64,000 bases of DNA from NCBI GenBank assembly GCA_951406725.2, contig OX597816.1:22072001-22136000 (forward strand). The letters run 5' to 3'. How positions within the stretch are numbered: position 1 is the first letter of the stretch; each line of letters starts with the position of its first letter. The position numbers and the translations under genes are program-made. Positions 1-64,000 of this stretch are shown here, in pieces. The notes beneath the pieces were generated by a model. The model saw nothing but the letters and a program-made list of their open reading frames with translations. It ran no database searches and was not told the DNA's origin. Source of the DNA: Octopus vulgaris. Lineage: Eukaryota.

Positions 1-100
1 CTGGCTTCCCATCCAGCTGGAGAACACATACGCCATTGAAACCGGGAAACCGGGCCCATGATCCTGGTTAGGCTTTAAAAGGGCGCACTGATTTTTATTT
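1..100 (+). mobile_element. 3' end of SINE family C
   Basis: Matches 23240-23335. Confidence 0.75.
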
Positions 101-554
101 AAAAAATACAATAAAAAGATAACAAAAATACATGAATACGGCATTTGTTCAAATAATATCCAAAGTAACTTTATCTTGCGTTCTTCGTGTGAAACCATTA
201 GTGCGAAACACTTGTGACTTGGAAAAGTCTGACCACTTAAATTGCGATTCGGTTTCGAATCACTGCTAAAAGCCAATTAGGCCTTATATATATAAGCGCA
301 CAAAATTATGGTCAAAAACTCCTTTTAAAAACTATAATGTGAGAATAATATTATATGAACATCATTGTAGGTACAGCTTTTTACCTACGTCTTCTAATGA
401 AATGAATGAAATTAAATTGTGCCATGTGTCTATAATATCATCTTTTAACTCTTTCTGTATCTCATGTGTGTGTGATCGTTTGTATGTGTTTTTAAGTCGT
501 TGTTCATTCCTGATTAATGCAATTCGGATCGAATAGAACTAATGAGTTTCTTTA

Positions 555-956
555 AAAATATCGGTTTCAAATTTTAGCACAAAGCCAAGTGTTTCGGAGA
601 TGGGGTGGAAGACGATTACATCGAACCTAGTGCTCAGCTTATACTTATTTCATCCACCCACGAAAAGATGGAAGGCAAAGTCGACCTCGACGTAATATGG
701 ACAAAATGCTACGAACAGCCGGCTCTGCTTCCTAGGCATTCTGCTCTGCGTCCTAAAACTTTTTCCACCTCGCCATCTTAGGTTATTTACTAATATTAAT
801 TGAGGGAAATTGAAGGTGGTGATCTGACAGAACTTTTAGCATTCCACAAAAAAAAATGCTTAGCGGCATTTCGTCCGTCTTTACGTTCTGAGTTCAAATT
901 CCGCCGAGGTCCACTTTGTCTTCGGTATTGGTAAAATAGGTACCAAATGAGCACCA
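555..956. mobile_element. Two old SINE family B copies (minus ~555-780; plus ~810-956, resuming at 1515-1585)
   Basis: aaggcaaagtcgacctcg; ttctgagttcaaattccgccgaggtc. Confidence 0.6.
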
Positions 957-1516
957 GTGTAAATAATGTTTTATTGTTTAGAGATGGGGAATTCTGTACA
1001 TTATTTACATCAGATGGATATGTGTCCTCATCTTCTTTGTTGTTAACACAAAGTTTCGGCTTATTTACTCTCCAGCTTTCATCAGGTGTCCTTCTAGAAT
1101 CTTGAACCCAACCCTAGCTTCTCATTCCTAAGGTATTTCTTTTTTTGCTGAATGCTATTATTATTATTATTATTATTATTATTGAAAGCACTACCTGGAA
1201 TTGAACTCAGAATCATGGGGTTAGTAGCCCTCGCTCTTACTCATTACGGGCATATAGCATGAGGGTTAAGAGCGCGGGCTACTAACCTCAACCTCAAGAT
1301 TCTGAATTCAATTCCAGATAGTGCCTTGAATAAATAATAATAATGATAGTAATAACATCAGCAAAAAAAAAAAAAATACCTGAGGAATGAGAACCCAGGT
1401 TTGGGTACAAAATTCTACCAAGACACCTGATGAAGGCTGGAGAGTAAATCAGTCAAAATTTTGATGTAATAACAAACAAAATGAGGACAAATATACGTCC
1501 AATGTAAATAATGTAC
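957..1516. mobile_element. Foldback non-autonomous element: two inverted arms, each a tRNA-like head + (AAT)n + hammerhead-bearing tail, inserted in a SINE
   Basis: Arms 996-~1245 and ~1260-1516 are reverse complements. The centre has tRNA-like ggttaagagcgcgggctactaacc...ttcaattcc. An extra ~40-bp tail lies on one side only. Host SINE sequence resumes at ~1515. Confidence 0.75.
1045..1090 (-). ncRNA. Minimal type-I hammerhead motif (degenerate copies at ~1422-1468 + and 33116-33161 +)
   Basis: GACAC CUGAUGA A AGCU...AAGCC GAA ACUU U GUGUU. Three-copy consensus: GACAC CUGAUGA A GGCUG...CAGCC GAA ACGU U GUGUU. Confidence 0.7.
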
Positions 1517-1934
1517 TGGTGTCGATGTAATCGACTTACCCGTTCGTCGAATTTGCTGGCCTTATGTTCAAAATTCGAACGGTAATTTAATAGAAGTAAA
1601 TGAATTTGAAATTTCTCAATGCTTCAGGCACATTAATCTGAAACTAGTCTCTGACACTGCATTGTTAAAAGTACATAGATAATGTGAAACTCCGGTGCAA
1701 TGATAAAAACACGTCAGATGCTACCGATATCCACTTGTAGCTGTGAGTATTCAATTATCATAAATTTAAATACTTTACTCCAAGACAAAAATAAAGAAAC
1801 CTACAGCTGTTATAATCTAACAAAACTGTCAAAAATTATTAGCACATCGCATATAAAAATGTGTCACACGACCTCAAATACCTATGCACTCACACACACA
1901 CACACACACACATATATATAGAGATATATGTATG

Positions 1935-2163
1935 AAGTGTGTCAGCACCATGATCATAAGATTGTGGTTTCGATTCCTGGACCGGACGACGCGTTGTGTT
2001 CTTGAGTAAAACACTTCATTTCACGTTGCTTTACTCCATCCTTTCGGGGTCGATAAATTAAGTACCAGTTACGCACTGGGGCCGATGTAATCGACTTAAT
2101 CCGTTTGTCTGTCCTTGTTTGACCCCTCTGTGTTTAGCCACTTGTGGGTAGTAAAGAAATTGG
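1935..2163 (+). mobile_element. Chimeric SINE: family C head joined to family B tail
   Basis: 1935-2030 matches 23105-23198; 2036-2163 matches 16716-16841. Confidence 0.7.
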
Positions 2164-2404
2164 TATGAGCAACAGCGCTTTGTTTCACAGACATGTGACC
2201 AAGCTTGTGTCAACGAGGAAGTGAATGGATGGGTTGATTCAGAAAACTTTGAGGACAAATTGCCAGAACAATATACTAGTACTATGGGGGTTTATTTTTC
2301 CCACCCTTCTAGACTAGGTCTGTCAATTAGGGTGTCCCACAGTGACAAATTGATAGAAGAACCTGAACCAGTTCAGCGGTGCTAAAGCAAGAAGTTTCCT
2401 TTAA

Positions 2405-2745
2405 TGGAACAGCTGAACTACAGTGACAGACTAAAAAGAATTACGACGTTACTTCCTGGAGCAAAGACGTGATATGCGGTGATATACAAATGGAAGGTCC
2501 CAGAGCGTATAGCGCCGAAATTTATACCAACCCCTGAACTGAACGTCACTGCACTGTTGCAAATGTCCCAACCATTCCATCTAGAGTGAATCCCTCAGCT
2601 ATTTAATATCTTGTCAACATATCTGACAAATATCTCCAAGAAACAACTTGTCGTCTTAATTATCCAACTTTCCAACGAAATTACATCACGACAAGAAAAT
2701 TAAAATAGGGCGGAAACAACAAACTCTCTCATTCACCAAAACTCA
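2405..2745 (+). mobile_element. Highly decayed CR1/L2-like LINE fragment
   Basis: QLNYSDRLK..R.FLEQRR-like translation (L.Y..RL..L.L.SLE.RR motif) with frameshifts. Confidence 0.45.
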
Positions 2746-3965
2746 ATCACAGGAGAATGGATATTGAAGTAAAGGTGATGACACTGTCATTATCCCAGGA
2801 TGGTCATAGCTTTTAGGCTAAAAGGCATGAACGTATTAAAAAATAATGAATATATATATATATACACAGGTACATACATACACACATATATACAAACAGA
2901 AATACACACATACACAAATATATGCATACATACATGCATAAATACATACATGTATAAATATACACATATATACATACGTGCATGCATAAATGCATACATA
3001 TATATATGGTTTCGAACATATATTTTCGAATAAAATTTTGTAAGTGTATTTTTATATCCAAACCGATACACACTAATCTTACACACATTTATTCAGTAGT
3101 TTATATCTGACGTTAGTTTAAACATAGACAAACATACAAACATATAGCCACCTCCTTAAATACTATAGAAAATATTCTGCAAATATAACAACGTATACCA
3201 GAACACACACACACATAAGTACATGCTATATATATATATACATATATTGAAATATATTTAACATTTCCATTCAATTAATTCTATCACATTATTTTCCTCG
3301 TTGCAAATTGTTCAGAGACCTCTGCCAAGGCGAAAAAAATATCTATAGAAATATATACATATACATACATACATACACACATACACACATACACATATAC
3401 ATACGTACATACATACTTGCGTACGTACGTATTTCTGTATGTATATAAACGTGTGTCACCTGGGAAAATATATTCTGCTCAATTTAGCGACTAAAATCTG
3501 TTTCGATACCGTTCAGAGACTAATTTTCAGAAATTGTTTTTCTATTCCGCCAAGACTTTGCTATGATTCACCATTTACGTACAATTTTATATTTATTGAA
3601 TTCAGTTTCAGGGTAAGACAGACGGAGTATATTACCAAGAGTATTTTGCCTCCGTATTACCGGAAGTGTCTACAGTTTATTGTTTTAATGTTAAGACGTT
3701 GATATAGCTAAGCTGTTATTAGAAGATACACTTTAAATTACCCAGATACATGGATACACGCGGTCACACATAATGCACCTACATGCACATACACGTACCA
3801 GTGTGTATGCGTGTGTGTGTGTGTGTGTCAGTGTGTATATATACACACACACATATATATATATGTGTATATATATATGTATATACATATATAAATATAT
3901 ATGTATATATGTGTATGTATATATATTTAAATATATATGTACATACACTCGCACAGACATATACA

Positions 3966-4025
<60 letters not shown>

Positions 4026-4207
4026 TGAGTGTGTGTGTGTGCGTGTGTGTGAGTGTTAATTTAAATGGATTTTGTGTTTTAAAGACGTACAAAGTGCAAT
4101 ATAGAATTACACCGGACATTTCAGGATCATTAGATTTCATTTCTTAGTCACTCATTTTCACTAATATATAAAGTGACAGTTCGCTTTTTCGTCCTTTCCC
4201 CGTTGAT

Positions 4208-4306
<99 letters not shown>

Positions 4307-4479
4307 ACCATTCCATTTTATGCGAAGCACTCAGATTACAAAATATTTTCGTTCAAAAACAGCTGATAATATGCATATCACAGGGGAAAATCTATGTAAC
4401 GCTAGTACCATTGGTAAATAATTTATACTGCGTTACCCAAAATATCCATTTAAATTGTTAAATGCCAAGGGATTTATTA

Positions 4480-5645
4480 AATCATGGTATAATTACACTT
4501 TCGTTACAGGGCTTGCTACCATATTGTAAGCTATCCGTTATTCCTTGCGGAAAGGATTTTCTGTCTGTACCGGCGGAAATCTCTTACAGATGAATTGTTA
4601 TATCCCCTTCAGATGTGTATGTCTGTCCGTTCAACGACATTTAAAGAGAGCATTACAGGTTGAAATTTGAAGTTGCTTGCCTCAGTATATTCTGCTCTGT
4701 CTACAAAAATCTCTCCGGTCTGGCATGGTTGTGATGAAAGAGAATATCTCTATTATAATCCAGTACTAGGCGCTTCTTGTGGATCACTGCGCTTAATTTG
4801 TCCAACGTATCACAGTAAATATCCCAACTGATGTTCTTGTCCATTGGAAGACGCTTCCAAACGACAACATCCTTCACATTCCATGAAATTGATAGCATAA
4901 TTTTTTTCAGGTGAACTTCTGCTTTGGATATTGTTTATGAGGGTTCGTCATGCTTGCCCATAACTGTTTGCGTTTCGTTGCAGACATTTTACTTTTCGTC
5001 CGCTGTCATCAATCAATTCGAAAACAGGATAGCTTACTGCACATATCTTCAACAAGTCGCACGTGGAAAACCGTTGGGCGAAGTTAGCCTCATTCAATTG
5101 ACGTGGCATCCAAATGTCGAGCCTACTGATGTAACCAGTTTCATGCAAATGATTTACAACATTTGGTTTAGATATTTGGAGTAAATCTGAAAGCATCCCA
5201 GTCATATAATCAGGACTGGCACCGCCTTACTTCTTCATTTTCTTACTCTTAATCTCAGATAGTCAACCAGAGTGAGGTGCGTCTTGAACCAGAGAATTTC
5301 TCTATCAAAATCTTGAAAACCAGAATCCTCTGCGAACTCACGGTCCATAACAGTATACTCTCCGTACTCGATGCATATTTTCCTGCAAGTTTCTGCAGCA
5401 CTCCTCAATAATTTAAGTATAAAAGCTTAATGTGTCTATAATATTCGTACTGGTCCTCCATTTTCCAGATGATCCTCAGCAGAAAATATACGATCTGCCT
5501 CGTCGAAAGTTCATGTCAAAGTGTGTTGAAGTGTATTTCATCTCAATGTGCGCTTGCTCAAGGGACAAATTGAGGTTAGCTACTTACCCGAGCGCTTGAA
5601 TTCTAGTGTTGACAAAAACCGAACGCACTTTGGGGCCAATCCACA
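4480..5645 (-). mobile_element. Decayed mariner transposon (transposase pseudogene from ATG at 5461)
   Basis: Fragments MEDQYEYYRHI..., SRLDIWMPRQL (WVPHEL-like), MLSISWNVKDVV, YCDTLDKL..IHKKR...ILFHHNHARP (FHHDNARPH-like). Mariner-like TIR remnant at ~5610-5645. Confidence 0.85.
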
Positions 5646-5774
5646 AAACTTATAAGCTTCCTTGGTCCCTGTGGCTGTTACGATGTTTAAGTAACATGTT
5701 TAGTCAAAACGAATTTTATACCTTTTATGTAAGTATATTTATTTCACACAAACACACACACACGCGCGTGCATG

Positions 5775-5842
<68 letters not shown>

Positions 5843-5993
5843 TGTGTATGTGAGTGTGAGTGTGTGTATGTACATATATATACATTTATATATATAAGTG
5901 TATATATATATATATACATATAGATGTATATATGTGAGCGTGTACACACATACACACACATATATATATTATATATAATTATAATATATACAT

Positions 5994-6021
<28 letters not shown>

Positions 6022-6024
<3 letters not shown>

Positions 6025-6100
6025 TTGGGCAAGTGTCTTCTCGGGCAAAACAAAGCCTTGTGAGTGGACTTGGTACACGGAGACTGAAAGAAGTCAGTCG

Positions 6101-6179
<79 letters not shown>

Positions 6180-6400
6180 ATATGTTTGTGAGTCTATGTT
6201 TGTTCCCTCAACATCGCTTGACAACCGAGGCTGGTGTGTTTACGTTCCCGTCACTTATGGTTTCGGCTAGAAAGACCGATAGAATAAGTACTAGGCTTGC
6301 AAAGAATAAGTCCTGGGGTCGATTTGCTCAACTAAAGGCGGTACTCCTGCATGGCCGCAGTCCAATGACTGAAGCGAATAAATGAATAAAAGAATAAAGA
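6022..6400 (+). mobile_element. SINE family A, 5'-truncated
   Basis: Body and tail match family A. Confidence 0.75.
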
Positions 6401-7863
6401 GAGAGAGAGAGGGATGGAGATGAATATCGTATACGCTGTTGAGCAAGTATTTAATTTTAAAAGGCATCGATGTATCATACTTACTGCATTCACACAGTCG
6501 ATAGGACACTTACTGCACTATTCTCCCAGTGGTAATATCCTTTATTGATTTGCTGAGCTGAAAACATAAAACCATCTCCAAAAGAAGAGAAAATTCGTCC
6601 CCGCAATGGTCAATGAGAGCACTACACGCATTTCGGCCTTTCTGGGTCCTTTTGTGCAGGGCGTAATCACAGCCAACCCCATTTTCGGACGTGAATTCTT
6701 CGTTGCTGACTTAAGGAAATAAGAATAGCCCCATGGCTTAGTAAAATCCAATATACGTTGTTGGCGACTCTACAAAGCCGAGCCATATTGTTGAAAAATG
6801 CCGAAAGTTTGATACCTAATCGGAAACTGATTTCAGCTTGTTTAGGTTTGTTGGGTACCGTTCCGGTTTTTCTGGGAAATTTCTTCTCGTTATTTTAGGT
6901 CACCGCTTTCATGATTCATTTCTACTTCGCCGTTAATTGTATCATTCTTTTGCTCATAACCCACCTATCCCATCATCTACCGCTTTTAAAAAGCTAAAAT
7001 GTCCCACTTTCGTCTGATGTTTCATGCATACGTAGAATTCTACTGAAATAGCAGACGTAAAAAATACCAGACCACCACCACCACCAGAAAACCCCACATG
7101 CTAGAAACAACAGGTAAACGACATTATATCTGAAGAAACTTCCCCCGCTTTCCAGAAAAGCTAAAAGTGAAACGTTGGGAGTTTGTAGCTTTTTGAAAGT
7201 TGTTAGGTGATGGGTAAAATTCGAACTCTGTTTTTTCTCTATGGGTTACCAAGAAAAGGAATTTGAAGAAACTAAAGAGAGTGAGTGAGTGACTGCATTT
7301 CCGCATAACATATAGAGAAATGGATGTCTTTTAATGCAAAAGTTTTGGTTGTGGTTTATTTCATAAATATTCGTTTGTGCAGAATTTTATGCATGCGCGA
7401 AACATCGGAATAAAGTGAAACATTAGAAGCAAATCGAAATAATGTCCGAAAATGAGCTCCAAATTGTGCGATCCAACCTAGTTTCCGAGGTTATTTTAGT
7501 AGTAAAAAAAGAGATGTTATACCAAAAACATAGATTCGTTGGTAGATAGCTGATAAGTAGATTTCTTTATTATAGCACATATGTGACTAATTCGGAGAAA
7601 CATTACTTTCATTATTCACACATCGTCCCTCTTTTAATCCAACACTGTAATTACACTTCAAACTGAAAGAGTGAAACTACTTTCACTTTCTAATGAAATT
7701 TGGCCCTTGTAGCCTAGTGTATTTTAAATAACTATTGCTGGTTGTTGTGATAACGTAGAAAATATGTAAATTAAAAGGTTATCTGACATGTTTAATTGGT
7801 TTGACTTTTCTGCTCTTGGTAAGAATAGAAGTTATTTGACGAAATATATTTTTTTGTGATTGT

Positions 7864-8127
7864 CTCTCCTCTTACGGGTTCAATCTATGAAATATTGAAA
7901 TGATACTCATTTTGTCCATTCCACAGAATAAGATGATACTGGAGAGCATCAAAGGAGTGATGAATCTGTGAAATACATTTAAGGTAGTTATCCCGAATAC
8001 GTATCAAAATATCACGATTCTCATGGGGATTATCTACCGTAACGATGGTTACTTCATCAGATGTAGCCTCATTAAAACAGCGAAAAATGTTCTTTACTAT
8101 AGTTTACTATAGATGAACGAACGCAGA

Positions 8128-8177
<50 letters not shown>

Positions 8178-9117
8178 GACATATATACACTCATAGAATT
8201 GATAATATTGAAAACAGTAAAACGTATACACGCGAAATTCAAGTGTAACGAAAAGTAGTCAATATAGGTGCAAAACAGTTTCTGTAGCATAGTTATGGTA
8301 TGAAGACAATCTTTTAGGTAATATTTCCAAGGGAAATATTCCAGCGTCGGAAAGTGAACAATCTAGCACAAGTTACTATGCATCACCAATGTAACAAAGT
8401 ACAGAAAGTCAATAGTTACTTGGAACATGTTCTAAATGTTATAAATATTATAAAATTCACGATTGAATGATTGTCACGGGGAAGAAAGGAAGTTCTAAGA
8501 AAATTTACAAGGCATAATTCAATTTTCTATAATAATAATTTATTATTTTACAATTTTGAAACGAACGCTGAAAAGAATGTATAGAAATGAATATGTTGCT
8601 GTTGTGAACGTTAATTAATTTAAAACATTTCCTGAAGGATGTATGTAGCAAGATATAACTTAATTTGACATTACTGTATATTTTAACTGTGTAAGTTTTA
8701 TATGCAGTGGAATAAATACTGACAAACGCAGTAAAAAGCTTGTGCGTTGTTGAATAATGACAGTGAAGAAACAGCATAGCAGGAATAGGATAAGGACACT
8801 TGGACTGTTACATGTTTAAACTTTTCTGCTCTTGGTAGAAGCATTATCTTCAAACTCTCCTCTTACGGGTTCAATCTATGAAATATTGAAATGATACTCA
8901 TTTTGTCCATTCCACAGAATAAGATGATACTGGAGAGCATCAAAGGAGTGATGAATCTGTGAAATACATTTAAGGTAGTTATCCCGAATACGTATCAAAA
9001 TATCACGATTCTCATGGGGATTATCTACCGTAACGATGGTTACTTCATCAGATGTAGCCTCATTAAAACAGCGAAAAATGTTCTTTACTATAGTTTACTA
9101 TAGATGAACGAACGCAG

Positions 9118-9174
<57 letters not shown>

Positions 9175-9809
9175 GACATATATACACTCATAGAATTGAT
9201 AATATTGAAAACAGTAAAACGTATACACGCGAAATTCAAGTGTAACGAAAAGTAGTCAATATAGGTGCAAAACAGTTTCTGTAGCATAGTTATGGTATGA
9301 AGACAATCTTTTAGGTAATATTTCCAAGGGAAATATTCCAGCGTCGGAAAGTGAACAATCTAGCACAAGTTACTATGCATCACCAATGTAACAAAGTACA
9401 GAAAGTCAATAGTTACTTGGAACATGTTCTAAATGTTATAAATATTATAAAATTCACGACTGAATGATTGTCACGGGGAAGAAAGGAAGTTCTAAGAAAA
9501 TTTACAAGGCATAATTCAATTTTCTATACAAAAATAATTTATTATTTTACAATTTTGAAACGAACGCTGAAAAGAATGTATAGAAATGAATATGTTGCTG
9601 TTGTGAACGTTAATTAATTTAAAACATTTTCTGAAGGATGTATGTAGCAAGATATAACTTAATTTGACATTACTGTATATTTTAACTGTGTAAGTTTTAT
9701 AGGCAGTGGAATAAATACTGACAAACGCAGTAAAAAGCTTGTGCGTTGTTGAATAATGACAGTGAAGAAACAGCATAGCAGGAATAGGATAAGGACACTT
9801 GGACTGTTA
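7864..9809. repeat. ~950-bp tandem duplication (7864-8810 and 8855-9809)
   Basis: Near-identical units; the same spurious ORFs appear twice in the ORF track; (CA)n length differs slightly. Confidence 0.95.
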
Positions 9810-10892
9810 AAAGAAGCATTATCTTCAAACTGGTTATAAAAAGTGGAATAACATTTCTGTAAATATATATTAAAAGAGACGCTAAATATTTCTTCTTCCT
9901 CAAGTTTCCGAATTTGTTAAAAAAAAAAACAGAATAACTTTTTTTTTCACAGATATATTTGAGAGTATTGTAAATGTTGTTAAACCAGTCAAACCCTCCT
10001 GTTGGCGGTACTTCAAAGAGAATGCTGTTATTCCTTCATTGTCCAGGCAGCAACTATACTAAACTATTTCAAAATCAGTGCGTTTCACTGATATACTTTC
10101 ACACATCCTTCAGACCTATTTCTGTCCCAATCTGTCTTTGTTTTTAGATGTGTATTTATATCAGTCGTCGCAAAAATGTATGTATACTGACAAACATACA
10201 CAGTATCACGCATATACTTCTCAGTCATCTGTCTAACGTACCTAACGAACGCGCGAACACACTCATACAGAAAATGTGATGTCGTCGTAGTTGTACTGGT
10301 GTTATAAAATGTCGTTTACGATAGTTGACTAAAAGAAACATTATAGTGTTAAATTTTTGTAATGCAATTATGTGAATGAAAATACAGTTTAGTTGGCAGC
10401 CGAAAGCCTTCAGAATCTGTCTCTGTGGATCCTTCACATCCATTCATATATTTATGAGTTTATGTATGTATGCAAGCACATGGACACATTTTTTTTTTGG
10501 CAGACTGGAGAAAACCACTCTTTATCGAGAGACAATCTGTATCGCAGACATTGGATCCCTTTCCGTTGAATCATTCTAGAACGAGTTTAATTATGACTTA
10601 CGGTCAAGGAGTAGTCATAGAATTTTTGTTTCCTTTCTTTGTCGTTTTTACCCACTCTTTGTTTCCTTATACTGCTTTTTAGCATCAACGTTTTTCTCAT
10701 TTTGTCCTGTGGCTTTTTATGCAGCAGCGTGCCAATTTCCAAATGGAATAAGCTATGTTCTTAGAGCCCGTAAATTGCTTGGAGACACAAAATATAAAAC
10801 AAAAACCTCCTTATCAACATGTCTTAATGGCAAGAAACTATATGCAGCTCGTATTTTGATGCAGTGTACATTAAATCACACGCACACACACA

Positions 10893-11017
10893 CATACATA
10901 CATACATACATACATACATACATACATACATACATACATACATACATACATACGTACGTACATACATACATACATACATACATACATACATACATACATA
11001 CATACATACATACATAC
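10893..11017. repeat. (TACA)n tetranucleotide microsatellite
   Basis: Direct reading. Confidence 0.95.
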
Positions 11018-11270
11018 AAACAAATGTATGTTTGCGTTTCCGTATGTACCAACGAATACATTTTCTACAACCACACCTTAATGTTTGTATACATTTGCAG
11101 TCCTGCTTATTAAACTTTATTATAATTAGACAGAGGTGTGAACAGACGAGATACAGATCAGATTCCCACTTGGTTATCAATATTCTTGACTGTCAATCTA
11201 CGTCTGTATATCTACATATATTCAGTCTTGATGAAAATGATATATTGTCATATATCTATTCACACAGCCA

Positions 11271-11301
<31 letters not shown>

Positions 11302-12551
11302 TGCGTGTATGTGCGTAGGTGTGTGTAATCGTGTGAGTTTAGTATAATATATATGTATGAATGTATTATTTAGTAGCTATGAAGCTACATAAGTGCCTCA
11401 AACGTATACATTTTCGTGACAATGATCTTGTCAAGTGTTTTGGCAAGAATATAGGTCATTGCATCAATTATGCAGCTCTATAACTTATACACAAAGAGAA
11501 AGAAAGAAAAGAGAGAGAGAGAGAGGCATACACACACACATATTCACATTTATATATGTATGTGTATAATTATTAGATACAGTTACTCTGTTCTAGCAAA
11601 TTGTTTAAAGGTGAGACTAAAAAACAATTATAAACTTGTCAAGTAACGATCATTTCCTTATTAACGGCACATGACCCTACGTACATTTCACACCTGTCAT
11701 AACAAAAGCGGAGGTAAGAGGTCGACTTTTAGATAGTACATTGGAACTTACGTATAAGCAACATGTGTGTAGACACAAATAATCTGGTACTTCAAACAAA
11801 TTAAATATTCCTTGATAAAGACATTAGCAATCAACGGTTTTTTTTTTGTTGTTTTCAAACTGTTCGCACTAAGCCGTAGCTTTTCGGTACAGTTTTGTTA
11901 CAGTTCTCTTCTACACACTATCGACTCCGAATTTGTCTATGTGCATTTTCTGAATTAAATGATAGCCTACGTAGCGCTTAGTCACTTTGAGTCGCACTAG
12001 TAAGTAAAGGGACAGCTGCCATAATTTTGAAACACTACATCACTTAGTGTTTCTTCGTTATCGGTATCTCATATTTCTTTCAATAGAAATAGTCTTTTTT
12101 TTCTTTTCCTTTTCTTATATTCATCAACAATTGAAGTAAGACGCACTTATTATTTCGGTATACCATCAATCTCATTTTCACATAACTGGACCATTTTTAA
12201 GTGGTTTAGACTCACTGAGGTGTCTTCCAATAGTGCACTTTCTTTGTTTAAGAAATATGTCTGTCCATACTTTCTGATATTTCACAAATTTCTTTCAGCC
12301 TAGAACGAAATCTCCCCATTTCATCACAATCATTTTGTTGTATTTGACACATATAGCATTTCACTAGTGCAAACGGTAATCGCTTCCTTTCTCGATATCC
12401 TACTCGTCTTACATTGGTGTCGCTGGAATTAAAAGAGAATTCAGAGTTTGAATTCAAGTTTGATATATTTCAGGTTTAATTGGCAGTAGTCTGTTAAAAG
12501 TGCTTGCATTTAACCAGTCTACCGTTCAATGCGCAGAAACCTCGAATTAGT

Positions 12552-13150
12552 ATTGCAGAGTCTAAGCTTAAGCATTTAAATCCTTTTTTTCTGAATCTCT
12601 TCCTGAATTCCGGAACGTGTTTATTGAATAACAACAGCAGTAATTTTATTCAGATGAATACAGGTCATTGATTGGTTGAAATTACCGAAATACGACAACT
12701 TTAATACGAAATAACCTTGAAAATATAAACCTTTCTCAACAACGCTAAGAGTAAAATATGTTTTATATGACACTTTCTACCAGTGTCCAAAGTTTGAAAG
12801 TGTTTAGTAACAAAAAATTAATTTTTCGATCAGCCGTTGAAAGGGAAAAGTTGCAACATAGAGTGTCGATGGTGTGTATCATGATATTCAACCGAGGTGG
12901 ACTCACCATGGTTGTCTTCCCTTTTTAGTCCATGTGCAGTGTTATTACCACTAGTAATTATTAATATTGTATTGAGCTGCGACGGAGCTTAAAGAGTGAT
13001 ACTTTGTAGCGATGTATACCCGTGAACAATGAGCTGATTGAGGTTATTTTCATGAACCCGAATGCAGAAGAAAACCTGAGTTAGCATGAATCAGGAAGAG
13101 ATTCAGAACAAAAAACATGAACTAAATACTTAAGCTTAGGTTCTGCAATG
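12552..13150. repeat. Diverged ~60-bp inverted repeat pair (12552-12610 / 13089-13150), possible old MITE
   Basis: attgcaga..ctaagcttaag.attta...ttctgaatctcttcctga is present in inverted orientation at both ends. Confidence 0.55.
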
Positions 13151-13505
13151 CAGTGAAGTCATACAACATATGTAGTCGTTGTTATAGTCTAAAAGACAAA
13201 TGAATCACAAACACAAGAGACACCAGGCTCAATCCTACAATAACGCCAATATAGATTTTCGTGTTATTCATATTAAAGCTCAAAATGCTTCACAGATCTA
13301 AAGACTTGGTCTAGGCTTATCAGGACAGTGACTTGTCAAAGGATGTGTTACTAAAACCTGCGAACATAATTCTCATAAACAAGTGTCAGCGGCTAGTTGG
13401 CAGAATCGTTACCCCAATGGGCAGCCATACTTTCGGCGGTGCATCAGTTTTGAAATTGTGGGTTCAGACTCCATCAAGATCGACTTTATTATTTCTTCTA
13501 TTTTA

Positions 13506-13912
13506 TAGGCGTAGAAGTGGCTGTGTGGTAAGTAGCTTGCTTACGAACCACATGGTTTCAGGTTCAGTCCCAATGTGTGGCACCTTGGGCAAGTGTCTTT
13601 CTACTATAGCCACAGGCCGACCAAAGGCCTGTGAGTGAATTTGGTAGACAGAAACTGAAAGAAACCCGTCGTATATATATATATATATGTGTGTGTGTGA
13701 TGTATGTTTGTGTGTATGTGATTGTCCTTCCAACATCGCTTGACAATGGATGCTGGTGTGTTTACATCCCCGTAACTTAGTGGATCGGCAAAAGAACTCG
13801 ATAAAATAAGTACTAGGGGTCTTAGAATAAGCCCTGGTGTCGGCTTGCTCGACTAAAGGCGGTGCTCCAGCATGGCGACAATAAAATGACTGAAACAAGT
13901 AAAAGAGTAAAG
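13506..13912 (+). mobile_element. SINE family A, full length
   Basis: Same head, body and tail as 38307-38703. Confidence 0.8.
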
Positions 13913-14376
13913 TGTCTCCAAATATCTCTTTAGGTATGTTAGACTTTAGAAAGCCATTGAGTTTCAGAATAGGAGTGTGATTAGCAGAAACGAAATCTGT
14001 GAATAATTACATTTCTAAAAAAAGAGTATCATAGCTTTCTTCTAAAACATACGAATATCGCTGTCTGAAGAGACGGTTCACGCATGCGTATAAACTACCT
14101 AGGAATTACCCAACGAAGAACGATAGTTGAAAGCACGGGACTTGATGTAGACAAGGACGAGTAGTAATAGTTTCAGAAAATAGAAAGTAGGTGCGACCAT
14201 AGTTCATATTATTTACTCTGTTGGTTATTCTATAGACTGATTGTCGAATAAGCTGCTTGCGTGACACCGGCACAGTAACACCCACAGGCACACACGCACT
14301 TAGACAGACATATATATATATGTGTGTTTTTATATATATATATATATTTGTGCAGAAATACATACATATATAAATT

Positions 14377-14419
<43 letters not shown>

Positions 14420-14452
14420 GTACATTTATGTGTATGTAAGTATATACACATA

Positions 14453-14494
<42 letters not shown>

Positions 14495-14543
14495 TAAATA
14501 TGCATATAATATATATATATATACATATACACATATATAAGTA

Positions 14544-14651
<108 letters not shown>

Positions 14652-14674
14652 GTACATACATACATGCAAACATG

Positions 14675-14716
<42 letters not shown>

Positions 14717-15520
14717 CACAAACACACACAATATATGACCATGTATTTGTATATGTCTGCACACGCAAACAAACACACACATACACACATAGACAGGCTC
14801 ACAAAACTGTACATTCACATAAATATACGTATGCCAACTTTTGTGTGTGCCTTTGTGTCTATGTATATTGATGATTATATCTATGGCTGAACATAAATAG
14901 ATAGTAGGTGAACAAATTGAAATATATGAGTCTAAATTATTACCATAATATGAATACAGAAAAGCAAATCGAAAATAATAACATAAGTGAAAAAGAGATC
15001 CACAACGAAGGAAAGGAAAAAAATTACATAAAAAAAACAAACAATTCCCAGAAATATTCAATAACTTCAACGAGTAATTCAATGTGGAATTGTTGTAAAA
15101 CACGATATGGTTTGACGTGTTATGCTATATGTCGGACACGTTTTTTTTCTTCATAATTAATTTCACAAGGGAATTTATTCAGCCTTTCTGTACATATCTT
15201 AGTTTGTTTAGTGTTTAAATTATATTTTGTGAAAAGGAATATGATCAATTTTCTTCTTGTGTGGTGCGTACGTGGAAGAAAAGTAGAGTGTTGATATGAT
15301 ATATATCTCGTTCTCGTCCGTGTTCTCCGAATATATAGTTAAAAAGTACTCGATATATACGTTGCTGCGTATATATATATATATGTATATATGTATGTAT
15401 ATATGTATGTATGAATGTGTGCATGTATGTATGTATGCATGTATGTATGTATGTATATATCAATATGTAAATGCGTGTATACATACATTTATATATGTAT
15501 ATATGGATATGTGTATGTGA

Positions 15521-15552
<32 letters not shown>

Positions 15553-15713
15553 TCACACACACACACTCATATATATATATATGTGTATGTGTGTGTGTGT
15601 ATGTGTATCTTAAATGATGAATTTCTTGGATAGAGTTATTCAACGTTACAAATCAACTTCCAATACATACATAATTGCATACACACACACTAATGTATAT
15701 TTTTGTATATACG

Positions 15714-15801
<88 letters not shown>

Positions 15802-16244
15802 CATATACTATATGCATGCCACTTTATATATATATACACACAGACATACATACATATGTGTGCATGAATTTATGAATGAATGTATATATGTAAACATACT
15901 TATGGGCGCTGCGCGCGAAGACAGCACTATAAAGGAGGAGTTTGAGAAATGGTATGTAATATTCAGTAGAAGACACAGAGCCAGAGATGAAGAATATGTG
16001 TATTTTTCATAATTACTTTAACTAAGATACGTACTTTCAACCCAATGATATCAGCTTCGTATACAGAAATGCACCTATAGATCTATTTGTATATAAACAT
16101 ACATGCGTATAACGTCGCGCAACCGTATTATCATAAGTATAGCGTTTATCAATGTTATTTGATTTTAAGAAACACAGAGCTAGAAACAGAATACATAGAT
16201 GTGAAGAACACAAATACATTTTAAAGAATGATCCTATACAGAGA

Positions 16245-16370
16245 AGCTTGCTTCCTAACCACATGGTTCCGGCACCTGGAACAAATGCCTTCTACTAGAG
16301 CCCCGGGTCGACTAAAGCCTTGTGAGTGGATTTGGTAGACGGAAACAGGAAGAATCCGGTGGTATATATG

Positions 16371-16405
<35 letters not shown>

Positions 16406-16596
16406 CTGTCTGTCTTCCAGCAACCGATACTGGAGTGTTTACGCCCCGGTAACTTAGCGGTTCGGCAAATTATAAATAGATAGAATAAGTACTAAGCTTA
16501 CGAAGAATAAGTTCTGGAGTCGATTTGCTCGACTAAAGGTGTTGCTCCAGCAAGGCCACAGTGAAATGACTGAATCAAGTAAAAGAGTAAAGAGTA
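16245..16596 (+). mobile_element. SINE family A, diverged
   Basis: Body and tail match family A. Confidence 0.7.
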
Positions 16597-16610
16597 AGAT
16601 TATACAATAT

Positions 16611-16841
16611 GGCGGCGAGCTGGTAGAAACGTTATCACGCCGGGCGAAATTCGTAGCCGTATTTCGTCTGTCGTTACGTTCCGAGTTCAAATTCCGCCGA
16701 GGTCGACTTTGCCTTTCATCCTTTCGGGGTCGATAAATTAAGTACCAGTTACGCACTGGGGTCGATGTAGTCGACTTAATCCCTTTGTCTGTCCTTGTTT
16801 GTCCCCTCTGTGTTTAGCCCCTTGTGGGTAGTAAAGAAATA
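16611..16841 (+). mobile_element. tRNA-derived SINE family B, full length, with TSD
   Basis: ggcggcgagctggtagaaacgtta...gagttcaaattccgccgaggtcgactttgcc...gtaaagaaata; direct repeat tatacaatatggcgg at 16601-16615 and 16842-16856. Confidence 0.82.
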
Positions 16842-17112
16842 TATACAATATGGCGGAGTGAAATTTGAGAATGAAAATTACATACGTAACATGTTGAAAT
16901 TTGCAATGGTTTTTCGGACATATCTTTGGATAATTTGGTATTTTGATCTCTGGAGAATACGATTTTAAAATAAGTATATTGAAAATTTCAATGTATTTTC
17001 CTGTCTGACACACATTCTTTTCTGCAGATATATCTTTCGTTTTCCCTATTGTATATATATAACTACGTATATATGTGTTTGTGTGTGTGTATGTGTGTAT
17101 TCATTTAGTATT

Positions 17113-17490
17113 TTATTCTTTCAATTCTTTCAGTCATTTGACTGCGACCATGCTAGAACACCGCCTTAAATGGGTTCTCGGTCGAAAAAAAAATGACCCC
17201 AGGACTTATTCTATTTGTCTGTTTTGCCGAACCGGTAGATTACGTGGACGTAAATACACTAACATCGATTGTCGAGCGATGGAGGGGGACAAACACAGAC
17301 ACAAAGAAACACACATACACACACACACACACATACTCACACACACACACACATATATACACGACGAGCTTCTTTGAATTTCTATCTGTCAAGTCCACTC
17401 ACAAGGCTTTGGCCGGCTCAAGGTTATAGTTGAAGACCCGTGCAGAAGTTGCCAGGTAGTAGAACTGAGCACAGAACAGCCATGCCTGCA
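17113..17490 (-). mobile_element. SINE family A, diverged
   Basis: Reverse-complement match to family A. Confidence 0.7.
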
Positions 17491-17659
17491 ACTGTACATG
17501 TTTATACGCACCCTTTTATACGCACACTAAACTATACATCGAGAATGACTTATGCATGAGTATGACTTTGCGTAAGGGATGTCTCTTTCTCTGGAGTGGA
17601 AGACATGAGACAACAGATGCAGATGACATGAATGAATTTAAAATTGATGGAATAATACT

Positions 17660-18135
17660 TTCATGTGTAAACCAGAAGAAATTCCCTGGGCATGGACACA
17701 TTGAAACTCCGACGTCTGGCAGCTGACTTGGCAGACACCCATAAAATGATCAACCATCGCACAAACAATAACTCTGAGCACCTTTTCAAACTCCACCCAT
17801 CTAACACCCGTGGACATATTTACAAAGTAAGAAAACAGCACAGCTCCCACGACTTCAGGAAACATTTTTTCACACTGAGAGTTGCTGAAGCATGGAACAA
17901 ACTGCCGACATCAGTTGTTAGTTGTCGGAGCACTGCATCCTTCAAAACTTCCATGCTTCCTGAGATTCGCCAACACTACACTTGATTTTCTCCCCTCCAT
18001 ACACACACAAGCATGTATCTGACTCATACACTGTTCACTTCCCAGATATTTATATATTACTGCATGTACTTTATATGCACTCTCTGACAAGTTGTGGTGC
18101 ACCTGAGCACTGTATACAATAATTTCATTATATAT
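17660..18135 (+). mobile_element. 5'-truncated CR1/L2-group LINE 3' end (ORF2 C-terminus 17692-17985 + 3' UTR)
   Basis: LKLRRLAADL...TRGHIYKV...RKHFFTLRVAEAWNKLPTSVV...SFK is the typical CR1-group RT C-terminus; AT-rich tail. Confidence 0.85.
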
Positions 18136-18289
18136 TATATATAATCAGTTATTTTTCGATTCATATTTAAGTTCAAAATTGTATTTCGCCAAAGATATTA
18201 CAGGTTCTATAGTTCTAAAATATAACACGTGAGACTAAGTACTAACAGAATATTCAAGGCATGAAATTCAGGATAGTTTCAGGCATGGA

Positions 18290-18436
18290 TGAGCAGGAAG
18301 AAGCTTGCTGCCCAGCCACGTGGTTCTACGTTCAGTCCTACTCCGTGGCACCTTCGGCAAGTGTTTTCTACTATAGCTTCAGGCCGACCGAAGACTTGAG
18401 AGTGGATTTGGTGGAGGGAAACTGAAAGAACCGCGT

Positions 18437-18468
<32 letters not shown>

Positions 18469-18992
18469 ATCCAAACACGAAAGAACAAAAAAACACAACA
18501 ACGCGAGGACGTGGAACAAATATAGTATTATTGGACGCTCAGGAAAGAAGGAAAGAAGGAGTGTTTAACGTTTCGAGCAGAGCTCTTCGTCGGAAACATA
18601 GGAGAAGGAAAGATCCAGTGAAGGGAAGACAGAGGAAAAAAATCGCCAACGGTACACACGCGGTCACAACCGCAGGTTCGATATACGAAATAACGGGATA
18701 ATAATAATGGTTTCGCAAATCGTTCTACACCAGATACTGGTAATAACCCTCGACGATACGCAACACTCAGCTTTATTCTGCTCAAGAGTTTCTGTGCATA
18801 TACATTTATATTGAGGCACATTCCATTAGGAGCCAACCAATAGGGGTGTTCTTCTTCCGCCCAACAATGTGTCTGTATTTCTCCCCCACTCCGGCCAAAC
18901 AATGTTGGTGTGTCTACGTCCTCCTAACTTAGTGGTTCGGCAAAAAAATCCCGATGGAATAAGTACTAGGCTTACAAAGAATAAGTCCTGGG
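18290..18992 (+). mobile_element. SINE family A interrupted at its internal (TA)n by the hammerhead element 18465-18668
   Basis: 5' half at 18290-18436; 3' half resumes at ~18868. Confidence 0.7.
18465..18668 (-). mobile_element. ~200-bp (TA)n-anchored non-autonomous element with U4C-variant minimal hammerhead (copy 1)
   Basis: Three copies with the same ends, (TA)n-gttaat.caaaca...cggtacacacg.ggtcaca. 18562-18598 on the minus strand reads UGUUU CCGACGA A GAGC UCU GCUC GAA ACGU U AAACA. Confidence 0.8.
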
Positions 18993-19074
18993 AGTGCATT
19001 AGCATTTGTTTAACTATAAATGCTTACGGATGTGTGTTGATTTATCGGCATTCATAGAATGTCAGAAGATGATG

Positions 19075-19317
19075 TAGGCGTGGTTGTGTGATAAGAATAT
19101 TACTTCCCAACGACATGGCTCTGTGTTCAGTCCCACTCGCAGCAGGTTGAGCAAGTGTCTTCTACCATAGACTTGGGCTGAACAAAGCCAGTAGGCGGAA
19201 ACTCAAAGGAGCTCGTCCTCTCTATCTCTCACTCTCTCTCTCTCTCTTTCACTCTATCTCTATCTCTATATATATAGACATACATATATATACATACATA
19301 CATACATCCATATATCC

Positions 19318-19348
<31 letters not shown>

Positions 19349-19361
19349 TGCATATATATAC

Positions 19362-19407
<46 letters not shown>

Positions 19408-19630
19408 TTATCTATATGCGTGTGTATGGTGGGTGTTTGTATCATCGTGTCTGGTATTGGTTCCCAACCCCCTTGACAACCGAGGTGGTGTGTTTACATC
19501 CCCGTAACTTAGCGGTTCGACTAAATACACCGATAGTATAAGTACCAGGGGCTCTATTCATTCGACTAAATGATTCTCTAAGGCCTGAACCAGTATTGCC
19601 ACAGTCTAATGACTGAAACAAATAAAAGAT
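19075..19630 (+). mobile_element. SINE family A with expanded internal microsatellite
   Basis: Head and tail match family A. Confidence 0.7.
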
Positions 19631-19742
19631 ATCTCATTAAAATACAAATATGTGAAGTGTTTTCAATCAGATCCCAATTCCGCTTACTAATACCACCAAC
19701 CTCTTTTATGCAAGTCCTACCACACCCTACGTACACATACAA

Positions 19743-19775
<33 letters not shown>

Positions 19776-20309
19776 CACACACACACATATATATCTATAA
19801 ATGTCTGTGTCTCCCGCACGCACGTATATCTGAATGTGTCTAAAGAAGGATATATAAGCAGTTTATTTTTTAAATACGTCTGAGAACTCAAAATATCTTG
19901 TTTTAAATAACGCCATTATTAATTCTATTTTGCTTCTCTCAGCAAAATAATAATTCTAAACAAAATTATTGCGCCCCTGTGTATGATTTTCTATTATTTT
20001 AGCAATGGACAAGCAGACAGTAAATAAACAGATGTTTCTTCTATTGTAAAAATTCTAAAATTAAACAAATAAACACAAAGAAATGCATTTGAAATGGGGA
20101 GCGAGATAATGATATGTGTGCTGAAGATTAAGATAATAATTTAGTCAATCAGTCAATAAACAAATCACAATTTTGTATCCCATCGGTGAGGTTGTCAACT
20201 GCCTATGAACAAAATATAATGTAAATTGTTCACACTTCCTAGCGATATGAAAATAGTTAAACTTAGAAATATACGCTTCAAATGTAGGTGGAGTAGAAGT
20301 GGAGTATTC

Positions 20310-20880
20310 TTTTCTACTCTAGGCACAAGGCCCGTAAATTTGGGAGATAGGGCCAGTCGATTAGATCGACCTCAGTACGTAACAGGTACTTAATTTACCG
20401 ACCTCGATTGAGACGAAAGCAAAGTCGACCTCTGCGGAATTTGAACTCAGAACGTAGCGGCAGATGAAATACCTATTTCTTTACTACCTACAAGGGGCAA
20501 AACACAGACAAGACAAACAAATGGATTAAGTCGATTATATCGACCCCGGTGCGTAATTGGTACTTAATTTATCGACTCCAAAAGGATGAAAGGCAAAGTC
20601 GACCTCGGTGGAATTTGAAATCAGAACGTAGCGGCAGATGAAATACCTATTTCTTTACTACCTACAAGGGGCTAAACACAGACAGGACAAACAAGGACAG
20701 ACAAATAGATTAAGTCGATTGTATCGACCCCAGTACGTAACTGGTACTTATTTGATCGACCCCGAAAGGATGAAAGGCAAAGTCGACCTCGGCAGAATTT
20801 GAACTGAGAACGTAGCAGCAGACGAAATACTGCTAAGCATTTCACCCGGTGTGCTAACGATTCTGCCAGCTCACACCTTG
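20310..20880 (-). mobile_element. Tandem array of three SINE family B units
   Basis: aaagtcgacctc...gaatttgaa.t.agaacgtagc.gcaga repeated three times. Confidence 0.8.
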
Positions 20881-21019
20881 TGAAAGTGGAGTATTTGCAT
20901 TATTAATGAGTGCTGAGTTCACGTACAAAGATGATTTAAACAGAAACTAGTGGTCATAGAAAAGCTGAACCTAATCAAATAAGACAGTCTTAGAGAGATC
21001 TTAACATAAACTTTTATTT

Positions 21020-21420
21020 CAGTTGCGGTAGCTGGCAGAATCGTTATCACACCGGACAAAATCCTCAGCGGCATTTCGTTTGTCTTTACGTTCTGAGTAA
21101 GAATTCCGCCGAGGTTGACTTTGCCTTACATTCTTTCGGGGTCGGTAAAGCATGCCCCAGAAATTGCTGGCCTTGTGCCAAAATTTTATTCGATACAAGC
21201 TTCTATTTGGAGAATTGCTGCTGGCAGAATCGTTAGCACGCCGGACAAAATAATTCGCAACATTTCGCTTGTTTTTATGCTCTGAGTTCGAATTACGCCG
21301 ATGTTCAATTTGCATCTCATCTTTTCGGCGTTCAGTGAATTAAATATAAGACTGGGGTCGATATAATCAACTAAATCCCTCCCACAAAATTCCAGGCCTT
21401 GTGTTCATTGAAAAAAAGAT
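21020..21420 (+). mobile_element. Two diverged SINE family B copies
   Basis: gctggcagaatcgtta.cac.ccggacaaaa heads twice. Confidence 0.65.
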
Positions 21421-21483
21421 AATTACCTTCTGTCAGCTTTAATCTTTCGCTATCATATATACATATTTGTCTATTTAATCATA

Positions 21484-21817
21484 TATACTATGTTGTGTCT
21501 GGGGAGAATCATTTTCTTTTTGTGCCTTATAATGTAAGACACACACCGGTAAAATTTCCACTTACTTCTTATTTTTATTTTCCAAAACTTTTCGTTGCGT
21601 CTTGCAACCTTTTCAGTAGTGTTGACTATTGAAAAGGTTGCAAGGCGCAACGAAAATTTTAGGAAAATAAAAATAAGAAGTAAGTGGAAATTTTACCGGT
21701 GAGTGTGTTACATTATAAGGCACAAAAAGAAAATGACCCTCCCCAGACACAAGAGAATATGCTTCAACACACGAACTCACATAAAGAATCTTGCAAACCA
21801 AATCCCAAAATGAAATA
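21484..21817. mobile_element. Foldback element with ~128-bp inverted arms, one-sided tail, 32-bp target-site duplication and U3-A8 hammerhead variant
   Basis: Arms 21493-21620 and 21625-21752; tail 21753-21817; direct repeat atcatatatacatatttgtctatttaatcata at 21452-21483 and 21818-21849; 21626-21662 reads CUA UUGAAAA G GUUGC AAGGC GCAAC GAA AAUU U UAG. Confidence 0.78.
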
Positions 21818-22809
21818 ATCATATATACATATTTGTCTATTTAATCATACTTTTAAATATATTTGTGTTTAAACATTAACACCAGTGTACCATTCACATT
21901 TATTATATGCAGTATTACCACATTCTCTTTAATGCTGTATGGTAAACTTGTATGGTAAAGATTCTATATAAAACCCGCAGGTTAGATATTTATATCACAT
22001 TTTGCACTGCATGATTCCTTTTTGCTAAAATTTACGTACGTATCATATTCATTACATATCCAAAGCTTTTCATTGTTCACCTACAAAATAGTAAGTATAA
22101 TTTTCGATAAATATATACGACAAATGAAATTACGTAAAATACAAGCTTAAGGAAATTGGCTTTCCTTACTGAATAAAGTCAACTAAAATCACGATATAAA
22201 TATTTCTCCTGCAGGAATACAAAGAGTCATACTATACATAGAGGAGAATAAAATTGGTAAGATATTTACATTCATGAGGTTATGGATAAAAATGTGGTGA
22301 AAGTGAATTGAAATAGTTTGAAATGGGAATGGAACTCGTCTATATATTTCTATACACTGAGAATAAATCAACTTTAGTTGACGATGTCCAGTGACACTTC
22401 ACACCATAATAAATTCCATATCGCACTGAAAGAAACGTGAAAATATATGTAGAGACAATTTCTACTTTAGGGAATATATTTTACCAATTTACATGATATT
22501 GGATTTTGCTGTAGGTGATGAATTGTATCAAAAGTGAAAAATGTGAGAAGGTTGTAAAGCTAGGTTGAGGCAATTTATCAATGTCAATACTTGTTTCTTT
22601 CTCATGATACTGGAGGTGGATGTAACAGTAGTATATGGCAGACGGAAATCAAAGTTTCATAATCTAATATTTAGTTCCATCTCCTCTCTCAGCAATGATA
22701 GACTGCAACGTTTTGGCAGGAATATTCTTTTTGTTTCGACATAACAATACCAGGAATAATTTGGAACCAATTCAATTGATTTTATATCAACAATTTAGAC
22801 ACAGACAGA

Positions 22810-23478
22810 AATGGCAGTGTGTTTAAGAAGCTCGCTTTGCAGTCATGTGGTTTCGAGTTCGGTTCCATTACGCGGTACATTGGTCAGGAACCTTCTACTG
22901 TAACACGGACTGCTCAATGACTTGTGAATGGAATTATTAGAATGAATCGGTGTGGAAGCGCATCCCCCATGTGTGTATATGTGTGTGTATACGTATGTGT
23001 ATTTGTGTTTGTCTTCCAGCGCCGCTTGACAGACAGGTGGTTTGCTGGTTTCTGTTAATACCCGTAACCTAGCGGATTATGGAGGCGCGTGGCTTAGTGG
23101 TTAGGGTGTCAGCATCATGATCGTAAGATTGTGGTTTCAATTCCTGGACCGGGCGACGCGTTGTGTTCTTGAGCAAAACACTTCATTTCACGTTGCTCCA
23201 GTCTACTCAGCAGGCAAAAATGAGTAACGCTGCGATGGACTGGCGTCTCGTCCAGCTGGGAACACATACGCCATAGAGACCGGGAAACCGGGCCCATGAA
23301 CCTTGCTAGACTTTAAAAGGGCTACATTTATTATTTTGTTAACCTAGCGGATTGGAAAAGCGACTAACGGAATAAATACTAGACTTAAATATAAGAAGCA
23401 GTTTCTTCGACTGTATCATTCAAGGAGGTACCTTCCATGCCTGCAGTCCAATGACTGAAGCAAGTAAAAGATAAAATG
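22810..23478 (+). mobile_element. Old SINE family A copy hosting a SINE family C insertion
   Basis: Diverged family A sequence on both sides of 23079-23339. Confidence 0.6.
23079..23339 (+). mobile_element. tRNA-derived SINE family C, full length, with 14-bp TSD
   Basis: A box tggcttagtggttagg, B box ggtttcaattcc; TSD taacctagcggatt at 23065-23078 and 23340-23353. Partial copies at 1-100 and 1935-2030. Confidence 0.85.
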
Positions 23479-23751
23479 TAAATATATATATACATGAGAT
23501 TTGAACGTATGTCTTGTTAAAATATATAAATATGATGAATAGATAATCAATTGATTTTTTGGCTTTTGCGTAATCAAAAAGAATTGATCAAACAAGAATT
23601 ATTACTATTGATTCAAAGGGATGATGGTAATGAAATTATTGATGTCCACACGTTTCTCAAGGGTATTACAAACTTATGTGAATCGAAAGCAGAATCGAAA
23701 TCGATCTGTGTTTCAGTAACGTATTGACCTTAGCCAGATGTTAGTGGCTCT

Positions 23752-23815
<64 letters not shown>

Positions 23816-23820
23816 CATAC

Positions 23821-23893
<73 letters not shown>

Positions 23894-23969
23894 TATATAT
23901 ATATACATGCATACATACATATATATATATGTATCTATGTATATATATGTATATAGATATATATATATG

Positions 23970-24032
<63 letters not shown>

Positions 24033-24901
24033 ATGTATATAGTTTTATGGCCATGTCTGAGAAGTCGGTGATAAAGACTTAGTAAACCAACGCAGTGATG
24101 TTGGCGTTATGTAAACCCGGTACGTTTTATGTCATTGATACTTTTGAGAAATGTTTGAATGTCACAGCTTACAATTTCTTCCAGTCGTCAAATGCCAGAC
24201 ATCAGTGTAATTAAGATGAAAACATTTGATATATATATTTCTCAAAAGACTTAATTTTATTTCAACTTGTCACTGCTAGGCTGTCGTGTTTCCAAGTGTG
24301 TAAATACGCTAGAAACCGTTGCATAATCCATTTATCCACCGGTCTTCTTCATCTTCTATTCCTGTTAGGTTTGTTGGGATAAAGACCTCAGGTACCTCTT
24401 CCAGAGGGTTTCTATTAGAAGTAACCCCCATTACACATTCCAGATAGATTCCCGTGCATTACAGTCTTAGACTATAGATGTTATCGAGCTAGCTCAATTT
24501 TCGTCTGCGCTTAGGCCTCCTTCCGGTTGAATCGGTTTGAAGTAACCTTCTGTGATCTCTTCCTGCGACATTTTATTTGCACTTTCGCACAGCCGGATCT
24601 GTGACCTCTCAAAACAGAGAAGTAACGGCTCTGCCTGGAAAGACTCCTACTCGCCGAGTTACACACCGTGTCTGGGAAACTTTTCATTACAACTGAGTCA
24701 ATTATGCCCATAATAAATGTCATAAACATGTTTTTATTCAACAACAGAAGTATATTTAGTTAGGATGGTTATTGTAGTAGTTATTAAACAACTTATACTA
24801 TAGAAACAATGATAACAGCTGTAAAAGTTTAACCTCCCATTTGGAGGTTTTTTTATTGGTAAACTCCTAATTATTGCACTTTATATTCAAACGAAATTTC
24901 T

Positions 24902-25463
24902 AAGGCGCAGGAGTGGCTGTGTGGTAAATAGCTTGCTTACCAATCACAGTCCCACTGCATTGCATCTTGGACAAGTGTCTTCTACTATAGACTCAGGCCG
25001 ACCAAAGTCTTGTGAGTGGATGTGGTAGACGGAAACTGAAAGAAGCACATCGTATATATGTACATATGTCTGTGTGTGTGTTTGTGCGTCTGTATTTGTC
25101 CCCCCAACATCGCTTGACAACCGATGCATGGCACCTTGGACAAGTGTCTTCTACTATAACCTCAGGCCATCAAAGCCTTGTGAGTGGATTTGGTAGATGG
25201 AAATTGAAAGAAGCCCGTCGTATATATCTATATATGCCCCTATGTGTGTGTTTGTGTGTCCGTGTTTCTCCCGCCAACATCGCTTGACAACAGATGCTGG
25301 TGTGTTTACGTCACCGTAACTTAGTGCTTCCGCAAAAGAGACCGAGAAAACATGTACTTGGCTTACAAAGTATAAGTCCTAGGGTCGATTTGCTCGGCCA
25401 AAATGTGGTGTTGCAGCATGGCCACAGTCAAATGACTGAAACAAGTAAATGAGTAACAGAGTA
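24902..25463 (+). mobile_element. SINE family A with internal tandem duplication
   Basis: Middle segment (ttggacaagtgtcttctactata...catcgcttgacaa) occurs twice. Confidence 0.75.
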
Positions 25464-26120
25464 ATATCTGTTATATAAGCACAACTCATTGAAGAAACTC
25501 AATCAATGCTTAGGGAGGGTGTACAATTAATTGGAAGTTTCCCTTTACACCAATTATACTGGTTAATCCAAGGCGAAACGAGATGATGTATTGATTGTAA
25601 CAATGATTAGTCTTACAAAAGCCTAAAAGCTATTCGTCGTAAGTTTTGTATTTCTTCGATCTTCAGTAATAGATATGAATAATAACAACCTGGCTTGCAT
25701 AAACTCCACCACAAGATTCCTGTTTTAGGATAGTTTATCTGAAACCACAGGACTTTCTATCGTTTTTAATTTGCAAATTTGGAAGGATATAGATATTTGT
25801 AAATTTAATAGTGTTAAGGAAATAGATTAACATTTATTCTTACTTATTCATAGTATGGTAGCATTTATAGCCATATGGAATACAGTATGGGATGTTTAGT
25901 AGTGTGGTTACGAATATAACAAGCTGGCTTTGTTATTATCGAAACTATCAATCATACCTTATAATTCGAAACGTAAAGGAGAAACTGACTGTAATTCACC
26001 GCTGTGAGCTAAGGGGTATCATGCAAATAAAATTACATAATGTAGTCGAATACATCACTCACAAACAGAGACATACACAGACATGCACACACGCACATAT
26101 ACATATATTGAAACATACGT

Positions 26121-26147
26121 ATAGATAGATAGATAGATAGATAGATT

Positions 26148-26215
<68 letters not shown>
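26121..26215. repeat. (GATA)n microsatellite (another at 37095-37180)
   Basis: Direct reading. Confidence 0.95.
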
Positions 26216-26483
26216 TAAATATAAAAGTTTTCCTTTCACAAATATGTGTTTTTCAAAAGGACATGTTTAAAATACTGATAACTTAGGAATTGGTAGCTAG
26301 TCCCGTAGAAATAATTTTTAGTTGGCTGTCAAGTGAAGATAAAGCTGTAAACGTACGGAAAGATTTTAAGGAAACTACACTCACTGACAAAAAAGTTTTG
26401 CCAATGTAATGCCGGTAGTGGTTTAAAGTGTCCTTTGGCCCCTATCATATATACATACACACACACACACACATATGTATATG

Positions 26484-26567
<84 letters not shown>

Positions 26568-26571
<4 letters not shown>

Positions 26572-26759
26572 ATCCAAACAAGAAAACACAAAAAACACAA
26601 CAACGCGAGGACGTGGAACATATATAGCATTATTGGACGCTCAGGAAAGAAGGGAAGAAGGAGGGTTTAACGTTTCGAGCGGAGATCTTCGTCGGAAAAA
26701 TAGGAGAAGGAAAGATCCCGAGAGGGAGAAAAATCGCTAACGGTACACACGAGGTCACA
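26568..26759 (-). mobile_element. Same ~200-bp hammerhead-like element (copy 2)
   Basis: Near-identical to 18465-18668 and abuts (TA)n. Confidence 0.8.
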
Positions 26760-27062
26760 TACATACACATTAAATTAATAGCAATATACGAATGTATATG
26801 AGCATATAATTATATTAAGGGAGCTAGGGCGAAAACTCTAACATCCTTGAAGTGCTGAGACCTTCAAAAACCTCCTAAAACCTCAAGATTAAATATGTTC
26901 CCATAATATAAATATAAACATATGTATAACAATATTAATTTAATGTATAAGTTACCTATAAATTTATACAGCATGTTAACTACCTGATAAAAATCATAAA
27001 CGTGATTTTTATCCTTATATTCTATTATGAATTAAATTTATATATAATTATACAAACATATA

Positions 27063-27100
<38 letters not shown>

Positions 27101-27127
27101 GTGTGTGTATATATTTGTATATATATG

Positions 27128-27197
<70 letters not shown>

Positions 27198-27350
27198 AAT
27201 GCACATATAATTGATTAACTAACCAGAAGATGGATATGGTATTAATCTTTATTTTGTATGTTGATCGTTTCAACTCAACCGGCTTCAACACGCTAAATCG
27301 ACATATCGACATGTAACCATTAGTCCCAAAATATTATACATACACACATA

Positions 27351-27398
<48 letters not shown>

Positions 27399-27404
<6 letters not shown>

Positions 27405-41801: not shown

Positions 41802-42334
41802 TTGTGTGAGTGAGTGTGTGTTTGTGTGTATTTCCAAATAACAGAGGGAGAATTAAGACGCAGCTTTTCTAATTTCCGTACTCCAATATGTGTTTGATGA
41901 TCCATCCAAAATTACATCATTTCTCATTCATATGTATGTATATGCATTTATGTTTGTGTTTGTATACATATGCGTGTATAAATGCATGCATATATTTATG
42001 TGTATATAATACTTATAACAAGCAAGGAGGTGGCACTGAACAATAACTGGCAACCACCAAACTATAGCTAAAAGGAGAGCTATTCTTAAAAATAATTGCA
42101 GTGTCATTTACGAAATGCCATTGGCGGATGCGACCTTTGAAAAAGGAATGCGAAAATATTATATAACAAATGAGCTAACGTCATACGTAGGGAATAACTT
42201 AAAAACCAAACAACTGAGATCGCCAAAAAACGAGAGATGAAAGAATAGAGATGCATCATTGGAGAAAAAAGTAAGGGTAAATATCGGCAGATGAACAGAT
42301 GTTAGTTGAATATAGCGGTCACAAGAACTCATCT

Positions 42335-42635
42335 TGCACTCCGTCTGTTTCGATGACGAATGTTCCAAGTTAACGTGATCAACGGGGCAGCATGCTCGTG
42401 AAATGAACGGGCAAAGGATTGAGTACTCCACAAACACGGCTACCTATAATGTAGTTCTCAATAATATTCAGAGTGACACAGAAATGTGACAGGTATTACT
42501 CACTTTTGCCATATGGAGTAGACCAAGGTGAAATAAGGTATCTTACTCATAGACACAACACAGTGCTTGAAATTGAACTCAGGACCTTACAATCGCGAGC
42601 TGAATACCTATAACCACTAAGCAACGCGCGATCAC
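42335..42635 (-). mobile_element. Diverged tRNA-derived SINE (fourth family)
   Basis: Minus-strand head gcttagtggtta...cctgagttcaatt followed by ttgtgtctatgagtaagataccttatttc. Confidence 0.5.
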
Positions 42636-42661
42636 CAGTTAATATATCAATGATGAGAAAT

Positions 42662-42906
42662 ACTCTTTTACTCTTTTATTCGTTTCAGTCTTTTGACTGT
42701 GCAGGAGCATGCAGGAGCACCACCTTTAGTCGAGTAAATCAACCTCAGGACTTATTCTTTGTAAGCCTAGTACTTATCCTATCGGTGTCTTTTGCCGAGT
42801 CGCCAAGTTACGGGTACGTAAACACACCAGCATCGGTTGTCAAGCGATGTTGGGGAGACAAACAGACGCACAAACGTATACACTCACGCGCACACACGCA
42901 CACAGG

Positions 42907-42948
<42 letters not shown>

Positions 42949-43129
42949 GATAGATAGATAGATACGACAGGCTTCTTCCAGTTTCCGTCTACCAAATCCA
43001 CTCACAAGGCTTTGGTTGGCTCGAGGCTATAGTAGAAGACACTTGCCGAAGGTGCCAGGCAGTAGGACTGAACCAGGAACCATGTGATTTGTAAACAAGC
43101 TACTTACTACACAGCCATTCCTACGCCTA
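42662..43129 (-). mobile_element. SINE family A, full length
   Basis: Reverse-complement match to family A. Confidence 0.8.
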
Positions 43130-43767
43130 GAAAATATTTATGTGAGTGTATTATATTTCGTTCCTTTATATATGTTTAATCGAAGGGTTATGTAACAACG
43201 TCTGTGAATCTTTCCAGATTATTATCAGGACTTTCCGTTTATTGTGTTTATAATTACTTAGTTCAGTATCTTCCTGTCTGCGTATAGTCTAAGTATCTAC
43301 ATATACTTCCATACATTCAATGCACTTCTGCTACAACTATGGAAATATACTGTGGACACTATAATACTTAGAGACACAGTCATGTGCGGATTCCCTTCAT
43401 GCACAAATATTTGCTTTCATTTCTCAATTAGCTGTATTGTATATGTATGTAGTATGTATTTTTACATCTATTGTAGTTAAAGTATGTATACTTACGGAAA
43501 TATAAGTTGCAAAATGCTTTACAAAACTTTATAACTTTTTTTTACATAATCGCTTATGGCAATGTCTGTTCATGAAAAAAGAAATAAGAGAAACTATTTC
43601 TATAGGAGAGAAATGCCATTTTGGCTGAATGTTATGAAATCGAGATAGACGACAAAGTTATCGAGACAGAGGATAATGAACTTAAGATGACTATGACGTT
43701 CACGAGCATCAGATTGGTCATGACGAATGTGTGCGTACATAGAACAGTTTATATGCGTATGTGAAAG

Positions 43768-44660
43768 TGGCGAGCTGCAGAAACGGTAGCACGCCGGGCG
43801 AAATGCGTAGGCCGTACCTTCTGGTACCTTCTGCCGGTACCTTCTGGGTTCAAATTCTGCTGATACTTAATTTATCGACCCAAAAAAGGATGAAAGGCAA
43901 AATCGACCTCGGCGGAATTTGAACTCAGAACGTAGCGGCAGACGAAATACCGCTAAGCATTTCGCCCGTCGCGCTAACGATTCTGCCAGCTCATCGCCTT
44001 ATTTTGATAATGGTTCCAAATTTTGCAACAAGGGCAGCAGTTTGGGGAATAGGATAAGTCGATTACATCGACCCCAGTGATTTACTGGTACTTAATTTAT
44101 CGATAAATTAAGTACCAGTTACGCACTGGGGTCGATGTAACCGACTTAATCCGTGGGTCTGTACTTGTTTGTCCCCTCTGTGTTTAGCCCCGTGTGGGTA
44201 GTAAAGAAATATATATGCGTATGTGTCGGTGGTGAGCTGGCAGAATCGTTATCACGTCAGGCGAAATAGCAGTATTTCGTCTGTCAGTACATTCTCAGTT
44301 CAAATTCCGCCGAGGTCGACTTTGCCTTTCATCCTTTCGAGGTCAATATATTAAGTATCAGTAAATCACTGGGGTCCTCCCCCAAAATTGCTGCCCTGGT
44401 GACAAAATTTGAAACCATTATTAAAATAAGGCGGTGAGCCTGGCAGAAACGTTAGGACGCCGGGCGAAATGCGTAGCCGTATTTCATCTGCCGTTACGTT
44501 CTGAGTTCAAATTCCGCCGAGGTCGATTTTGCTTTCATCCATTCGGGGTTGATAAATTAAGTACCAGTTGTGCACTGGGGTCGATATGATCGACTTAATC
44601 CCTTTGTCTGTCCTTGTTTGTCCCCTATGTGTTTAGCCTCTTGTGGGTAGTAAAGAAATA
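43768..44660. mobile_element. Cluster of SINE family B copies in both orientations
   Basis: Minus-strand block 43862-44101; plus-strand blocks 43768-43860, 44102-44210, 44228-44428 and 44429-44660. Confidence 0.8.
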
Positions 44661-44863
44661 AATATATGCGTATGTGTGTGTGTGCGTGCATGTATATGTA
44701 TATATGTGGTGTATGCCTGTGTGTGTATGCGCATGCGTGTGCGTGTGTACATGTGTATATGTGTGTGAATATCTAGATAGGTAGTTATACGTACATACAC
44801 GTACAGGCACATATACATTTTTAATTTGGATATATGACACTCTGGTGTCTGCCTCAGGAATAC

Positions 44864-45080
44864 GCTCTTTTACTTGTTTCATTCATTTGACTGTGGCCAT
44901 GCTGGAGCACCGCAGCTTAGTTGACCAAATCGACCCAAGCACTTATTCTTTGTAAGCCTAGTACTTATTCTATAGGTTTCTTTTGCCGAACTGCTAATTT
45001 ACGGTGACGTAAGCACACCACCATCGGTTGTCAAGCAATGTTGGGGACAAACACAGACTCACAAACATATACACACACAT

Positions 45081-45127
<47 letters not shown>

Positions 45128-45169
45128 AATATATACATATATATATATATATGAAAGAAGCCCGTCGTA

Positions 45170-45249
<80 letters not shown>

Positions 45250-45447
45250 TATATACACATATATACGACGGGCTTCTTTCAGTTTCTGTCTACCGAATCA
45301 ACTCACAAGGCTTTGGTGGGCCCGTGGCCATAGTAGAAGACACTTGCCCAAAGTGCCATGCAGTGGGACTAACACGGAACCATGCGATTCGTAAGCAAGC
45401 TACTTACCACACAGCCGCTCCTACGCCTACACAGTCACTCCTACACC
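44864..45447 (-). mobile_element. SINE family A, full length, with a small internal inverted duplication around (TA)n
   Basis: Reverse-complement match; gaaagaagcccgtcgtata...tatacgacgggcttctttc flanks the (TA)n. Confidence 0.75.
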
Positions 45448-45938
45448 TTATGTATACATCCTAGGAAATCACTTGCTACTATCTTTTCTGGAGTTCTCAT
45501 GGGAATTAGCCTACGATATACAACTCCTAGGCTGTCTACTTGAAAACTGATAAGATGGTACGTTTTCTAACTCGCTTGAATCTGGGCAGACAAATACTTG
45601 TGTGTCCGGTCGTTAAAAGTTGTCATGATCCCATATTGATATTAGCACAGGCAGAGCCGGCAGAATATATGGAGCGTCAGGTAAATGTTTAGAGAGGTTT
45701 CTTAATCGTTTTTAATGTCTGAATTTAAGTCCCGGTGAGGTCGGCTTTGTGTTCATCATTTTCAAGGTTGATAAGATAAAGTACCAGTCAAGTACTAAAA
45801 TCGCTACAATCGACTAACTCGTCTACTAAAATTACTCATTTTGCACAAACATTTCCAATAGTTATTAGGACAAGCAAATCGCCGTCTGCATACACGCAGG
45901 TGAGTATACAAACGTACCCACACAAACAGATACACAAG

Positions 45939-45969
<31 letters not shown>

Positions 45970-45986
45970 GACGACATATGTGGATA

Positions 45987-46031
<45 letters not shown>

Positions 46032-46085
46032 CGACAGATGTGGATATGTGGATATATATATATATATACAGAGCGAAAGATGTGC

Positions 46086-46136
<51 letters not shown>

Positions 46137-46458
46137 TATGTATATATATACATTCATACTGACACAGGTGTTTAGGTAAGTGCATGTACTTACAGCTTTA
46201 AATATATCGATAGACGTACGTGCGCACTCATGTGCAAGCAGGTTAACAGACGTAGCGATGAAAAGCAACTGATCATAAAGAAGTAAATGGGCAATAAAAA
46301 CGAAAAGTAACGCAAACACTAGCCATTATCTTGCTAGCTGAATGAACAATGAAACTATTACATCAACAAAATTATATTTAAATATATATATACATACATA
46401 CATACATATATATATATACATATACATATATATATAAATGTATATGTATGTATATGTA

Positions 46459-46523
<65 letters not shown>

Positions 46524-46657
46524 GTATGTTTATGTATGTATGTATATGTATATATGTATATATATCTTTATACATATGTATATGCATATAGAATATATAT
46601 ATATATGGAAAACTTTGTGTCTATGTGCATGGATCTCTATATTGATGAAATGAATAT

Positions 46658-46696
<39 letters not shown>

Positions 46697-46787
46697 TCGT
46701 GTGAATGTGTATGTGCATATACATATATATTTGTGTGTGTTTGTGTACCTCTGAGTGTGCATGTGTGTGTATGTATCCATACATATA

Positions 46788-46849
<62 letters not shown>

Positions 46850-47197
46850 TGTATATGTGTGCATTGATGTATGTATATATGTATGTACGCACGTATATAT
46901 ATATACATATATGGTATTAGTATGCCAGTATATAATTGAAAGGAAATTTAACATATATATATATATAAAAAATAAACTCTTCCATGGACGTTCACAGTAG
47001 CACAATCAACTTGATCACAATGCAACACGTATACAAATAATAAACAACAGGTCTTCACTACCATTCTTTGAAACAATATGAAAATTAAATACATCTTTAA
47101 AATCATAAATACAATCATGTAGTAATAATTAAAATCACTACCGTTGTCTGGTGAGAAACATACTGAATCACGTTAATAACTTTAATTATTCATCTGA

Positions 47198-47579
47198 CTA
47201 GCAGTATCGCCCGGCGTTGCTCAGGTTTGTATGAAATAACTATAAAGCATTTTTAGAGAGTTATAGCCAAAAAATAGCAAAAAAATGGAAAAAAAATATG
47301 GTAAATTTTTTTTTGAGATATAAAAAAGGTGGAGTTGCGTCCCCTAGACAGTTTGTGGTTCGTGTTTCTGATTCTCGACCCCATGTCGAATTTATCGATT
47401 TTTTCAGAACTGGAGGAACTTTTCAAAATTTTCACTGCGTTAGTTTTGAATTATGACATTGGGCTATGTGTGTGTCAAGTTTCATCAGAATCGGTTGAAA
47501 GCCGTGGTCAGGGTGAGGGTACAAGCAAACAGACACACAGAAACACGCACAGACAAACTGCCGTTTATATATAGAGAGA
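47198..47579 (-). mobile_element. Non-autonomous Helitron (copy 2)
   Basis: Near-identical to 39015-39406, with the same termini. Confidence 0.8.
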
Positions 47580-47730
47580 TAATAAGAACATTGCTTTCAT
47601 GCTGTGTCCTTTTATTGGCATGATATTCTCGCAATCACGTCGTATAAATACACACACACACATGTGTATGTGTGTATATATGTATGATACATATACATAT
47701 ATATCTATATATATACATATATATATATAC

Positions 47731-47816
<86 letters not shown>

Positions 47817-47930
47817 AGTATAGAAATTCGGGGTGAGTACTTGATAATTATAAGCACCTGTGTATACCGTTTGGTGGTGTAGGTGGTGGAGTAAATTGAT
47901 CAAAATAAAAAACATGATGCCAAGGATTCA

Positions 47931-48008
47931 GCGGTACATATGTTTCGGGCCTTTATTAGACAGATTTATAACAATGCATAATGTATGTCTGTGGCCTTCT
48001 TCAGCCGC
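47931..48008 (-). ncRNA. Type-I hammerhead ribozyme in the PLE pseudo-LTR
   Basis: Minus strand reads GCGG CUGAAGA A GGCC ACAGA...UCUGU...GGCC C GAA ACAUAUGU A CCGC: stem I GCGG/CCGC, core CUGANGA and GAAA, GC stem II, palindromic stem III ACAUAUGU, GUA cleavage triplet. Confidence 0.85.
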
Positions 48009-48465
48009 GCACAACCGCTCCCACAAGGACATGTATTACATCAAAAATTCTTGGTTGGGGATGCAAATCCTCTCATTCGCGTACGACATAATGCGGCAAC
48101 AGCATAGAATTGAAGCGTCCATCTCCTTCTTCTCTCAATGTAGAATGAGGAAATTTGGATGTTGAAGTAATGTAAATAAATAAATACATATATAGACAAA
48201 ATATAAAAATGTAGAGTGTAAAGATATAGAGGGGATATAAAGAATATAAAGAAATATAAATGAATGTAAAGGCATAAGGTTATAAAGTAAAAATAGAAAT
48301 AGAAATAAAAGTAAAAAGTAAAAAAATAAAAATAGGAATAAAAATGATAAAAATGCAAAAAAAATATAAAGGTAAGGGATGTATAGAGGTTACGGACCAA
48401 ACATGGTGGTCAGGAAATTGATAAAATTTAGTTGTAGAAGCTTTGGGTGTCAATAAATCAACATG
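47980..48465. repeat. Pseudo-LTR segment (3' copy) that is inverted-duplicated at 52432-52890
   Basis: aatgtatgtctgtggccttcttcagccgcgc...caataaatcaacatg is the reverse complement of 52432-52890, apart from a few substitutions and indels in the A-rich tract. Confidence 0.92.
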
Positions 48466-49717
48466 GTCGTCTGGGGACCTAGTGTATTGTAAATCAGAGC
48501 TGTTGAGCGGTTAATCTAGTTCTTTGAATTAATTGGTCATCTTGTACATACATACCATCATGGATACATACACCCATATACACGCGCACATATACGCGCG
48601 CATACACGGCTCCAAGCATATAAGCATACATACGCACTCGCGTGTGAACATGTACATAAACACATATACACCCACATACACGCGCGCATATATACACGGA
48701 CATTATACGTGTACACACCCATATATACATACGTGCGTTCATCCTTACATACACATACACAGATGCCCACGCGTCCAGGTTTAGATATAAGATATTAAAG
48801 GATGTATATAAGAACGTATGTAAAGAATCACGCACTCACGTCTACACGTGCACGCCCACACGGCTGTGTGTCCATATGTGCGTGCACATATACACTTACA
48901 TACACACACATAGACATACGCGCATATGGGTATAGCTATAAGATGTATACAAATAGGTGTAAACATATGCATATAAGAAATCTGCGAAAACATGTAAAAA
49001 AATGTAAAGAAACACGTAAGAAATTTTTAAAAAATTATTAAGGAAAATTATTAGAGATGAGTAACGGGGTATGCACATCCAGACGTAGATGTTTACTCGT
49101 ACATATGTACACATATGTATACGTATACATACGTACACGGACGCTCGTATAATCATAAAGCGGATACATAGGTAAGTAAATAAGGGATAAGCAAGAAAAA
49201 AAATAGACATATATAGAGATATAAAGCGATAAGTTAGGGGTAAGAATGAGGGTAAGAATAAAAATTAGAAATAAAAGTAAGAAATACAATATAAAATAAG
49301 AAATACAATATAAAAGTTAGAAATGAAATATAAAAATTATAAAAATTATAAGAATTAAAATAAGGGATGAAAATAAAAATAAGAATAAAGGTAAAGCGAA
49401 ATAGAATAGGATAAAGCAAAATAAAAATATAATCTGGTAAAGTTTAACATGAGATGAAGGTGGTTGAAAGTTAAAGGTGTGTGCTAAAGGTGCCCACGTA
49501 GGGGCGGGCGGGGGGAACTGAAAATTGGAAGGGGGAAGTGGAGTTTGGCGGTGTGCGTTCAACATCCGAGTTAGAAATGTGAAAGGGTATAGATATAGGG
49601 AAATAAAGAGACTAGATAGGAAGGATATGGGTGTAGGAGAAGAAATATGTAGGGAAAAAAACATATATGGGAGACAAAATGTGTATGTATAGGAGGAAAA
49701 TGCAGGGAAATATATAT

Positions 49718-49776
<59 letters not shown>

Positions 49777-49919
49777 CATATACATACACATATATGCACA
49801 TACATATATATACGCACACATATACGCATATACACGCACATATAGGAAAGCGGGATGCGCTGGAGCCGACAGGTTGCACCGGGTGGGAGGAAATTGCATG
49901 GGGGAGTTGGTATAATAAC

Positions 49920-52430
49920 CTAAGCTTTGTAGTATTTGAAAGTATTAATAAGTTTGTGTATACAGGATGGTTTGAACTCTGACCTTTTGTTAATAAGATT
50001 GTGTTTGTCTTTGAATTTCAAGATGTTCAGGAGTTCTACACAACATAGTTGGCATCCCGCTCTATTATTTAAATAAGGTGCAGCTGATCCGATGATGGAC
50101 CACCTGAGTTTGAAGCCTATGCATTTGTCTTTTAATTCCCAAATTTTTTTAGAAAGGGAGGTGCTGTTAGCCTTATGTCTGTGTTTCAGCGAGGACCGGT
50201 GGTTGTAGTATCTGTATTTCCAGGAGGTTGAGCAACCTATGTAGGTGAGTTTGTTAAACTGGGTACTCACCTCACATGAATATATTACGTTTTTCGCCCT
50301 ACATGCGCCCTGTAGCGGACACTCGGATGCACATATGCAGTTGCAGTGCATTGCATTACTCGGTCGTGTGCTGCTAATCCCAGGCGGAGGTGTTGCAATA
50401 CGTGTGGGGGCGTTGATATCCTCCTGGTTGTTGATGGGTGTGGTATTGCCTCTGCTGTGTTGGCGGGTGTTATTACTAACTGTTTGGGTAATATGGCTGC
50501 CAGTCTGATTATATTGTCTACTATCTGGATGAGGGGGTTTCGGTTGGTCGCTATAGCTTGCTCTTGATCTAGCTGTTCTAATATTAATATAGTTATGTTT
50601 AGCTATGAGGCAGCTCATGTTGGGCAGGGTAGAGTAGGAAATCCTAATGGTTTTGTTGGAGAAGATACTTCTATACTTATGGGTGGGTGGGAAGTTGTTG
50701 GAAATGATAGAGAATATTCTCTTACATAACTTACCCCTAACTGCTAAGTTGTATGGTATGTTGAACCATATATATTTGCGTAATCTACTATTATCCCTTC
50801 TATTTCTCCTAATAGGATCTATATTGCTCTCGTCGGGAGGGTTACTGTTGTGTGCTATTCTATTAGTTCGCCTATTTCCTATACGTTGTTTGGAGTTTAA
50901 ATTAGAATTATCGTTAGTATGAGTTGAGTGCGGAGTTCGATTATAATTGGGAGTTTTACGGCCGACGGACGTTCCCGGGTGGTCTACAAATGATATTCTC
51001 TGGTTATACCCAGCACTATAGAGAGCCTGGTTGTAGTGTTGTGCGTGATTATTGAAAATTTCTCTATTAGAGGATAGTTTTGTAAGTCTGTCTGAGATGG
51101 CTTGGACCGTGGTGCTAATTATACAGGGTGGATGGTTGGAAGAGGTGTGGATGTATTTGGTAGTTTCTTCGGGTTTCCTATACGGGTGGTGAAGGTGCTT
51201 ATTCAAGTCTAACATAACATCTAAGAAGTTTACTATTTTAGTATTGGTCATAAATTCTAGTTTAAGATTGAAGGATTTGAAAAAAAGCCTGATCTTTTTC
51301 CTAATTCTTTCTAGTTTACTCCTATTGTTGGTGGGGTATATGAAGAGAGCGTCATCTCTGTATAGACCCCCCTGAAGATCCGGTACCTCGAAGAAAAGCT
51401 TCTTGAGCAGGTAGGCCCCGACCAAGTCAGTCACCTGAGCTGAATCGCTCGAGCCCATAGCCACATCAAAATTATCGGGGGTATCGGATCTGGTCCAAAG
51501 TCTACCGTCGAATTCTATTATGGTTTTTCTAGCTAATAGTATTATGTCAATTTTTTCTCTGTCTATGAGCGAAAGGCTGCGGGCAAATATAAGGGATTTG
51601 TTAAGTAAGATGGGGGATATACTGGCGTAGTAGTTAGCTATGTCGAACTGGATGAATGAGTAGTTGGGTCTATTGGTGATTGTGTTAAACCATTCTAGCA
51701 CATCGTCGGTGTTAATCCATAGTTGGAGTGGGATGTGGGGTTTGATGCGTGGGATCACCTTGTCCAGGATAGTCTTGCTAAGTCTGCCGATATCCGATTT
51801 AGTCGGACAGATTAATCGTACTCCTACATTATCCGGGAAGTCTTTATTATGGTCTTTAATAGTAATTTTGGGTACCCGTAGTTTGATTGGTTCCGTTCTG
51901 TCCAGGAGGTCTAATTTGCTCATAACTTCCTTGATTTTGTAGTTAATTTCCTTAAGGTTATCCGTAGAAGTAGTTTTATATTTTTTGCTAAGTTCCCTCA
52001 TGATGAGCGATTTGTAGGTTTGGTAGTCCAACCTATACCAGTTCCCAGTCTTGTCGGCGGGTATGATAAGACTATCATCGTTCCTAAGTGAATGCAGGAA
52101 ATCTTTAAGGCTCCTTAAGTGGGTGTTGGGAATGGTCTTATGCTTACTAATGTTGATGTTGGTAATGAGGTCGTTTAAGTCTTTTTCAAATTTTTCCAGT
52201 GCGTAGTTAGAGGGTGGGTTTCTTCTGCTTTTAAATATTTTCCTATGTGCTGTTTCTTCTTGGTTAGAGTTGGGGTTGCTTTTCCCCGGGTTATCGAAAT
52301 GGTAGGCCGCCCACCTGATTCTTCTAATAAAGTCTGTGGTCCGGTGGAAGAGGGTCGTCGTGTAAGTTTTGTCGGAGTGGAGGGGTATGTCCTTGGGAGA
52401 GAAGTTTGTGTGAATCCTTTGAATCTTCAT
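49920..52430 (-). CDS. Penelope-like element (Naiad-type) reverse transcriptase + GIY-YIG endonuclease, uninterrupted 836 aa from ATG at 52430 (ORF track extends to a TTG at 52454)
   Basis: RT motifs IIPADKTGNWY, FIQFDIANYYASI, AMGSSDSAQVTDL, LYRDDALF (51351-51362), NFLDV, PYRKP, SNHP; IWFNIPY; Cys cluster CNCICASECPLQGAC; GIY-YIG-like VIY...TYIG, R-x3-H, CQLC, NKRSE..C.H. The ADK motif and RT-EN order are PLE hallmarks. YRDD plus the CxC-x4-CPLxGxC linker fits the Naiad clade. Confidence 0.93.
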   Translation of the reverse strand: MKIQRIHTNFSPKDIPLHSDKTYTTTLFHRTTDFIRRIRWAAYHFDNPGKSNPNSNQEETAHRKIFKSRRNPPSNYALEKFEKDLNDLITNINISKHKTIPNTHLRSLKDFLHSLRNDDSLIIPADKTGNWYRLDYQTYKSLIMRELSKKYKTTSTDNLKEINYKIKEVMSKLDLLDRTEPIKLRVPKITIKDHNKDFPDNVGVRLICPTKSDIGRLSKTILDKVIPRIKPHIPLQLWINTDDVLEWFNTITNRPNYSFIQFDIANYYASISPILLNKSLIFARSLSLIDREKIDIILLARKTIIEFDGRLWTRSDTPDNFDVAMGSSDSAQVTDLVGAYLLKKLFFEVPDLQGGLYRDDALFIYPTNNRSKLERIRKKIRLFFKSFNLKLEFMTNTKIVNFLDVMLDLNKHLHHPYRKPEETTKYIHTSSNHPPCIISTTVQAISDRLTKLSSNREIFNNHAQHYNQALYSAGYNQRISFVDHPGTSVGRKTPNYNRTPHSTHTNDNSNLNSKQRIGNRRTNRIAHNSNPPDESNIDPIRRNRRDNSRLRKYIWFNIPYNLAVRGKLCKRIFSIISNNFPPTHKYRSIFSNKTIRISYSTLPNMSCLIAKHNYINIRTARSRASYSDQPKPPHPDSRQYNQTGSHITQTVSNNTRQHSRGNTTPINNQEDINAPTRIATPPPGISSTRPSNAMHCNCICASECPLQGACRAKNVIYSCEVSTQFNKLTYIGCSTSWKYRYYNHRSSLKHRHKANSTSLSKKIWELKDKCIGFKLRWSIIGSAAPYLNNRAGCQLCCVELLNILKFKDKHNLINKRSEFKPSCIHKLINTFKYYKA

Positions 52431-52431
52431 G

Positions 52432-52886
52432 CATGTTGATTTATTGACACCCAAAGCTTCTACAAATAAATTTTATCAATTTCCTGACCACCATGTTTGG
52501 TCCGTAACCTCTATACATCCCTTACCTTTATATTTTTTTATCATTTTTATTCCTATTTTTACTTTTTTCTATTATTTCTATTTCTATTTTTACTTTATAA
52601 CCTTATGCCTTTATATTTCTTTATATTCTTTATATCCCCTTTATATCTTTACACTCTACATTTTTATATTTTGTCTATATATGTATTTATTTATTTACAT
52701 TACTTCAACATCCAAATTTCCTCATTCTACATTGAGAGAAAAAGGAGATGGACGCTTCAATTCTATGCTGTTGCCGCATTATGTCGTACGCGAATGAGAG
52801 GATTTGCATCCCCAACCAAGAATTTTTGATGTAACACATGTCCTTGTGGAAGCTGTTGTGCGCGGCTGAAGAAGGCCACAGACATA

Positions 52887-52890
<4 letters not shown>
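52432..52890. repeat. Inverted, truncated pseudo-LTR at the 5' end of the PLE
   Basis: Reverse complement of 47980-48465. It ends within the hammerhead (ctgaagaaggccacagacatacatt) at a (TA)n run. Confidence 0.92.
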
Positions 52891-52961
<71 letters not shown>

Positions 52962-53114
52962 GTGAAATAGAAAGATGAATAATCTTGTAGTAGATTAATC
53001 AAAAGTTTAACCGATACCTTAGTAGCAAAAATCACAGCAGTAAAACAGCACGGTTGGAGGTACAACCATATGGTGTTGCAACCGTGCGTTGGTGCGGATA
53101 ATTGAAATTAGAAC

Positions 53115-53245
53115 ATTATTGGTGAATTGAAGAAATGGAGCTGAACGCAGATTGAACAGAAATCGTTTTATTAAACGATTTATTAAAACGATTTATTAAA
53201 ACGATTTCTGTTCAATCTGCGTTCAGCTCCATTTCTTCAATTCAC

Positions 53246-53252
<7 letters not shown>
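53115..53252. repeat. Perfect 56-bp inverted repeat with tandem-duplicated spacer, part of a (TA)n-flanked insert 52960-53252
   Basis: 53115-53170 is the reverse complement of 53197-53252. The spacer is built from aaacgatttatt copies. Confidence 0.88.
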
Positions 53253-53309
<57 letters not shown>

Positions 53310-53316
53310 ATATATA

Positions 53317-53520
53317 GTTAATTCAAACAAGAAAGCACAAAAAAACACAACAACGCGAGGACGTGGAGCAAATATAGTATTATTGGACGCTCAAGAAATG
53401 AGGAAAGAAGGAGGGTATAACGTTTCGAGCGGAGCTCTTCATCGGAAACATAGGAGAAGGAAAGATCCAGAGAAAGGAAGACAGAGGAAAAAAATCGCCA
53501 ACGGTACACACGAGGTCACA
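53317..53520 (-). mobile_element. Same ~200-bp hammerhead-like element (copy 3)
   Basis: Near-identical to 18465-18668; core CCGAUGA A GAGC UCC GCUC GAA ACGU U; abuts (TA)n. Confidence 0.8.
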
Positions 53521-53866
53521 TGAAAGTACATCTCCGTGTATATATATATATATATATATATATGTATTTACTTAGACATATATATATACTCATATATATA
53601 TAATTATTTTCTTTTATCCTCCTACTGGTTTCCGCCACAGGTTTGTGTCATGCTGGAGTACCACCTTTCGGTGTATTTTGGGTCTCCTTTCAGTAGCGTA
53701 TTTGCGAAGAAGTGAGTTGGACGAAGCTTCTGTTCTTTGTGCCTCCTGCCGTGATGTGGGCTCATCTAGCAGTTCATATAGAAATTTTTCCGGGTGGCAT
53801 TTGAACGTTTCAACATCTACAGCTTGCAGATTTATTTGGTTCTTAAGTATGTGTATATAAATATAT

Positions 53867-54308
53867 GGTACCTTTTCGGTTATCTCACCCCCATTAAAAA
53901 TTGCCATTTAAAAACTGGGTTATCTCCCCACTAATGAATTGAGTTTATGTAGCGACAAGAGATTGTATTAACAAAGATCCTTTTGATTCAATATTACAAC
54001 ACACTTTTGGTGCTTGGCCTCCTAAGTAGGCATAGTACGATTTGGTAAAAAACTGTTCTCAGATTCAGTAAGATGTTTAATTTTTTCAGTTTTCATGGTT
54101 ATTAATATTTTCAGGTTTGTATGCTTTGTAATAAAAATTATTATCAGATTCAATACGATGTTACATCGTTTCACTTTTTTCTGTTTTATTAAGAGTTAAA
54201 CATTTTTTTTTTTTAGTTGAGGAAAATAAGCAAAAGTACCGATATTTCTCATAAAGCGTGGGGAGATAACCCGATATTTTATTGATGGTGAGATGACCCA
54301 AAATTACC
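53867..54308. mobile_element. MITE with ~60-bp TIRs and 8-bp TSD, Merlin-like
   Basis: ggta..ttt.ggt.atctcacc...gggttatctccccac is inverted at both ends; flanks aaatatat / aaacatat (7/8 match); GG termini. Confidence 0.65.
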
Positions 54309-54383
54309 AAACATATTTTACATGGACACGCATGCACATATAATCATGCGCACGCGCCGCGTGTTTCTTTATGTTTCTCTCTC

Positions 54384-54478
<95 letters not shown>

Positions 54479-54830
54479 GTATATCAGAGGAATGAGCCAC
54501 GAGAAATAACTAATGTCTCCAGAATCATGATTTAGGTGAATAAAATCAAGCAAAGGTATTTAAAATAGTTTATAAATAAGAAATTGTTTTTTTCGTTTTC
54601 AGAGATGAGAGAGCAATCAATTGATGGCGTTTAGGAATGGATTCAATTGAAAAGTGTAGACTCATAAAAGCATCAAGAATTCTTGAAAATTGACATTCTA
54701 CTAAAGACGAGATTCCTTGATTGTTAAGAATTTGTTTCTCTGTTTGTCGTTGTCACCTAGACAATATATATGTTACACATTACAAAATTACGAGGTTCGG
54801 AAGTGACCGCGAAGTTTCGGCGAGCTAGCC

Positions 54831-54877
<47 letters not shown>

Positions 54878-54884
54878 TATACAT

Positions 54885-56412
54885 ACATATATAAAAGAGA
54901 GTTTGTATGTGTGTGTATGTGTGTATGTACGTATGTTCCTTATGCATTCCAAAACCGAGTTACCGATTTTGACATATGGTGTATCAAAAGATTCAGTACT
55001 ATTTCCTCTAACAACTAAATTTCATTTTCATTCACATATTTGCCGAATAAAATTTAACATTATAATTTTTTCTATTAGTCAACTATCGCAAACATTTTGT
55101 ACGACGACGACGACGATGACGTCACATTTTCTATATGAGCGTGTACCTTAAAAAACATCCATCATCATGACACGCACCTTCACTCACAAACTCTATCTTT
55201 TTCTCTCTTCTTTTTTCTCTCTCCCTTTCTCACACACACACGTTCATTTTATATACACGTACATACATCTATCACTTTCTCATATCCTTCAGTTTCTCCT
55301 CTCTCTCTCCCCATTTCACTTTCTCTTTTCTTTCAATTTCTGCTCTCTTCAAAGTAAGGATAAACAAATAACCTTTTACGGAATGAGTCAGAGAAACACA
55401 AAATGAGAAAAAGACAGAGAGACAAGATAAAGAAAAAGAGACGGAAAACAAGGTTTTTAAAGGACAAGATGAAAGACAGGGATAGCGAGTGAGAGAGAAA
55501 GGCTGATGTTTCATACCCTACGAATGTTCTATAGTTGAAATTTACAGAAAGCCGGCAGAACGTTGATACGGTATGTTTTAAAGGTCAAAATAAAAGAAAG
55601 CCGGTACAAACAGGGGGGAAAGCGGGAGAGAAGGAGAGGCTGAGAATCCCAGAAACGAGATCGGATCCCACATTTTCACTTTCGTCCCATGTTTCACGCG
55701 TGCGTAGCATTAGGCATTTTCTCTTTCTTTCAATTTCTCATTAAAATGTACGGAGACCTTAGGGTGTCAATATGTTACAACTTCACTACATTTCCTTCTT
55801 TAGGAATTAAGAAAAGTATACAAAAATAACTTCCTTGGGCACACACACACACAGAGTTAAAGTTCTGAATGAATTACGTTATTTTTTGCTGTGCGCTAAA
55901 TTACAGCTCAAATCCTATGGAAATTACAGTTTCTTATTCGGGTATTCTTGTTTGAGATGAGCGTATTTCAAATCCTGATCCTCCAGTGTAGATATTTAGT
56001 CTACCAACACTGGGCTTACGCAAAACATAGTTTACCCTTGTCGGCATCGCTTAACATTTGTTGAAGTGTGCAGTCTGCTCAAACATGACAAAGATGGAGC
56101 TTTTCACAATGAAGCAGCTTTCTTTCCATGTACAATAATTTCTGCAATACCGTTATCTCTACGTCTTCATACATCATCCAGTTCTTTACAACCGTAAGTC
56201 AAGGTCATTTTGGGGGCAATGTTAGGATTTCGTTCTAATCTAAGCTGCCATTCTACATGGATTTTGTGTCAACAATTCCCGCATTGTTCATCACAAAATT
56301 ACCGTAAAACATATTTATAAACCAGAGTTGTTTGCATCACACTCGTAGTGTGCCGATTAATACAATGTAACTACAGGCCATATAACCTGGCAACGCCGGG
56401 ATGCATTGGTAG
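54885..56412 (+). mobile_element. Probable older non-autonomous Helitron (5' limit uncertain)
   Basis: 5' tatataaaagagagtttgtatgtgtg head resembles the other Helitrons; 3' hairpin CCTGGCAACGCCGGG then GTAG|T. Confidence 0.45.
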
Positions 56413-56425
56413 TGTGTTTATATAT

Positions 56426-56810
56426 TACTCTTTACTCTTTTAATTGTTTCAGTCATTTGACTGCGGCCATGCTGAAGCACCGCCTTTAGTCGAGCAACTC
56501 GACCCCGGACTTATTCTTTGTAAACCCAGTACTTATTCTATCGGTCTCTTTTTGCCGAACCGCTAAGTGACGGGGACGTAAACACACCAGGGGGACAGAC
56601 ACAGACACACAAACACGCACACATATATATATATATATACATATATACGACAGGCTTCTTTCAGTTTCCGTCTACCAAATCCACTCACAAGGCTTGGTCG
56701 GCCCGAGGCTATAGTAGAAGACACTTGCCCAAGGTGCCACGCAGTGGGACTGAACCCGGAACCATGTGGTTGGTAGGCAAGCTACTTACCACACAGCCAC
56801 TCCTGCGCCT
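56426..56810 (-). mobile_element. SINE family A, young full-length copy
   Basis: Reverse-complement match to family A. Confidence 0.8.
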
Positions 56811-56882
56811 ATATATATATATATACAAAATATTTCAAGATTGAATAAAATGCAGTGGAAAATATGATATACCTGTATATAC

Positions 56883-56941
<59 letters not shown>

Positions 56942-57116
56942 TATATACTGAACAAACGAAGGAAAGTAGCATTCGATAGATTTATTTGAAATAATATGTT
57001 GTTAATATTCAATTAATTTGCTGTGAAATATCGAGGCATGCGAGTATACAGTGTAGTATAGTTTTTGTCTTAGTGTAATCTACTAAATACATAAGTGATT
57101 CTATGTACATCTAAAC

Positions 57117-57180
<64 letters not shown>

Positions 57181-58217
57181 ACATTACATATCTATGTGTG
57201 TAGTTATATATGTATGTGGGCGAGAGTGTGTAGGTTTGTATAAATGTACGTGGTCTGTGGCAGTATGTCCATCTTAATATGAGAAAACATGCGACTTTGT
57301 ATCTTTAATTTCGTAGCCGCAGGTTAAAGCAAATATTTATGTCAGTAGGTCGCAAATATTTCTAAAATGTTATGAGATTAAACATATTTAGTTAGATTGT
57401 GGAAAATGATAATAATATTTTCACAGTAGATTTAACAGTTCTTGCTAAGTAGCGTAATACTTTAATAGTCTTACTTTGTTTGCTACAAAGATTTGCTGAC
57501 GGGGATGGTAGATTGAAGAGTATATCAATAAATCACTAATTTCTGATTTGACCATTACTGTGTGATTCTTGTCCACATATATGTTCATATTTATTTTCAG
57601 CCGACAGACTGGATAATATTCCGTACAACGAGAAGTGTCAGCGGTTGTTATCCATTTACTACCACAATTTTGTTTCTATGCACAAGACACGGCATTCACG
57701 TTCTCCTAATTTAGTCAGCAGTCTATAAGTACGAGATTTAAAGTGAATTGACACAAATAAAGAGATGGAATTTCTGTAAATGTGTGAAGTGTTTCGCGGG
57801 TGTTAAGAGCTGAGTTTGTTATTTTTCTAGGAAGAACTAGGAGAGCTACCCTCCTTTGTTAATTAAATTTTATCTTTCGGCAAATTGACGATGATGTACT
57901 CAACGGCTGTGCTACAGATTGTACGTGCAAAAACTTCTGGCTACAATGCTTTATGCCGGTCACACTTGCAAGCCTGGAATATGTTTCTCAGCAATAAAAG
58001 CTAAACAAAAGTAGAAACAAACAAAATGTATTCGAGCACCGTTCATCCTGTAATAATCATCCAAATAAACTGAGTTCTATTCGTATATTAAAATACTTTC
58101 CTCTGTATATAATGGGCTTCCTCGTCTTTTTTTCTATTTAGTTGCTCCACTAGCAGCATTACCATTCCACTCATACTTTGTGACCTAGAATAAACCCTTA
58201 TACTTACACACCTCTTT

Positions 58218-58474
58218 CGTCGTATATATGTATATGTATGTATATATGTGTATGTGTTTGTGTGTGTGTGTTTGTCCCCCTAGCATTGCTTGACAACCGA
58301 TGCTGGTATGTTTACGTCCGCGTCACTTAGCGGTTCGGCAAAAGAGACCGTTAGAATAAGTACTGGGCTTACAAGGAATAAGTCCCGGGGTCGATTTGCT
58401 CGACTCAAGGCGGTGCTCCAGCATGGCCGCAGTCAAATGACTGAAACAAGTAAAAGAGTAAAAGAGTAAAGAGT
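58218..58474 (+). mobile_element. SINE family A, 3' half
   Basis: Matches family A tail. Confidence 0.75.
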
Positions 58475-59212
58475 ATATATATACACACAAATTTGCGGAA
58501 GCAATATCCCTATAAGGGATTGTTAAAAGAACCCAGATGCCAAATGCATTTAACCAAATATTTTCTTGATAGGAAGTTCTCCAATATATATGTATAAACA
58601 GTCTCATAACTTATAAAGTCAATAATAGAAAATGGAGAAGGAAAAATATATAAACGATGCTTGGTTCATTTTACTTATATTACAATGGAAAAGTAATACA
58701 AATTAAAAGGTTAATCTGTAAGAACAAGTATAAATTGTACTGCATCAAGAAAACAACTCGAAAATATCCTGAAAATACTACATATGTTTCAGTAAGACAA
58801 TATATTTGAATCATCAATAATTGTAACGTTTATAGATGTAATAACTAATATATTGTCGGATATCGTCAGGAAAATAAGTATATATTCGGTCTTGAATTAC
58901 AAAATGACTTACTTGAGGACGATGATTAGGAATTTTCGAATGTAAACAACTTATTAGGACACCGAGTACATGTGATTAGAAATTTATTGTTTAAAATTGA
59001 GCTAATATTGAACGTTGAAATGCTGCTAAAACATCAAATTTATTTCAAAAATATTCTATCATATTTAAATCTAAATTTGAATGTATTTATAAAAGTTTAT
59101 GTGAGGGAGATGGTAGAAAGAAAGATGTAACTTATCATGTAATATACATAGAATTAGATTGGGAAGTGTATGCTTATATTATACTACTATAATTTTTTGA
59201 AGCACTACAAAG

Positions 59213-59282
<70 letters not shown>

Positions 59283-59286
<4 letters not shown>

Positions 59287-59462
59287 AAGTGGAATTGTGG
59301 GGTACCGCACGAGTGGAATTATATACGAAAGAAGGTTTGAAAATGCAATTTAAAATGTGTTTATTTACTTTACCGGTTTCACTCTTTGGAAAAAGATTGT
59401 CAAAAGTAACATGTGGAAGTTTGGTTGCGTTAATTATTGGTTGTTGCAAATTGCTACATTAC
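59283..59462 (-). mobile_element. Short (TA)n-inserted element carrying a U3-A8 hammerhead variant (59365-59409)
   Basis: Minus strand reads UUACUU UUGACAA UCUUU UUCC AAAGA GU GAA ACCGGU A AAGUAA: 6-bp stem I, palindromic stem III ACCGGU, GUA triplet. Flanked by (TA)n on both sides. Confidence 0.65.
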
Positions 59463-60338
59463 ATATATATATATAAAGTCTTTGGTAACAGGGACATGTT
59501 AAGGACATAAAAAAGTTCAACAAGTTCCTTAAAATATTGGGCACAAAAGATTACATAAATAATCGTTCTCAAGGACATACTTAAGATTGTTTCCAGAAGG
59601 AATTGATATTGGTACTGTATCTGTATATTCAAACATGCACAGAATATTGGTTGACACAGAGTACTATAATCCATATAAATATACAGTCTTTGGTGACAAC
59701 AGTATGTTGAGAATATAAAAAAGTTTAACAAGCTCATTGAAATAATGGGCAGAAAAGATTAAAACAAATATATTATACATCTCAGGGTAATTTCCAGGAG
59801 GAATTATTAAAAAAAGTTCAGTATACACATACAGAATATTATGAGTTCGAAAAGATTTACATTATTATAGTGGTGAAGTTAGAACTAACCTGTCCGTTTT
59901 AGGAGAAATGTGGAATTGAAAAGAATGTACCCTTTTTTTTCTTTTTTTCTTTTTTTTGGCTCTCCTTCAATCATCAATGATTTTGGGGTCAGAATGAGGT
60001 GAGTATGTGTGTCTTTGTGCGTATGTGTGTATGTATACATACATATGTGGTGTGAATAGATGTGTCTGTGTGTCTGTAATATTTGGTAGGAAGGTATCTG
60101 TTTGTCAAACGCGTGTGTGGCTGTCATGGTGTTGTGTGTGTGTGTGCGTCCCTGTGTGTGTGCATATACATTTATACATGTGTCTGTTCGCATGCGCGTC
60201 CATGTCTGTTGGGTGTACCTTACCCTGCGTGTGCTGGCACTGAGTATGTGCCCGTGTGTGTGCGTGCACACGGCGTGGGTGCACGCGTCCCTATGTGCGT
60301 GTATACATGCACACACGCGTCTACGCGTGTGTGCGGGC

Positions 60339-60436
<98 letters not shown>

Positions 60437-60863
60437 TGTATATAATTATATTTATAAAATTCATTGAAGCAATACGTGATGAATACACATAATTTAACAT
60501 GAAACGTGTACTCTATTCTACGATAATGTTTTCTAAAATTAGTATAGAGAAAAAATATAACATTGGTGTCATTTAGGATTAAATGGGTCAGGATATAATT
60601 TCCGGTGTTCTAAGAAAAAATATTTGGTGTTTTAGAATATTAGGTATATAAAAAATAACTATATAACACTCACATTAGAAATGCCAGTGTTACAGGATAA
60701 ATTCCCCAGATCAAAATTTGTGTAACTCGTAATCTCCCTATCTTTTAATATATAGTTAATCATTTCATTGTTTATTTTTAAAATGTAAAATAGCATGTTT
60801 CAGTATAGAAATATGTCTATAAGTTTCAGGGATAGAACAGATTTCAATACATACAATACATAC

Positions 60864-60932
60864 AAGAGATCAATCTATATCTTCTATTTATTTTACAATT
60901 TGCAATACTATCATCTTCTTAGCATATCTATA

Positions 60933-60983
<51 letters not shown>

Positions 60984-61041
60984 TAAGAAGATGATAGTAT
61001 TGCAAAGTGTAAAATACATAGAAGATATAGTTTGATCTCTT
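60864..61041. repeat. Inverted repeat (~59-bp arms) enclosing a (TA)n tract
   Basis: 60864-60922 vs 60983-61041 reverse complement, few mismatches. Confidence 0.85.
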
Positions 61042-61361
61042 AATCTTGTAATTATACTATTCAATAATTCCCCTTCACCCTTAGTATTCATCTATAATAC
61101 CTATTTCATTGTTAAATAGAATATACATTTATTTATGATTGAATAAACCCCAAATTTATATTTTTTCAAATAACCCCTATTTTTTCATGAATGCTGTATG
61201 TAATCTCTTAGATTATAAAATCTCATAATCCAGCATTAATGGCTGCTGATTCTTTTATTATATTTCAGCTGTTGCCAAGCGATAACGGGGATGGGGAGCC
61301 AAACACAGACACATAAACACATACCTGCATATATACACACACTCACACATGTAGACATATA

Positions 61362-61431
<70 letters not shown>

Positions 61432-61680
61432 AATACATATATACACACACGAACAATAAACAAGTATATTAGTTTAACGCTCGGGAAAATGAAAAAGTCC
61501 TTTAAGTTTCGAGACTACGCCCTACAACAGAAAGGAATGAGAGAAAATGAACAGAGAGAGAATGAAGAATGCCTTTATACTGCAGCGTTTTAGCATACCG
61601 CACAAACTGATCCCAATGTGTATTATTTATAAACCTAGATTTTATTCTATCGTCATGGCGAATACATATATATATGTATG

Positions 61681-61740
<60 letters not shown>

Positions 61741-61752
61741 TATGTATATACG

Positions 61753-61791
<39 letters not shown>

Positions 61792-61814
61792 ACATATATA
61801 TGTAGATGTATATA

Positions 61815-61882
<68 letters not shown>

Positions 61883-63888
61883 CATCCAAATTTCTGAGTA
61901 CCTCATTTCTTCTAATATAAAATACCTGTACATCTTCTCCAAACTTTCTAATATATATATTTATATAACGCGCTTCTTTCATTTTCCGCCATCGACCAAA
62001 TCCACTCACAATGCCATGCAGTGGACTGAACCCGGGAATCTGTGGTTGGGAAGCAAACTTCTAGCCACACATCCACTATATACACACATATATATATATC
62101 TATATGTGTGTGGGTGTTTGTGTGCGCGAGAGTGTGTGTACGTGTGTGTTACATATCACAACTGACAATACTACATGGAATATGCACATCTACCTCCTTG
62201 TAATACATGAGGGTATTTTAAGTAAAACATTTCAGTATATGAAACAGCTGTTATATTTTGAAATTTTATACCGATGACTCTATACTATAGTGACAATAAA
62301 CACATATCGTTGACTATAAAAGTATTTGTCCTTTTTATTTCATGCTATTAATATGATATTTGAAACGTAGGTTTAATTTTTATCTATCTAATATTTATAG
62401 TCATTTCAGTATTAAAATATCAGCCATTTTATATTAACGCGTCTGTCTATTTATAAAGCTTCATTAAATTTTAAGTACGCTGAACTTCATTTTTGCACAA
62501 ATGATGACGCTCAACCACGTCCGATTCAACTGATCTTTTAGCATCATATACAAAAGTTATTTGATGATTGTTCGGAGGTATTCTTTATATTTGTTCCTTG
62601 GTGTATACCATACTTACTATAAAATCTGTTACACTATCTTTATATTACTTTTTAACGTTGTTCTGTATAATTTCATTCCAATCCGAAATATCTTGAAGTC
62701 TTTCATTATGTAGCCATTATTCTATTGTATTCATTTTCACACAATTTCTTTTAGATTAATATATTCTGCTTTATATACCGTGTATTGAATTTTACAATTC
62801 CATTCTATTAACATTTACCTCTTTGCCCTCGATAATAAAATGGAGTTTACACACATAACTATTATGTATTTGACACAACCTTTCAAGTGACAATGTTACC
62901 TTAATAGATATACGATTTAATTCTGCCATTTTGATTTCAAAACTAACTATATTGGTTCCTTGCACGCTAATTTTGAGAAAGAATTCTATCGATCATGAAG
63001 AATTCTGCATTGTCAGATGTTTGCGCATGCATATTTGTGTATAGGTACGTTTGTAAATATTTAATTTTTAAAGACTATTGTTATTCGTATATTAGATACG
63101 TTACTACGCTAGAGGGTTATCATTTAATACATTTTAATAGATCTTAATATGTTTAAATATTTTTCTTCGCCTGAATTACAAACTGTAGATACTTGTGTTT
63201 CACCGCACTCACATTATATATAGGCGTGTATGTGTGTGTGTGTGTGTGTGTGGATAGGATGTAGTGTGTGTATGTATTCATAATTTGTTAAATGTTTTCT
63301 CGAAACCAATAAGCTTATTCCTTTCTGTACAAAGTTTACCTATACATGGCTTTTGTATTTTCATATATTTTCATATTGCCTCTAGAGGAAGAAACATTTT
63401 ATTTGAATATTAATGCCAGCAGCCAAAACAAATTCTTTAATTTAATATTGCTATTGTTTTGCCTACGTGGCAACAGGTATTGCATACACATTCTTTTTAT
63501 TGATTTAAATCAAACTTGTATAAGGCAGGGATGTATATTATCTGAGCATTTTGTTTTATTTATAATTCTTTGATAGTATACAGAATTTGCGTACAAATAT
63601 TAAAAGTCACTGTTGTACCAAATATATTATTTTGTTTCCTTAATGAGCTAAATATCTCCATCAAATACCAGCTCTTTCGATTTAAAATACTGTATTTTTG
63701 AAGAGTCGTAACTCAAATTAATACTTGCTAAAATGGCTAAATTTTCGCTTAGTAATAGAACAGATTTTTTTCCGATTTATCGATGGCAATCCTTATTAGC
63801 GAATGATAGGAGCGACTTTAACGTATCAGCTATAGTCGTAGCAGTAGTTTATGCCGTGAAATTACCTGATTTTCGTTAAGATTATGGA

Positions 63889-63955
63889 TAGGGTGTAGGG
63901 TAAGTATTAAGTTTTAGATTTAGTGGTTAGGGTTAGGGTTACAGTTAGGGGTAGA
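63889..63955 (+). repeat. Short degenerate TTAGGG-like repeats
   Basis: ggttagggttagggttacagttagggg. Confidence 0.5.
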
Positions 63956-64000
63956 GTCAGCCTGCACACAAAAGTGTAAATGACCACGTTAAAGTGGCAA

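Follow-up and report, generated by a model that had tools for sequence, protein, structure and literature searches.

The window, by which we mean the whole 64,000-nt stretch of Octopus vulgaris DNA analysed here, contains a Penelope-like element (PLE) with a unit of 4.6 kb, whose features are collected in Table 1. Its frame, P0001 (2511 nt without stop or frameshift), was the sole long frame not made of microsatellite or low-complexity text among the 39 stop-to-stop frames of at least 120 aa in the window. The frame is followed by a 3' region of 2105 nt (49919-47815) containing one type I hammerhead, and part of the 3' repeat recurs in inverted orientation, abutting the frame at the palindrome CATGCATG, 2 nt ahead of the ATG. 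Both ends of this copy abut (TA)n, the insertion target of the Hydra clade of PLEs. TA tracts of at least 16 nt are common here (69 in the window, amounting to 4% of the sequence), and a target duplication is illegible within the (TA)n tracts. The initial annotation of this DNA had described a PLE with an inverted pseudo-LTR, a hammerhead and a (TA)n target, with a single long ORF of 836 aa (RT, Cys linker and GIY-YIG), a 3' region of about 2.1 kb with the hammerhead, and (TA)n on both sides, and in all of these points it was borne out.

Table 1. Coordinates of the element and its flanks in the window
Feature	Position	Strand	Remarks
(TA)n tract adjoining the 3' end of the element	47743..47814	.	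target; degenerate TA extends to 47675
Post-hammerhead-cut tail	47815..47934	-	120 nt
Likely variant Hydra leader box	47836..47855	-	GCTT-N9-AAGTACT (clade: GCTC-N-GAGCACT)
Type I hammerhead	47931..48008	-	predicted cut after 47935
3' repeat portion copied in the inverted arm	47980..48465	-	
Non-coding spacer	48466..49919	-	1.45 kb, rich in degenerate microsatellite
Single ORF P0001, Hydra-clade RT-EN polyprotein	49920..52430	-	836 aa, stop-free
GIY-YIG endonuclease	49980..50294	-	residues 713-817
CxCX5C linker	50319..50345	-	residues 696-704
Telomerase-like RT	50934..52430	-	residues 1-499; RWA 39, DKT 126, FD 262, MGSSDSA 325, YRDD 357
Inverted arm, copied from part of the 3' repeat	52432..52890	+	459 nt
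(TA)n tract adjoining the inverted arm	52892..52958	.	

A structure model of P0001 was built from a 120-row alignment (pLDDT 85.4). Residues 1-499 of the model matched telomerase RT (Z 16.0, rmsd 4.3, 299 aligned), and residues 713-817 matched the GIY-YIG domain of I-TevI (Z 9.7, rmsd 2.5, 90 aligned). The predicted fold confirmed the domain order as RT followed by a C-terminal GIY-YIG. The catalytic motifs are unbroken, with ADK(T) at residues 125-128 and YRDD at 357 in the RT, and VIY (715-717), YIG (730-732), R740, H744, E799 and N814 in the nuclease. The nuclease is without CCHH; C793xxC796 precedes E799 and C823xH825 follows N814. Two polar inserts (about residues 487-544 and 637-691) were modelled with low confidence. 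The Pfam search of P0001 returned nothing relevant (one weak, irrelevant match), the PDB sequence search gave no match, and no relative of the element was found in the viral contigs searched.

Craig et al. 2021 (PMC8557442) characterise Hydra elements by a C-terminal nuclease that lacks CCHH and has its catalytic E and N flanked by CxxC and CxH, by the motifs RWK, DKT and CxCX5C, by a hammerhead and by insertion into (TA)n. Naiad elements are described in the same paper with an N-terminal nuclease, CxC, DKA, IFD and CCHH, no canonical hammerhead, and an insertion of about 20 aa in the fingers between motifs A and B. P0001 is a single ORF with a C-terminal GIY-YIG, DKT (126-128), CxCX5C (696-704), and CxxC/CxH without CCHH. 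All testable Hydra motifs were found but RWK, where R39 and W40 are followed by Ala; the nearest relatives carry RWR, RWK or RWM at this site. Marks of the Neptune, Nematis and Penelope/Poseidon groups (CCHH in the nuclease, DKG) are absent.

The Naiad identity proposed in the initial annotation has a negligible probability. It draws on two features common to several PLE clades (PMC8557442), insertion into (TA)n and an inverted arm, but the order of RT then GIY-YIG reported in that annotation, together with the hammerhead, is the opposite of the Naiad definition and fits Hydra. The identity was rejected on domain order, with the RT at residues 1-499, the nuclease at 713-817, and the N-terminus aligned with the starts of relatives. 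Moreover, the RT carries DKT at 126 instead of DKA, there is no CxC before the RT (the first Cys is residue 208), and in place of CCHH, which has two Cys between GIY and YIG, a single Cys (719) stands there, with no CX2-5CxxC match. A complete type I hammerhead is present. The spacing of motifs A and B is 63 aa (61-66 in 74 of 115 measured rows), and relative to Hydra-type relatives, which formed the comparison set, P0001 has no extra fingers insert.

The same motifs were counted in 121 proteins, namely P0001 and its best 120 relatives: DK[TS] was present in 119, CxCX5C in 112, RW[KR] in 114, CxxC..E in 118 and N..CxH in 117. The published Hydra proteins Hydra-1_Ajap, Hydra-1_Amil and Hydra-2_Amil closely resemble, by eye, the relatives P0076, P0022 and P0031, respectively. 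The element thus described fits the Hydra clade of PLEs.

In a FastTree tree of 120 rows (relatives only, unrooted and without outgroup or curated Naiad, Neptune, Nematis and Poseidon references), P0001 fell into a 7-row group with long branches (SH 99) that includes two Argonauta proteins. The best identity of P0001 to any full-length relative was 37-41%, and partial Octopus proteins reached 51-53%. This grouping with six proteins and these identities would also be expected of a separate, mainly octopod lineage, sister to the described Hydra elements and marked by the long 3' spacer, the polar inserts, a DSAQ motif B and an altered leader box. We regard such a lineage as very unlikely, however, as every Hydra nuclease and linker mark is kept, P0006 and P0018 form a link with the main group in this tree without outgroup, and motif B of Hydra-1_Obim is already intermediate (DSAD; PMC8557442). 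By these comparisons, the element represents a family missing from the published list and belongs to a divergent lineage that has octopod relatives. An octopod host would be likely from these relatives. The Hydra clade is already known with an octopus member, Hydra-1_Obim; the family described here is new and unusually long. As a separate observation, the Hydra-clade fragments P0049, P0218 and P0234 are annotated as host genes in public octopod proteomes (GATA zinc finger, protein kinase and uncharacterised), apparently due to asparagine-rich inserts.

The hammerhead consists of stem I (GCGG/CCGC), CUGAAGA, stem II (GGCC/GGCC, with a long loop), GAAA, and stem III (ACAUAUGU), which is palindromic and 2 bp long. 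This stretch (48008-47931) was the only match to the type I descriptor in the window; the descriptor was matched by 0 of 40 shuffles in its strict form and by 2 of 40 in its loose form. The minimum-energy fold of the 78-nt stretch had the hammerhead shape. Longer stretches around it gave no hammerhead fold and the z-score was not significant; an Rfam search returned no match for 47815-48500 and no hammerhead among the matches listed for the window (150 of 295). The letters at positions 10.1/11.1 (A, C) are unpaired, as they are in 25 of 53 relatives, and unpaired letters at these positions also occur in the published Hydra hammerhead table (PMC8557442). The predicted format matches that of the Hydra-clade hammerheads in that table. 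The location near the 3' end is likewise that of the clade, and cleavage is predicted. Because stem III is a palindrome of 2 bp, the ribozyme is predicted to cut in dimeric form only, within tandem transcripts, as would be the case for dimeric hammerheads (Cervera 2014, PMC4209133).

The relative loci comprised 79 metagenome loci, several of them near-copies; distances could be taken from a frame end in 77. A downstream hammerhead lay 44-515 nt after the stop in 53 of the 77, many of the misses being contigs that end early. The corresponding distance here is 1915 nt, because of the 1.45-kb spacer, whose compared edges (the first 70 nt and the last ~30 nt) are common to other copies. The tails of relatives measure 32-112 nt, against 120 nt here, and by analogy the tail would belong to the following unit, as the beginning of its leader.

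The two arms (47980-48465 and 52432-52890) were identical in 451 of 486 columns, with 8 substitutions and 3 gaps. The inverted arm stops within the loop of hammerhead stem II. It includes the CUGAAGA half alone, the final 165 nt being absent, and therefore holds half a ribozyme only. Accordingly, the inverted copy fused at the start of the frame stood as first annotated, except that its hammerhead is incomplete. In 33 relative loci a hammerhead lies upstream of the frame, with 87-185 nt from the cut to the ATG, and the native unit as read from these loci is hammerhead, leader (~150 nt) and ATG. The sequence upstream of the ATG of this copy contains no leader and no leader boxes. Contigs of two sequencing runs (X5 record 24 and X7 record 32) extend past 52432 into sequence unlike the window, two 12-letter pieces of which are absent from it; the ATG is therefore native, and the inverted arm has taken the place of the leader. 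Beyond 52890, contigs of three runs go on in the way that the 3' arm does. The promoter of D. virilis Penelope lies in the direct pseudo-LTR (Schostak 2008, PMC2377424), and bidirectional or opposite-facing promoters have been proposed in the pseudo-LTRs of other PLEs (PMC3846280). By analogy, the inverted arm might drive the frame. Three relatives also carry an inverted 3' arm at the frame start (L059 1091-1278/3129-3311, L062 124-244/2266-2386 and L073 790-974/2821-3005).

Parts of the element were found in 20 sequencing runs from 9 studies under four organism labels. Contigs of four runs (three organism labels) were placed on 49850-52891, numbering 1702, 1376, 614 and 167 per run, with 85-100% likeness to this region; the summed contig depth, which is not a copy number, increases toward the 3' end. 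The family is multi-copy and varied, with many related copies in the three organism labels. This copy differed from the contigs at 127 positions, of which the 40 best-supported were considered, 39 of them in the frame. Differences at 99% or more in all four runs were called private; the runs possibly derive from other species, and private changes may include species or subfamily differences. The 13 private changes comprised 4 silent and 9 non-silent ones (neutral expectation 24-27% silent, p 0.38-0.48), and the other 26 frame differences comprised 18 silent and 8 non-silent ones (p about 1e-5). The silent split differed between the private and shared classes (Fisher 0.039). The private changes of this copy look neutral by this measure. 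The shared changes are mostly silent (18:8), and therefore the family, not this copy, was under selection. One private change puts Asn at residue 195, a position that is Lys in every relative compared (119 of 119), and at residue 406 this copy has Met where 107 relatives have Thr. The private changes, together with the divergence of the arms (8 of 459 sites), point to about 1% drift since insertion, and hence to a young copy that is likely not a source copy.

An active source, now or lately, would be a Hydra-clade copy whose arm or flank drives transcription and whose differences mark a young subfamily not represented in the four runs compared. The unbroken 2511-nt frame and catalytic motifs, the native ATG and its context, and the opposite-facing promoter motifs of other PLEs (PMC3846280) are in keeping with such a role, which nevertheless appears unlikely: a 2.5-kb frame often survives 1% drift, neither leader nor boxes precede the ATG, and the private changes are neutral in pattern, with an invariant lysine lost. 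In addition, the arms differ at 8 sites and 3 gaps, and at least one of these differences, at 52466, occurs in no or almost no contig. Of the earlier description as young, intact and potentially active, the youth thus holds roughly and the frame is unbroken, but potential activity is weakened by the replaced leader and the neutral-looking changes. We consider it highly probable that the element is a leaderless Hydra-clade copy with an unbroken RT and GIY-YIG frame, likely inserted in (TA)n by target-primed reverse transcription, and likely a decaying daughter and not a source. Observed directly were the order of the domains, the motifs of the clade, the sequence of the hammerhead, the inverted arm, the lack of a leader and the many related copies under three organism labels.

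Other repeats in the window were compared with the element. A short element in two copies (53317-53538 and around 18528-18620) has minimal hammerhead-like cores, one core letter off (53445-53422 and 18593-18570), and probably represents a different Penelope-like family, as its 3' end; the copy at 53317-53538 is set between (TA)n tracts. On the reverse strand at about 960-1100, a degenerate hammerhead-like core at 1085 (CTGATGA ... GCCGAAAC, with a weakened stem II) was seen in what is possibly a third Penelope-derived repeat. A relaxed hammerhead scan gave 4 matches in the window, against 0-5 in shuffles. The repeats at 53445, 18593 and 1085 have no sequence in common with the end of the element and no clade box, and the suggestion that the element supplied RT/EN to the non-coding hammerhead elements of the window found no support in this comparison.

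The CTGATGA...GAAA matches at 47488 and 39310 failed the descriptor and were rejected as hammerheads. A non-coding repeat of ~390 nt is present in two 93%-identical copies (47197-47580 and 39014-39401), in which CTGATGAAAC fails the hammerhead descriptor and whose ends presumably recall non-autonomous Helitron-type elements. To the right of the TA flank of the element lies a near-palindrome of about 170 nt (53081-53250) with a central 13-nt tandem repeat. SINE-like dispersed repeats ending in (TA)n were noted at 6040-6147, 16302, 18378, 24992, 25160, 35904, 38410 and 20355-20830, some of them in tandem with periods of 168 and 184.

The leaders of the Hydra-clade loci (L001-L079) showed twin GCTC...GAGCACT boxes between the hammerhead and the ATG, each after a TATA-like run (for example, L002 339-361 and 398-425; L020 111-129 and 168-186). 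In 279,981 nt of relative loci, GAGCACT occurred 142 times in sense versus 12 times on the other strand, and GCTC was located at most 32 nt upstream in 122 of the occurrences. A loose box pattern was matched twice in 25 and once in 5 of 30 distinct leaders (0.077 per shuffled leader). The paired letters were almost invariant in 62 aligned boxes of the 96 distinct ones, and a covariance model could therefore show no covariation; such invariance cannot separate an RNA hairpin from a DNA site. When TA-abutting ends were matched to a read-through copy, GCTC began 6, 6, 6, 8 and 11 nt beyond the end in all five cases, of which the 11-nt one lacked a full box match, and in two more cases the distance was 7 and 10 nt. 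The box-and-end rule excludes L001/L039, L017/L021 and L067, in which the TA run is part of the leader itself, and for seven tails there was no closely similar leader to compare.

In the element itself, the likely variant box in the tail (47855-47836) shows one compensatory pair and is matched by 0.75% of shuffled tails; the loose pattern, which was set after seeing the variant, occurs at 12 places in the window, and the variant is weak alone. In the loose end of the native leader, 14 nt ahead of the ATG, there is a 3' half resembling that of the variant. The outer end of the inverted arm is not near any box.

Penelope-like elements are the sister group of telomerase, and to our knowledge only one has been assayed as a full protein. 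This side result, which bears on how PLEs choose the RT start, matters more than the element. We tentatively propose, as an idea with somewhat less than an even chance, that the twin box (TATA-like run, GCTC, 8-17 nt, GAGCACT) is an undescribed cis signal to which the protein of the element would bind, that RT would start 6-11 nt upstream of it to give short or long tails, and that the octopod lineage would have changed the signal by a compensatory pair. The nearly invariant twin box with mapped ends offers a direct test of RT start choice in the most divergent PLE clade. No description of the twin box was found in the portions covered of the main text of PMC8557442 or in a search of the motif literature; Repbase, subscription papers and the supplementary figures S7/S8 may carry one.

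The insertion could have proceeded as follows. From PLE biology, the nuclease would nick AT-rich DNA. The RT would start at an internal site of an RNA exceeding one unit in length, 120 nt beyond the hammerhead cut and probably immediately ahead of the second leader box. It would then copy 4.6 kb and stop 2 nt short of the ATG. A second primer or a template switch would produce the inverted arm, either by second priming in the AT-rich loop II or by fold-back at the CATGCATG junction. Twin priming is known from LINE-1 work. Self-priming has been discussed for PLEs (PMC3846280). A later loss into the TA tract may also have occurred. Internal RT starts and AT-rich cuts have been shown for PAc (Frangieh 2024, PMC11167929). 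Expression would need a direct upstream repeat (hammerhead, ~150-nt leader and ATG), which is absent from this copy.

Within its clade the element is ordinary. Its description contributes a family of unusual length and sets right a label that automated pipelines leave unresolved. With the Hydra clade (PMC8557442) it shares the single ORF with RT then GIY-YIG, DKT, CxCX5C, CxxC/CxH without CCHH, a type I hammerhead of the kind often unpaired at 10.1/11.1, and the (TA)n target. It differs in length (836 aa against about 700-730, and 4.6 kb against generally under about 3 kb), in RWA for RWK, in the long hammerhead loop II and in the altered leader box. Hydra-1_Obim of Octopus bimaculoides (PMC8557442) is of the same clade but a different family, the first 400 residues differing throughout by eye, and the inverted 5' copy is also seen in Penelope-13_HM (PMC8557442). 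The (TA)n preference, the inverted 5' arm and the occurrence in cephalopods are shared with Naiads, which in contrast are described with an N-terminal nuclease with CCHH, CxC, DKA and IFD and without a canonical hammerhead (PMC8557442). Pen1_Av and Pen2_Av of Adineta vaga (PMC3846280) provide precedents for a spacer of 0.9-1.5 kb between ORF and 3' repeat, for inverted pseudo-LTRs with a junction palindrome and for asparagine-rich ORF inserts; those elements belong to another PLE clade and their spacer varies by copy, whereas here the two edges compared are shared. PAc, a Poseidon element of Anolis carolinensis (PMC11167929), serves as the model for the mechanism, with AT-rich nicking and two internal RT starts giving a tail. 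Unlike the present element, PAc belongs to the Penelope/Poseidon clade and its start sites map within the ORF, to a stem-loop rich in AC, giving a tail of 30-40 nt, whereas here the ends lie in the leader.
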